Of a DNA stretch of 64,000 bases, positions 1 to 64,000 are shown in pieces. The DNA lies in contig CAVTHK010000003.1 in assembly GCA_963734495.1 (NCBI GenBank), positions 192,001 to 256,000 of the forward strand, given 5' to 3'. Within the stretch, counting starts at the first letter, position 1; every line of letters begins with the position of its first letter. A program made the translations under genes and the position numbers. This DNA is from an uncultured Spirochaetota bacterium. Lineage in GTDB: Bacteria > Spirochaetota > Spirochaetia > SZUA-6 > CAVTHK01. Below the pieces are notes generated by a model. The model saw only the letters and a list, made by a program, of their open reading frames with translations, was not told the DNA's origin and did not search any database.

Positions 1-1927
1 CCCTCGCGCTCCAGAGGGAGTTCGAAGAGGAGTGCCGGGCGATCGGCCGGGCGGCGCTCGAGGAGCTCAAGCGCGACCCGCAGAAGACGGCGATCGTGCT
101 CTTCGGCCGGCCGTATAACGCCTACGCCCCGGAAGCCAACAAGGGCATCCCCAAGAAGATCACGAGCCGCGGCGAGCTCGTGCTCCCGTACGACATGCTC
201 CCGATCGAGGAGGAGCCGATCCCCGAGGAGTACGCGAGCTCGATGTACTGGGAGGCGGGGCAGCGGATCCTCAAAGGCGCCGCGATCGTCAAGCGCGAGA
301 GCCAGCTCTACGGCGTGTTCATCACGAACTTCCTCTGCGGCCCGGACTCCTTTATCGTGTCGTACTTCCGCAGGGTCATGGCGTCGAAGCCCTCGCTGAC
401 CCTCGAGCTCGACGCGCACACCGCGGACGCCGGGCTCGACACGAGGATCGACGCGTTCCAGAGCATCATCCAGAACCACCGGAAAATACAGGGCAAGGTG
501 AAGGACCCCGCGGCGGCGTTCCGCCCGGCGCGGGTGTCCATGGAGAACGCCGGCGCGTTCTTTATCGATTCGAGCGGCAGGAAGCTCAGCTTCACGGACC
601 CGCGGGTCAAGATCATCTTCCCGCCGTTAGGCGACCACGGCAGCTATCTCATGGCGGCCGGCTGGCGGCGCCTCGGCATGAACGTGATCGCGCTGCCGCC
701 GGCGGACGCCGAGACGCTGCAGCTCGGCCGCAGCGTGACGAGCGGAAAGGAGTGCATGCCGCTCATCGTCTGCATCGGCGGGCTCATCAAGTACCTGCGC
801 TCGCGGCCGAAAGAGTCCGAGGACGAGAAGCTCGTCTTCTTCATCCCGCACGCCCTCGGCTACTGCCGCCTCGGCCAGTACAACGTCGCCATCCGCGACT
901 TCGTTCGCGAGAACAAGGTCAGGGACCTCGCGACCCTCAACCTGAGCATGTCCGACCGGTTCGCGGGCATGGGGCCGAAGGTCCTGTTCAACGCGTGGAA
1001 GGCGATGGTGTGCATCGACCTGCTCGACGACATGTACTGCTCGATCCTCGCCCTCGCGAAGGACCCGGACGGCGGCGCCGCGATCTTCGAGGAGGAGTTC
1101 CGGAAGATCTGCGACTCCTTCGAGGGGATCTCGGGCGCGAAGTTCTACGATCAGCTGCGCGCTTCCTGGCGCGCTTCGCGCGATCCCGCTCAAGGCTTCG
1201 TTCGCGGAGACCGCGCGGATCGGGTTCAACGGCGAGTTCTTCGTGCGAAAGGACGCGTTCTCCAACCTGGGGCTGGCCTACCGGCTCGCGCGCAAGGGCT
1301 TTCTCGTGAGCACCGCGACGCTGACCGAGATCATGTACTACATGAGCTACCTGCAGAAGCACGGCATCAAGAAGGCCAACTACACCCTGGCGGGCTGGCT
1401 GGAGGCGGTCGCGTCCGCGGCGACGCAGCGCGCGGTGGAGAAGAAGATCAAGAGGATCTTCGCGGCCTCCGGCCTCGTCGACACCTCTCTCATCGACGTC
1501 GAGAGCACGACCCGCCATTCGAAGTTCATCGTGCCGAGGGATTTCGACGGCGAGCAGGTGCTCGTGCCCGGCATGACCTACCGGGACGCGTTCACCAAGT
1601 ACTGCGGGGTCGTCAACGTCGGTCCGTTCGGCTGCATCCAGACGCGCCTGGCGGACGCGGTCACGGTGCCGACGGCGAACATGAAGGGGAAGCGGGAGAG
1701 CTTCGCCTGCGCCGGCGTGCCCGTGCTCGCTTGCCGGCTTCTCCGACGACGAGCGCATCCCGTTCCTCACCGTCGAATCGGACGGCAATCCCTACCCGCA
1801 GCTGCTGGAGGCGAGGTTCGAGAGCTTCTGCCTGCAGGCGACCCGCGTCGCGAAGAAGATGGGCAAGAGCGTGGCCGGAGAGCGGAACGGATCGCCGCTG
1901 CCCGCGGCGGGCTCGAACGACCGCTGA
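1..1927 (+). CDS. C-terminal part of an acyl-CoA dehydratase activase-related (DUF2229-type) protein; 5' end outside window; indels near 1170 and 1735
   Basis: Motifs LFGRPYN, ITNFLCGPDSF, LELDAHTADAGLDTRIDAF, SGKECMP, GYCRLGQY, GPFGC and ESDGNP across ORFs 96..2027 and 1243..1977; TGA at 1925-1927 in the final frame. Confidence 0.8.
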
Positions 1928-1976
1928 TTCAGCCGGCCGGAGCGCGGCGCCGGCAGTCAAGGGCTCTCTCGGGGTA

Positions 1977-2048
1977 AGCGCCTGGCCGGAATCGAACCGG
2001 TATCTCAAGCTTGGAAGGCTTGGGTAATGACCATTATACGACAGGCGC
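1977..2048 (-). tRNA. tRNA-Gly (TCC)
   Basis: Reverse complement has a GCGCCTG/CAGGCGC acceptor stem, anticodon arm CAAGC-CT-TCC-AA-GCTTG and T-loop GGTTCGATTCC. Confidence 0.95.
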
Positions 2049-2082
2049 GGGCTTTCATTATCGTATGAAGGCCGCCCGCCCT

Positions 2083-2111
2083 TTGTCAAGGCGAAACGGC
2101 CGTGTTATGCT
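2083..2111 (+). promoter_or_regulatory. sigma70-type promoter, probably leaderless
   Basis: TTGTCA-17 bp-TATGCT with TG extension; ATG 2118 starts 6 nt after the -10. Confidence 0.6.
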
Positions 2112-2117
2112 GAGGCG

Positions 2118-4618
2118 ATGGCGAGGTCGGCTCCTGCCTCTGCGGTCGCCTTTGCGTTCCTCGTTGCATGGCCTCAGCCGATCGCCGCGCAGAACCCGCG
2201 CGCGAGCGTCGTTCTCCTCATGGACCTGTCCTACAGCCTCCGGCTTCGAGAGGGGGGCGTGCGGCGCGTCGACCTGCTGCGCGACGCCGTCTCCTCCCTG
2301 GTCGACGCGCGGGGGATCGAGTGGGCGCTGCTCTCCTTTCGCGACGTGGGCGATCTGCGCGTGCACGTTCCGTTCACGGAGGAGCCGGCCAGGATCCGCG
2401 CCGCACTTCCGGACCTTCCCGACGGCCGGCTGTCGCCCATCCGCGAAGGGATCGGCTGGGCGGGCGAGTACGCCGTCGGTCGCGCGCGCACGAAGAGACG
2501 GGCCGTGGTGCTCGTCTCGGACGGGATCGGGACCGGCGGAACGAGCTTTGCCGCGGCGACAGGAAAGGGTTTTGCCGACGAAGGCGTCGCCCTGTTCGTG
2601 CTCGGCGTCGACCACAAGGACAATCCCCCGATCCGCACGGCGCTCGAGGCTGTAGCGCTCGACACCGGCGGCGGCTACTACACATACCGGCGGGTCTATG
2701 ATCTGTCGCGCGCGCTCGCCCGCTTTGCCGCCGGCAGGGTCGGCGCCGCCGGCGCGGGGCGGCTCACCCGGCTCGCTCAGATCGACACGGGCGGAGCACG
2801 GGCGCGCCCGTCCCGGGCGGCCGCGCTGCCGCTCGACGCGATTCTGCTTGGAGCGGGAGCCGCGGGGCTGGCCGTCTTCGCGCTGCTGCGGATGAAGGGA
2901 AGCCGCACCGGGAGCCGGCGCGCAGCCCCAAGGCGCAAGCGCCTGATCATGCGGCTGGCGATCGTGCACCGCGACGCCCGCGTCGAGCGGCTCCACTTCG
3001 AGCGGCCGCCGGTCCGCGTAGGCGCGGGCAAGGACGCCCGCGTCTCGGTGCCCGGCGCGGGCAAGGCGGGCTTCTCGCTCGACTGGGACCGCGAGAACGT
3101 CTGGCTCGAAGCGGCCGCGCCCGTGATCGTCAACGGCGTCGCGCGCACGCGCAAGACCCTGCACGCGAACGACCGCATCGCGCTGGCCGGCGCCCGCATC
3201 GTCTTTCTCGGCATGCTCGTCCGCGAGGAGAGCGACGAGGCGCCCGCGCCGAGCGAGGGTGGACCTCACGCCGCTCGTGGCCGTTTCCATGGTGCTGGTG
3301 ATTGCGGGAGCGATTGTCGCGGCGGCGCGCGGAATGTCGGCGGCCGCGGCGGCTGCCGCGGCGCGGCCGGTGGCGCGCCTGGCGCCGGCGCCGGCGCCGC
3401 CTGCAGCGCCGCCGGCGACAGCCGCCGCCCGGCCGGAGGGGACGGTGCGGCCGACGGTGGCTGTCGCCCGGGCGGGGACGCCGGAGGCGATCGTCGGCGG
3501 CGGAGGACCCGCTGCGCCACGAGGCGCCCAGGCTCCCGCCGCCGAAGCCCGCCGCCGCGCCGGCGCCGCGGCCCGCAGCCCCGCCGCCCCCGGCCGCCGC
3601 CCGCGCCCGCGCGCGCGCCGCGGCGCAGCCGTCGTTCCCGCGGCCGGTGCCGCCGGCCGCGCCGGCGCCCGCGCCGCTGGCTGAGCCGCTGCCCGCGGTT
3701 GCCGCCGCGGGGGAGCCCGCCGCTGTCCCCGCCGTTGCCGCCGCGGTCCGCGCCGCGTTCGCCGCTCCCGCCGAGACGCGCAGCGTGCCGCGCTCTCCCG
3801 TCCAGCAGGTCGCCCCAGGCGGAGCGGTGCCCTTCTTCAAAATTGACATCCTCTTCTTCCACGCCCACCCGGACGACGAGAGCCTGGATTTCGCGGGCCT
3901 GATGACTCTGGCGGCGCGGCGCGGCCTCAAGGCGGTCGTCGTGCTGTTCACCGACGGCGAGACAGGCGTCGACCAGTACCCCGACCGCGGCGAAGGCTCA
4001 GGCTACCCCGCGAAGGTGCTGACCGGCGCCGACCTGGCGCGCGTGCGCGTCGATGAGGCGGACAAGGCGCTGCAGGTGCTGGGCGCCAGGATGTACGTGC
4101 GGCTCGGCCTGCCGAACCATCCGTACAACACGTCGGCCGACGAGCTGCGGCGCGATCGCATCCTCGAGTCCTGGGGCGGCGAAGAGCGGCTCGTCGGGCG
4201 GGTCGAGGAGCTGATCCGGGGATTCCAGCCGGAGATCGTGGTATCGAGCGATTTCAACGAGAAGGCCTACGAGCACTTCGAGCACAAGGCCGCGGGGTAC
4301 GTCGTGCAGGCCGCGCTCCAGCGGCTCTTCGGCGCCGCGTCCGGGCCGCCGAGGCCCCGCGGCGGCTACCTCGTCTCGGTCGACCCGTTCCAGGGACCGC
4401 TGTACGGAGACGTCGTGCGCCTCGACCTGATGAAGCCGGACCCTGTCTCCGGCCTGAGCTATCGCGAGCTGCAGATGGCGGCGCTCAAGGAGCACGCGAC
4501 GCAGGCGGACGCGTCGCTGCTGGGGGTGGAGTTCCTGCCCAACTTCCGCTACGAGCAGTATCACCCCGTCTACTGGAACCTGCCTGCGGCGCTCCCGGAG
4601 ATGCTGGGGGCGCGATAG
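2118..4618 (+). CDS. VWA - TM - FHA-like - TM - Pro/Ala linker - PIG-L family deacetylase (likely one gene with indels near 3255 and 3510)
   Basis: MIDAS DLSYS and VLVSDG in ORF 2118; FHA-like tail VIVNG...LHANDRIALAG; TM in ORF 3259; AHPDDE and HFEH in ORF 3302..4618. Confidence 0.7.
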
Positions 4619-4647
4619 CGGCCGCGGGGCGCAGCCGCCGAGCAAGC

Positions 4648-4683
4648 GAAAAAAAAGCCCCGCGGCTCGGGCGCCGCAGGGCA
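4648..4683 (-). terminator. Intrinsic terminator of fba
   Basis: GC hairpin followed by a T-run on the minus strand. Confidence 0.7.
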
Positions 4684-4706
4684 TCTGCTCGCGAACGGAG
4701 GCGATC

Positions 4707-5711
4707 TCAGTCCCAGGCGTGTCCGGCCGAGCCGAGGACGTCCTTGTTCTTGCGCGCGATCATCTTGGCCAGCTCGTCGCGGGCCGGGCCGAGGTACTTG
4801 CGCGGGTCGAACTCGCCGGGGTTCTCGGAGAGCACCTTGCGCACGATGGCGGTGATCACGAGGCGGCCGTCGGAGTCGATGTTGACCTTGCAGACCGCCG
4901 AGCGCGCCGCCTGCCGGACCTGCTCCTCGGGGATGCCGACGGCGTCCTTCATCTTCCCGCCGTACTTGTTGATGATGTCGATGTACTCGGTGAGCACCGA
5001 GCTTGCGCCGTGCAGCACGATCGGGAATCCCGGGATGCGCTTCTCGATCTCCTTGAGGATGTCGAAGCGGAGCGGGGGCGGGATCAGGACGCCGCGCGCG
5101 TCGCGGGTGCACTGCTCGGGCTTGAACTTGACGGCGCCGTGGGAGGTCCCGATCGAGATCGCCAGCGAATCGACGCCGGACTTCTTCACGAAGTCCTCGA
5201 CCTGCTCGGGCTGGGTGTAGATGTGCTTGGCGGCCTGGACATCCTCTTCGATGCCGGCCAGCACGCCGAGCTCGCCTTCGACCGTGACGTCGAACTTGTG
5301 CGCGTACTCGACGACCTTCTTGGTCTCCGCCACGTTCTCTTCGTACTTGAGGTGCGACCCGTCGATCATGACCGAGGAGAAGCCGCTGTCGACGCAGCTC
5401 TTGGCGGTCTCGAAGGTGTCGCCGTGATCGAGGTGCAGGGCGATCGGAAGCTTCTTGCCTTTGGAGAGCTCCTCGGCGAGGGCGACGGCTCCCTTGATCA
5501 TGAAGGCGAGCAGCGTCTGGTTGGCGTACGCCCGGGCGCCCTTGGAGACCTGGATGATCACCGGCGACGCGGAGTCGACGCAGCCCTTGATGATGGCCTG
5601 CAGCTGCTCCATGTTGTTCACGTTGTACGCGGGGATCGCGTAGCCGCCTGCCATGGCTTTCTTGAACATCCCTCTCGTGTTTACCAGACCTAGCTCTTTG
5701 TAAGTAGCCAT
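4707..5711 (-). CDS. fba: Class II fructose-bisphosphate aldolase
   Basis: ALHLDHG, SSVMIDGSH, VEGELG, IGTSHG, VLHGAS, KVNIDSD; start MATYKELG at 5711. Confidence 0.95.
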   Translation of the reverse strand: MATYKELGLVNTRGMFKKAMAGGYAIPAYNVNNMEQLQAIIKGCVDSASPVIIQVSKGARAYANQTLLAFMIKGAVALAEELSKGKKLPIALHLDHGDTFETAKSCVDSGFSSVMIDGSHLKYEENVAETKKVVEYAHKFDVTVEGELGVLAGIEEDVQAAKHIYTQPEQVEDFVKKSGVDSLAISIGTSHGAVKFKPEQCTRDARGVLIPPPLRFDILKEIEKRIPGFPIVLHGASSVLTEYIDIINKYGGKMKDAVGIPEEQVRQAARSAVCKVNIDSDGRLVITAIVRKVLSENPGEFDPRKYLGPARDELAKMIARKNKDVLGSAGHAWD

Positions 5712-5880
5712 CTTCCGTTCCTTCCTTGTGCGTTGGTGGGAGCGCCCGTTGGATGTGGGACAGGGCGGGCTGTCACGCGTCTTCGCAGGAAGCGCCGCAC
5801 TCTTCCCGCTACCGATACCCCGTCGTCCCGGAAAAGTCAAGGTCAGGAGGTGGCCCGCATACGCCTGGCCCGGCGCTCAA

Positions 5881-5910
5881 TTGACAAGCGGAGGGGGCCT
5901 TCATTAGTAT
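5881..5910 (+). promoter_or_regulatory. sigma70-type promoter of tRNA-Ala
   Basis: TTGACA-18 bp-TAGTAT ending 12 nt before the tRNA. Confidence 0.75.
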
Positions 5911-5922
5911 GGTCCGGATGCC

Positions 5923-5996
5923 GGGGGTGTAGCTCAGTTGGCTAGAGCGCGTGAATGGCATTCACGAGGTCAGGGGTTCGATTCCCCTCACCTCCA
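5923..5996 (+). tRNA. tRNA-Ala (GGC)
   Basis: GGGGGTG/CACCTCC stem with G3:U70; anticodon arm CGTGA-AT-GGC-AT-TCACG. Confidence 0.95.
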
Positions 5997-6046
5997 GAAC
6001 CCGGAGGCCCCGTGCTGAGCGCGGGGATGCGCGTCAGGGGGCTGTT

Positions 6047-7650
6047 TTGGCCGCAGACGTCGATCCCGATCTTGCCGAGCTTCTAGGAGTTGAGGAAGAG
6101 GGCCCCGATTTCGAGTCCCTGTTCGGCGAGGAAGAGAAGGAAGGACCGGCCGCTCTCGCCGCTTCGACCAGGGAGCGATTCGCTCCGATCAAGGCATTCG
6201 AAGAAGCCCCCAAGCCCTATTTCAACGACAAGGACTACTACAAGACCGTCCTGGCCGGCGCGCCGGCCGATCTCGCCAAGCGGTTTCACACGCTGCTCAG
6301 CAACTACCTGAACGCCACCGACCCGCAGGACCGCTCCATGCACAGGGGCCGGGTGATTCCGGCCTTCTGGGACATGGCCGCCGCCGTCGCGCGGCGGGCC
6401 GGGGGCAAGCTCGCGCCCGGCCATCGCATGCTGCTGCGCTTCGGCGTGCTCTCCCCCACGTTCCTCGAGCCCGAGCACCGCGACGCTCTCGCCCGCGTCG
6501 ATCCTCGACAACAAGACCAAGGAGCCGGTCTACTACGTGGACGAATGGCTCGCCATGGTGGCGGTCGGGAAGGATCAACGCGTCCGAGACCGACGAGATC
6601 AAGCGCGTGCGAAAGGACGCCGCCCAGAAGACGCTCGAGCTCGTGGACAAGCGCAAGGGCCAGGTCGAGGCCGAGCTCTCGATGCTGCGCAAGAACATCT
6701 CCAGTCTCGACGCGTTTGAGACGAACCTCTCGCAGAACGTCGGGCGCATTCTGCAGCACTCCACCCGGCCGGAGTACGGCGACGCCAAGGACGCCTATTC
6801 GGACGACCAGAAAAAGGCGCTGGGCGAGCTCGGCGAGATCGTGCGCAGGCTGCAGGCCGCGGATCGCGAAGTGGCCGCCTCCTACCGCCGCCTCGCGGAG
6901 CTGCACCAGGAGCTCGAGAGCCTCTCGGACAGGGCGGAGGGCGACGGCGCCGCTTCCACGGTCGACTCGGGCGCCGTGCAGAGCGAATTCCAGGTGATCC
7001 GGCAGATGGCCAAGATGTGCGTCGGGAGGCAGGGCAATCACTTCCCGATCCTCATGAAGAGCTATTTCCGCGCCACGCTGTCCGCGGTGGCCACACGCGA
7101 GAACGTGATCAAGGAGCTGGCGGCGGTCGAGCACCTGGACTCGCAGCTGTTCCATCGCTCGTTCAGGGGGCAGACCAACCGGGTCGTCCCGAACGTGATC
7201 CTGATCCCGTGCTACGGCGACGAAGGGGTCTGCTGGGAGCCGTTCGAGCGGCGCAACCGCGCCTCCAGCCGTGGCCGCATCGCCGTTCCCATGTACCCGA
7301 AAAAGGTCAACGAAGCCGTCATCACGAGCGTCGCGGACCTGCGGTGGCAGGTGGCCAAGGAAAGGGCGCAGCACCACTGGATGGAAGAGGGCATCACGGG
7401 GCGCTACTACCAGTGGTTCTCGGACAATAAAATGAAGGGCGACGTCAAGGACGCCTTTGTCCGCGACTACATCCTCTGGATCACCGCCGAAAGCCAGGGC
7501 ATGCAGAAGCTCGACCGCGAGGTGAGGGGCATCTTCTGGCGGATGATGCCGTTCCCGCAGGAGCTCAAGGACCAGCTCCGCAACCGCGGGTTCGTCTACA
7601 ACGACCTGTACAAGAAAGACCAGAACATCGCGCGCTCCGACGGGTACTAG
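6047..7650 (+). CDS. Hypothetical protein with central coiled coil (indels near 6500-6575)
   Basis: ORFs 5951 and 6607 join into one protein-like ~530-aa frame; TTG start at 6047 inferred. Confidence 0.65.
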
Positions 7651-7802
7651 GCGGACGCGGTCCTCCGCGTCCAGACCCGTGGAAACCGAGCGGATGGCGC
7701 GCCTGCGTCAAGTCCGACAGGCTGCCAGACCGCCGCGCGGCGCGGGCCCCATCGCCGGGGCGCCCCGAATGGCGACCGCAGGCCGGCGCCAGGGAGCGCC
7801 CG

Positions 7803-8075
7803 CTACCTCTTTTTCGGCGTGAAGATCGGGTGCAGGTACTTGTCGAGATCCCACTTCGCCGAGACGCGCTTCATGATGAACCCGTACAGGAAGAAGCTGC
7901 CCACCAGCGCGGCGAAGAACAGGACGACGCTGATGATCCCGAACGCCTGCTGCAGCTTGTCGCCGAAGATGGCGACGAGCGCCACCATCGGGACCGCGAA
8001 CAGGACCAGCATCAGGACCAGGTTGAAGACAGTCGCGCCCAGAATAAAGAGGGCCGTGTTGACCTTCTTGTTCAT
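7803..8075 (-). CDS. Small two-TM membrane protein coupled to lspA
   Basis: 90 aa, two hydrophobic helices, 4-nt overlap with lspA stop. Confidence 0.8.
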   Translation of the reverse strand: MNKKVNTALFILGATVFNLVLMLVLFAVPMVALVAIFGDKLQQAFGIISVVLFFAALVGSFFLYGFIMKRVSAKWDLDKYLHPIFTPKKR

Positions 8076-8575
8076 TCCTTTTTACTCCCTCTTTCCTCTC
8101 TCACGAAGCTCGCGAGCAGCGCGATGCCGGCCACGACGACCGTGGAATCGGCCACGTTGAAGGTCGGCCAGCGCTCGAACCCGAAGATGCCGTAGAACCG
8201 CACGCTCACGAAGTCCACGACGCCCCCGACCCGGAAGAACCTGTCGATGAGATTGCCGACTCCGCCGCCCAGTATAGCGGCAAAGCACCAGCGCTGGAAG
8301 GCCGTCAGGGTCTTCGAGCGAAGGTAGTAGACCAGGATCCCCGCGAGCACCGCGACGGGCAGCGCCCCGAGCACCACCGCGCGGACGCCGGCCGGCAGCC
8401 CGGCCCCCAGGCTGAAGGCCATCGCGGTGTTCCGCACGTGCCACAGCCACAGGAAGTCGCCCCAGACCTCGATGATCTGTCCCACGCGCATGGTCCGTTC
8501 GACGATGAGCTTGGTCGCCTGGTCGATCAGGACGATCGTCGGGGTGAGCAGAAGAGGGACGAGGTTGCGCCGCAC
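8072..8575 (-). CDS. lspA: Signal peptidase II
   Basis: DQATK, RNTAMAFS, GNLIDR, VVDF, PTFNVADS. Confidence 0.95.
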   Translation of the reverse strand: MRRNLVPLLLTPTIVLIDQATKLIVERTMRVGQIIEVWGDFLWLWHVRNTAMAFSLGAGLPAGVRAVVLGALPVAVLAGILVYYLRSKTLTAFQRWCFAAILGGGVGNLIDRFFRVGGVVDFVSVRFYGIFGFERWPTFNVADSTVVVAGIALLASFVREERGSKKE

Positions 8576-8580
8576 GGCCG

Positions 8581-9330
8581 CTACAGCCCCGTCGGGATGT
8601 CGAGGAGCACGCTCTCGAGGCCCGTCTTTTTCCGCACGAACTCGCTCATCAGCGTCACCCCCCAGGTTTCGGTCGCGTAATGGCCTGCGAACAGAACGTT
8701 GATCCCGGCCTCGAGCGCCTCGTGGTAGACCTCGTGCGAGGCATCGCCCGTGACGAACAGGTCCAGGCCCTCGTCGATGGCCTGCGAGACGGCGTGCGGG
8801 TCGCCCCCCGAGACGATGCCGACCGACCCGATGTCGGAGCGTCCGAACGGGAGCAGCGAGAGCGGCCGCGCGCCGATCAGGCCGGCCAGCCGTTCGAGCG
8901 GCTGCGGCTCGACGAGCCGGCCTTTGAAGCCGATCCGCATGCCGTGGTAGACGCCGAACGGCTCGATCGACGTGAGGCCCAGCCGCCGGGCGATGCCGAT
9001 ATTGTTACCGAGGTCCGGGTGCGCATCCAGCGGCAGGTGGACGGCGTAGAGCGCGAGGTCGTTCTGCACCAGAAACCTGACGCGGTCGTACAGCGTGCCC
9101 CGCAGCGGCAGCTGGCTGCCCCAGAAGAGGCCGTGATGCACGAAGAGCAACTGCCCGCCGGCCGCGACCGCCCTGCGGAAGCTCTCGAGCGACGCATCGA
9201 CCGCGAAGACCGCTCTGGAGATCTCGGGCCCGGAGCGCGCGACCTGAAGCCCGTTGATGGCCACGTCGTGCTCGAAGCTTCCGAAATCGAGCGTCGTGCG
9301 GACGAGCGCGTCGAAGTCTGCGAGCAGCAT
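8581..9330 (-). CDS. Nif3-like dinuclear metal centre protein
   Basis: NGLQV, VHHGLFW, HLPLDAHPDLGNN, AGHYATE. Confidence 0.92.
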   Translation of the reverse strand: MLLADFDALVRTTLDFGSFEHDVAINGLQVARSGPEISRAVFAVDASLESFRRAVAAGGQLLFVHHGLFWGSQLPLRGTLYDRVRFLVQNDLALYAVHLPLDAHPDLGNNIGIARRLGLTSIEPFGVYHGMRIGFKGRLVEPQPLERLAGLIGARPLSLLPFGRSDIGSVGIVSGGDPHAVSQAIDEGLDLFVTGDASHEVYHEALEAGINVLFAGHYATETWGVTLMSEFVRKKTGLESVLLDIPTGL

Positions 9331-9336
9331 CCGGCC

Positions 9337-9364
9337 ATTATAGAAGGCGGCGTCGCTTTGGCAA
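9337..9364 (-). promoter_or_regulatory. sigma70-type promoter of the nif3-lspA operon, probably leaderless
   Basis: Minus strand TTGCCA-16 bp-TATAAT, then 6 nt, then ATG. Confidence 0.65.
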
Positions 9365-9466
9365 TATCCGCGGCCCGGGCCCCCCGGGCCCGCGCGAAGG
9401 CGGCGGGCCGGTCTCGGCGCGGCCGGGCGCGGTGCGGCGGGCAGGCTGGTGCGCGCGCGGCTTTTG

Positions 9467-9494
9467 TTGACACTCGGCCCCCGGCTGCTATACT
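9467..9494 (+). promoter_or_regulatory. sigma70-type promoter of the HDOD gene
   Basis: TTGACA-16 bp-TATACT with TG extension. Confidence 0.7.
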
Positions 9495-9520
9495 GGTTCG
9501 GCTCTCAAAATAGGTGGTAT

Positions 9521-11011
9521 ATGGCGCCCCAAGTCGACGTAGTGCAGGTCAAGCGCGCGGTCAGCAACAGCATCCCGCTGACGATCAAGACCTACACGCT
9601 TCCTCACGAGACGGAAGCTTATATCGACCAGATTCTCGAGGTATTCCTCAAGGAGACGGGCTACGAAAACATAGTGACGCCCATCTCTTATTGCGTCAAG
9701 GAGTTGGCGGTCAACGCCAAGAAAGCCAATACCAAGCGGGTCTACTTCAAGGAGAAGGATCTCGATCTCAACAATCCCTCGGACTACGAGATCGGGATGA
9801 AGACGTTCAAGGAAGAGACGCTCGGGAACATAGATCACTTTCTCGAGAAGCAGAAGGCCGACGGCCTGTACGTCAAGCTGGTGCTCCGCGCCAAGAGCGG
9901 CACGCTCACGATTTCGGTGCACAACAACGTGGAGATCACCCGCAAAGAGCAGATGCGCGTCTTTGACCGGATCGCCCGTTCGCGCGCCTTCGAGACGATG
10001 GAAGAGGCGTTCTCGGCGGTCCTCGACAATTCCGAGGGCGCCGGGCTCGGCATCGTCATCCTGATCCTCATGCTGAAAAAGATCGGGCTCGACGAGGAAT
10101 CGTTCGAGCTCGAATACGAGAACGCCGAGACGATCGCCCGCATCGCCATCCCGCTCGACAAGGTGAAGCTCGAAAAGGTGCAGCTGCTCGCGCAGGCGGT
10201 GGTCCGCGAGGTCCAGGGCCTGCCGAAGTTCCCCGAGAACCTGGTCTACCTTCAGAAGCTCATCGCCGACAAGGAGAGCGAGATCCACGAGATCGCGCGG
10301 CAGGTCTCGACCGACCCCGCGCTGACCGCGGACCTCCTCAAGCAGGTCAACTCCGCGCTCTACATGCTGCCCAAGAAGATCGACAACATCGTCGAGGCGG
10401 TCAAGCTCGTCGGGATGCGCGGGCTGCGCAACCTCCTCTACCGCTACGGCAGCCAGAAGATCTTCGAAGGCAAGTACAGCGAGATGCGCGAGCTCTGGCG
10501 CCACTCCTACCAGGTCGCCTACTATGCCTACCACCTCGCGCGCCGCTCGCGCCGCCGCAACGAGGTGCTGGACGACGTGTACGTGGGCGGCATCCTCCAT
10601 GACCTCGGCAAGATCGTGGCCAACGCCCTGCACCCCGACCTCCTCGACCGCATCAAGAAGTTCTGCGCGGACAAGGAGATCCCCGACAAGCTGCTGGAGG
10701 ACTTTTCCATCGGGGTCAATCACGCGGAGATCGGCGCGATGATCGCGAACAACTGGAACTTCCCCGAGCAGCTCGTGGCGGCGATCCGCTGGCATCACGA
10801 GCCCGTGCAGGCGGACGAGCAGCATCGCGAGGTCGTCTCGATCGTCTACCTGGCCAACTGCTTCTCGAACCTCGATCACGGGATGCTCGAGTTCGAGCAG
10901 ATCGAGCCCGACATCCTCGCCCGTTTCGGGCTCAAGACCGGGGAACAGGTGCGCTCGCTCATGGAGGACCTCAAGAAGAACTTCGACAAGGAGCTGCTTC
11001 AGGGGGCCTGA
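9521..11011 (+). CDS. HDOD-domain protein with N-terminal HATPase-like domain
   Basis: KELAVNAKKAN and GAGLG boxes; DPALTADLLKQVNS, LWRHS, GILHDLGK, HAEIGA, WHHEP. Confidence 0.85.
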   Translation: MAPQVDVVQVKRAVSNSIPLTIKTYTLPHETEAYIDQILEVFLKETGYENIVTPISYCVKELAVNAKKANTKRVYFKEKDLDLNNPSDYEIGMKTFKEETLGNIDHFLEKQKADGLYVKLVLRAKSGTLTISVHNNVEITRKEQMRVFDRIARSRAFETMEEAFSAVLDNSEGAGLGIVILILMLKKIGLDEESFELEYENAETIARIAIPLDKVKLEKVQLLAQAVVREVQGLPKFPENLVYLQKLIADKESEIHEIARQVSTDPALTADLLKQVNSALYMLPKKIDNIVEAVKLVGMRGLRNLLYRYGSQKIFEGKYSEMRELWRHSYQVAYYAYHLARRSRRRNEVLDDVYVGGILHDLGKIVANALHPDLLDRIKKFCADKEIPDKLLEDFSIGVNHAEIGAMIANNWNFPEQLVAAIRWHHEPVQADEQHREVVSIVYLANCFSNLDHGMLEFEQIEPDILARFGLKTGEQVRSLMEDLKKNFDKELLQGA

Positions 11012-11430
11012 TGAGCGCCAAGACGACCGTCCGCTTCGAGGACGGACTCTCGTTCGACGCCGAGCTGCAGGGACATCACTTCAAGCTGGACTCCGACCCG
11101 AAGTTCGGGGGCAGGAACCGCGGCCCGACGCCCAAGCCCTTGATCCTGACCTCGCTCGCGGGCTGCACGGGCATGGACGTCGTCTCGATCCTGGGCAAGA
11201 TGCGCATGCCCTTCGACTCCTTCGAGGTCGAGGTCCAAGGCGACGTCACGGCCGAGCACCCCGTCGTGTACACTCGGATTCACGTCCGCTACGTCTTCAA
11301 GGGCGCGCAGCTCGACCGCGAGAAGATCGCGAAGGCGGTCGACCTGTCGCGCCACAAGTACTGCGGCGTCTACGCGATGCTGGACAAGGTCTGCACGGTC
11401 ACCCACGAGATCGTCACCTCGGCGGCCTGA
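11011..11430 (+). CDS. OsmC/YhfA family protein
   Basis: GPTPK, LAGCTGMDV, KYCGV. Confidence 0.9.
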   Translation: MSAKTTVRFEDGLSFDAELQGHHFKLDSDPKFGGRNRGPTPKPLILTSLAGCTGMDVVSILGKMRMPFDSFEVEVQGDVTAEHPVVYTRIHVRYVFKGAQLDREKIAKAVDLSRHKYCGVYAMLDKVCTVTHEIVTSAA

Positions 11431-11502
11431 GCGCCCGCGCCCGGGCGCAAACGCAGCACGACCCTCGACCCCGTCATCCTTTGCAGGTGCACCCGCAGCG
11501 GG

Positions 11503-11919
11503 GTGCGCCCGCGGAGGTGGAGATTGAAGGGAGTCGTCGTGGATGTCCGGGCCGCCGTCGTTGGCGACCGTCTCAAGGTCGGCGCGCGGGTGAGCACGCA
11601 GCAGGAGGGCCTCGTCGACGCTTTCCTGCCGGATCGGGAGGTGGCCGCGTTTCTCCCGCGCTCGCTGCTGCTGGGGGCGAGGGCCGATGCTCCGAGGAGC
11701 CTGCTCGCGAGCCTCACCCCCATATTGAAGCGCTTCACCGTGGGCCGGGAGGTGAGGGTGTGGAGCTACGAGGAGGAGCGCTACTTCTCGTTTCCGTCCT
11801 GGCGGTCGGTGCGCTTCCGCGCCCAAGACGAGCCCGCGGCGGCCCCGGCCGCTGAGGCCGGTGCGGAAGCGCCGCCGGAGCCCGGCGTCAACGGAGCCGC
11901 GAGTACCACGCCTGCATGA
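11503..11919 (+). CDS. Hypothetical protein
   Basis: 138-aa protein-like ORF filling the gap; start uncertain. Confidence 0.5.
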   Translation: MRPRRWRLKGVVVDVRAAVVGDRLKVGARVSTQQEGLVDAFLPDREVAAFLPRSLLLGARADAPRSLLASLTPILKRFTVGREVRVWSYEEERYFSFPSWRSVRFRAQDEPAAAPAAEAGAEAPPEPGVNGAASTTPA

Positions 11920-12714
11920 GGATGCCGAACGCCACCGCGACGTTGAGCGACGCGCGGGCGCCGGCCATCGGAATGGACACCCGGCCGCCGCTGGACGCCG
12001 CCAGAGCGAGGGCCTCCGGGCTCAGCCCGAGCTCCTCGGAGCCTATCAGGACCGTGCCGCGGGCGGGGAACGCGAACTCATCGATGGGGACGCCGCCGGT
12101 CTCCAGGGCAAAGACGGGCGGTTTCGCCGGGGTGCCGTCGGGCGTGCCCTGATCTCCCGCCTGCGGGGCAATGTCCACGAGCTCGCAGACCGACCAGGGG
12201 ACCACGTCCGAGCATCCGCGCGACGTACGTCGTGGCCCTCGCGAGCGTGGGCAGAGGCGTCCGCGGCGACAGGTGCACGTGCTCCACCCCGAAGGCCTCG
12301 GCGGTGCGGAAGATCGCGCCGACGTTGTACGGAGAGCGGATGTCCTCGAGGTACACCCGCATGGGAAGCACCCGCCGCGTGACCGCGGGCTGCGCTGCGG
12401 CACCCGGGCAGGAGCTGGTCCCACTCGGCCCAGGGAACTTCGAGCTCGGCCATGATCAGGTGCCGCAGCGCGTTCAGGGATCTCAGCGCCTCGTCGCGCG
12501 GACCGGCGAGCCCGCTTTGCAGGGCCGCGGCCTGATCGCGCGGCGCGGGCCCGAGAGCCGACAGAAAGGCTTCGGAGCGGAGCAGCGGCTCGAGATCGCC
12601 GCCGCGGACGGCGCCGCCGGCGCCGAGGCGCGCTTCCTCGTCGCGGATCAGCACGAGGAGCTTGCGCAGGCGCGTCTTCGGAGGCAGTCGCTCGAGCTTC
12701 CGTACGCTGAACAT
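11888..12714 (-). CDS. TrmH/SpoU family RNA methyltransferase (frameshifted)
   Basis: LEDIRSPYNVGAIFRTAEAFG, IGSEELG and SIPMAGARASLNVAVA spread over three frames. Confidence 0.85.
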
Positions 12715-12737
12715 GCGGTCTGCGGAGGGTCGCTGCG

Positions 12738-13887
12738 TCAGTACGAGGACTTCAGGATCTCGTACAGGTCGTCGACCGAGGTCACTCGCGGCACGCGGGT
12801 CACCAGGTCCAGCCTGTGGGCCGCCTCCGCGACTTCGACCATCTCTTCGAGGGCGACCCCGAGATCGCGGAGTCGCGTCGGCAGCTTGAGCGAGCCGATG
12901 ATCCCCCGGACGCCTTCGATGGCGCGCCCCGCGGCGTCGGGCACCGAAAGATCGGACAGGTCCTCGCCGAGCAGCCGGCCGACGTCGCGGAGCTTCTCGG
13001 CGGCCGTCGTCAGGTGGAACTCCATGACGCGCGGGAGCAGCACCGTGGCAGCCCACGACTTGGGGACGCGGAGGCGCGCGTTCAGCGCGTAGGAGAGCGC
13101 CGCACCCACCCCCGAGCGCCCCATCGAAAGGCCGAGGGCGGTGAGCAGGCCCGCCCTGGCCGCGCCGGTGCGCGGGGCGAGCTCCTCGCCGCCGGCGAGC
13201 GGATCACGCAGCACCGGGCCCAGGGTCTCGATGGCCTTGAGGAAGAACGTGTCGGAGAGGAAGCTGCCGCCGGTCGCCAGGTACCCTTCGACGGCGTGCA
13301 TCAGCGTGTCGACCATCGTGGCCGCCAGGTACTTGGCGGGCAGGCTCAGGGAGAGCTTGGGGTCGAGGAACACCGCGGCGGCGGCGCCCGCATCGGGCCT
13401 CCCGACGACCGCCGAGCGGTCGCGCGCGTCGGTGACGAGCCACGCCCCGCTGAACATGAACGGGTCGCGGCAGGTCGTCGGGAGCTCGGCGCAGCGGATC
13501 GGCGGCTTGTCCGCGGGAGCGCCTGCGAGGAGGTCGTCGATGTGACGTCGAAGAGGCGGCGGCGATCGCGGCGAGCTTGGCGATCGAGAGGGTCTTGACG
13601 CCGCCGAGGCCGATCACCAGATCGACACGGCCTCCCCTGGCCAGCCTGGCGGCCTCGTCGGCATTCGTGCTGGTCGCGCCGGGGATGACTTCATCGTAGA
13701 CGACAGGCTCGAGTCCCTTGCGGGAGAGCAGGCCGGATACGTGGTCGATGACTCCGCGTTCGTAGAGGATCGCCTCGGTGACGAGGAGGATGCGCCTGCC
13801 CAGGCCCGCGGCCACCCCGCCGAGCCGCAGCGCGCAGTCCACGCCGAAGTACGTTTGAGCGGGCACGTTGAAGAATACGTCGGGCAT
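12738..13887 (-). CDS. Iron-containing alcohol dehydrogenase family protein (frameshift near 13500-13550)
   Basis: VIGLGGVKTLSIAK, LDPKL, DTLMHAVEGY, LPTRLRDLG. Confidence 0.85.
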
Positions 13888-13921
13888 CGTCCCCTCCGGG
13901 CCGGCACCGGTCGGTCCACCT

Positions 13922-13954
13922 AAAAAAAAGACGGAGACTCGCGTTCTCCGTCTT
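13922..13954 (-). terminator. Intrinsic terminator of flgM
   Basis: AAGACGGAGA/TCTCCGTCTT stem followed by a T-run on the minus strand. Confidence 0.8.
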
Positions 13955-13978
13955 GGATGCCTCTTGCAAGGACGCGGG

Positions 13979-14266
13979 CTAGGAGATCTTGAAGACCTCC
14001 ATCAGCCGGTCTGCGAGCTCACCGATGACCTTGTCCGTGATGTACATCGGGTCGTCCAGCTTGCGCTTGACCTCTTCGATCCGGTCCATGCGCAGGTCCG
14101 GCGCGGACTTGGCGGCCTCCGTCGCGTTGTAGATCTCGGCCTTTTCCATGGCGCCTTCGGACACATTGATCGAGTCTGTCGCCGCGGCCTTCTCGGCCGG
14201 CGCCGGACGTTCGGTCTTTTTGGGTTTGGATACCGGGTCCGGAAAGCCCACCCTTTCGACCGTCAT
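13979..14266 (-). CDS. flgM: Anti-sigma28 factor FlgM
   Basis: 95 aa; DSINVSE and PDLRMDRIEEVKRKL match the FlgM pattern. Confidence 0.8.
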   Translation of the reverse strand: MTVERVGFPDPVSKPKKTERPAPAEKAAATDSINVSEGAMEKAEIYNATEAAKSAPDLRMDRIEEVKRKLDDPMYITDKVIGELADRLMEVFKIS

Positions 14267-14291
14267 CGGAGAGCCCTTCCTTTCATTTTGA

Positions 14292-14319
14292 GTATCGTCC
14301 CCGCGGACGATCAACTTGA
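14292..14319 (-). promoter_or_regulatory. Putative sigma28 promoter of flgM
   Basis: Minus strand TCAAG-15 bp-GACGATAC resembles TAAA-N15-GCCGATAA. Confidence 0.55.
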
Positions 14320-14516
14320 ACCCTATTCCGTCTACTAAAGTACCTTTTTTCGCGGCCGCCGGCCTCCCGCGCGACCCGGTTTTCGCGGCCGCCCGGCGAC
14401 TCAGCCATTCTCGACTGTTTGCCGCGCGCAGTCAAGGACAGGGCGTCCCCGTCCGGCGCGCCTCCGTCCGAGCGCCGCGCTGGGAGCCCTTCATCTCATG
14501 TCGCCTTGACCACGCT

Positions 14517-17500
14517 TCACCTCACCACCAGCACCTTGCGGGTCTCGTCGATGCCCGGGCCCACCACCTTGATAAAGTAGACCCCCCTGGCCACCGCGCG
14601 GTCGCCGCGGTTGCGTCCGTCCCAGGTCGTCGAGTACTCGCCCTTGTCCTGCCTGCCCGCGGTACAGGATGTCCACGATGTCGCCCTTGAGGTCGAAAAC
14701 GGTGATCGTGACCGTCGCCCGAGCCCGTCAGCACGTAGCGCAGCGACACGCGCTCGCCCTGGTCCGGGTTGATGACGTTGTTCATGATCGTGACGTCGCC
14801 GCGCTGCGTGCGGATGCCGCGCACGGCCCAGCCCCACGGCCGCGCCGTCCGCGGGTCGCTCCGGTCGGCGACGTCGGCGCAGGGCAGGCCGTTGATCACG
14901 AACACGAACTGGAGGTCCGCCCCGTCCTTGATCTCGGGGTCGGCCGCCGGGATCACAAAGTCGCTCAGCGCGCCGGTCGGCACGCCCGCGAGCGACCGCG
15001 CGGCTCCGTTCGGGAGGTGCCCCTTGTCCTCGCGGTCACGACCGGCAGCCAGAACGGGCCACCGGGTTCGGGGCGTTCACGTCGTAGTAGAGGGTGACGG
15101 CCGGGTAGGGCGCCGTGCCCCAGGCCGCGGTCTCGACGCGCGCCTGCAGCAGGATGTCGAGATCCTGCAGCCAGTCGGAACCGTCGAACACCGTGATGCG
15201 CCCGATGCCTCCGCGCACGGGGTCGCGCTGCGTCACCTGGTCGCTCGCCCACACCGGCGCGATGAGCCCGAGCCCCACGTCGGAGATCCGGTGCGCCGTG
15301 GCCGCCATCGACCTGTTGGCGACCGCGAGGCAGCCGCCCGTCCGCCGTCGCGTTGGGATACCCCGCGGGGTCCACGCGGCCGGCGTACTGCTGATCCCAG
15401 ACCGCGCCCGCCACGGCCGCGACCGTCCGCGGCGCGATCACGTCCGCGTCCGTGATCGGATTGGCGAACTCCAGCATCGCGTCGTGCGCGCCGCCGCTCG
15501 CCGGGCCGAGGAGAGTCAGGGTGAAGGTGTTCGTTCCGCTGTAGGCGAAGTCCGCCCCGGTGATCGAGGCCGTTGCCGCCGCGTCGGTCCACACCGGCTC
15601 CGAGAACGACAGGTAGACGCGCCGCTCGCCGGCGACCGCGAGGGTGTAGGCGATGATCGGGCGCGCGCCGTCGTCCGCGGTGTACACCTTCGCGCCGGAC
15701 TTGACGTAAGCGCCTCCCGCGGTGTTGAACAGCGAAGTGTTGGTGAGCAGCTGCCATGCGGGCCGCGCGTCGGTGTCGACGGCAGGCTTCTCCTGCACGA
15801 GGATGTCGAAGACGTCGTCGCCCGTCCCCGCGCCCATGTACCCGCTCTGGAACCCGGTCACCTGGTAGCCGCTGACCGCCGCGGTCAGTCCCGCCGAAGT
15901 TGTCGTTGAGCGTCGTGCCGGGCCTGACCTGCACGCGGATGCGGTCGATGCGGCCGTTGCCGTCCGTGTCGAGCGTCCAGCTCGCCTCGATCGCGATGGC
16001 GAAGGCCCAGTTGTAGCAGAAGCCGATGTCCTTGGTGGTGTCCGCCGGATCGGGCGTCACGTTCGCGCCCGGGATGGCCGGGGTAGGATCCGCGTAGCTC
16101 AGGGAGACCTGGACGTAGTCGATGGTCTGCGTCCCGGAAATCCGCAGCACCCACTGGTCGGCGTTGACCGGGGCGGTGTCGTAGTCGTAGGACCCGAGAG
16201 GAGGCGGAGCGGGCAGCGGCGCGGTGCTCGTGAGCGTGACGAGCTGGCCCGCAGCTCCGGTGACGGTGAGGTTGTGGCTCACGCCGTGCACGATGCCGCC
16301 GGAGGCCACGACCAGCCCCGTGCCCTGGTTGGCTTCGAATTCGATGCGGGAGCCCGGGACGACCGCGCGCAGGTCGTAGAAGGTCGTGCTCCCGAGGATC
16401 TGGTAGGTGACGGGTCTGGCGAGCTCGACCATGCCCGTGCCGGCGGCGAAGCCTGTCGCCCCGGTGATGTCGACGTCGTTGCGCCAGGTGACCGTTCCGC
16501 TGCTCGTCGCGTCGCCCATCACGATCGTGGCGGCGCCGCCGTCGCGGAGCTGGCCCGCGGCGATGCGCAGGCTGCTCACGATCGTGAGCGTGGCGCCGTA
16601 GGTCGTCGTGCCGCCGTTCTTCTCCAGCGCGTAGAACCGCTCGCTCGTAGCGATCGTCCCGGTGCCGTCGAAGACCACCGTTCCGGCTCTCTGCTGGAAC
16701 GCGGCGTCGCCCGCACTGTTCGTCCAGCCCGCGGCCACGGTGAGCTTCCACGGCCCTCCGGCCGCGGCGTCGTCGACGTCGAGCACGCCGCCCGGTGATC
16801 GCGAGGCTGCCGTTGGCCTCCATGTCGTCCCGCAGGGCCACCGTCTGCGCGCCGGAGGCGACGGTCACGTCCCAGAAGGCCTGACCTGCGCTGGTGATCG
16901 TCTGGAGCGCGCCCAGGCCTCCGTCGAACGTGGTGGCGCCTGCGGTGAACGCCATCAGACCGCCCGCCGCCACGGTCCAGTTGCCGCTCACCGCGAGATT
17001 GCTCGAGTCGGTGAACGTCGCCCCCGCCCCGATGCTGACGTTGTCGAACGACGCGCTGGTGACCGCGATGATGAGGTTGGTGCCCGCCCCGCTGATGCTC
17101 ACGTTGCCGAAGTCCTGAGCGTTGGGCAGCAGTGTCTGGGCTGCCCCTGAGTCAAAGCTGAAGGTTCCCGCGCCCTTGGCGAAGCTGCCGCCCGTGAAGT
17201 CGACGTTGCCCCTGGCGCTCAGCGTGTTGGCGGCCCCCATGCCCGAGGCGTTGAGGCTGCCTGCTATGGCGGCCGCGGTGGTGACCGTCGTGTTGTGCGC
17301 TCCGGTGACGAGCGTGCCTCCCACCGTGAGGCCGCCTGCCAGGGTGAGGTCGCCGGCCGGGGCCACGGAGGCGCCGGCGGGCACGCTGAGGCTGCCGAGG
17401 CTCGTGCTGGTGGTTAGCGTCGCGGGCCCCGCGCCCGTCATCGTCAGCGTGTTGTTGGCTGGCGTCGCGAAGGTCCCGCTGATATTGACGTTGCCTGAAG

Positions 17501-20500
17501 CTGTAATGGTAGTTGCCGCGGAGTTGGTGAACGTGCCCGCGGAAGCAAAGGCTCCGCAGCTGATCGCCCCCGCGCTGCTGACGATGCCCGTGCCGGCCGC
17601 GATGGTCACCGCACCGGTGCCGGTGGCGAGCGAACCGCCGGCGGCGATCGACAGCGTGCCGTCGCTCACCGTCACCGCGCCGTTGGTGGTGCTGAGGCTG
17701 CGCGCGCCGACGTCCAGGGTCGAGCTGGCGCCGTTCAGCGTGATCGTGCTGCCGAACACCGTGTTGCCGTCGAGCACGATGCTCTTCGTTGGCGCCAAGG
17801 AGCACGGCCGGCTGGTAGGCGTTGAGGTTGGCCAGGTGCACCGCCAGGCCGTTGTAGTCGATGTCGCTGCCCGTAAAGGCGAACGTCCCGCCGCTGCTCA
17901 GCGTGGCCGCGAACGCGTTGCTGAGGATGCGCACGATGCCGCTGTTGTTGACGGCCTGCCCGTTGTTGACCGTCAGCGTCACGGCCTGCGCCGTCGGATT
18001 GATCCCCAGGACGGCCGCCGCGCCGACGTTCACCGTGTCCATCGTGACGTTGTCGTTGAGGCGAAGCACGTTGCCCGCCACCGCGCTCAGGTCGACGCGA
18101 CCCAGGTCGTTGCCCCGGGCGACCAGGTCTTTGGCCGCGGCACCCGTGAAGAGCCAGCGGCCGGCGCCCTTGGCAAAGACGCCCGTGCCGCCGAAGCTCA
18201 CGTTGCCGTTCGCTGTCAACGCGTTGGCGGCGCCCATCCCCGAGGCGTTCAGCGTCCCCGTGACCGTCGTCAGGCCCGTCACCGATGCGTTGTTGGCTCC
18301 CGTGGCCAGCGTGCCGCTCACCGCCAGGTTCCGCCCGACCGTGAGGGTCCCGCTCATTGCGCGGACCGCGGCCGTGACCTGCAGGTCGTAGAAGGTCTCC
18401 GCGCTGAGCGAGCCGGCACCGTCGAGCACGACGGTGCCAAGGCGCGGAGTGAAGCTGCCGCCTGTGTGGCTCCAGTTGCCGGCGACGTTGATCTGCCAGT
18501 TGCTGCCCAGCCCGACGTCCATCGTCCCCCCCAGGATCGACAGCGTGTTGCTGACCGTGATGGCCGAGCCCAGGGTGACGGTGCCGTTGACCGTGAAGTT
18601 GAAGAAGGGGTTGGCTGCGGTCACAGAGGGGGCCGTACCCGTAAAGACGACCGTGGAGGAGCCTGCGCTGAACCCCGCAGTCTCGCTCCAGTTGCCACCC
18701 ACCGAGATGGTACGCGCGGTGCCGTTGAAGGCTCCTGTGCCCCCTATGGCGACGTCGGCGCTGACGGTGACGTTGGCGCTGCCGGTCTCGGTGCCGCTGC
18801 CGCTGACTGTGAGGCTGCGCAGGGTCAGCAGGGCGTTGTTGGTCAGCGTGCCTGCCGAGATGGCCGCCCCGCCGGTGGCCCCGTTGGCCGTGGCTGCAGC
18901 CGAGAAGGTGGTAGAGCCGCCGGAGACCAGGATGTCGCCGTCGGCGCCGCTCAGGGTCACGATGCCGCCGAAGGTGTGAGTACCGGCCGAGATGTCCAGG
19001 TCGCCGGTGGTGATGGTCACGGCCGCGCTGCCCCCATAGACGGAGGCGGCGTTGTTGATGGTGAAGTTGTTGGTGACGGTCAGCGTGGTGGGGGCGTTGA
19101 CCGTGAGGTTGCCTCCGCTCATGGTGAGGCTGCCGGCTGCAACCGCCCCCGCGGTGTCGGCGGTCATGCTGCCGCCGTTGATGGTAAAGGCGTTGCTGAC
19201 CGTAAAGCCTGCGGCCGCGGTGCGGGCCCCCGCGCTGATGGTGAGGTCGTAGAAGGTCTCGTTGGTGTTGCTGCCCGCGCTGGTGAGCACCACCGTACCA
19301 GTCTGCGGGTTGAAGCTGCCCCCGGTGCGGCTCCAGTTGCCCGCCAGGTTGATCTGGTAGGGTCCGGCCGCGTTGACGTCCAGTGTGCCGTTGCTGATGG
19401 CCAGGTTGCCGTTGACGTTGAGTGCATCCGTCAGGCGCACCGTGTTGGTTGACGCCACCGTGAAGCTGTAGAAGGACTGTCCGCTGCTCTGGACCGTTTG
19501 CAGCGCACCCCCGTCGAAGGTGGTGATGCCTGCTGAGAAAGCCATGAGGCCGCCTGCGGCGACTGTCCAGTTGCCAGAGACCGCCAGGCTGCGCGAGTTG
19601 GTAAAGGTGGCCCCAGCCCCGATGGCCACGTTGTCGAAGGAGGCGGAGGTTGTGGCGATGGTGAGGTTGGTGCCCGCCCCGCTGATGCTCACGTTGCCGA
19701 AGTCCTGGTTGCTGGGCAGAAGCGTCTGGGCTGCCCCCCGGTCGAAGGTGAAGGTCCCGCTGCCCTTGGTGAAGGTGCCGCCGCTGAAGTCGACAGTGGC
19801 ACCCGTGGCATTCAGTGCCCCGGGTCCGGAGTTGTTCAGCGTGCCGCTAACGGTGAGGTTGCCGTTGAATGTGGTGGTGTTGCCGGCCAACATGCCTGAG
19901 GAGTTCAGCGTGCCTGCTACGGTCGCGACGCCATCGACGGTGGCGTTGTGGGGGCCGATGGCCAGCGTGCCGCCCACGGCGTTCACCGAGAGGGTTCCCA
20001 GCAGGGTGAGGTCGGCGGTGAGCGCCACCGAGGCGGCTGCGGGAACCACGAGGTTGCCGATGGGCACCGCGGCATTCAGCGTAGCCGGCCCGGCGCCGGT
20101 CATGGTGAGTGTGTTGTTGGTCTGAGCCGCGGAGAAGGTGCCGCTGATGGCCACGTTGCCGCTGGCCGTGATGGTGTTGACCCCCGCGTTGGTGAACGTG
20201 CCCGTGGAGGTGAACGCCCCGCAGCTGATCGCACCGTCGCTGGAGAGAGTCCCGGAGTTGCTCAGAGCGCTCGTTGCGGTCAGAGTGAACCCCGCGACAT
20301 TGGCCGAGGCGAGGTTCTGAATCGCGAGGGTGTTCATCGATGCGTCGGCGGTCAGTGTGGCCGGGTAGTTGGGCTGCCCGCTGGGCAGCGTTACGTTGTC
20401 CCATTGGTCGGGCACATAGCCCCAGCTCCAGTTGTCAGGGTTGTACCAGTCGGTGTTGCCCCCGCCGCCGTCCCACGAAATGCCTGCCGGGTGAGCGGGG

Positions 20501-23500
20501 AAAATCCATCCGGGAGCAACCAGGTCGTTGTTGCCATTGTCGCGGCTGGTGTTGGCCGTGATGTTGTTGGCGCCGGCCACGGCGCTGTCCTGCACGAACG
20601 CGTAGACGATGTTCTCGGTCCCTCCGACGTTGTTGATCGTCCACTGGGCGGGCGACGCCTGGCTGAGGAGGTAGATGAGGTTGTCCGCGGCGCCGTTGAT
20701 CCTGAACGTGCCGTTGATCGTCTGCGTGGCGCCCCCCGCGGCGAAACTGAGCGTCTTGTGCAGGGTCGTGCAGGTGAAGTTGAAGAAGGTCGTCGAGCCG
20801 TTGATCAATGCCGTCGAGGCCGTGTTAAAGACCACCGTGCCCGTCCCGCCGTTGAACCCCGCCGCCCCGACGTTGTTCGTCCAGTCCTGCCCGACCGTGA
20901 TCGAGTTGGCTCCGGTCGCGAGCGTCCCGCCGTTGATCGTGACGGTATTGCCCACCGTGATGGCCGAGCCGAGGGTGGTGGTGACGCCGTTGACAGTGAA
21001 GTTGAAGAAGGAGTTGGCCGCGGTCACCGAGGGAGCTGTGCCTGTAAAGACGACCGTGGAGGAGCCTGCGTTGAACCCCGCGGTCTCGGTCCAGTTGCCG
21101 CCGACCGAGATGGTGCGCGCGTTGCCGTTGAAGGCTCCTGTGCCCCCTATGGCCACGTCGGCGCTCACCGTGACGTTGCCGCTGCCGCTCTCGGTGCCGC
21201 TGCCGCTGACCGTGAGGCTGCGCAGGGTCAGCAGCGCGTTGTTGGTCAGCGTGCCTGCCGAGATGGCCGCCCCGCCCGTGGCCCCGTTGGCCGTGGCGGC
21301 AGCGGAGAAGGTGGTGGAGCCTCCGGAGACCAGGATGTCGCCGTCGGCGCCGCTCAGGCTCACGGTACCGCCAAAGGTGTGGGTGCCGGCCGAGATGTCC
21401 AGATCCCCCGTGGTGATGGTCACCGCTGCACTGCCACCATAGACGGAGGCCGCGTTGTTGATGGTGAAGTTGTTGGTGACGGTGAGGCTGGTGGGGGCGT
21501 TGACCGTGAGGTTGCCTCCGCTCAGCGTGAGGCTGGCTGCAGCCACGGCGCCCGCCGTGTCTGCAGTCATGCTGCCGCCGTTGATGGTAAAGGCGTTGCT
21601 GACGGTGAAGCCTGCGGCTGCAGTGCGGGCCCCCGAGCTGATGGTCAGGTCGTAGAAGGTCTCGTTGGTGTTGCTGCCGGCGTTGTTGAAGACCACGGCG
21701 CCGGCCCGAGGCTGGAAGCTGCCGCCCGTGCGGCTCCAGTTGCCCCCCAGCGTGATCTGCCAGTTGCTGCCCAGCCCCACGTCCAGTGTGCCCCCCAGGA
21801 TCGACAGCGTGCTACTGACCGTGATGGCCGAGCCGAGGGTGGTGGTGACGCCGTTGACAGTGAAGTTGTAGAAGGAGTCAGCCGCGGTCAGCGAGGGGGT
21901 GGTGCCGTTGAACAGGACTGTGGAGGAGCCTGCGCTGAAGCCTGCGGTCTCGTCCCAGTCGCCGCCCACCGAGATGGTACGCGAGTTGCCGTTGAAGGCT
22001 CCTGTGCCCCCGATGGCGACGTCGGCGCTCACGGTGATGTTGGCGCTGCCGCTCTCGGTGCCGCTGCCGCTGACGGTGAGAGAGCGCAGGGTCAGCAGCG
22101 CGTTGTTGGTCAGCGTGCCTGCCGAGACAGCCGCCCCGCCGGTGGCGCCGTTGGCCGTGGCTGCAGCCGAGAAGGTGGTGGAGCCGCCGGAGATCTGGAT
22201 GGTGCCGCTGGCCCCGCTCAAGGTCACGGTGCCGCCAAAGGTGTGGGTGCCGGCGGAGATCACCAGGTTGCCGCTGGTGATGGTCACCGCAGCGCTGCCT
22301 CCATAGGTGGAGGCCGCGTTGTTGACGGTGAAGTTGTTGGTGACGGCGAGCGTGGTGGGGGTGTTGACCGTGAGGTTGCCTCCGCTCAGCGTGAGGCTGC
22401 CGGCAGCTACGGCGCCCGCCGTGTCGGCGGTCATGCTGCCGCCGTTGATGGTAAAGGCGTTGCTGACCGTGAAGCCGGCGGCTGCGGTGCGCGCCCCTGC
22501 GCTGATAGTCAGGTCGTAGAAGGTCTCGTTGGTGTTGCTGCCAGCGTTGTTGAACACCACGGCGCCGGCCCGAGGCTGGAAGCTCGCCCGCCCCAGGGTG
22601 GCTCCAGTTGCCCCCCACCGTGATCTGCCAGTTGCTGCCTAGCCCCACGTCCAGCGTCCCCCCCAGGATCGACAGCGTGTTGCTCACCGTGATGGCCGAG
22701 CCGAGGGTGACCGTGCCGTTGACCGTGAAGTCATAGAAAGAGTTGACCATTTGCACGGTCGAGACACCAGTCACAGTTACGTTGGAAGTGCCAGCCGTGA
22801 AAACGCCGCCCGTCATGGTGAGGTTGCCGGCCACGTTCAGGGCGCCGTTGGAGCTGAAGGTGTAGGTGCCGGCTGACATGGTGAAGCCTGCGCAGCTCAA
22901 GGTGCCCGTGCTCTGCGTGATGGTGGCAGCCGCGTTGCTGAGCGACACAGTCCTGCTGCCGGTGGCGCCGTCGAGGGTACCGCTGCCGATGGCGATGGTG
23001 GCGGCAGTGGCCGAGCTCATGGCGAGGTTGCGCCTAGCTCGCAGGGTGTTGCCGTTGAGGTCCAGCGTCCCCTGCGTCATCGTCAGCGTCCCAGTGAGCG
23101 TGACGTTGCTCAGCAGCTGCACCGTGGTGGCTCCCGCCCCCTTGTTGATGGTCAGGGCGTTGAGCGTCGCGGTGGCTGGGGGAGCGTTCAGCGTGGTGCC
23201 GCCGGCTCCCTGCAGTGTCATGGTGGAGGTGACACGCGTAAAGTTGCCCGTCGCGGAGAAGCTCACGTTGCCGCTGATCAGCAGGCTCTCGGAAGCTGTG
23301 GCAGCCAGGGTGGCGCCATTGCGACCGTCACGTTGCCGCCCACAGTCAGGTTCTGGCCCCCCAGGCTGAAGGTGCCCGTGGTGACCGCCAGGTTGCCCGC
23401 AACGGTCAGCGCGCTGGTGGTGATGCTCACCGTGCCCCCGGAGGACAGGGTGAGGTTGTTCAGCTGGTTGCCGCCGGCCACCTGCACGGTTGTGCCTGCT

Positions 23501-26247
23501 CCGGTCATCGTCACCGTGGAGGTGCTGGGTGTGAAGGTGCCGGCTGTGATGGACACGTTGCCGCTGGAGTTCAGCGCGCCGTTGGAGGAGAAGGTGTAGG
23601 CGCCCGCCGACATGGTGAAGCCGGCGCAGCTCAAGGTACCTGTCGATTGTGTGATGGTGGCAGCCGCGTTGCCGAGCGACACAGTCCTGCTGCCGGTGGC
23701 GCCGTCGAGGGTACCGCTGCCGATGGCGATGGTGGCGGCAGTGGCCGAGCTCATGGCGAGGTTGGCGCCTAGCTGCAGGGTGTTGCCGTTGAGGTCCAGC
23801 GTCCCCCGCGTCATCGTCAGCGTCCCAGTGAGCGTGACGTTGCTCAGCAGCTGCACCGTGGTGGCTCCCGCCCCCTTGTTGATGGTGAGGGCGTTCAGCG
23901 TCGCGGTGGCAGGAGGAGCATTCAGCGTGCTCCCGCTGGCTCCCTGCAGTGTCATGGTGGAGGTGACACGCGTAAAGTTGCCCGTCGCGGAGAAGCTCAC
24001 GTTGCCGCTGATCAGCAGGCTCTCGGAAGCTGTGGCAGCCAGGGTGGCGCCATTGCTCACCGTCACGTTGCCGCCCACAGTCAGGTTCTGGCCCCCCAGG
24101 CTGAAGGTGCCCGTGGTGACCGCCAGGTTGCCCGCAACGGTCAGCGCGCTGGTGGTGATGCTCACCGTGCCCCCGGAGGACAGGGTGAGGTTGTTCAGCT
24201 GGTTGCCGCCGGCCACCTGCACGGTTGTGCCTGCTCCGGTCATCGTCACCGTGGAGGTGCTGGGTGTGAAGGTGCCGGCTGTGATGGACACGTTGCCGCT
24301 GGAGTTCAGCGCGCCGTTGGAGGAGAAGGTGTAGGCGCCCGCCGACATGGTGAAGCCGGCGCAGCTCAAGGTACCTGTCGATTGTGTGATGGTGGCAGCC
24401 GCGTTGCTGAGCGACACAGTCCTGCTGCCGGTGGCGCCGTCGAGGGTACCGCTGCCGATGGCGATGGTGGCGGCAGTGGCCGAGCTCATGGCGAGGTTGG
24501 CGCCGAGCTGCAGGGTGTTGCCGTTGAGGTCCAGCGTCCCCCGCGTCATCGTCAGCGTCCCAGTGAGCGTGACGTTGCTCAGCAGCTGCACCGTGGTGGC
24601 TCCCGCCCCCTTGTTGATGGTGAGGGCGTTCAGCGTCGCGGTGGCAGGAGGAGCATTCAGCGTGCTCCCGCTGGCTCCCTGCAGTGTCATGGTGGAGGTG
24701 ACACGCGTAAAGTTGCCCGTCGCGGAGAAGCTCACGTTGCCGCTGATCAGCAGGCTCTCGGAAGCTGTGGCAGCCAGGGTGGCGCCATTGCTCACCGTCA
24801 CGTTGCCGCCCACAGTCAGGTTCTGGCCCCCCAGGCTGAAGGTGCCCGTGGTGACCGCCAGGTTGCCCGCAACGGTCAGCGCGCTGGTGGTGATGCTCAC
24901 CGTGCCCCCGGAGGACAGGGTGAGGTTGTTCAGCTGGTTGCCGCCGGCCACCTGCACGGTTGTGCCTGCTCCGGTCATCGTCACCGTGGAGGTGCTGGGT
25001 GTGAAGGTGCCGGCTGTGATGGACACGTTGCCGCTGGAGTTCAGCGCACCGTTGGAGGAGAAGGTGTAGGTGCCCGCCGACATGGTGAAGCCGGCGCAGC
25101 TCAAGGTACCCGTGCTCTGCGTGATGGTGGCGGCCGCGTTGCTGAGCGACACAGTCCTGCTGCCGGTGGCGCCGTTGAGGGTGCCGCTGCCGATGGCGAT
25201 GGTGGCGGCAGTGGCCAATGGCGAGGTTGGCGCCCAGCTGCAGGGTGTTGCCGTTGAGGTCCAGCGTCCCCCGCGTCATCGTCAGCGTCCCAGTGAGCGT
25301 GACGTTGCTCAGCAGCTGCACCGTGGTGCCCCCGGCCCCTGTGTTCACCGTCACGTTGCGGAAGCTGAACCCGGCGCTATTGATGGTCGCTGCCGCGCTG
25401 TTGAACAGAAAGGTCCCGGTTGTCGTGAAGGTCGCAAGGCTTGTCAGGTTGACCGCGCCGGCAGTGACCGTGACCTGGTTGGCGCCGCAGTTCAACGTTC
25501 CGCCGCCCGCGGCGGCCGAAACCCCCCCCGTCCCGGCTGCCCCGCTGATAATAAGGGCGTCTGCGAGGGTCACGTTTCCGCTCAGTGAGGCAGTCCCCAC
25601 CCTCAGCCCCGCGATCGTCTTGCCCGCGCTGGTGAAGGTCGTAGGGCCGTCGACGAAGTCCACATCGGTCGAACCGGGCGTGTAGGTGATGTTCGTCAGG
25701 TTGACAGTCGCCCCATGCAGGCGCAGACGGCCGGCACCCCCCGCGTTGAGCGTGGCGGTGCCCGCCCCGCTGACAGTGCCGTAGACTTCGACTCTCGTCC
25801 CCGTGCCCGAGGCCCCGGAGAAATTGAGCGTGCCGTTGTTGTTGATGGCCAGGTTGCCGCCGATGGTGAGCGTGTTGTCTTGTGTCACCAGTGTACCGGG
25901 GTTCGCGCCCCCCAGCGTGCAGTTGGCATTGATGGGCAGAGGGTACGTAAGCGTAAGCGAAGCCCCTGTGCCGCGAATCGTGAGCGAATTGATGCTCGTC
26001 CCGACTCCGGAAGGGTCTGTAGCGTAGTCATAGTCCATCACGACCGCGTTGTTGGCTGCGGTAGGGATCGACACGTCATCGGCGGAACCCGGAACCGCGA
26101 ATATGTCCCAGTTGTTGATATTGCTCCAGAGGATCGCCGCCCTCCTCCTGTCCAGGTGGCAGGAGCACAGAGCAACAAAGGGACGAGGAAAAAAAGGGCA
26201 GTCACGCAGACGCGGGCCGGGACGCGCACCTTACCCTCTCCGTTCAT
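14517..26247 (-). CDS. Giant (~3900 aa) repeat-rich secreted beta-solenoid/adhesin-like protein with C-terminal FlgD-Ig-like domain; about ten indels
   Basis: Continuous G/T/A/S/N/V-rich sequence through ORFs 26247, 26074, 25218, 22560, 17798, 16786, 15861, 15308, 14983 and 14837; N-terminal signal-like segment; C-terminus NNVINP...WDGRN...GVYFIKVVGPGIDETRKVLVVR. Confidence 0.8.
16920..20235. repeat. Dispersed internal repeat C (~0.7 kb; ~16920-17575 and ~19510-20235)
   Basis: Both copies encode AISCGAF...NNTLTMTGAGPATL...QDFGNVSISGAGTNL...SGNWTVAAGGLMAF. Confidence 0.8.
18465..22735. repeat. Internal repeat B (864-bp period, two tandem copies plus a dispersed copy at ~18465-19400)
   Basis: Anchor gtcgtagaaggtctcgttggtgttgctgcc at 19246, 21649 and 22513. 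Confidence 0.9.
22840..25330. repeat. Internal tandem repeat A (735-bp period, ~3.4 near-identical copies)
   Basis: Antisense ORFs 23612..24334 and 24347..25069 are nearly identical and offset by 735; TTVQLLSNVTLTGTLTMT occurs four times. Confidence 0.95.
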
Positions 26248-26376
26248 CGTAAGTCTTCCCTATGCAGGAGCTTACCACCATCCGCCGTTCAATCACAGAA
26301 GCAAACGGGACCGGCAGCGCGTGCCGGCCCCGCCGTGAGCTTCCCCGCAGGTATCTGGACTATTCAGCCCGAAAGT

Positions 26377-28740
26377 CTAGTTCGACAGCACCCACAATTC
26401 GCTGTCCGAGGAGCCGTCGTCGGCCTGGAAATAGAGCTTGCCGTTGAACGCCATGAACTGGCCCGGATTGCTGTCCCCCGCGCCCGGGTTGATGTCCTTC
26501 ACCAGGCTGACCGTGCTTCCGTCGTACTTGTAGAGCTCCCAGCCCGCGCCACCGCCGTCGTTGCCGGAGAAGTACAGCGCACCGCCATACACCCCCATGC
26601 CGGTGGCAGCAACACCGTCCGCGGAGCCCGGGTTCAGGTCCTTCACCTGGCTGATCGAGCTGCCGTCGTACTTCCACAGCTCCACGCCCGTGCTGCCGTC
26701 GTTGCCCAGGAAATACAGCGCGTTGGCGAAAACCACCATCGCAGCACCGGGAACAGGCGTAACGCTCTTGCTTGCGTCAGCAAGCACGGTCCCCACGCCG
26801 GTCCCGTTGCTCTTCCACAGCCTTGTGTTCGTGCCGTCGTAGGCGGAGAAACACAACAGGCTGTTGAACACGGTGAGGTTCGCCGGGTTGCTGTTGCCGG
26901 CAGGGTTGATGTCCTTGACGAGCGTGATCGTGGTGCCGTTTGTGCTGTACAGCTCCCGCCCGGCTGTTCCCGCGCTGTCCCCGGCCGCCATGTACAACGC
27001 CGTCCCGAACGTCTGCAGGTACGCCGGGGTGACCAGCGTGGTGACGGCGGCAGGCGGCGTCAAGGAGCCGTCGTAGGCGAACAGCGGGAAGTCGATTCCA
27101 TTGGTCGTAGCCTGGAAGTAGAGCTTGGAGTTGAACACTGTCAGGAACGTGGGGTTGCTGGACCCGGTGGTGTTGATATCGTCCACAAGGCTGGGCGAGG
27201 TGCCGTTGTATTTCCACAGCTCCGTCCCGGAGGAGCCGTCGGAAGCGGAGAAATAGAGGGCGCCGCTGAACACGCAGAGGTTGGAAGGGTTGCTCGAGCC
27301 GCTCCCCGCGTTGATGTCGGCGGCGCGGGCGGCCGACGTGCCGTCGTATTTCCACAGCTCCGTTCCCGAGGAGCCGTCTGTGGCGGAAAAGTAGAGGGCG
27401 GTGCCGAACACGCAGGGGCTGGAGGGGTTGCTCGAGCCGGCGCCCGGGTTGATGTCGGCCGCGCGCTGCAAGGCAACCTGGACCGGCGGAACGTACGGAT
27501 CGTAGTAGTGCAGATACCAGTCCGTGAACTCCGCGCCCATGCTCTGTCTCCAGAGCGTGAAGCGGGGATAAGGGATCTCGATGCGCTGACCTTCGTCCGG
27601 GTTCTTCCATGCCGACGGCACAAGAAGCGCCCACGGGAACCCTTGCGAGTCCTGGAAGGAGCTTCCGGAGTTGCGGGAGTTCGGGAGCGCACCTTCGCCC
27701 ATGAGATGGATATCGTATCCGGTGTTGTAGACGTACAGGTAGGGGTTGTACGGCGCCTGGTCGATCTGCGCCGGGTCCTGAGGCGTCTTGAACTCCAGGG
27801 AGAAGTCCGCAGTCTTCCCGACTGAGTCCTTCGTGCTGTCAAAGAGCACGATGTCGGCCTGGCCGCTGACGCTGCGATCCTTGATGCCGCGGCCAGCAGA
27901 CAGCCCGCTGGCGTTCAGGTACGTGACGTTCAGAAGGGCGTCTCCGGCAAAGGGGCTGAAGAAGATGCCGAAGCGATGGTTGTACCCGGCCAGCTTGACC
28001 GTGGCCCTGGCATGGCCTTCGACACGCACGACCTTGTTCGCCGAATCGGTGATCAACGTTATCTGGTACTCGGCGATGAAGTCGTTGTAGTCGGCGTCAC
28101 CGGCCTGGGCCTGCAGGTAAAGATCTTCGAACGCTACAGTGAGCGGTCCGCTGGCTGGGACGTTCAGGGTAAAGGCCGACTGCGGGTCGTCCGGGGAAGC
28201 GTCGTACGCGTCCGGGACGCCGTCGCCGTCCCTGTCCGGAAGGCTAGCGCTCCTGGCGGCGCTGCCCGTGGAGACCAACGCCATCTTCCTGTTGACCTCG
28301 GAGTACCTCCGCATGTCTCGAATGACCACCTGCCTCTCGCCGAAGCCCTCTGCGCTGAGGGTGAGGGTCATGTCTTCCGGGGCAGCCGGAAGGCTCAGCC
28401 CACCGTGAAGTGTGCCGTCCGCCTGCACCTTGCCGGCGTACACGAGGTTTCCCTTGGAATCGTGGAGGTTCGCGATCACCTCAGCCGCGCCAGGCGCGAG
28501 CTTCTCGAGCGCTCCCCGCCCGCTCCCGGATGCAGAATAGAGGTCTACGCTCAGGTTGAGCGCCACGGGGAGAAGTGTCTGAAACCTGAACTCTCCCGTG
28601 AACGGCCGGGAAACATCTGCGACCTGGTCCGCGGGACGAGAAGGAGTGGCGTTGCCTGTGGCCGCTTCGTTCAGCGGGCTGGGACAGCCGCTGAGCAGCA
28701 ACAGAGCCGCCGCGCATGACAAAGGAAAAAGCTTACGCAT
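26377..28740 (-). CDS. Lipoprotein with Ca-binding TSP3-like motif, LruC domain and ELWxxDGT repeats
   Basis: Lipobox LLLSGC; DRDGDGVPD; AFEDLY...DADYND and PWALLVP...YPRF; repeated GTELWKYDGT and DINPG. Confidence 0.85.
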   Translation of the reverse strand: MRKLFPLSCAAALLLLSGCPSPLNEAATGNATPSRPADQVADVSRPFTGEFRFQTLLPVALNLSVDLYSASGSGRGALEKLAPGAAEVIANLHDSKGNLVYAGKVQADGTLHGGLSLPAAPEDMTLTLSAEGFGERQVVIRDMRRYSEVNRKMALVSTGSAARSASLPDRDGDGVPDAYDASPDDPQSAFTLNVPASGPLTVAFEDLYLQAQAGDADYNDFIAEYQITLITDSANKVVRVEGHARATVKLAGYNHRFGIFFSPFAGDALLNVTYLNASGLSAGRGIKDRSVSGQADIVLFDSTKDSVGKTADFSLEFKTPQDPAQIDQAPYNPYLYVYNTGYDIHLMGEGALPNSRNSGSSFQDSQGFPWALLVPSAWKNPDEGQRIEIPYPRFTLWRQSMGAEFTDWYLHYYDPYVPPVQVALQRAADINPGAGSSNPSSPCVFGTALYFSATDGSSGTELWKYDGTSAARAADINAGSGSSNPSNLCVFSGALYFSASDGSSGTELWKYNGTSPSLVDDINTTGSSNPTFLTVFNSKLYFQATTNGIDFPLFAYDGSLTPPAAVTTLVTPAYLQTFGTALYMAAGDSAGTAGRELYSTNGTTITLVKDINPAGNSNPANLTVFNSLLCFSAYDGTNTRLWKSNGTGVGTVLADASKSVTPVPGAAMVVFANALYFLGNDGSTGVELWKYDGSSISQVKDLNPGSADGVAATGMGVYGGALYFSGNDGGGAGWELYKYDGSTVSLVKDINPGAGDSNPGQFMAFNGKLYFQADDGSSDSELWVLSN

Positions 28741-29891
28741 GAGAGACCTCCCGAATCCCGACCTGTCTATGCCGGTTGCGCTCCCCTCTTGCGCAAGCGA
28801 ACGTCAATGGAGCACCCACAGCTCGCTGCCGGTAGTTCCATCGTCGGCCTGAAAGTAGAGCCTGTTGTTGAACGCCATGAACTGCCCGGGGTTGCTGTCC
28901 CCCGCGCCCGGGTTGATGTCCTTCACCAGGCTGACCGTGCTCCCGTCGTACTTGTAGAGCTCCCAGCCCGCGCCACCGCCGTCGTTGCCGGAGAAGTACA
29001 GCGCACCGCCATACACCCCCATGCCGGTGGCAGCAACACCGTCCGCGGAGCCCGGGTTCAGGTCCTTCACCTGGCTGATCGAGCTGCCGTCGTACTTCCA
29101 CAGCTCCACGCCCGTGCTGCCGTCGTTGCCCAGGAAATACAGCGCGTTGGCGAAAACCACCATCGCAGCACCGGGAACAGGCGTAACGCTCTTGCTTGCG
29201 TCAGCAAGCACGGTCCCCACGCCGGTCCCGTTGCTCTTCCACAGCCTTGTGTTCGTGCCGTCGTAGGCGGAGAAACACAACAGGCTGTTGAACACGGTGA
29301 GGTTCGCCGGGTTGCTGTTGCCGGCAGGGTTGATGTCCTTGACGAGCGTGATCGTGGTGCCGTTTGTGCTGTACAGCTCCCGCCCGGCTGTTCCCGCGCT
29401 GTCCTCGGCCGCCATGTACAACGCCGTCCCGAACGTCTGCAGGTACGCCGGGGTGACCAGCGTGGTGACGGCGGCAGGCGGCGTCAAGGAGCCGTCGTAG
29501 GCGAACAGCGGGAAGTCGATTCCATTGGTCGTAGCCTGGAAGTAGAGCTTGGAGTTGAACACTGTCAGGAACGTGGGGTTGCTGGACCCGGTGGTGTTGA
29601 TATCGTCCACAAGGCTGGGCGAGGTGCCGTTGTATTTCCACAGCTCCGTCCCGGAGGAGCCGTCGGAAGCGGAGAAATAGAGGGCGCCGCTGAACACGCA
29701 GAGGTTGGAAGGGTTGCTCGAGCCGCTCCCCGCGTTGATGTCGGCGGCGCGGGCGGCCGACGTGCCGTCGTATTTCCACAGCTCCGTTCCCGAGGAGCCG
29801 TCTGTGGCCGAAAAGTAGAGGGCGGCGCTGAACACGCAGGGGTTGGAGGGGTTGCTCGAGCCGGCACCGAGGTTGATGTCGGCCGCGCGCT
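26443..29891. repeat. Near-identical ~1025-bp direct duplication (26443-27467 and 28867-29891; offset 2424)
   Basis: Identical antisense ORFs at 26561 and 28985; encoded proteins differ mainly at the edges plus AAGDS/AAEDS. Confidence 0.95.
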
Positions 29892-30021
29892 CGACGACCA
29901 GGGGGGACGGCGTCGTCCCATCCGAGCCGCCGGGGCTGGCGCACCGCAGGACCGGTATGACCAGCACCATAAACAGCAGAAGACGGATGAGTTGTTTCGC
30001 TCGAGACCCACTTTTTCTCAT
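28804..30021 (-). CDS. ELWxxDGT-repeat (probable beta-propeller) putative lipoprotein
   Basis: Basic plus hydrophobic N-terminus ending VLRC; repeated ELWKYDGT-type units. Confidence 0.85.
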   Translation of the reverse strand: MRKSGSRAKQLIRLLLFMVLVIPVLRCASPGGSDGTTPSPLVVERAADINLGAGSSNPSNPCVFSAALYFSATDGSSGTELWKYDGTSAARAADINAGSGSSNPSNLCVFSGALYFSASDGSSGTELWKYNGTSPSLVDDINTTGSSNPTFLTVFNSKLYFQATTNGIDFPLFAYDGSLTPPAAVTTLVTPAYLQTFGTALYMAAEDSAGTAGRELYSTNGTTITLVKDINPAGNSNPANLTVFNSLLCFSAYDGTNTRLWKSNGTGVGTVLADASKSVTPVPGAAMVVFANALYFLGNDGSTGVELWKYDGSSISQVKDLNPGSADGVAATGMGVYGGALYFSGNDGGGAGWELYKYDGSTVSLVKDINPGAGDSNPGQFMAFNNRLYFQADDGTTGSELWVLH

Positions 30022-30294
30022 GTTGGGACGCAAAGCGCCTCCGTTTTGCCCGGCCAAGCCCTCCCTCTTGACCCTTCGGGATCATCCTACCACCTCCAGG
30101 CCGGCTTTTCCACTGCCCGCGGCGGTGGCCGATATCGCGGGAAAGCGGGCTAACTGCCTCTGGAAATAGGGGATACGAGCCGGAGGGGGTCGATCATTCC
30201 GAGTCGACGCTTTTGTCCCATGTGGTGGCGATATAAGGCGGGCACAAGGGGCCCGACCACTCCCGTTCGCGGACCGTTGGCAGGCCGGTCGTGG

Positions 30295-30894
30295 TCACGG
30301 CGCCGTGTAGTTCTCGGCGATGACGGTGGCAGTCATCGAGCGCCAGGCTTCATAGGTGTCGGAGGCTATGACCTGTCCGTCACCTGTGACCGTGGCCGTG
30401 ATCGACATCATCCGGAAGACCTGGTAGCCCTCGCTTCCGAGGGGGAAGGGATTATCGCCCGCTGTCAACGTGAGATCCGTGGCTGCCACCGCAGTCACCG
30501 CGCTGTAGACGCCGCTTCCCGTGTTCAGGGCCATGTCGCCCACACGGACACCTGCGGCCACGAAATTGGCAGTCCCGTCAACGAGATGGCCGGCGGACGC
30601 GACGGTGGCGCTGCCCGACGCAATCGGAGGCGGATCAGGGCTCACATCGATGCGCAGGTACACGGGGGGGCGCATCACGTGCTCGTCGTTGTCGTAGTCC
30701 AGCGACCAGGGAAGCCCCGCGCCCGCGAATGTGCGCAACGTGCCCGATTCATCGGCCACGGCCGTGACCGAAACGTTGACCGCCGTGCCACTGAGCCGGT
30801 ATTCGACCGTCGAGTACTCGGGGTCGATGCGCCAGGCGCACCCCGCGAGCAGCGCGGCCAGGGATACCAACAACAACCACCGACAGCTCTTCAT
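30295..30894 (-). CDS. Hypothetical lipoprotein
   Basis: MKSCRWLLLVSLAALLAGC lipobox; beta-rich mature region. Confidence 0.75.
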   Translation of the reverse strand: MKSCRWLLLVSLAALLAGCAWRIDPEYSTVEYRLSGTAVNVSVTAVADESGTLRTFAGAGLPWSLDYDNDEHVMRPPVYLRIDVSPDPPPIASGSATVASAGHLVDGTANFVAAGVRVGDMALNTGSGVYSAVTAVAATDLTLTAGDNPFPLGSEGYQVFRMMSITATVTGDGQVIASDTYEAWRSMTATVIAENYTAP

Positions 30895-31244
30895 ACTGGC
30901 TCCGACGCCTATCCCTAAGCATAACCCACTCCGCCGCCGAACCAGGGCACCGGTGGCCCTGCATTTCGATTTGCCAGCAGGCCCAGAGGCGGCTATCATT
31001 GAACGGGCAAGGGAAATCGGAAGGTCGGGAGGAAGTCCAGCCGCACGGAGGTGCTCCTGTGTACAAGCCGAGGCGCAGTCGTCCTTCGACCGATCACATG
31101 CCGAAGCACCCGGCAACGACCGCAGTACCGATTCGCAGGCAGCTGCTGATGGAGGGCCTGCTGATGACTCACGGCACCCGGGGCAAAGCGACCCGGGGAC
31201 CCAGAGGCAACAAGAAGTACTGAGCCCGCCTCCTGCGGGGAGAC

Positions 31245-31626
31245 ATGCATCCGGCGATCTTCGTCGCGGCCGCGGCCCTCGTCGTCCTGCTGGCGCTGCT
31301 GAGCCTTGCTGTGGCGCGCGGGAGCGGCGCGAGCAGGCGGCGTGGTGCGCGCGCCGCACAGGCGGCGGACACGCTGCCCCGTCTGCGGCTCCGGTCTGGA
31401 CGAGGGCGAGTCCGTCAAGACCGTCGCTTACCCCGGTCGGGCTGAGCGCCTGGTGCACTTGTACGGCTGCCGCCAGTGCTACGGAGCCGGCGCTCACCTC
31501 CCGCGGCGCTGCCCCGTCTGCCGCGCGCTCCTGGAAGCAGAGGACTACCTCGTCGGCAGGCTGCTCGCGGGCGAGCCGCGCGGGCGGGTGCGGGTGTGGG
31601 GTTGCTCACGGTGTCAGCCGCGATAG
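31245..31626 (+). CDS. Membrane-anchored multi-CxxC (zinc-ribbon-like) protein, one indel
   Basis: TM in ORF 31245, then CPVC, CRQC, CPVC, CSRC in ORF 31306. Confidence 0.7.
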
Positions 31627-31632
31627 CGGCGG

Positions 31633-33457
<1,825 letters not shown>

Positions 33458-33525
33458 CGAAATTCTCCTTCGGCGCCGGACTGGCGCTCCGCGCGCCGAC
33501 GGCGCTCCCGCCTGGCGCCCCGGCC

Positions 33526-36179
<2,654 letters not shown>

Positions 36180-36399
36180 CTACTTCTCCTTAGATCCGCA
36201 ACGGGCGCATGTCCGGCCGGCAAGGGCCTCACACCGGACACGAGGATCTGAACATGTTGCGTCGCAGCTAAAATATGGAGAATCTCCACCCGCGGCAAAC
36301 AGCGCGGAGCGTCGCATCCGGTCTCGTACGCCGGTCCCGGCGCGCACGGGACGAGCACTGGTCGCTTCACCGGGACCCGACGCGCGCGCGAGAAGCTGG

Positions 36400-37837
36400 T
36401 CAGCGGGCGTTCTTCGCCCTTGCGCGCCCGCCGCGGCCCGCGGGCGCGGTCTGCCCGGCTTGCGCGGCCTGGCCCGCCTGCCCCGCCTGGCGGGCTCGCC
36501 CGTCAGGGGTCGTCGCCAGGCACTCGCGGAGCGCGGGTTTCGTCTCCAGGTCCTTCTTGAGCGCCTCGGCCCGCTCCTTGTTGACGTACGCCGGGCTCTG
36601 GAAGCTGTAGGTGAAGTTCGTGTGCACGTCGTAGGTGCCGGCCATGAGCGCGTAGGCGTCCTCGGCCATCACGAGCTCCTCGTCGGTCGGGATGACGAAG
36701 ATCCGGACCGGCGAGTCTTCCGTCGAGATGATCGTCTCCGCGTTGCGGGTCACCGCCGCCTGGTTGCGCCCGGCATCGAGCCGGATCCCGAGGCCGTCGA
36801 GCCCTTCCAGGGAGCCCCCGCGGATGGCAGGGCTCATCTCGCCGACGCCGGCGGTGAACACGATCGCGTCGACCCGGCCGAGCGCGGCGTAGTAGGAGCC
36901 GATGTACTTTCGGATCCGGTACGCCTCGATCTCGATCGCCAGCGGCCGCGAGCTTGTCGGTCTCGCGCGCCTTCATCACGTCGCGGCGGTCGGTGTACTT
37001 CTCCGTGATGCCGCGGATCCCGCTCATCTTGTTGAGCGTCCCCTCGAGGATGTCCGGGGCCACGCCTTCCTTGCGCATGATGTAGAAGTCGATCGCCGGG
37101 TCGTGGTCGCCCGCGCGCGTGCCCATCACGAGCCCCTCGAGCGGCGTCATGCCCATGGACGTGTCGTAGGAGCAGCCGTTCATGACCGCGTTGGCGCTCG
37201 CCCCGTTGCCGATGTGCATGCAGATCAGGTTGCAGTCGAACGGGCTCTTGCCGAGCAGGACCGCGGCCCTCTTGGCCACGTAGAGGAACGAGGTGCCGTG
37301 GAACCCGTAGCGCCGCACCCCGTACTCCCGGTACCACTTGTAGGGCAGGGCGTAGATGTAGGCCTTGGCCGGCATGGTCTGGTGCCACGCGGTGTCGAGG
37401 CTCACCGTGTGCGGGACGCGGGGCAGGACCTCGCGGGCGGCCTCGATGCCCATGATGTTGGCGGGGTTGTGCAGCGGGCTCAAGTCCGCGACGTCGCGGA
37501 AGATCCGCAGCGCCGCGTCGTCGACCACGATGCTCTTGGCGATCTTCTCGCCGCCGTGCACCAGCCGGTGGCCGACCGCCTTGATGTCGTTGATGTCGGT
37601 GAGGGCGCCGATCTTCGGGTCGAGCAGCGTGCGGATGATCAGGTCGATGGCTACGCGGTGGTTGGGGCAATCGTGCTCGATCGTCACGGTCTCGCGCCCC
37701 TTGGCGTAGTGGCTGATAAAGGAGCCGCCGACGGTCACGCGCTCCACGATTCCGCGGGCCCGCACTTCCTTGTTGTCCCAGTCGTAGAGCTGGTACTTGA
37801 CCGAAGAGCTGCCGCAGTTGAGCGTGAGTATGTCCAC
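36400..37837 (-). CDS. ackA: Acetate kinase (indel near 36945)
   Basis: [49 protein letters not shown]. Confidence 0.95.
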
Positions 37838-38041
37838 CGGTCGTCCTCCGAAGCTGTCCCAACTGGCGAGAGGCCGCGATCTCGAGCCGTGAGCTTTGCG
37901 TCCGATCTTAGGGAGCCCCCTCCGCTTTGTCAACGTGACGGCGGCGGCCGGCGGGCCACGTTCGTAAGCGAATGTAAGAACAGGTTGAAGGAAGGCGCCC
38001 GCGGCCTGCCGGGGCGGCACGCGGCTTGCTTTCCGCACGCC

Positions 38042-39356
38042 ATGGTGCGCGCGCTTGCTCGCGGCGCTCCTCCCGCTCGCCGCGGCCGGAGCGCAGCAGC
38101 TCACGCTCGAAAGCTGCGTCGAAGGGGCGGGAGGCCGGCGGGCGCGCGTGGAGCTGGAGGAGCCCGAGCGGCTGCGGGTCTTCGCCCTCGCCGACTACGA
38201 GGATGACGCGCTCGCGCGCGCGGCTGCCGGCGTCTCCACGCCGTGGCTCGTCGCGGGCCCGCTCGCGCCCGCCGGCCTCCTTCGGCTGATCGAGGCGCCG
38301 TTCGCGTGCGGGCCTGCGGCCGACGTGCACGACGAGGCCACGGGGCTGCTGCTCGACGGCTCCTTCGACGGGAGCTCCCGCAGCGGCGCGATCGCGTGGC
38401 CGGCGCCGGGCTCCCTCGGCGTGGGGGCGTGGGGCCGCGACGGCCGCCTGACCGCCGTGCTCGCGGCAGCGGGCCGCCCGCTGCCGCCCCTGCAGTGGGA
38501 GGCCGCCCTGGCCCGCTCGGCGCCCCCGGCCGACGCGGCCGGCGAAGACTGGTACTACGGGTACGCGCCCTGGCGGGGCGGGGCGCTTTCGCATGCGGCG
38601 GCTCGCCTGCGCGCGGACGCGGGCGCGCTCGCCGTCTCCGCGGCGGCCGCCGCGAGCATCGCCGAGCGGGCCGCGCCGGGGGCCTGGCTGCTGGCGCGCC
38701 TGGAGGCGTGCGGCCCGCAGGTCCGCGCAGATGCTCTCCTCGGCCTCTCGAACGGCGCCTACCGCGACACGGGCGGCGGGCTCGAGCGCACGCTGCGGCA
38801 CGCGGCCCTGCGGGTCGAGGCGCGCTCCGCCGCTGCCCGCCTCTCGGCCGAGGCACGCGGGAGCCGCGGCCTCGAGGCCTTCGGCGGCGAGGCGCCCTGG
38901 GAGCTGGCCGGCGGCGCGACCGCTGCCGTGGGCCGCGCGAAGCCGGCGCTCTCGCTCGAGGCGTCGGCTGCATGGAAGCGCCGGCGCGACGCCGCCGGCG
39001 AAGAGCTGTCTTCGGCGTCCTTCGATGCGTCCGCCGCAGCCGAAGCCGGCGCCTTTTCGGCGGAAGCCTCCGCCGCGAGCGGCGGGCGCATCGCCGTTTC
39101 GGGCCGCTGGAAGGGCCGCGGGACCGAGGTCTCGCTCGAAGGCTGCTGGAAGCGGAGCGCGCTCGACGCGGTCGAGGCGGCGTGGCGAGCAGGAGCCGAC
39201 GCCGCGCGCCTGGAGATCGCCGCCGGATGGCTCGCGGGCCCGCCGGCGCGCTGGCTGTTGTCGATCCGGTGGCGCAGAAACCTCGGGCGCCGGGAGCCTC
39301 AGCGGCCGTCCCAGTCGCCCACGAGAAGCACCTCGCGCTCGAGCTCGAAGCCGTAG
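38042..39356 (+). CDS. Hypothetical Ala-rich exported protein
   Basis: 433-aa ORF with signal-like N-terminus; both boundaries uncertain. Confidence 0.45.
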
Positions 39357-40222
39357 GTTTCCTTCACCTTTATCTCTATCTCCCGCGCGAGGGCGTCGAC
39401 CTCGGCCGCGGTGGCGCGGCCGGCGTTCACGATGATGTTGGCGTGCAGCTCCGAGACCATGGCGCCGCCGATCCTCCTGCCGCGGAAGCCGAGGGAGTCG
39501 ATCAGCCTGCCCGACGGCATCCCGAAGGCGCGGTTGTTCTTGAACATGCTTCCGGCGCAGGGGTGGATAAAGTGGCCCTTGCGCTCGCGGTCGGCGCGGA
39601 TCTCGCTCATGCGCGCGCGCAGGGCTTCCGGCGACGCTCCCGGCTGCAGGCCGAAGGTCGCGCCCAGGATCACGCCTTCGCGCCCCTGGAAGGGCGAGCG
39701 CTTGTAGGAGTAGTCGCCTTGGCCGCGCGGCACGCGCTCGACCTCGAGCGAGTCGTTGAGCAGGTCCACGGACTCGAGGCAGTCGGACACCGAGCGCTCG
39801 TAGCAGCGCGCGTTCATCCAGACCGAGCCCCCCACCTGGCCGGGCATGGCGAAAAAGCCCTCCAGCCCCGCGAGCCCCGCGCCGGAGGTCTCGGCCGCGA
39901 GGTCGCTCATCGCGACGCCCGCCCCGGCGGCGACGCGGTTGCCCTCGATGCGGATGCCCACGAGCCGGCCCAGGTCGACCACGACGCCGCGGATACCGCG
40001 GTCGGAGACGAGAATGTTGGCGCCGGCGCCCAGGACAAAGCGCGGGAGGCCCTCGTCGTGGGCGATGCGACAGACGGTCTGCAACTGCTCCAGGTCGCCC
40101 GGCGCGACGTACAGGTCCGCGGGGCCGCCGATCGCGAACCACGTGTGCCGATCCATCGGCTCGGCGAGCCTGGGGGAGGCTGCCGGGTTGATATTCCGGG
40201 CGATCTGGCGTAGCCTGTGCAC
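39299..40222 (-). CDS. murB: UDP-N-acetylenolpyruvoylglucosamine reductase
   Basis: IGGPAD, LGAGANILVSD, PGQVGGSVWMNA, AGSMFKN, HANIIVN, LEREV; GTG start 6 nt after TATGAT. Confidence 0.93.
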   Translation of the reverse strand: MHRLRQIARNINPAASPRLAEPMDRHTWFAIGGPADLYVAPGDLEQLQTVCRIAHDEGLPRFVLGAGANILVSDRGIRGVVVDLGRLVGIRIEGNRVAAGAGVAMSDLAAETSGAGLAGLEGFFAMPGQVGGSVWMNARCYERSVSDCLESVDLLNDSLEVERVPRGQGDYSYKRSPFQGREGVILGATFGLQPGASPEALRARMSEIRADRERKGHFIHPCAGSMFKNNRAFGMPSGRLIDSLGFRGRRIGGAMVSELHANIIVNAGRATAAEVDALAREIEIKVKETYGFELEREVLLVGDWDGR

Positions 40223-40402
40223 GGTCGTATCATAACCTTTCCCGTCGCCCCATGTCCCGGCGCAGGGCGCGGCTCGAATGCGGGCCCGCCCGGAGGCGCA
40301 CGGGGGCTCCCCCGGAGGCGGCGGCGTCAGGACCGACAACCTTACGGCGTTCGCCGGCGACGCTGATTCTCTGTAACGGAAGGACCCTTCTGGTTGTTTT
40401 AT

Positions 40403-40924
40403 ATGGCACGGGACAACGGACTCGAAGAACGATTCCGCGCCTCCTACCAGCAGCTTTTTCCCCTGGTCTACAGGCTTGCGGTCCGGATCACGGGGGATAG
40501 CGACCGCGCGGAGGATCTCGCGCACGACGCGTTTCTCCGCCTGTACCAGCGGGGCGGAGCGCTGCCGGATGCGGACCAGACCAAGTACTGGCTGATCCGG
40601 GTGGTAAAAAACCTCTCGTACAACCACGAGAAGCGCAAGACGCGGGAGAGGCGGGCGCTCGAGCGGCTGGGGCGCGCGGAGCCGCAGCTCGAGCCTTCGA
40701 ACGAGGATCTTTTTCTCCGCGAGGAGGACCAGAGGCTCGTGCGCGAGCTGCTTGCGGCGCTGCCCCTGAACCTGAGGATGCCCCTGGTGCTCAAGGAGTA
40801 CGAAGGATTGACCTACCGGGAGATCGGGAAGATACTGAACATAAGCGAAGGAAACGTCAAAGTGCGGGTCTTTCGCGGGAGAGAGAAGCTTGCCCAACTA
40901 CTCGAGAAGCGGTCAGCGAATTGA
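40403..40924 (+). CDS. ECF sigma factor
   Basis: AEDLAHDAFLR, WLIRVVKN, EGLTYREIG, GNVKVRVFRGR. Confidence 0.92.
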   Translation: MARDNGLEERFRASYQQLFPLVYRLAVRITGDSDRAEDLAHDAFLRLYQRGGALPDADQTKYWLIRVVKNLSYNHEKRKTRERRALERLGRAEPQLEPSNEDLFLREEDQRLVRELLAALPLNLRMPLVLKEYEGLTYREIGKILNISEGNVKVRVFRGREKLAQLLEKRSAN

Positions 40925-41470
40925 CCGGAGGCTGATGGCAGCCTATCTCGACGGGCTCCTCGACGCGGCGGCCGCGGCGAGGGTGACATCGCTCGTGGAG
41001 AGCGATCCCGCCTGGGCCGCGGAGTACCAGCGCCAGAAGAGGGTCGGGGAGATGCTCGCGGCGACCGCACCGGTCGCGGTCCAGGGCGCAAGTCGAGCGC
41101 GTCGTGGAGCCGGCTGAGCGCGTCGCTCGCCTCCGCTGCCCCCGAGCCGCTGTGGCGCCGCAAGGTGGCGGTTCCGTTCCCCGCGGCCGTGGGGGCCGCG
41201 GCCCTCGTCCTGCTGCTGGCCTTCGGGCTCGTCTACACGACGGCCCGCGGCTCCGTCGGCATGATGCGCATCACGACCGTGCCGAGCGGCATCAAGCAGG
41301 TGCAGATCCAGGCCCCCCTCGCGGACCTCCAGCAGCTCCTCAAGAGCCTCGAAACAGGCGCGCCGAGCCGCGACGTCATCATCAGCCTGCCGGACGACTC
41401 GGAGAAGTTCTTCGTCGGAGAGCCGCTGCTTCTGCGGGCCACCGACGTCGATCGGAGCCGCTTCCGATGA
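40921..41470 (+). CDS. Anti-sigma factor (frameshifted, start uncertain)
   Basis: LMAAYLDG N-terminus and single TM, directly downstream of the ECF sigma. Confidence 0.7.
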
Positions 41471-42024
41471 ACGCGTTCGCCGGCGCCGCCTTCGCGCTGC
41501 TGGTGGCCTCGTCCGCGGCGGCCCAGCAGGGGACGGGCGCAAAGCCGCCCGCCGCCCCGCCCCCGGCCGGCCCGCCCGCTGCCACCACGCTCGAGGAGGC
41601 GCTCAAGGAGCTCTTCGACCAGGCCCTGCGCATCAACATCGTGGCGCGGGTGATGCCGGCCGGCGAGCAGCCCGTCGTCAACGTGGAGCGCTCGCAGCTC
41701 ACGCTGCCCGGCCACTCGGTGGCCGTCCGTTTCGAGGGCAGCAACATCCGCGTGACCGCCAACCTCACGCCCTACCTGCAGAACGACGGGAAGCTCATGC
41801 TGGTGGCCCAGGGCGAAGTCTGGGTGGCTGAGCCGACCTCGACCGCCGGGGCGGTCCGCTACCTCAGCTCCATCAAGAGCCTGCCGGTGTCGCTCGGGGA
41901 AAAGGTGTTCTTCTACCCCCTCGGAATCCCGGACGCCATCCAGGGCACCAACAAGTTCAACATCGCTCTCGAGATCCAGGTCGTGCCCGTGGACCAGCCG
42001 CCTCCCCAGCCGCCCCCGCGCTGA
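41467..42024 (+). CDS. Hypothetical exported protein
   Basis: ATG overlapping the previous stop, signal peptide, beta-rich domain. Confidence 0.75.
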   Translation: MNAFAGAAFALLVASSAAAQQGTGAKPPAAPPPAGPPAATTLEEALKELFDQALRINIVARVMPAGEQPVVNVERSQLTLPGHSVAVRFEGSNIRVTANLTPYLQNDGKLMLVAQGEVWVAEPTSTAGAVRYLSSIKSLPVSLGEKVFFYPLGIPDAIQGTNKFNIALEIQVVPVDQPPPQPPPR

Positions 42025-42027
42025 TCC

Positions 42028-43698
42028 ATGGACGAGACAGTCCCTTCGAAGCCGCCGTTCGACTTCCGGCGCAGCCTTCCGTACCTGATCCTGTTCACGC
42101 TCCTGCTCGCGCTCTTCCTGAGCTCGGCGCTCTCCCAGAGGCCGCCCGAAGTCCGTTCGATCGCGCCCGACGACGCCCGGCCCGGCGAGGAGCTGGTCAT
42201 CAAGGGGCGTTTTTTCGGCCGCGAGCGCGACGGCGCCCGCGTGAGCGTCAACGGGTATTCGCCGCCCTCGTCGGCCTACCTCTCGTGGACGGACCGCCGG
42301 ATCAGCGTGCTCGTCCCGGAGGAGATGCCCGCGGGCCTGCTCGCGGTCGTCACGAAGAACGGCGAGAGCCGCGAGGTGGTCCCGTTTACGAACGAGGCCT
42401 ACGTGCCGCAGCTCGCCTCGGGGCCGCTGGTCCCCGGCCAGCCGTACATCAGCGGCTTCGAGCCCAAGAGCGGCCCTCCCGGCACTCCCGTCACGATCAC
42501 GGGCATCAACTTCGGGCTCGACCGCGGCTCCGCGCGGGTGGAGTTCGCCTGGATCCCCGGCGACCGGACGCGGAACCTGCCCGACGTGGCGGGCTCCGAC
42601 ATGCTGCCGGCCCTCGAGTACAACCAGGACTACATCTCGTGGGAGGACCGCGAGATCCAGGTCCGCGTGCCGGACGGCGCCTCCTCCGGCAGCCTGCGGG
42701 TGGTCACCGACAAGGGCGAGAGCAACTCGGTCTACTTCGAGGTGCAGGACATCGTCGGCACCAAGCTCTTTACCAACAAGCGCATCTACCACGTGCAGTA
42801 CGGGGTGGAGGTCGCCGATGTGGCCACCTCGGGCACGCCGGGGCGGCTGCGGGTGTGGGTGCCGCGGCTCGTGCAGGGGCCGTCCCAGCGCGAGGTGCGC
42901 ATGATCGCCCGGGAGCCCGAGCCTCTCTTTGACAACTACGAAGGCTTTACGCTCTTCGCGTTCGACGACATCGGCAGGGGCGACCGCAGGCAGATCAGCC
43001 AGAGCTTCATGCTGTCCGCCTACGAAGTGGAGACGAGGGTCAACGCCGCGCGCGTCCCGACGGCCTACGACGCCTCCAGCCGCCTCTACCAGCGGTTCAC
43101 GGCCTCGGACCCGATCACGCCCTCCGAGGACGCGGGCCTCGTCAAGACCGCGCGCTCGATCGTCGGCCAGGAGACCAACCCGTACCTCAAGGCGCTCGCC
43201 GTCTACAACGCCGTGGTGGGCTTTCTCGGCTACGACCCGAAGGCGACGGACGTCCTGGAGTCCCTCAAGACGCGCAAGGGCGACGCCTCGGTCTACTCCC
43301 TGCTGTTCACCGCGCTGCTGCGGGCCGCCGGAGTGCCGGCGAGGCCGGTGGCCGGTTACGTCGTGGGGTCCGACGGCAAGGCCGTCAGGCACATGTGGGC
43401 CGAGTTCTACCTGGAGCAGCTCGGCTGGGTGCCCGTAGACCCGGCGCTCGCCGACGGGCTCAAGTTCGGCGACTTCCCGCGGGTGCTCAACCCCGCGTCC
43501 TACTATTTCGGAAACATGGACAATCAGCACATCATCTTTTCGCGCGGTCTCGCCGTGCTCAAGCCCATGGATCCGAGGGCCTCGGTCGTGACGCGCCGCG
43601 ACGCGCCGGGGCTCCAGACGATCCACGAGGAGTACTCGGGCGGGATCACGGGGTACACGGCGCGGTGGACGGAGCTCGAGGTGCTCGGGATCTACTGA
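42028..43698 (+). CDS. Membrane-anchored IPT/TIG + transglutaminase-like protein
   Basis: Two IPT-like units (IKGRFFG, ITGINFG); LLRAAGVPARPVAG, HMWAEFY, GWVPVDP. Confidence 0.88.
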   Translation: MDETVPSKPPFDFRRSLPYLILFTLLLALFLSSALSQRPPEVRSIAPDDARPGEELVIKGRFFGRERDGARVSVNGYSPPSSAYLSWTDRRISVLVPEEMPAGLLAVVTKNGESREVVPFTNEAYVPQLASGPLVPGQPYISGFEPKSGPPGTPVTITGINFGLDRGSARVEFAWIPGDRTRNLPDVAGSDMLPALEYNQDYISWEDREIQVRVPDGASSGSLRVVTDKGESNSVYFEVQDIVGTKLFTNKRIYHVQYGVEVADVATSGTPGRLRVWVPRLVQGPSQREVRMIAREPEPLFDNYEGFTLFAFDDIGRGDRRQISQSFMLSAYEVETRVNAARVPTAYDASSRLYQRFTASDPITPSEDAGLVKTARSIVGQETNPYLKALAVYNAVVGFLGYDPKATDVLESLKTRKGDASVYSLLFTALLRAAGVPARPVAGYVVGSDGKAVRHMWAEFYLEQLGWVPVDPALADGLKFGDFPRVLNPASYYFGNMDNQHIIFSRGLAVLKPMDPRASVVTRRDAPGLQTIHEEYSGGITGYTARWTELEVLGIY

Positions 43699-43842
43699 GC
43701 ACAAGGATGTGCTCGCCCGGCGCGTACACGGATGTACAGGCGCCGGGCTGAGCGCCGGGCTGAGTCCATGGATGGACTCGCCCAGGCGCGTACATGCGCC
43801 TTGGCCCGCGTATTCGCCGGGGATGTACAAGCGCCGGGCTGA
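43697..43842 (+). repeat. Cluster of hairpins with CA-NGGA-TG apical loops (duplicated module)
   Basis: GAGCACA-AGGA-TGTGCTC, GTACA-CGGA-TGTAC, GAGTCCA-TGGA-TGGACTC, and a fourth GGGATGTAC. Confidence 0.85.
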
Positions 43843-43942
43843 CCCGCGGCCCCGGCGGGCGCCTGCGCCGCCCGAGGCGGCGCTCTCCGGGCGCTCGCGG
43901 GCTGCCGGCGAGCCACGAAAACCTCCGCGAACGCCTTCAAAG

Positions 43943-43971
43943 TTGACACCATCTGAGCCGATTCCTATACT
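43943..43971 (+). promoter_or_regulatory. sigma70-type promoter of the cNMP-binding gene
   Basis: TTGACA-17 bp-TATACT. Confidence 0.8.
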
Positions 43972-43992
43972 GTAGCTGCCGCAGTGGGGAAT

Positions 43993-45225
43993 ATGTCTGG
44001 TCCGCAATTAACGTTAGTCAACTTCCGCAAGGGCGCGTATGTCACCGTCGAGGGCAAACAGCGCGCCGATCAGTTCTACATCATCCGCAGCGGCAAGGTG
44101 CAGGTCCGCAAAGAGGTCGAGATCGCCGAGGAGCAGGAGGAGAAGGTCCTCGTCCCCGGCGACTTCTTCGGCGTCGTGTCGACGATGTCCGCCCACAGCC
44201 ACATCGAGACGGCGATCGCGATCACCGACGTTTCCCTGATCGCCGTCGGCCGCGACCAGTTCGGGCTGCTCATCCAGCGCAACGCGCCGGTCGCCATGAA
44301 GATCATCTTCCAGTTCTCCAAGCGCATGCGCGCGCTCGACGGGGCGCTCACGCGGGTGAACTTCAAGAACACCGCGGGGGAGAACCCGTCGCACCTGTTC
44401 AAGGTGGCCGAGTACTACCTCAAGCAGAGCCAGTACAACCAGGCCTACTACTCCTACTTCCGGTTCCTGCAGCACTGCCCGGACGACCCGAACGCCAAGG
44501 TGGCGCGCGAGCGGATGGCGAAGATCATGCCGTACGCCAAGGCGGTGTATCTCGACGGGGGAGGCAGCGACTTTACGCGCGTCTACCCGAAGAACACGAT
44601 GATCTTCTCCGAGAACGAGCCCGGCAAGGAGCTGTACATCATCCAGAAGGGCGTGGTGAAGATCAGCAAGATCGTCGACGACAAGGAAGTGCTGATCGCC
44701 CTCCTGCCGCAAGGCGACATCTTCGGCGAGATGGCGCTGCTCGACAACCGGCCGCGCTCCGCGTCGGCCGTCGCCCACGAGGACGTGACCCTGCTCGCGG
44801 TCAACCAGTCCAACTTCGCCCGGATGGTGCAGACGCAGCCCCAGATCGTCACGCGCCTCACGACCCTGCTCGCCGAGCGCATCTGGTTCGTCTACAAGCA
44901 GCTCGCCAACGCCATGATCAAGAACCCCCTGGGCCGCCTGTACGACTCGCTGATGCTGCAGCTCGAGAAGAGCAAGGTCAACATCGCCCACGGCGAGCCC
45001 TACACCTTCGAGTTCGGGCCCAAGGAGCTCACCGGCATGGTGGGGCTGTCGGCCAACGAGGGCGGCGACCTGCTGCGGCGGCTCTTCGAGAACAGGCGCC
45101 TCAAGGTCGTGGACAACAGGATCCAGACGTCCGACGTCGAAGAGATCAAGAAGCAGGCGGAGTACTTCAAGAAGATGGAGTCGATCGACAAGGCCCGCCG
45201 CGAAGCCCGCGCCGGCACCCAGTAG
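43993..45225 (+). CDS. Crp/Fnr-like protein with two cNMP-binding domains and a central TPR-like segment
   Basis: GDFFGVVS...HIETA (degenerate) and GDIFGEMALLDNRPRSASA (canonical). Confidence 0.88.
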   Translation: MSGPQLTLVNFRKGAYVTVEGKQRADQFYIIRSGKVQVRKEVEIAEEQEEKVLVPGDFFGVVSTMSAHSHIETAIAITDVSLIAVGRDQFGLLIQRNAPVAMKIIFQFSKRMRALDGALTRVNFKNTAGENPSHLFKVAEYYLKQSQYNQAYYSYFRFLQHCPDDPNAKVARERMAKIMPYAKAVYLDGGGSDFTRVYPKNTMIFSENEPGKELYIIQKGVVKISKIVDDKEVLIALLPQGDIFGEMALLDNRPRSASAVAHEDVTLLAVNQSNFARMVQTQPQIVTRLTTLLAERIWFVYKQLANAMIKNPLGRLYDSLMLQLEKSKVNIAHGEPYTFEFGPKELTGMVGLSANEGGDLLRRLFENRRLKVVDNRIQTSDVEEIKKQAEYFKKMESIDKARREARAGTQ

Positions 45226-45244
45226 CCGCCCGTCTCCGATCCCG

Positions 45245-46310
45245 CTACAGAAGCTCCGAGCGCCCCTTTCCCTTGACTTGCTCGACCACGTCCCTCACGA
45301 GCTGAGAGCTCCCGGCGCGGCAGACCAGGCAGACACCGTTGCGGATCACGACGATCAGCCCGCTCACCCCCGCGAGGGCCACGGGGATGTCCGAGAGCAC
45401 GAAGTTCCCGTCGCCGCCCGCCGAGGCGACCTCGCCCTGGGGCCGGGCGAAGCGCGCCACTTCGTCCCAGCTCCCCACGTCGCTCCAGGCGAAGTCGGCC
45501 TCGACCATCGCGGCCCGGCGGCTTTTTTCCATGATGGCGTAGTCGATCGAGATCGAGCGGAGGCCGCCGTAGATCTCGCGCAGGCCCGCTGAAGGGGCGA
45601 CGATGCCGCGGCGAGGCGCCCGCTTCGCGAGCGCGGCCCGGCCGGCGCGGAACGGCTCGGCCAGCCACGGCGCCAGCGCGCCCGCCTCCTCCAGGAACGA
45701 GCGGCGGCGTGAACGCGAACATCCCGGAGTTCCAGTAGTAGCCGCCGCTTTCGAGGTAGCGGCGGGCGCGCTCGGCGTCGGGCTTCTCGTGGAAGCTGCG
45801 CACGGCGAGGCCCTCGCCGAGCCGCTCGCCGGCTTCGATGTAGCCGTAGCCGGTCTCGGGCCGGTCGGGCCGCACCCCGAAGACCACGAGGCGTCCCTCG
45901 GCGGCGAGCGCGGCGGCGCGGGCGACCGCGGCGGCAAAGCGCTCCTGCGGCTCGATGATGTGGTCGGCGGCCAGCACGAGCAGCGGCGCGTCCGCCTCGC
46001 CGCGGGCCTCGAGCCAGGCGCAGGCGTAGGCGATCGCGGGCGCCGTGTTGCGCGCGGCCGGTTCGGCGAGGATCGCGAGGCCGGGCGCCCGCAGCCCGCG
46101 CGCCTGCTTCAGGACCGCCTGCGCCTGGCTCTCGTGGGTGACGACGAGCACGCGGCCGGCAGGCCGCAGGCCGAGCGCGCGCGCCAGCGCCTGCTGGAGG
46201 AGCGATCGGCCGCTGCCGAGGTCCAGGAACTGCTTCGGCGAGCCTTCGCGCGATGCCGGCCACAACCGGGTGCCCGCGCCGCCCGCCAGGATCACGACGT
46301 GCTGGATCAT
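45245..46310 (-). CDS. manC: Mannose-1-phosphate guanylyltransferase (indel near 45705)
   Basis: ILAGGAGTRLWPASR..PKQF, EPAARNTAPA, ETGYGYI, WNSGMF, SIDYAIMEK, WSDVGSW. Confidence 0.92.
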
Positions 46311-46459
46311 CGCCCCAATGTGACGCGCGGGGTCCTCCGAATCAACCCGCGCGGGGCCCCGCGGCCGCCGCCTCCGAGTCGCCTGCGGCGCCGCTCCCGC
46401 GCGGCAGCCTTCAGTTTGTGTTGACCTCGCTCTTGGGGTGAGGCTATGCTCATTGGCAT

Positions 46460-46532
46460 CGGGATGTAGCCTAGCGGCTAAGGCGCCTGCTTTGGGAGCA
46501 GGAGATCGGAGGTTCGATTCCTCTCATCCCGA
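46460..46532 (+). tRNA. tRNA-Pro (TGG)
   Basis: CGGGATG/CATCCCG stem; CCTGC-TT-TGG-GA-GCAGG; upstream TTGACC-18-TATGCT (46421-46450). Confidence 0.95.
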
Positions 46533-46537
46533 TGCGC

Positions 46538-46611
46538 GCGTCCATAGCTCAGGTGGATAGAGCATCTGCCTTCTAAGCAGAGGGTCGCTGGTTCGAGTCC
46601 AGCTGGACGTA
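46538..46611 (+). tRNA. tRNA-Arg (TCT)
   Basis: GCGTCCA/TGGACGT stem; TCTGC-CT-TCT-AA-GCAGA. Confidence 0.95.
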
Positions 46612-46782
46612 TCCAGGCAAGTCCTTGCGGCAGAGTGGGGCGCGGCGGCAGGCACCGTGCAGGGCGGATGCCGGAGCCGCCCTGCCGCGCGGCGACCGCG
46701 CAGTGCGCGCGAGAATGCATTTTGCTGTCGGCGAGCGTCATTCGAGCAGACGCACCGGCGCCGAGCGAGAAGTCTGCCCGGC

Positions 46783-47082
46783 CTAGCGCTCCAGCGGCAT
46801 CTCGTAGAGGATGTCCGATTTGTGCGTCCAGTAGCGGTTGAGGTTCAGGCCCTGACGGGTGCTTGTTCCCACGCGGGCCTTCTCGGCCGCCTCAAGGGAT
46901 GGGTAAGAGTATATGCAAACGCTCATTCCGTCCCTGTAGGACCGGTACCACGCCACCGTCTTCCCGCCGACAGACGCGACTACCTCATCCCGCTTCTTCA
47001 TCAAGTCGTCGACTTGCTTTGCGGTCAGCTGCCAACCGGCCTCCGTCGTACCCGTTACCTTCAACATCACATAGATCGCCAC
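46783..47082 (-). CDS. Small hypothetical protein (99 aa), probable dimeric alpha+beta barrel fold
   Basis: SD GAGGAG plus GTG; paralog at 48790. Confidence 0.75.
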   Translation of the reverse strand: MAIYVMLKVTGTTEAGWQLTAKQVDDLMKKRDEVVASVGGKTVAWYRSYRDGMSVCIYSYPSLEAAEKARVGTSTRQGLNLNRYWTHKSDILYEMPLER

Positions 47083-47457
47083 TTTGCTCCTCCTCAAGCC
47101 CACCGTGAAGACGTCGGGGCGAGAGTACACCAGTGGTCGGCGTCGGCGAGGTCGAGCGGATGAGATATGTCCTCGACCGTCAACGAAGTGTCTCACGCCG
47201 TCAGTTGCCACTGTCCGCGAGGCGCGGTTTCGTTCGGATCTTGACTGTCAGGACTGATGACATCAGGAAGGCGGGCACGATCTGACTGCATGCAACAAAG
47301 CAGGCCCCGCGGCAGATCCAGTGTATATCGCGCCTGCTTACGCGGAATGTGCGGAGGGTATGTGGGGGGATTGCGACCTGGGCATGTTGCGTGGCCGAGT
47401 GCTTGGTGGTACTTTATTACAAGAGGCGGCCAAAGAAACACCCCGAAAGGCTCGAGG

Positions 47458-47856
47458 ATGGAAGGTAAGTGCAACGCGCTACTCATGGCCGATCGCATCA
47501 TCAAAGAGGACAACGGCAAGCGCGGGATCATTGGATCGTTCAACACCTTCAACTTGCCTTCGTTTCCAGGGCAAGCGCCGCCGTTTTTCATCTACGCTAA
47601 TCTTGAGGACTTCACGGACGAGGCGGAGTTTTCGGTAAGCATCGCAAGGGAAGGGGCTGAGTTGGTCGTGTTCTCCGCTGGCGGTGAGATCAAGTTTGCC
47701 AGCGGCAGGGAAGCAGAATTGATCGTGCCAGCTTTCGGTGTGACGTTCCCCAAGCCGGGCAACTACAATCTTGTTCTGAGAGTCGGCAACGGTCAATTCG
47801 GTTCGAGGAGAATCATCGTGAACGCGGTAACAATACCGCAGGGTGGGGGCGAGTGA
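47458..47856 (+). CDS. DUF6941-like protein
   Basis: LMADRIIKEDNGKRGIIGSFN...FPKPGNYNL pattern. Confidence 0.7.
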   Translation: MEGKCNALLMADRIIKEDNGKRGIIGSFNTFNLPSFPGQAPPFFIYANLEDFTDEAEFSVSIAREGAELVVFSAGGEIKFASGREAELIVPAFGVTFPKPGNYNLVLRVGNGQFGSRRIIVNAVTIPQGGGE

Positions 47857-48062
47857 TGTCGAAACTCACTTTGTTGCCGGAAACGGTCAGCGCTGACGGC
47901 GTGCCAACATATAAGGTCCAGGAAACGACGTTCACGAACAACGTCTCACAGCAGTTGGTGATCATTCCTGAGAGCACTCGGGATCTCCTGCTCGCCTCTG
48001 AGAAAGCCCTGGCATCGGTCTGGGCGACCCCAGAGGAGGACGAAGCCTGGAAGGACCTTTGA
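47853..48062 (+). CDS. Putative antitoxin (DUF2281-like C-terminus)
   Basis: LASEKALASVWATPEEDEAWKDL; overlaps the toxin start. Confidence 0.75.
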   Translation: MMSKLTLLPETVSADGVPTYKVQETTFTNNVSQQLVIIPESTRDLLLASEKALASVWATPEEDEAWKDL

Positions 48063-48371
48063 GAGGCGAAGTCGCAACGGTCCTGTTCCCGTTCTCCGAC
48101 CTTGCGAGCGCTAAGCCGCGACCGGTGCTTGTTCTCATAGACCTTCCCGGAGATGACGTTGTGGTCGCTGCAATCACATCTTCGGGCTCTGATCCGAACG
48201 GAGTCCTTCTAGGACCTGATGACTTTGTGCATGGGCGACTCGACCGTCCCTCCTACATCCGCCCAGCGAAGCTGTTCACGATCGAAGAGAAGACTTCGCA
48301 CGCACGTCGGACAGGTTACTGAAGCAAAGAGACGCGAGGTAGTCGCAAGACTCCTCAGGCTGCTCGGCTGA
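48059..48371 (+). CDS. PemK/MazF family toxin (indel near 48297)
   Basis: FPFSDLASAKPRPVLVL, AITS, SYIRPAKLFT; shifted frame continues VGQVTEAKRREVVARLLRLLG*. Confidence 0.85.
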
Positions 48372-48789
48372 AGGCGTGCGGCTCCCTGAAGGCAACCCGC
48401 AGGACTCGTGTAGCGGGGCAGCGACCGCTGCCGTCGCTTCGAAGGTCCGCTGCCGGAAGACCGCGACTGGGTTGCCCGCAAATCTCCCGTGGACGACTTG
48501 AGGTTGCCTCCGGTCATCCGGCGATTTGGTGATCTGCTTCAATAAGTGACTCGACCCGGGACTGCTGGGACTGCCCGGCTGCCGTCTGCCTGTATAGGAC
48601 CGGTACACCAGCGTGAACGCGGACTTAGCGAAATTGTTCCGTAGGGACACACTCTACGCAACAGTCTTCACAGCGATCCAAAGCACACCTCTTCCCAAGC
48701 GCTACCGCGTCATGGCCGAAAGCCTGTCTGACGTCGCACCGCTCACGAGCGCGGGCACGCGCCGGCTGCGGCGGACAAGCGCTCGAGTC

Positions 48790-49030
48790 TTACGAGTCCA
48801 GCGGCATCTCGGACAGGATATCCTCTTCGTAGGTGTAGTAGCGCTGGCTATTCAGACCGACGCGGCCCCAGATTCCCATGCGAGCCCTCTCGGCTGCCTC
48901 CAGGGATGGATACGAGGTGATGTAGAGCGGGCCTCGACCGATGTACGAGCGGTAGACCGCCACTGCCTTGCCGCCAACTGATACGACGATTTCCTGCCGT
49001 TTCTGCTTCCTATCGTCCCCTGTGTCATCG
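48790..49030 (-). pseudogene. 5'-truncated paralog of 46783..47082
   Basis: KRQEIVVSVGGKAVAVYRSY...SYPSLEAAERAR...DILSEMPLDS aligns; N-terminus missing. Confidence 0.7.
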
Positions 49031-49123
49031 CGAGCGGCATTGCAGGTGGTCGGTCGTGGCAAAGGCCGGGTCGCCGCGTCCGGCAGGACGCTCCGCCGAC
49101 AGGCCGGCAGCGCTGGATGTCTG

Positions 49124-49420
49124 CTATCCTCCCCAGCGCGTCCCCAGCATCGTCTCGGACTCCATGTAGCGGAACAGGCCCAGCGCGACCATGCCCTGGT
49201 AGTGCTTCTGGACGGCGTCCATGCTCGGATACTCGTGGACGCCGCACAGGCTCCACGACTCGTTGTTCCAGCCCGGGTCGCAGAACGCCAGGTTCTTGAC
49301 GCCGAGCTGCTCGCGGAGCTCGGCCTCTTTCGCGAACCGCTCGTTGCGCTCGGCCGCGCTCAACTGGTACCAGGCGTCGGTCCAGCGCACCCTGAAGAAC
49401 TTGTAGATCGGCCCTTCCAT
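49124..49420 (-). CDS. Small hypothetical protein (98 aa), distant homolog of 46783..47082
   Basis: SD GGAGG; shares IY, W.QL, YPS..A and RY pattern. Confidence 0.75.
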   Translation of the reverse strand: MEGPIYKFFRVRWTDAWYQLSAAERNERFAKEAELREQLGVKNLAFCDPGWNNESWSLCGVHEYPSMDAVQKHYQGMVALGLFRYMESETMLGTRWGG

Positions 49421-49619
49421 GTCTTCGACCCTCCGCTCTGCCAGTGTAGAGGGGGCGTCCGACGCGCGCGACACACGCGGGCGAGATATGTCCTCGACCG
49501 TCAAACCAGTGTCTCGCGCCGTCAGTCACTGGTCGCAGCGAAGCCCGCTGTCGTGCCTGACGGCACCGCGCCAGGCACCGCGCAGGACGGATGCGCCCCG
49601 CCGCGCACGATGTCGCGCG

Positions 49620-50005
49620 CTACTCGTCGGCGAAGCGATAGCCGACGCCGATCTCGGTGTAGATGTATCGGGGGCGGGCCGGGTCGGGCTCGATCTTGCG
49701 CCGGAGTCCCGCCATGTAGATGCGGACGTAGTGATTCTGGTCGCCTCTGCCCGGCCCCCAGACCTCCGTCAGCAGGTAGTTGTGCGTGAGCACCTTGCCC
49801 GCGTTCCGCATGAGCACGATGAGAAGCCGGTACTCGATAGGAGTAAGGTGAAGGTCTCTGCCGGCCAGGTACGTCCTGTGAGCCTCCGCGTCGACCTCCA
49901 GCTCGCCGACCTTGAGCCTTCCTACCTCGTCCGCGGAGCGTCCGGGAGCGTCGGTCGTCCGGCGGAGGGCCACGCGGATGCGCGCGAGCAGCTCCCCGAC
50001 GCCGA
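49620..50005 (-). pseudogene. kdpE: C-terminal fragment of a KdpE-type response regulator
   Basis: GVGELLARIRVALRR, HLTPIEYRLL, GKVLTH, LRRKIEPDPARPRYIYTEIGVGYRF; receiver domain absent. Confidence 0.8.
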
Positions 50006-50209
50006 GACGATGGCCTGATACGACGGCTCGGCTTCGAGTGGCGAAACATGCTCACGCCGGAGGGGCGCCGGTACTGCCAGGCCGAGTTCGAGCCGTCGGG
50101 GTCCCGGTCCTCCACGGATGGCGTCAGCGGGCACGGGGGCACCACCGTCCACGAGAGATGAAGCGGCCTGCCCCACGGCCCGCGCCACGGCCTGCGCCGC
50201 GAAGTCGAC

Positions 50210-51353
50210 CTACCGAACGGTCCGCCCTTTCCAGATGATGCCGCGGCGCGCGATCGCGCGGTTGAGGGCGCGCCCCGTCAGGAACAGCAGGTTCAGGAAC
50301 AGCAGCGGGGTGAGCAGCGGCGCCCACCACCGGTGCCCCCGGTCGTACAGAACAGTCGCCCATAGCAGGAGAAACCCGGCGACCTCGGCGAGCACCAGGG
50401 GCTCGCCGCGTCCTGCCAGGAGCTCGAGCGTCGCGACGGCCGCGGGGATGACGACCACCACGGCCGCAAGGGCCGCGCCGAGCGCGACCGTCAGAGGCTG
50501 GCGCAGGCAGGTGTCGTAGATGTTCTTCAAGACGCTCTCGGCCGCTCCGCGATACCCACCGTGTGCGCGGCAGCTGACGTGGCCGGCCGCGTCGAGGAAT
50601 ACGGTGGCTGAATCCCGCGCGCTTGAGCTCGCGCGCGATCGAGACGTCCTCCCCGATGTGATCCGCGACCGCGGCATACCCGCCGACCGCCTCGAACGCC
50701 GCGCGCCGGAAGACCATGAGCTGCCCGATGGCGAGCGACAGCGCGGGGGCCCGCGTGTGCGGCACCAGCGCGAGCGGCAGCAGAAAGGCGGTCATCACGT
50801 ACATCGCCGGAACGACCAGCGCCTCGCCGACGGTGCGCACGTCCTGGCGCACGTACCCCGAAAGCAGGTCGGCCCGGTGCGCCAGCAGGTTGGTCACGGC
50901 CCATGCCACGCTGTGCGGCCCGTGGATCGTGTCCGCGTCGGTGAACATGAGGCACTCGCCCGTCGCCTCCGCGGCGAGCTGCTGCATGGCGTGCGTCTTG
51001 CCGCACCAGCCCGCGCGCGGAAGCGGCCGCCCCCGCAGCGCGCGGATCAGCCCCGGGTAGCGGGCCGCATACCGGGTCACGATCGCGCCGGTCCCGTCCG
51101 TGGACTCATCGTCGAGAACGATGATCTCGTAGCTTCCGTAGCTCTGCTCTGCCAGGCTCGCGAGGCAGTCGCCGATGGCGTGCTCCTCGTTCCGCGCGGG
51201 GATCAGGACGGACACTTTCGGCTGCCTGGTGCCGGCTCCCAGTCGCGGCTTCCGGGTCGAGATCCGCAACCACATGATGTTCGCGAGCGAAAGGGACGCG
51301 ACCCAGGCCAGTCCAGCAAGAAAGAGAATGTCGAAGGAAGGCAGCGGCCTCAT
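50210..51353 (-). CDS. GT2 glycosyltransferase (indel near 50610)
   Basis: VSVLIPARNEE, DDESTDGT, GWCGK, FTDAD, EDV. Confidence 0.88.
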
Positions 51354-51378
51354 CGTCGCGCCCCATCGGTCGCGCCGG

Positions 51379-53094
51379 TCACTTGGCGGCGAGGGCCGAC
51401 CCCACGCTCTTTGGCTCCGGATGCGGCGTCGGGGGGACCAGGGGCCTCGCCGACGCGAGCGGTTCCTCCGCGGCGTCGGCGAAGCCTTCCGTCTCGGCAC
51501 CCGTCGCGGGCGCTTCCTCGATTTCGTTGACCGCGACCCGCTGTCGCCTGCGCAGAAGCGAGAGCGGCACCACACCCAACAGCGTGACGATTCCCGCGAT
51601 CATGAAGCAGTCGTTGACGGCGGCGACGAATGCCTCGTTGCCGAGCCGCATGAAAAGCAGGCTACGCGCCTGCGCGGCCGCGTCGGCCGGCGTGCTGCCC
51701 ACCCTCATGGCGTGCGTCTGCAGCGCCCCGAGCGTCGAGCGCAGCGCGGGCGAGTTGGGGTCGAGCGCGAGGCCGCGCATCGCCGTGTGGAAGACGACCC
51801 GCTTCGCCTCGATCGCGCCCATGATCGCCACCCCGACGCTGCCGCCGACCTGGCGGATGACGTTGAGCATGCCCGAGGCCTGCGCCATCTTCTCTCGGGG
51901 AATCTCCGAGACGGCGATCGTGTTCAGCGGCGTGAACGCCAAGCCGGCGCCGATGCCGCGGAGGATCAGCGTCGCCGTGATCCAGCCGGGCTCGGTCTGC
52001 AGCGTCATCAGGCTGTTGCGGTAGAGCGAAAACCCGAGGAGGGCGATGCCGCAGATGCCGGGGAGCTTCGGACTCGTGCGGTCTGCGAGCATGCCCGCCA
52101 ACGGCGAGAGCGTGCCCTGGATGAGCCCGATCGGCAGGAACATCAGACCCGTCTGAAGAGCCGTGTACCCCAGCGACGTCTGGAGGTAGAGCGGCATGAG
52201 GAACGTGCTCCCGAACATCCCCACCCCGAAGATGAAGAGGATGGAGTTGGCGAAGGCAAAATTGAAGTTGCGAAAGAGCCGCAGCTCGATCATCGGGTGC
52301 TCGATCGTGATCTCCGCGGCGAGAAAGACCAGCAGCCCGACAAATGACACGGCGAAGCAGGTGAGCACGTAGTCGGAGGACCAGCCGCCTGTGTTCCAGC
52401 GCGCGTTCCCGGCCGACAGCGCGAGCAGGAGCCCCGCGAGGAACACGGTCATCGAGATGCAGCCGAGAAAGTCGAACCGCGTGTTCTCCTTCTTCCTGTA
52501 CTCCTTCTGGACCGCCGCCGTGAACAGGACGCCGAACGACCCGACCGGGACGTTGACGGTAAAGATGGCCCTCCAGTTGAGCCGGTCGATGAGGAAGCCT
52601 CCGGTCATGGGCCCGAGGGAGATCGACGCCGCCGCCGCTATCCCCCAGAAGCCGAGCACCATGCCTCTCTGCTCCCTCGGGAACTCGCGCATGACGATCG
52701 CCATGCCGAGGGGCATGAGCAGCCCGGCGCCCGTGCCCTGCACGACGCGAAAGAAGATCAGCGTTCGCTCGTTCCACGCCAGGCCGCAGAGCAGGGACCC
52801 TACCGTGAACAGCAGCAGGGCCGATCCGTACATCTTCTTGTAGCCGAAATTGTCCGCAAGCCAGCCGGAGACGGGAAGCATGATCGTGGTCGCCAGCATG
52901 TAGGCCGTGATGACCCACTGGATGGTGTCGACGGAGGACCCGAAGCCGGCCATGATGCTGGACAGGCCGACGTTGACGATGGACGCGTCGAGCACCGCCA
53001 TAAAGGTGCCCACCATCACGTTGAGCAGCACGAACCACCGGTAAAGAGGGCTGGCAGTGATGCCGGCGGCCAGGGCCGGCGCGGGGGCGCTCAT
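51379..53094 (-). CDS. DHA2 (EmrB-like) MFS efflux transporter
   Basis: FMAVLDASIVNV, WVITAY, RVVQG, WRAIFTVNVPVG, RQVGGSVG. Confidence 0.92.
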   Translation of the reverse strand: MSAPAPALAAGITASPLYRWFVLLNVMVGTFMAVLDASIVNVGLSSIMAGFGSSVDTIQWVITAYMLATTIMLPVSGWLADNFGYKKMYGSALLLFTVGSLLCGLAWNERTLIFFRVVQGTGAGLLMPLGMAIVMREFPREQRGMVLGFWGIAAAASISLGPMTGGFLIDRLNWRAIFTVNVPVGSFGVLFTAAVQKEYRKKENTRFDFLGCISMTVFLAGLLLALSAGNARWNTGGWSSDYVLTCFAVSFVGLLVFLAAEITIEHPMIELRLFRNFNFAFANSILFIFGVGMFGSTFLMPLYLQTSLGYTALQTGLMFLPIGLIQGTLSPLAGMLADRTSPKLPGICGIALLGFSLYRNSLMTLQTEPGWITATLILRGIGAGLAFTPLNTIAVSEIPREKMAQASGMLNVIRQVGGSVGVAIMGAIEAKRVVFHTAMRGLALDPNSPALRSTLGALQTHAMRVGSTPADAAAQARSLLFMRLGNEAFVAAVNDCFMIAGIVTLLGVVPLSLLRRRQRVAVNEIEEAPATGAETEGFADAAEEPLASARPLVPPTPHPEPKSVGSALAAK

Positions 53095-53309
53095 GGGATG
53101 GCCGGCCGGGCATGCGGTGGGAGGCGAAGGACGTGGACGCGGCTCAAGCGGAGGCCTCCAGGCGACAGGAACAGACGCATCCTATCATCGCAGGGGCGTC
53201 GGTCGCAACGGAGCCGCCGGCACCGCCCGCGCCTCCGGTCGGCCGGGCCCCGAGGGCCAAGGACGGCCCTGCCGGCCGGCAGCCGAGGCAGGCCGGGGCA
53301 GCCGGTTTC

Positions 53310-53339
53310 TTGACATCAGGCGGTGTCTGCAGCTACTAT
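53310..53339 (+). promoter_or_regulatory. sigma70-type promoter of the tRNA cluster
   Basis: TTGACA-18 bp-TACTAT; a second TTGACG-18-TATAGT at 53654-53683. Confidence 0.7.
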
Positions 53340-53363
53340 CTGTCCTGCCGCTTGTGCGTGCTT

Positions 53364-53438
53364 GGTGGGTGTAGCTCAGGTGGTTAGAGCGCCAGCCTGT
53401 GGAGCTGGATGTCGTGGGTTCGAATCCCATTACCCACC
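53364..53438 (+). tRNA. tRNA-His (GTG)
   Basis: Encoded G-1; CCAGC-CT-GTG-GA-GCTGG; C discriminator. Confidence 0.95.
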
Positions 53439-53466
53439 CTGTCGGCACGGCAGTGCCGGCGTACGT

Positions 53467-53540
53467 GCGCCTGTAGCTCAGCTGGATAGAGCGTCGGGCT
53501 TCGAACCCGAAGGTCGCAGGTTCGAATCCTGTCGGGCGTA
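53467..53540 (+). tRNA. tRNA-Arg (TCG)
   Basis: TCGGG-CT-TCG-AA-CCCGA anticodon arm. Confidence 0.95.
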
Positions 53541-53543
53541 CTC

Positions 53544-53616
53544 GGGCCGTTAGCTCAGTTGGTAGAGCAGCAGACTCTTAATCTGCGGGTCGAAGGTTCG
53601 ACTCCTTCACGGCTCA
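53544..53616 (+). tRNA. tRNA-Lys (CTT)
   Basis: GCAGA-CT-CTT-AA-TCTGC anticodon arm. Confidence 0.95.
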
Positions 53617-53753
53617 ACGGGGCGCAGGGCGCGGAAAGGCGTGACGCCCGAGGTTGACGCGGGTTTCCCGCCCGGAGTATAGTTCCGGCGCGGCTCCCGG
53701 CCGGGCGCTGGGTCGACTGCGGGGCGTGTGAGTGCCTGCCGGGAACATCTCTC

Positions 53754-53835
53754 GCGAGAGTGGTGGAACTGGCAGACACGCTAGACTTAGGATCTAGTGC
53801 CGCGAGGCTTGAGGGTTCGAGTCCCTTCTCTCGCA
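53754..53835 (+). tRNA. tRNA-Leu (TAG)
   Basis: CTAGA-CT-TAG-GA-TCTAG; long variable arm. Confidence 0.95.
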
Positions 53836-53859
53836 AGGCAGGCGTGCGAAGGCAAACGT

Positions 53860-53931
53860 GCGGGAATAGCTCAGGGGTAGAGCGCCACCTTGCCAAGGTG
53901 GAAGTCGCGGGTTCGAGCCCCGTTTCCCGCT
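53860..53931 (+). tRNA. tRNA-Gly (GCC)
   Basis: CCACC-TT-GCC-AA-GGTGG anticodon arm. Confidence 0.95.
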
Positions 53932-53940
53932 CCTATTCCC

Positions 53941-53971
53941 AAAGGCGATCCGTCGTGATCGCCTTTTGTTT
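53941..53971 (+). terminator. Intrinsic terminator after the tRNA cluster
   Basis: AAAGGCGATC/GATCGCCTTT stem followed by TGTTT. Confidence 0.75.
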
Positions 53972-54040
53972 ATCCGGGCGACGCCCGCGCGGGCGGCCGT
54001 GCGCGGGAGCGCGCCACTCGACGTGTCAGAGGAACGGCAT

Positions 54041-55390
54041 ATGCAGGCAAAAAGAGACATCGAGCTGCTCGACAACTCCTCGGTGCGATTGCGGATCACG
54101 CTCGGCGAGGAAGACGTGCAGAAGGAATACGACGCGGTGGTCAAGGAGTACACCGGCAAGCTGGCGCTCCCGGGATTCCGCCGCGGCAAGGTCCCGCCCG
54201 ACGTACTGATCCGCAAGTTCGGCGACACCCTCAAGGCCGAGGCCGCGCAGGCGCTCATCGAGAAGAGCCTCGGCGAGGCGCTGCCCGAGGTCGAGCACAA
54301 GCCGCTGCCGTACGCTCGTCCCGCGCTCAAGGACGAGTTCAAGCTCGAGCTCGGCAAACCGTTCGTCTTCGAGGTCACCTACGACACCTACCCGAAGATC
54401 GAGCTCGGGGAGTACAAGAACCTCGAGATCGAGGACCTGCAGGTCGAGATCGGCGACGAGGACATCGGGCGGGAGATGCAGGGCATCCAGCGGCAGAACG
54501 GGATCGTCGTGGACAAGCCCGAGGGCTCGAAGGTGGAAAAGGAAGACACGATCACCGTCGACTACGTCGAGGTCAGGGAGGACGGCGGCGAGGAAGCGAA
54601 GACCCGCCGCGAAGGCTTCACCTTCCAGGTAGGCTCCGGCTACAATCTCTACGGCATCGACGACGACGTGGCCGGCATGGCGAAGGGCGAGGAGCGGGTT
54701 CTCGAAAAGGAGTACCCCGCGGGCCACCAGTACAGCGACCTCGCCGGCCGCAAGGTGCGCCTCAAGGTCAAGGTCACGGCGCTCAAGCAGACTCAGCTTC
54801 CCGAAGTCAACGACGAGCTCGCGCAGGACGTGAGCGACCGCTTCCAGACGCTCGAGGACCTCAGGCAGGACATCCGCACCCGTCTCCAGCAGGCCGCGAA
54901 CGAGCGCCTCAGAGGGGTCAGGGTCGACCAGCTGATGAAGCAGATCGTGGCGGCTTCGAAGATCACGTTCCCCGCCTCCATGGTCGAGCGCGACCTGGAC
55001 CTGCGCTGGCACGAGTTCGTGCGCCGCATGGGCGGCAACGAGGACATGGTGACGCGCCTGCTCAAACGCGAGGGCAGAGCGGTCGAAGACCTGCTCGCCG
55101 AGTGGCGCCCGTCTGTCGAAGAGAGTATCAGGAGACGAGTGGCGATCCAGGAGATCGCGGATCGGGAGAAGGTCGAGGTCCCGGAGCAGGAGATCGACGA
55201 CGAGGTCCGCACCGCGGCCGAGGGGCAGAATCGCAAGCTCGACGACCTCAAGCGCGAGTACGAGCAGAGCGGGCTGCTCGCCGTGCTGCGCGAGGAGCGG
55301 CGTCTTGCCAAGGCCTACGACGTCCTGATCGCGTCGGCAAAGCTCAAGAAGGGCAGGAAGATGACCTTCGCGGAGCTTGCCCAGCCGTGA
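54041..55390 (+). CDS. tig: Trigger factor
   Basis: PGFRRGKVP ribosome-binding motif, FKBP-like domain, tig-clpP-clpX context. Confidence 0.95.
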   Translation: MQAKRDIELLDNSSVRLRITLGEEDVQKEYDAVVKEYTGKLALPGFRRGKVPPDVLIRKFGDTLKAEAAQALIEKSLGEALPEVEHKPLPYARPALKDEFKLELGKPFVFEVTYDTYPKIELGEYKNLEIEDLQVEIGDEDIGREMQGIQRQNGIVVDKPEGSKVEKEDTITVDYVEVREDGGEEAKTRREGFTFQVGSGYNLYGIDDDVAGMAKGEERVLEKEYPAGHQYSDLAGRKVRLKVKVTALKQTQLPEVNDELAQDVSDRFQTLEDLRQDIRTRLQQAANERLRGVRVDQLMKQIVAASKITFPASMVERDLDLRWHEFVRRMGGNEDMVTRLLKREGRAVEDLLAEWRPSVEESIRRRVAIQEIADREKVEVPEQEIDDEVRTAAEGQNRKLDDLKREYEQSGLLAVLREERRLAKAYDVLIASAKLKKGRKMTFAELAQP

Positions 55391-55491
55391 CGAGCCCCGG
55401 GGACGGCTGACGGCCTCGTTCGCGGAGGGGGTGGGTCGGACGCAACCTGGACTTTGGATAGGTGAATGGGTAAATTGACCGCGGAAACGCC

Positions 55492-56178
55492 ATGAAGAAC
55501 CTCTCTCAAGAGCTGATGATGCGCCTCAACCGCGCCAGAGCTCGGGCCCGCGCGAGGATCGAAGAGCAGGATAACAGCCTGGTCCCGATCGTCGTCGAGC
55601 AGAGCGGCGCCGGCGAGCGCGCATACGATATCTTTTCCCGGCTCCTCAAGGACCGCATCGTCTTTCTCGACGGCGAGATCCACGACGTGAGCGCCGATCT
55701 CGTGATCGCGCAGCTGCTGTTCCTCGAGAGCCAGGACCCCGAAAAGGACATCCAGGTCTACATCAATTCGCCCGGCGGCTCGGTGCTCGCCGGGCTCGCC
55801 ATCTACGACACGATGCAGTACATCAAGCCCGACATCCAGACCATGTGCCTGGGCCAGGCCGCTTCGATGGCCGCCCTTCTGCTGACCTGCGGCACGCACG
55901 GCAAGCGCTTCGCGCTGCCCTCCTCCCGCATCCTGATCCATCAGCCGTGGGGCGGCGTCGCGGGTCAGGCCGCCGACATCGGGCGGCAGGCGCGGGAGAT
56001 CCTGCGCCTGAAAAAGATGCTGCTCACCTACTTCGCCACGCACACGGGCAAGGACGAGGCGAAGGTTGCGGAAGATCTGGAGCGCGATACCTTCTTGTCT
56101 GCCGATGAGGCCAAAGAGTACGGCCTCGTCGACGAGGTGCTCGTGCGGAGGCGCGTCGAGGACAATGGCAAAAAGTGA
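55492..56178 (+). CDS. clpP: ATP-dependent Clp protease proteolytic subunit
   Basis: [29 protein letters not shown]. Confidence 0.97.
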
Positions 56179-57407
56179 AGCCCAGAAGGTTTGCTCCTTC
56201 TGCGGGAAAAGCGCCGACATCGCGCGCCGGCTGATCGCGGGGCCGGGCGTCTACATCTGCGACGAGTGCGTCTACGTCTGCAAGAAGATCCTCGACGAGG
56301 AGGAAGACGTCATCTCGGGGGAATTCCTGCATGACCTGCCCACCCCCAAGGAGATCAAGTCCTTTCTCGACCAGTACGTGATCGGCCAGGAGAGCGCCAA
56401 GCGCGTGCTCTCGGTGGCCGTGTACAATCACTACAAGCGGATCTCCCGCGCGAACCCGGCCGAAGGCGACGTGGAGCTGGAAAAGTCCAACGTGCTCCTC
56501 ATCGGGCCCACGGGCACGGGCAAGACGCTGCTCGCCCGAACGCTCGCGCGCAAGCTGCGCGTGCCCTTCGCGATGGCGGACGCCACGACGCTGACCGAGG
56601 CGGGGTACGTCGGCGAGGACGTGGAAAACATCCTGCTCAAGCTCATCCAGAACGCGGGCAACAACATCCCGCTGGCCGAGCGCGGGATCGTCTACATCGA
56701 CGAGATCGACAAGATCGCCCGCAAGGGGGAGAACGTCTCCATCACCCGCGACGTCTCCGGGCGAGGGCGTGCAGCAGGCCCTGCTCAAGATCATCGAGGG
56801 CACCGTCGCCAACGTCCCGCCGCAGGGCGGGCGCAAGCACCCGAACCAGGAGATGCTGCGCATCAACACCGAGAACATCCTCTTCATCTGCGGCGGCGCG
56901 TTCGTCGGGCTGGACAAGATCGTGGAGCAGCGGACGGCCGAGCACCCGATGGGCTTCGGGGCCGACGTCAAGGGCCGGCGCGACCGCAAGCTCTCCGAGC
57001 TCTTCGCGAAGCTGCACCCGGACGACCTCATCAAGTACGGGATGATCCCCGAGTTCGTCGGCCGCGTCCCGATCGTCGTGGCCCTCGACGAGCTCAGCGA
57101 AGACACGCTGCGCCGCATCATCACCGAGCCGCGCAACGCCCTGGTCAAGCAGTACCAGGCCTCGCTCAAGCTCGACGGCGTCGAGCTGGAGTTCGAGGAG
57201 GAGGCGGTCGAGGCGATCGCGAAAAAGGCCATCGCGCGCCGCACCGGCGCCCGAGGCTTGCGCGCCATCGTCGAAGAGATCATGATGGACATCATGTTCG
57301 ACATCCCTTCGATCAAGGGCCGCAAGCGGGTCATGGTCACGCGCGACGTCGTCGAGAAGTCCGAGAAACCCGAGATCGTCGTGCTCGACAAGCGCAAGTC
57401 CGCCTGA
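56165..57407 (+). CDS. clpX: ClpX ATPase (indel near 56760)
   Basis: CSFCGK zinc finger, [19 protein letters not shown]. Confidence 0.97.
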
Positions 57408-57473
57408 AAGCCCGCCGCATGACCCCCTTTGCCGGACGCGACCGATCCGGTCGGCCGTAAGGGACCCCAGCCG

Positions 57474-59933
57474 ATGGGCATCCTGCTCAAGAAGAACGAG
57501 CTCCCCCTGGTCCCGCTGAGGGACATCGTCGTCTTTCCCCGCATGATCGTTCCCTTCTTCGTGGGCCGCGAGCGCTCCGTCCAGGCGGTGGAGACCGCGA
57601 ACGCCCGCGGCCGCATGGTGTTCCTCGCGACGCAGAAGGACACGCAGGTCGACGACCCGGGAGTCGAGGACCTGCACGCCACCGGCACGGTGGCCCGCAT
57701 CCTGCAGATGCTCAAGCTCCCCGACGGGACGATCCGCGTCCTGGTCGAGGGGATGGAACGGGCGCAGCTCGTGAAGACCACGGACGCCCACGACTACATC
57801 GCGGCGCACGTCAAGCCCATCCGCGAGAGCGCCGAGGTCGGCTCGGAGGTTCAGGCGCTCATCCGCACCGTTCAGGGCGAGTTCAACCGCTACGTGGCCA
57901 TCAACAAGAAGGTTCCCGTCGACATCCGGGCGACGGTCGAGAAGGCCGCGGCGCCCGACGCCCTCGTGGACGTGATCGCCGCCAACATCCCCCTCAAGAT
58001 CGAGAAGAAGGTCGAGCTGCTCGCGCAAGCGGAGCCCGCGGCGCGCCTCGAGAGCCTCGCGGCCACCCTCTCGAGCGAGATCGAAGTGCTCGAGCTGGAG
58101 CGCAAGATCAACACCAAGGTGCGCCGGCGCCTCGAGAAGAGCCAGAGACAGTACTTCCTCAACGAGCAGCTCAAGGAGATCCAGAAGGAGCTCGGCCACG
58201 GCGACGAGGACCCGACGGGCGCAAAGGAGATCGAGGCCCGGCTCAAGGACAAGGGGCTCGCCGACGAGACGCTGCAGAAGTGCCTCAAGGAGGTCACGCG
58301 CCTCGCGCGGCTGCAGCCCATCTCGCCCGAGGCCGCGGTCTCCCGCACCTACCTCGAGTGGATCTGCGACCTGCCGTGGAAAGAGCTCTCGGAAGACAGC
58401 AAGGACATCGACAAAGCGCGCGAGATCCTCGACCAGGACCACTATGGATTGAAGAAGGTCAAGGAGCGGGTGCTGGACTTTGTCGCGGTCCGCCAGCTCA
58501 AGGACGTGGTCAAGGGGCCGATCCTCTGTTTCGTGGGCGCCCCCGGGACCGGCAAGACGTCTCTGGGCCGCTCGGTGGCGCGCTGCCTCAACCGCGAGTT
58601 CGTCCGCATCTCCCTCGGCGGCGTCCGCGACGAGGCCGAGATCCGCGGCCACCGCAAGACCTACATCGGCGCGCTGCCCGGAAAGATCATCCAGTCGATG
58701 CGCAAGGCCAAGACGCGCAACCCCGTGTTCCTGCTCGACGAGGTCGACAAGATGTCCAGCGACTTCAGGGGCGACCCGGCTTCGGCCCTGCTGGAAGTGC
58801 TGGACCCCGAGCAGAACGGAACCTTTGTCGACCATTACCTCGAGGTCCCGTACGACCTGTCGCACGTCATGTTCCTCACGACCGCGAACTCCGTGCACAA
58901 CATCCCCTACGCCCTGCGCGACCGGATGGAGGTCATCGAGATCTCGGGCTACACGGAGTTCGAGAAGGAGCGGATCGCGAGCCAGTTCCTCATCCCCAAG
59001 CAGATCGAGGAAAACGGCCTGGCGTGGGCCAAAGTCTCGTTCCAGAAGCCCGCGATCCACCGCCTGATCCGCGGATACACCATGGAGAGCGGCGTGCGGA
59101 ACCTCGAGCGCGAGGTGGCCAACATCCTCCGCAAGATCGCCCGCGACGCGGTCAAGGAGGGCGTGCAGACCACCGCGGAGAGCCGCGAGGCCTTCAAGGT
59201 CACCATCACGGAAAAGTCAATTGAAGGCTACCTCGGCAAGGAGAAGTTCCAGGAGTCGCAGTACGACCGAGAGCTCAAGCCGGGGCTCGCCTACGGGCTG
59301 GCCTGGACGGAGCTCGGCGGGGTGCTGCTGCCGGTCGAGGTCGCGCTCCTCAAGGGAAAGGGCGAGCTCTTCCTCACGGGGAGCCTCGGCGACGTGATGA
59401 AGGAAAGCGCCCACACGGCGCTCTCGTTCGTGCGCTCGCACGCGGCGGACTACGGGATCGGGGAGACCTTCCACGAGGACAGGGACATCCACATCCACGT
59501 GCCCGAAGGCGCGATCCCGAAGGACGGGCCTTCGGCCGGCATCACGATCACGGCCGCGCTCGTCTCGGCGCTGACCGGACGCATCGCGCGGCCGGGGCAC
59601 ACCATGACGGGGGAAATCACGCTGACCGGCCGCCTGCTCCCCGTCGGCGGCATCAAGGAGAAGGTGCTTGCCGCCCACCGCGCCGGCATGACGCACGTCC
59701 TGCTGCCGGAGCGCAACCGCAAGGACCTCGACGAGATCCCGGAGGAGGTGCTCTCCTCGGTCACGTTCGTGTTCGCCTCGTCCGTGGGCGAGGCGCTCGG
59801 CGCGCTCTTTCCGCCGGCCGAGGGGCCGCGCCCCGAGCCGGAGCCGGAGCACGCCGAGGGCGCGGCGGAGCGAGGCGGCGACCTTCCCCTGGAAGTCCTC
59901 GACGATGCGCCGGCGGCCCCTCCGCCGGTCTGA
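57474..59933 (+). CDS. lon: Lon protease
   Basis: [31 protein letters not shown]. Confidence 0.97.
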
Positions 59934-59936
59934 AGC

Positions 59937-60881
59937 TCAGGGCCTGTAGGTGAGGGTCCGCTCGAGGACGCGGACGATCTCGGCGCAGTACGCCCGCGCG
60001 ATCGATCGCTCGCCCGAGACCCGCTCGCTTTCGGCCTCGGATTCCAGCTTCGCGTAGATCCGGACCTCGCGCTGGAGCGCCTGCTCCCAGTCCGCCTTGT
60101 CGCCCGCCAAAGCCTCGAAGATCTCCCGGATCCTGTATTTCTCGTCGCTCGCGAAGGCCAGGGTCGATCGCGCGCGGGAGACTTTCTGGCTCTGATCGGT
60201 GAGCGTGGGGACGATCTGCGGGAGCTTGACGGCCGCGAGGATCGGCCTGGCCTCTTCGACCTCGGGCGTCTCCTCTTTGATGAGGGCGCTGTAGCTGCGC
60301 TTGATCTTGTCCACGATGTCCGCGAAGGTCTTGCGGTAGTTCCCCTGGAAGGTCTCGCGCGCTTCCGGCTTGATGGTGGGAAGCAATTTTTGCATGTTTT
60401 CGCGCTCACGACGCAGCTGGCCGGCCTGAAGCTGGATGTTTTTGACATTTGGGTTATTCCCGAGCTCCGGCGTCCGCTGGATCCGTTCGTTGATGTCGCG
60501 CAGGATCGGGGTCAACTCGAACGTTTCGGGGGCGATGCCCTGGTCCGGGGGTTTTTCGCGGGCGACCTTGAGAATCCCTTCGGCTATCTGTCGCTGGATG
60601 AGCATCGCGAAGAGGAGCGCATTCGTGTACGCGAACTGGCGACGGACCTCGTCGAGCGCGGGCGCGCGGAAGCGCGAGCCTTCGAGCAGGCCGAACAGGG
60701 GCGCCAGGGCCGCTCTCTTGTACTCGACGATCCCCTGCTCAACGGCAAACTCTAGCTTTTCGATCTGAATTCTCACCTGCTCGGGCGGGACCTGGAAATA
60801 GCCGTCAAGCGTGTCGTAGGCCTTTGCCGCCTCGCGTATGTCGATCCAGTCCCCCGCGACCCTCTTCTCGAGGCCTTCCAT
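59937..60881 (-). CDS. Hypothetical helical protein (314 aa)
   Basis: Intact protein-like ORF converging on lon. Confidence 0.75.
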   Translation of the reverse strand: MEGLEKRVAGDWIDIREAAKAYDTLDGYFQVPPEQVRIQIEKLEFAVEQGIVEYKRAALAPLFGLLEGSRFRAPALDEVRRQFAYTNALLFAMLIQRQIAEGILKVAREKPPDQGIAPETFELTPILRDINERIQRTPELGNNPNVKNIQLQAGQLRRERENMQKLLPTIKPEARETFQGNYRKTFADIVDKIKRSYSALIKEETPEVEEARPILAAVKLPQIVPTLTDQSQKVSRARSTLAFASDEKYRIREIFEALAGDKADWEQALQREVRIYAKLESEAESERVSGERSIARAYCAEIVRVLERTLTYRP

Positions 60882-60993
60882 GACGGTTGAGAATGTACCA
60901 GCGGGTTTGCGCGTTGTTCAAGCGGGCGCCGGCGGGGCCGCTGTCGCGCAGGGCGTCCTTCGCGCCGCCGGCCCTTTTTTGGCGGGACGCCAC

Positions 60994-61021
60994 TTGCATT
61001 TCCGCCCAGCTATGATAGAAT
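60994..61021 (+). promoter_or_regulatory. sigma70-type promoter upstream of the outer-membrane protein gene
   Basis: TTGCAT-16 bp-TAGAAT with TG extension. Confidence 0.55.
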
Positions 61022-61218
61022 CCCCGTGTTCATGGCAGCGAAACAGAATCTGCAAGCTGTTTCGATCTCGTGCGGCGACTCGGACGTCGCGCGAGCCACC
61101 ACTACCTCAGCGACGAAAGGAGGTGCATCTGGCGCTTGACAACCGTCAAAAGGTACCCGATAGTAAGGGTCGCAAGAGCCGTTGGCTCTCAATAGAACAA
61201 CATAGGAGGAAGGGTAGT

Positions 61219-62441
61219 ATGAGAAGGCTGCTGTTTCTTGCGCTGTTCGCAGCGCTGGTGGCAGGAGTGAGCTTCGGCCAGCCGGCGATCACTGGCATGT
61301 TCCAGTACGGCGTGTACAGTGACTTCCAGAAGACGCCGGAGCAGGCGCTGTACGGCAAACTGATCATCACGGAGCCGCTCGACAAGTTCAGCACCATCGT
61401 CTTCAGGTTCCGGTGGAAGGACCTGAACTTCGTCAACGGCGAGGCCATCGTCACCGCACCGGCCGTGCCGGCGAACCCGACGGTCGTCAGCCCTGACTGG
61501 GACATCGATCGCTTCTACATCTCGACGGACGTGACCGGAGCTCTGGGAGTCACCGGCAACGTGACCATGAAGCTTGGCTTCGGGTTCCAGGATCCGAACG
61601 GCGCCGACCTGACTGGCGGCATCTCGCCCTTCGAGGTTGCTGACCTGTCCGGAAACGATGTCGGCGGCGGCAGCCAGGCGACGATCTTCCCGGTGTTCAC
61701 CTTCAACAAGATGGTCAACATCGGCGCGATCATCGCTCCGGGCCAGTTCAACAAGGACCCGTCGAATCCTCGTTGCCCAGAACAAGCAGGGCTACGAGAT
61801 CTTCGCCAACGGCGGCCAGGGCCCGGTCATGGCCGAAGCCGGCTTCGGCAACCTCTACTCGACGCCGGGCGGCGGCGCTCGCGAACAACGGCGAAGTCCT
61901 CAGGTTCATCTGGGGCGCTGCCAACTACAAGGCGACCCAGGGTGACCTCGCCTACGCGCTGGCGGTCAACGGGCAGTACAACCTGAACAGCGATGGCGCC
62001 GGGTTCATGCTCCGCAACCACTACGCTGCGGCTGCTGATGACGGCTCGGACGTCAACTGGGGCGTCGGTGTCGCGGCCAGCGTCACCTACCAGAAGAACT
62101 ACACTGCCAAGGTCGGCCTTGTGGGAATCGATGGCGCTCCGGTGGACCGTGCGGAAGCCCAGCTCATCGTGGTCGCCGATCCCAAGGTCACCTTTGATGC
62201 GGGTGCGGTCTTCAACCTGAACAGCGACTACACCAACGGCACCGGCGCGGACATGCTCAACGACTTCACCGTTGCTGCGACCATCAACCTCGGGCTCGCG
62301 AACTTCCGCATCGGCTACCTGTACATCGACATGAACGCGCCCTACTCGGTCATGTCGGATGACATCGGCCGCATCGGTGACGTGAACGGCAAGGCCTACC
62401 CCAGCTCGGGTGCCTTCATCGAGACCATCATCAACTTCTAA
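61219..62441 (+). CDS. Probable outer-membrane beta-barrel / sheath protein (indels near 61770 and 61880)
   Basis: SD AGGAGG, signal peptide, amphipathic strands, terminal Phe (FIETIINF*). Confidence 0.7.
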
Positions 62442-62467
62442 CCTGACGTCACGCGAATCGTGATCGT

Positions 62468-62497
62468 GGGCCACCCGAAAGGGTGGCCCTTTTCTTT
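62468..62497 (+). terminator. Intrinsic terminator
   Basis: GGGCCACCC-GAAA-GGGTGGCCC-TTTTCTTT. Confidence 0.9.
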
Positions 62498-62524
62498 GTC
62501 TCGCGCGGTCCGCGTGGGCCGTGC

Positions 62525-62569
62525 GGATCGCTACGGATCGGGGCGGATCTGTGGGGATCGGTAAGGATC
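62525..62569. repeat. Five GGATC motifs with exact 10-bp period
   Basis: GGATC at 62525, 62535, 62545, 62555 and 62565. Confidence 0.9.
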
Positions 62570-62618
62570 GCGGCGCCCTGTTGCTTCTGAGCGCGGCCGG
62601 CTGTTATGATGGGGACCT

Positions 62619-63207
62619 ATGAAACGCTACTGGCTATGGGCCGCGGCGGCTGTCGCCGCGCTGGGCCTGGCGGCCTGCGATTCGGTGCCGCCCCCCGCCG
62701 CGCAGGACTCGCCGCTGAAGACCGTTCGCCGGGACGCTTACTTTGCCGTCGTCCGCTTCATGGATGAAGGCTCGCTCAAGGCCAAGTACCCGCGCGTCAA
62801 CCCGTTCATCTCATTCGAGAGGAAGCTGACGCCGACGCGCTTCATGGTCTTCAAGCTGAACTGGGAGGAAGTCAAGCGGCCGATCGTGCTCCGGATCGAG
62901 GACATGCAGTTCCGTCTGTCCAGCGTCAACGGCGCCCCCGTGGCCATTTTCCAGCTCAAATCGTACTGGGAGGTCGTCGACGACCAGATCGCGGACCGCT
63001 CCTCCGGGGACAAGATCGAGCGCGAGAGGCTCATCGACAGCGAGATGATGCCGAACGAGATCAAGATACCGGCGGGGGGCCGCTACAGCGGGCTCGTTGT
63101 GTTCAGCGCCAACTACCCCGCCATGGGCGACGGCCAGCTGACCATTCAGGTCCTCGACGAGAACAAGCAGCCGCTTCGACCGGATCGAGCTGCCATTCAA
63201 GTTCTGA
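62619..63207 (+). CDS. Hypothetical lipoprotein (probable indel near 63176)
   Basis: Lipobox LGLAAC; shifted frame ends DRIELPFKF*. Confidence 0.75.
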
Positions 63208-63301
63208 TCGGCGACGCCGCAGACCCTTCGCGCGCTGCAAGTCAACGCGATTCGCGTCCCCGTTGAACTGGGGTGAACCCTATCTCAACGGAGGTGCGAG
63301 G

Positions 63302-63718
63302 ATGAACAACCTCAACTCGGTGCTGATCGAAGGCAATCTCACCCGGGATCCCGAGCTCAGCTACACGGGCAAGGGCACGGCGGTGGTCAAGCTGGGCGTG
63401 GCCAACAACCGCTGGTTCAAGCAGGAAGACGAGCTTCAGAAGGAAACGTCGTTCTTCGACGTCACCGTCTGGGGGCGGCAGGCCGAGGTCTGCGAGCAGT
63501 ACCTCAAGAAGGGCCGCGGCGTGCGGGTGGTCGGCAGGCTCAGGCAGGACCGGTGGCAGGATCCGGAAGGGAACCCGCGCTCGAAGGTCGAGATCGTCGC
63601 CGAGCACGTGGAGTTCAGGCCCGAGCGCAAGAACGGCAACGGCGAGGGCCAGGACGAAAGCGAGCCCGCCGCCGCGGAGGCGGAGGCCGCGCCTTCACAG
63701 GCGAGCGTGCCGTTCTAG
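63302..63718 (+). CDS. ssb: Single-stranded DNA-binding protein
   Basis: LNSVLIEGNLTRDPEL, VWGRQAE, LKKGR, GRLRQDRW, terminal PF. Confidence 0.95.
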   Translation: MNNLNSVLIEGNLTRDPELSYTGKGTAVVKLGVANNRWFKQEDELQKETSFFDVTVWGRQAEVCEQYLKKGRGVRVVGRLRQDRWQDPEGNPRSKVEIVAEHVEFRPERKNGNGEGQDESEPAAAEAEAAPSQASVPF

Positions 63719-63913
63719 AAGCGGGTCCGCCGCTGCCCTGACACGGCGCGCCGGCTGCGCGCCCGCCTTGCGACGCCCGAAGGGAGGCCGGCTCGCCGGC
63801 GGCCTCCCGCGGCCCGTTTCCCCGCGTTCGGGCCCGCCACGCGCCGACTCGCGTCGACGCCCGCCGGCGCCTCGCGTTGACACCTGCGGAACGATTGGCT
63901 AACCTTTGCCCCT

Positions 63914-64000
63914 ATGCCGACCAGGGGGAAGCTGAGCAAGGCCGAGGTTCAGCTTGCCGTCGACAAGATCGTCAAGAAGTACGACGAGTACTCGACCCGG
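63914..64000 (+). CDS. Start of a hypothetical protein (runs off the window)
   Basis: TTGACA-17-TAACCT (63877-63905), then open frame MPTRGKLSKAEVQ... Confidence 0.55.
   Translation, partial: MPTRGKLSKAEVQLAVDKIVKKYDEYSTR

Follow-up and report, generated by a model that had tools for sequence, protein, structure and literature searches.

The hairpin array behind the transglutaminase-like gene is, in our assessment (probability of roughly 0.58), a copy of a REP/BOX-like dispersed repeat that would form a passive 3′ hairpin block and whose transcribed sense copies probably bind CsrA. Sequence comparison within the genome identifies the array as two units and a fragment, clustered locally, of a modular double-hairpin repeat, and its loops appear either to happen to match CsrA sites or to have been recruited as such. 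The initial annotation of the window (the whole 64-kb stretch of DNA that was analyzed) had instead proposed a dedicated CsrA-sponge RNA; this is unlikely, because the repeat is present at about 33 loci in the genome, occurs in both orientations, lacks its own promoter and terminator at this locus and matches no Rfam family.

The array at the transglutaminase-gene end

The array (window positions 43696–43842, + strand; Table 1) consists of three perfect hairpins with the apex CA-NGGA-TG and a fourth that is split by a 25-nt insert; all four GGA elements recorded in the initial annotation were re-found at their positions on the + strand, and the GGA-to-GGA distances are 25, 40, and 51 nt. As had also been described, the cluster runs from the stop codon of the transglutaminase-like gene to short of the next promoter, that is, it begins at the TGA and ends ~100 nt upstream of a sigma-70-like site. 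The transglutaminase-like gene is the last gene of an ECF-sigma cluster and has an ortholog with 83% identity in L003, the closest relative and a congener. Because the array lies directly behind the native TGA, it is by position the 3′ UTR of this gene; because the stop codon is located inside the first hairpin, this hairpin must be part of the mRNA.

Table 1. Features of the array and its genome neighborhood (window coordinates).
Feature	Position	Strand	Details
ECF sigma factor gene, first of the upstream cluster	40394..40924	+	Pfam Sigma70_r2, Sigma70_r4_2, Sigma70_ECF
TIG and transglutaminase-core protein gene	42028..43698	+	Pfam Transglut_core 1.5e-23, TIG 1.2e-13; TGA stop 43696-43698
Small hairpin 1 (type A)	43696..43715	+	GAGCACA-AGGA-TGTGCTC at 43697-43714; with a U.G pair the stem includes the whole stop codon; loop AGGA 43704-43707
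Two-tier hairpin 1 (type B)	43715..43748	+	Inner hairpin GTACA-CGGA-TGTAC (43724-43737, stem GTACA/TGTAC) atop outer stem GCCCGGCGC/GCGCCGGGC; loop CGGA 43729-43732; 2-nt 3′ bulge
Linker TGA, solo outer 3′ arm (GCGCCGGGC), linker TGA	43749..43763	+	Three exact GCGCCGGGCTGA copies
Small hairpin 2 (type A)	43762..43779	+	GAGTCCA-TGGA-TGGACTC (stem GAGTCCA/TGGACTC); loop TGGA 43769-43772; repeat D2
Two-tier hairpin 2, split (fourth hairpin)	43780..43839	+	5′ part GCCCAGGCGC-GTACA (GTACA 43790-43794); 3′ part GGGA-TGTAC-AA-GCGCCGGGC, with the 3′ half of the hairpin, GGGATGTAC, at 43820
Second-family hairpin-repeat insert in GGA loop	43795..43819	+	25 nt; degenerate GCGTATTCGC; family consensus loop CG-TACT-CG
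Terminal linker TGA, array end	43840..43842	+
GC-rich spacer	43843..43935	+	3′ part homologous to the congener's short spacer (alignment)
Sigma-70-like promoter of the next gene	43943..43971	+	TTGACA-17-TATACT; conserved in the congener
Two-cyclic-nucleotide-binding-domain gene, downstream neighbor	43984..45225	+	Pfam cNMP_binding 2.1e-43

In the window as a whole the word CANGGATG is not enriched (6 found vs 7.2 expected); to find three of them on one strand within 73 nt by chance would be very rare, with ~1e-5 such groups expected per window. Both strands fold strongly: the + strand has a folding energy of −99.9 kcal/mol (z = −5.1 vs 200 shuffles), and the − strand folds almost equally (z = −4.3). 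The only promoter-like site that was found is the one downstream, and for the array itself neither a promoter nor a terminator was recognized; positions 43500–44100 contain 0 terminator-like sites, the array has no U tract, and an Rfam scan of positions 43000–44500 (E <= 10) returned noise only, that is, no match to a described family.

Several components of the array recur elsewhere. The TGAGCACANGGATGTGCTCG sequence of small hairpin 1 is found in identical form behind the stop codons of five other genes, and the differences between its stem and that of small hairpin 2 are compensated. Two-tier hairpin 1 matches R1, a model of the repeat that we built, with 34.6 bits (E = 0.017), and interrupted copies like two-tier hairpin 2 are represented by R1 matches spanning 61 nt at three other loci.

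The array belongs to a dispersed repeat family

The genome contains 69 perfect CANGGATG hairpins, so that 13.6% of the 507 CANGGATG words genome-wide sit on perfect stems (5 bp or longer), vs 2.95% of all comparable words. The triloop form CA-GGA-TG (the exact CsrB repeat) occurs on stems at the baseline rate (40/1422), so it falls outside the hairpin enrichment. The R1 model has 41 matches at E <= 1 in the genome, including copies outside the model; among the 100 relatives searched, 12 matches were found in the congener and 1–4 in each of six further genomes.

In each repeat unit, a linker of 3–5 nt (TGA, TAG, AAG, or TGG) leads into a small hairpin, which is followed by a two-tier hairpin that has a 2–4-nt bulge on its 3′ side; both hairpins carry the cap CA-NGGA-TG, and tandem units run head-to-tail. 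Comparison of 16 copies of the two-tier hairpin shows that 10 of the 14 pairs change at both partners, with 96.9% of the cells paired; the copies were selected for pairing, and the tandem copies are non-independent. The loop is conserved between families of the order and at loci whose G+C content ranges over 57–73%. We recognized no terminal inverted repeats in the repeat copies; the tetranucleotide GTAG is found in just two of them, where it overlaps a TAG stop codon.

Of 55 clusters, 10 single hairpins inside coding regions were taken as chance occurrences and excluded from the classification, as were intergenic singletons that match neither R1 nor a position next to a stop codon or −35-type word. 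In co-oriented gene pairs 11 repeat loci are sense and 9 antisense, and 12 loci lie between divergent genes, counts that rest on local gene calling (Pfam-corrected at the window locus, several flanking calls uncertain). The nine loci antisense to both neighbors still have intact loops, which would be unexpected if CsrA binding maintained the motif. The share of intact loops is only slightly lower in antisense loci (12/23 vs 41/57 for the others; Fisher p = 0.12). On the GGA strand of 36 hairpins 9 G.U and 12 A.C mismatches were counted, so the mismatches provide no RNA-strand signal. Inspection by eye revealed no general pattern of divergent promoters able to transcribe the arrays placed in antisense.

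Arrays are either flush with a stop codon or directly 5′ of a −35 box, with their 5′ ends tied to short, fixed words (CTGAG or CTAGG at stops, GTCAAG at −35 boxes); a TTGnnn-16..18-TAnnnT element is present at the array edge in 13 of 20 such loci vs 28 of 5000 random windows. The module occurs after genes that are unrelated to each other as well as at promoters, and it does so in either orientation. TGA...TGA flanks are seen at the four TGA-type arrays listed (three single-unit arrays and the array described here) and are absent at five TAG-type copies. A second hairpin family, whose stems vary around a conserved CG-TACT-CG loop, is inserted in GGA loops of the repeat at the precise point CA-N-G^GATG; a regular-expression count identified at least 16 interrupted loops in arrays.

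The REP-like repeat that the initial annotation offered as an alternative is nearer the truth, although the family does not fit the RAYT-based definition of a REP. Of the refuting conditions named there for the sponge, many copies in random orientation were found, and linkage to a RAYT transposase was not. No match to PF01797 (Y1/RAYT) was found in G000 (83% complete) or G001 (99% complete), and near the Y1 gene of G055 there is no CANGGATG and only one unrelated inverted repeat, so we rejected a RAYT linkage of the repeat.

Gain and loss between close relatives

The orthologous locus in L003 has the same stop codon and the same promoter, and the array is absent. On a metagenome contig (run X1), position 43698 is joined to 43935 by 46 other letters and the array is again absent; the four DNA runs compared, which cover small shares of the stretch, also contain fragments of other copies of the repeat. 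A conserved 3′-UTR element tied to the ECF-sigma operon (a tie proposed initially as possible) does not fit an operon that is maintained in the congener while the array is not. At other loci, the arrays at C7:103k and C7:144k are missing in G001, in which the native TACTGA and GTCAA are retained; one orthologous array has different stems with full compensation; one orthologous site is occupied by different subfamily members; and one locus has a single unit in G056 vs two in G071. As read from these orthologous sites, copies of the repeat are gained, lost, tandemly duplicated, and replaced between close relatives.

The loops resemble CsrA-binding sites

The genome, a MAG of an uncultured member of the Spirochaetales, encodes both csrA (C7:328738–328896; PF02599, 87.3 bits) and fliW, the genes whose presence the sponge proposal required to be confirmed, and the two are adjacent. 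The encoded CsrA aligns to CsrA structures, best to the FliW-type CsrA 5DMB, and the aligned RNA-binding region is kept. The resemblance of the loops to CsrA sites noted initially is borne out: the apex of the repeat is the CsrA/RsmE consensus CANGGANG and also fits both RUACARGGAUGU, the consensus obtained by SELEX, and CAGGA(U/A/C)G, the motif repeated in CsrB, a motif match that is subject to a look-elsewhere discount. Constraint falls on the apex positions C, A, G, G, A, and G and leaves N and the base that follows GGA free, the same pattern as in the CsrA/RsmE consensus; among the apexes with one mismatch, 10 of 11 alter only the base after GGA, and none alters GGA itself.

In the flaB leaders of this genome (C7, upstream of 320942) and of its relatives, a GGA-loop hairpin likewise precedes an AAGGAGG Shine-Dalgarno sequence; a stem change in the G001 leader is compensated, and the apex of the G055 leader is CA-CGGA-UG. 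Because the loops of the repeat agree with the CsrA consensus and resemble this flagellin-leader hairpin, sense copies that are transcribed (the array described here and, at other stop codons, about 12 more) probably bind CsrA; they would add a distributed, low-level CsrA binding load, and any regulatory effect of it is putative. At the transglutaminase locus the array is most likely passive and serves as a stable RNA hairpin block at the 3′ end of the mRNA; we infer transcription past the first hairpin and, likewise, the mode by which the repeat spreads.

With 7 or more bp, the stems exceed most SELEX ligands in stability, which, as a review suggests, may disfavor CsrA binding. A 2020 review describes the coexistence of FliW and RNA antagonists in any species as an open question; in the published account, the presence of FliW is anti-correlated with the BarA-UvrY genes that are needed for transcription of the Csr-family sRNAs.

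Alternative explanations for the array

A tenable, although doubtful, alternative is that the repeat is selfish or structural at the level of DNA: the hairpins would form in single-stranded or cruciform DNA, their apex would be the site recognized or cut by a mobilizing enzyme, and CsrA would have no role. The equal retention of the motif in sense and antisense copies, the absence of a G.U strand bias, the fixed words at the 5′ ends of the arrays, and the orthologous site that holds different subfamily members are consistent with it. The entry of the second family into the loop is, moreover, a DNA-level event aimed at the loop, and because that family also combines a fixed loop with variable stems, the pattern is not specific to GGA. 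However, this explanation does not account for constrained and free apex positions that coincide with those of the CsrA/RsmE consensus, or for the same apex in the flagellin leader; also, neither G000 nor G001 provided a Y1/RAYT candidate for the enzyme, and the Y1 gene of G055 is without motif flanks. Unlikely is a mobile module with perfect CsrA-binding loops that, in spirochaetes that use FliW, homes to stop codons and −35 boxes and, with at least 13 sense mRNA 3′ ends in this genome, constitutes a distributed CsrA sink beside FliW with locus-by-locus turnover between species; if such an RNA sink existed, it would bear on the question, left open in the 2020 review, of FliW and RNA antagonists acting together on CsrA.

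The sponge as originally conceived would be processed from the transglutaminase mRNA, titrate CsrA, and link the ECF-sigma operon to CsrA. In its favor are the three intact consensus loops and one split loop on the sense strand, the presence of csrA, the start of the array at the stop codon of the last gene in the ECF-sigma cluster, and the open question of coexistence in the same review; however, the congener's orthologous operon and the metagenome relative both lack the array, the same module recurs at promoters and after unrelated genes in either orientation, the insert destroys one of the four loops, and no promoter, processing signal, terminator, or Rfam match was found for it, so we consider a dedicated sponge unlikely. 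A role solely as a transcription insulator or 3′-end stabilizer, that is, a block to read-through or to 3′ exonucleases in either orientation for which the loop sequence would be irrelevant, is very improbable. In E. coli, REP elements stabilize the mRNA that precedes them, and a REP located no more than about 15 nt from a stop codon reduces translation of the gene before it; these precedents, the strong folding of both strands, and the placement of arrays against stops and −35 boxes argue for such a role. Against it, the array lacks a U tract and terminator-like sites, a loop conserved across the families of the order and across loci of differing G+C content is not accounted for, and at the 12 loci between divergent genes there is no read-through to stop.

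Relation to known systems

We know of no RNA antagonist of CsrA in spirochaetes, and literature searches likewise found none; they also returned no description of CsrA-motif repeats or of the spirochaete repeat. Like the CsrB/CsrC and RsmX/Y/Z sRNAs, the array has several hairpins on one strand with GGA in the loop and a consensus apex, in a genome that encodes csrA. Unlike them, it has no stand-alone promoter or terminator, no Rfam match, and no conservation at its locus; it is part of a multi-copy repeat present in both orientations, and its host has a protein antagonist, FliW. For annotation, it should be established whether arrays of GGA hairpins in genomes of this kind are multi-copy before the term sponge RNA is applied to them.

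The repeat resembles REP/BIME elements in being composed of short, G+C-rich palindromes with dozens of intergenic copies that are clustered, mixed with other motifs, often located immediately after stop codons, and different from one close relative to the next. In REPs, the stem and a 5′ GTAG are conserved and neighboring copies alternate in orientation, whereas in the repeat described here the loop is fixed, the stems vary with compensation, the units are head-to-tail, and no Y1/RAYT gene was found in the genus. BOX (Streptococcus pneumoniae), Correia, ERIC, and MIRU elements are likewise modular: the number of internal modules varies, the RNA folds strongly, copies lie at gene ends and next to promoters, and copy numbers differ between relatives; in contrast to these, the repeat has no recognized terminal inverted repeats, its flanking duplications are inconsistent, and its loops are of the CsrA type. 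Even without CsrA the family is unusual for its fixed loop and co-varying stems, its 5′ end flush with a stop codon or −35 box, and the second family that inserts into its loops. If transcribed copies do bind CsrA, a repeat family could spread CsrA sites and rapidly rewire 3′ UTRs.

A further parallel is provided by the leader CsrA sites of B. subtilis hag and C. jejuni flaA; the flaB leaders described here likewise have a GGA-loop hairpin 5′ of AAGGAGG. Leader sites of this kind occur as single copies that overlap the ribosome-binding region and are conserved in place, whereas the copies of the repeat are found in 3′ UTRs or upstream of promoters.

The hairpin array and its setting

The initial annotation described a cluster of GGA-loop hairpins behind a transglutaminase-like gene and proposed that it is a CsrA sponge RNA. 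The cluster is present as described: RNA folding of the + strand (−99.9 kcal/mol, z = −5.1) recovers exactly these hairpins, and the complementary strand folds nearly as well (z = −4.3). Three apexes are intact (CA-AGGA-TG, CA-CGGA-TG, CA-TGGA-TG); the fourth, GGGATGTAC, is the 3' half of GTACA...GGGA-TGTAC. The small hairpins of the array differ by compensated changes (GAGCACA/TGTGCTC vs GAGTCCA/TGGACTC). Across the whole window, CANGGATG occurs no more often than expected (6 observed vs 7.2 expected); three copies within 73 nt on the same strand are expected about 1e-5 times per window. No Rfam family matches the array. Its position places the first hairpin, at minimum, within the mRNA.

Features of the window around the array
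Feature	Position	Strand	Remarks
ECF sigma gene	upstream of array		Pfam
ORF between ECF sigma and transglutaminase-like genes	41104-42024		no Pfam match
TIG + transglutaminase-core gene	end 43698		upstream of array
Array	43696-43842	+	TGA stop, small hairpin, two-tier hairpin, TGA, solo arm, TGA, small hairpin, insert-broken two-tier hairpin, TGA
Degenerate CG-TACT-CG copy	43795-43819		25 nt, splits the fourth apex
Fourth apex, 3' half	43820		
Sigma-70-like promoter, TTGACA-17-TATACT	43943-43971		downstream of array, ahead of cNMP-binding gene
Gene with two cNMP-binding domains	end 45225	+	downstream of array and promoter
Nucleotidyl-transferase ORF	stop 45000	−	overlaps cNMP-binding ORF by 226 nt as listed (45000-45225)

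From its position, the product of the ORF behind the sigma gene could be a candidate anti-sigma factor. Relatives of the transglutaminase-like protein are exclusively uncultured Spirochaetales, Spirochaetaceae or Treponema records. One of the two overlapping ORF ends downstream is probably shorter in reality.

A dispersed family of modular hairpins

We consider the array, with a probability of about 0.9, to be one member of a modular hairpin repeat that is dispersed through the genome and changes fast. Its unit comprises a linker, a small hairpin and a two-tier hairpin (outer stem 9 bp, inner stem 5 bp, NGGA loop, 3'-side bulge of 2-4 nt), both hairpins being capped by CA-NGGA-TG. Genome-wide, 69 perfect hairpins with stems of at least 5 bp carry a CANGGATG apex, that is, 69 of the 507 CANGGATG words (13.6%) vs 2.95% for all comparable words; CAGGGATG also ranks among the top words in this comparison. 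These hairpins form head-to-tail arrays at many loci, and the small hairpin TGAGCACANGGATGTGCTCG is found, identical, behind the stop codons of six genes. About 29 of the 31 two-tier copies listed with a CA...TG apex were assigned to the family; among two-tier NGGA-loop hairpins with 9/9 outer pairs, the CA...TG apex occurs in 26 and the runner-up in 5.

In an alignment of 16 equal-length two-tier copies (A3), 96.9% of the cells are paired and both sides have changed in 10 of 14 pairs, a result equalled by 0 of 500 shuffles; these copies were selected for pairing and some are tandem neighbors, so the covariation figures overstate independence. The model built from this alignment (R1) has 41 matches in the source genome at E ≤ 1, among them the window's own hairpin (34.6 bits) and copies that had not gone into the model; three matches are 61 nt long with an insert in the loop.

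In a second family, CG-TACT-CG (e.g., C16:80417-80484, C13:332558-332601, C7:144033-144130), the loop is likewise constant and the stems vary. Of its 70 perfect copies, 64 are intergenic in our own gene calls. It inserts into the GGA loop at a single point, that is, CA-N-G^(CGCCCTGG + hairpin)^GATG, and a regular expression counts 16 interrupted GGA loops within arrays. It also forms its own tandem arrays, one ending directly at a TTGACA word.

Position and orientation of the repeat loci

The classes of loci rest on a codon-usage gene caller of our own, and some of its calls are uncertain; of 55 clusters, the classes leave aside 10 single hairpins in coding regions and those intergenic singletons that neither match R1 nor lie against a stop codon or −35-type word. 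On the GGA strand, the 5' end of an array nearly always lies at one of two anchors, a stop codon or a −35 box. In type A (~13 loci, including the window array), the TGA/TAG stop of a same-strand gene lies inside the small hairpin, −6 to +17 nt from the called gene end. In type B (~20 loci), the array adjoins the reverse complement of the −35 box of an opposite-strand gene; TTGnnn-16..18-TAnnnT begins at the array edge in 13 of 20 loci vs 28 of 5000 random genome windows (0.56%). At such loci (e.g., C7:247227, C16:86398, C13:226308, C7:103787), the promoter points away from the flush array, and the TTG of its −35 hexamer comes from the CAAG linker of the repeat. At the two loci compared in the only congener (G001), the GTCAA word stands without an array.

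Orientation relative to transcription is not uniform: arrays are sense in 11 co-oriented gene pairs and antisense in 9 (binomial p = 0.82), 12 loci lie between divergent genes, and at 4 convergent loci the array is sense to the upstream gene.

Distribution and turnover in relatives

We searched 100 relatives with R1 at E ≤ 0.01, using incomplete assemblies and stricter filters. The congener has 12 places, six genomes from two other families have 1-4 each, and the other 93 have none. Copies in the other families have the same unit, some beginning at a TAG stop and others adjoining a GTCAAG word, in loci of 57-73% G+C. At one locus, the copy number differs between two relatives (one unit in G056 vs two in G071).

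At the congener's ortholog of the window locus (protein 83% identical), stop, promoter and downstream gene are the same as in the window, and the ~60-nt spacer has no hairpins; the difference is an indel of ~175 nt immediately behind the TGA. In a 292-nt contig from a metagenome DNA run, 46 different letters stand between 43698 and 43935; the contig may come from this same congener and so is not counted as independent. The arrays at C7:144k and C7:103k are also missing in the congener, where the native TACTGA stop and GTCAA word remain. The arrays at C13:136k occupy the same place and register in the two genomes, with identical loops and different, fully compensated stems; this pattern fits better with replacement by another family member than with descent. 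In two genomes of another family (G038:C282 and G058:C4), the repeat unit occupies spacers between putative tRNA genes, recognized from T-arm-like GGTTCGAATCC words next to the arrays.

Putative CsrA sites or REP-like elements

The source genome (5.38 Mb, 68% G+C, 18 contigs, 83% complete) has both csrA and fliW, side by side, and the RNA-binding core of its CsrA aligns with solved CsrA structures (5DMB best). According to a review, hairpin loops of CsrB carry the repeat CAGGA(U/A/C)G, and SELEX yields the consensus RUACARGGAUGU, in which ACA and GGA are invariant (PMC7652899); another paper gives an RsmE-based consensus, (A/U)CANGGANG(U/A) (PMC6849547). The family apex, CA-N-GGA-U-G, counts in favor of CsrA. 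In 10 of 11 one-mismatch apexes in hairpin context, the U after GGA is the sole change and in none is GGA altered, a pattern of very small chance under uniform change, with several of these copies in tandem and the true number of events thus lower. Counted against CsrA are the retention of the motif in antisense copies, the many interrupted GGA loops, the G.U pairs being no more numerous than A.C mismatches on the GGA strand (9 vs 12), the lack of enrichment of the triloop form in hairpins, and the long stems, which the same review suggests may disfavor binding (PMC7652899). The apex match itself needs a discount, since GGA hairpins are picked out preferentially when such sequences are read. 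Intact and decayed loops number 22/9 in type A, 19/7 in divergent type B and 12/11 in antisense type B (Fisher p = 0.12). We find it likely that transcribed sense copies bind CsrA in vitro; to work as a group of CsrA sites, the repeat would have to be expressed. The initially proposed sponge is unlikely as a dedicated RNA coupled to the ECF sigma operon, the array being missing at the congener's ortholog.

The initial annotation had offered a REP-like repeat as the alternative. The resemblance holds for lifestyle, which is similar to that of REP/BIME and BOX elements; however, the family falls outside the REP definition, and no RAYT was found (PF01797 in the source genome and congener; the Y1 gene of G055, a relative, has no motif nearby).

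Flagellin leaders

The flaB leaders, also counted in favor of CsrA, have an AAGGAGG Shine-Dalgarno sequence preceded, at ~25 nt, by a GGA-loop hairpin; together the two would form the expected CsrA operator. The hairpin is conserved at C7:320830-320945 and in orthologs from G001, G056 and G055; the stem in G001 has a compensated G-C to A-U change, and the apex in G055 is CA-CGGA-UG. Other flaB genes (C4:6518, C15:6045, C7:319853) also have GGA hairpins and a AGGGAGGA-type site. Two flaB loci on separate contigs (C4:6300-6930 and C15:5635-6260) have almost identical upstream regions and equal Pfam scores, and could represent a recent duplication or assembly redundancy (contamination of the assembly is rated 4.7%).
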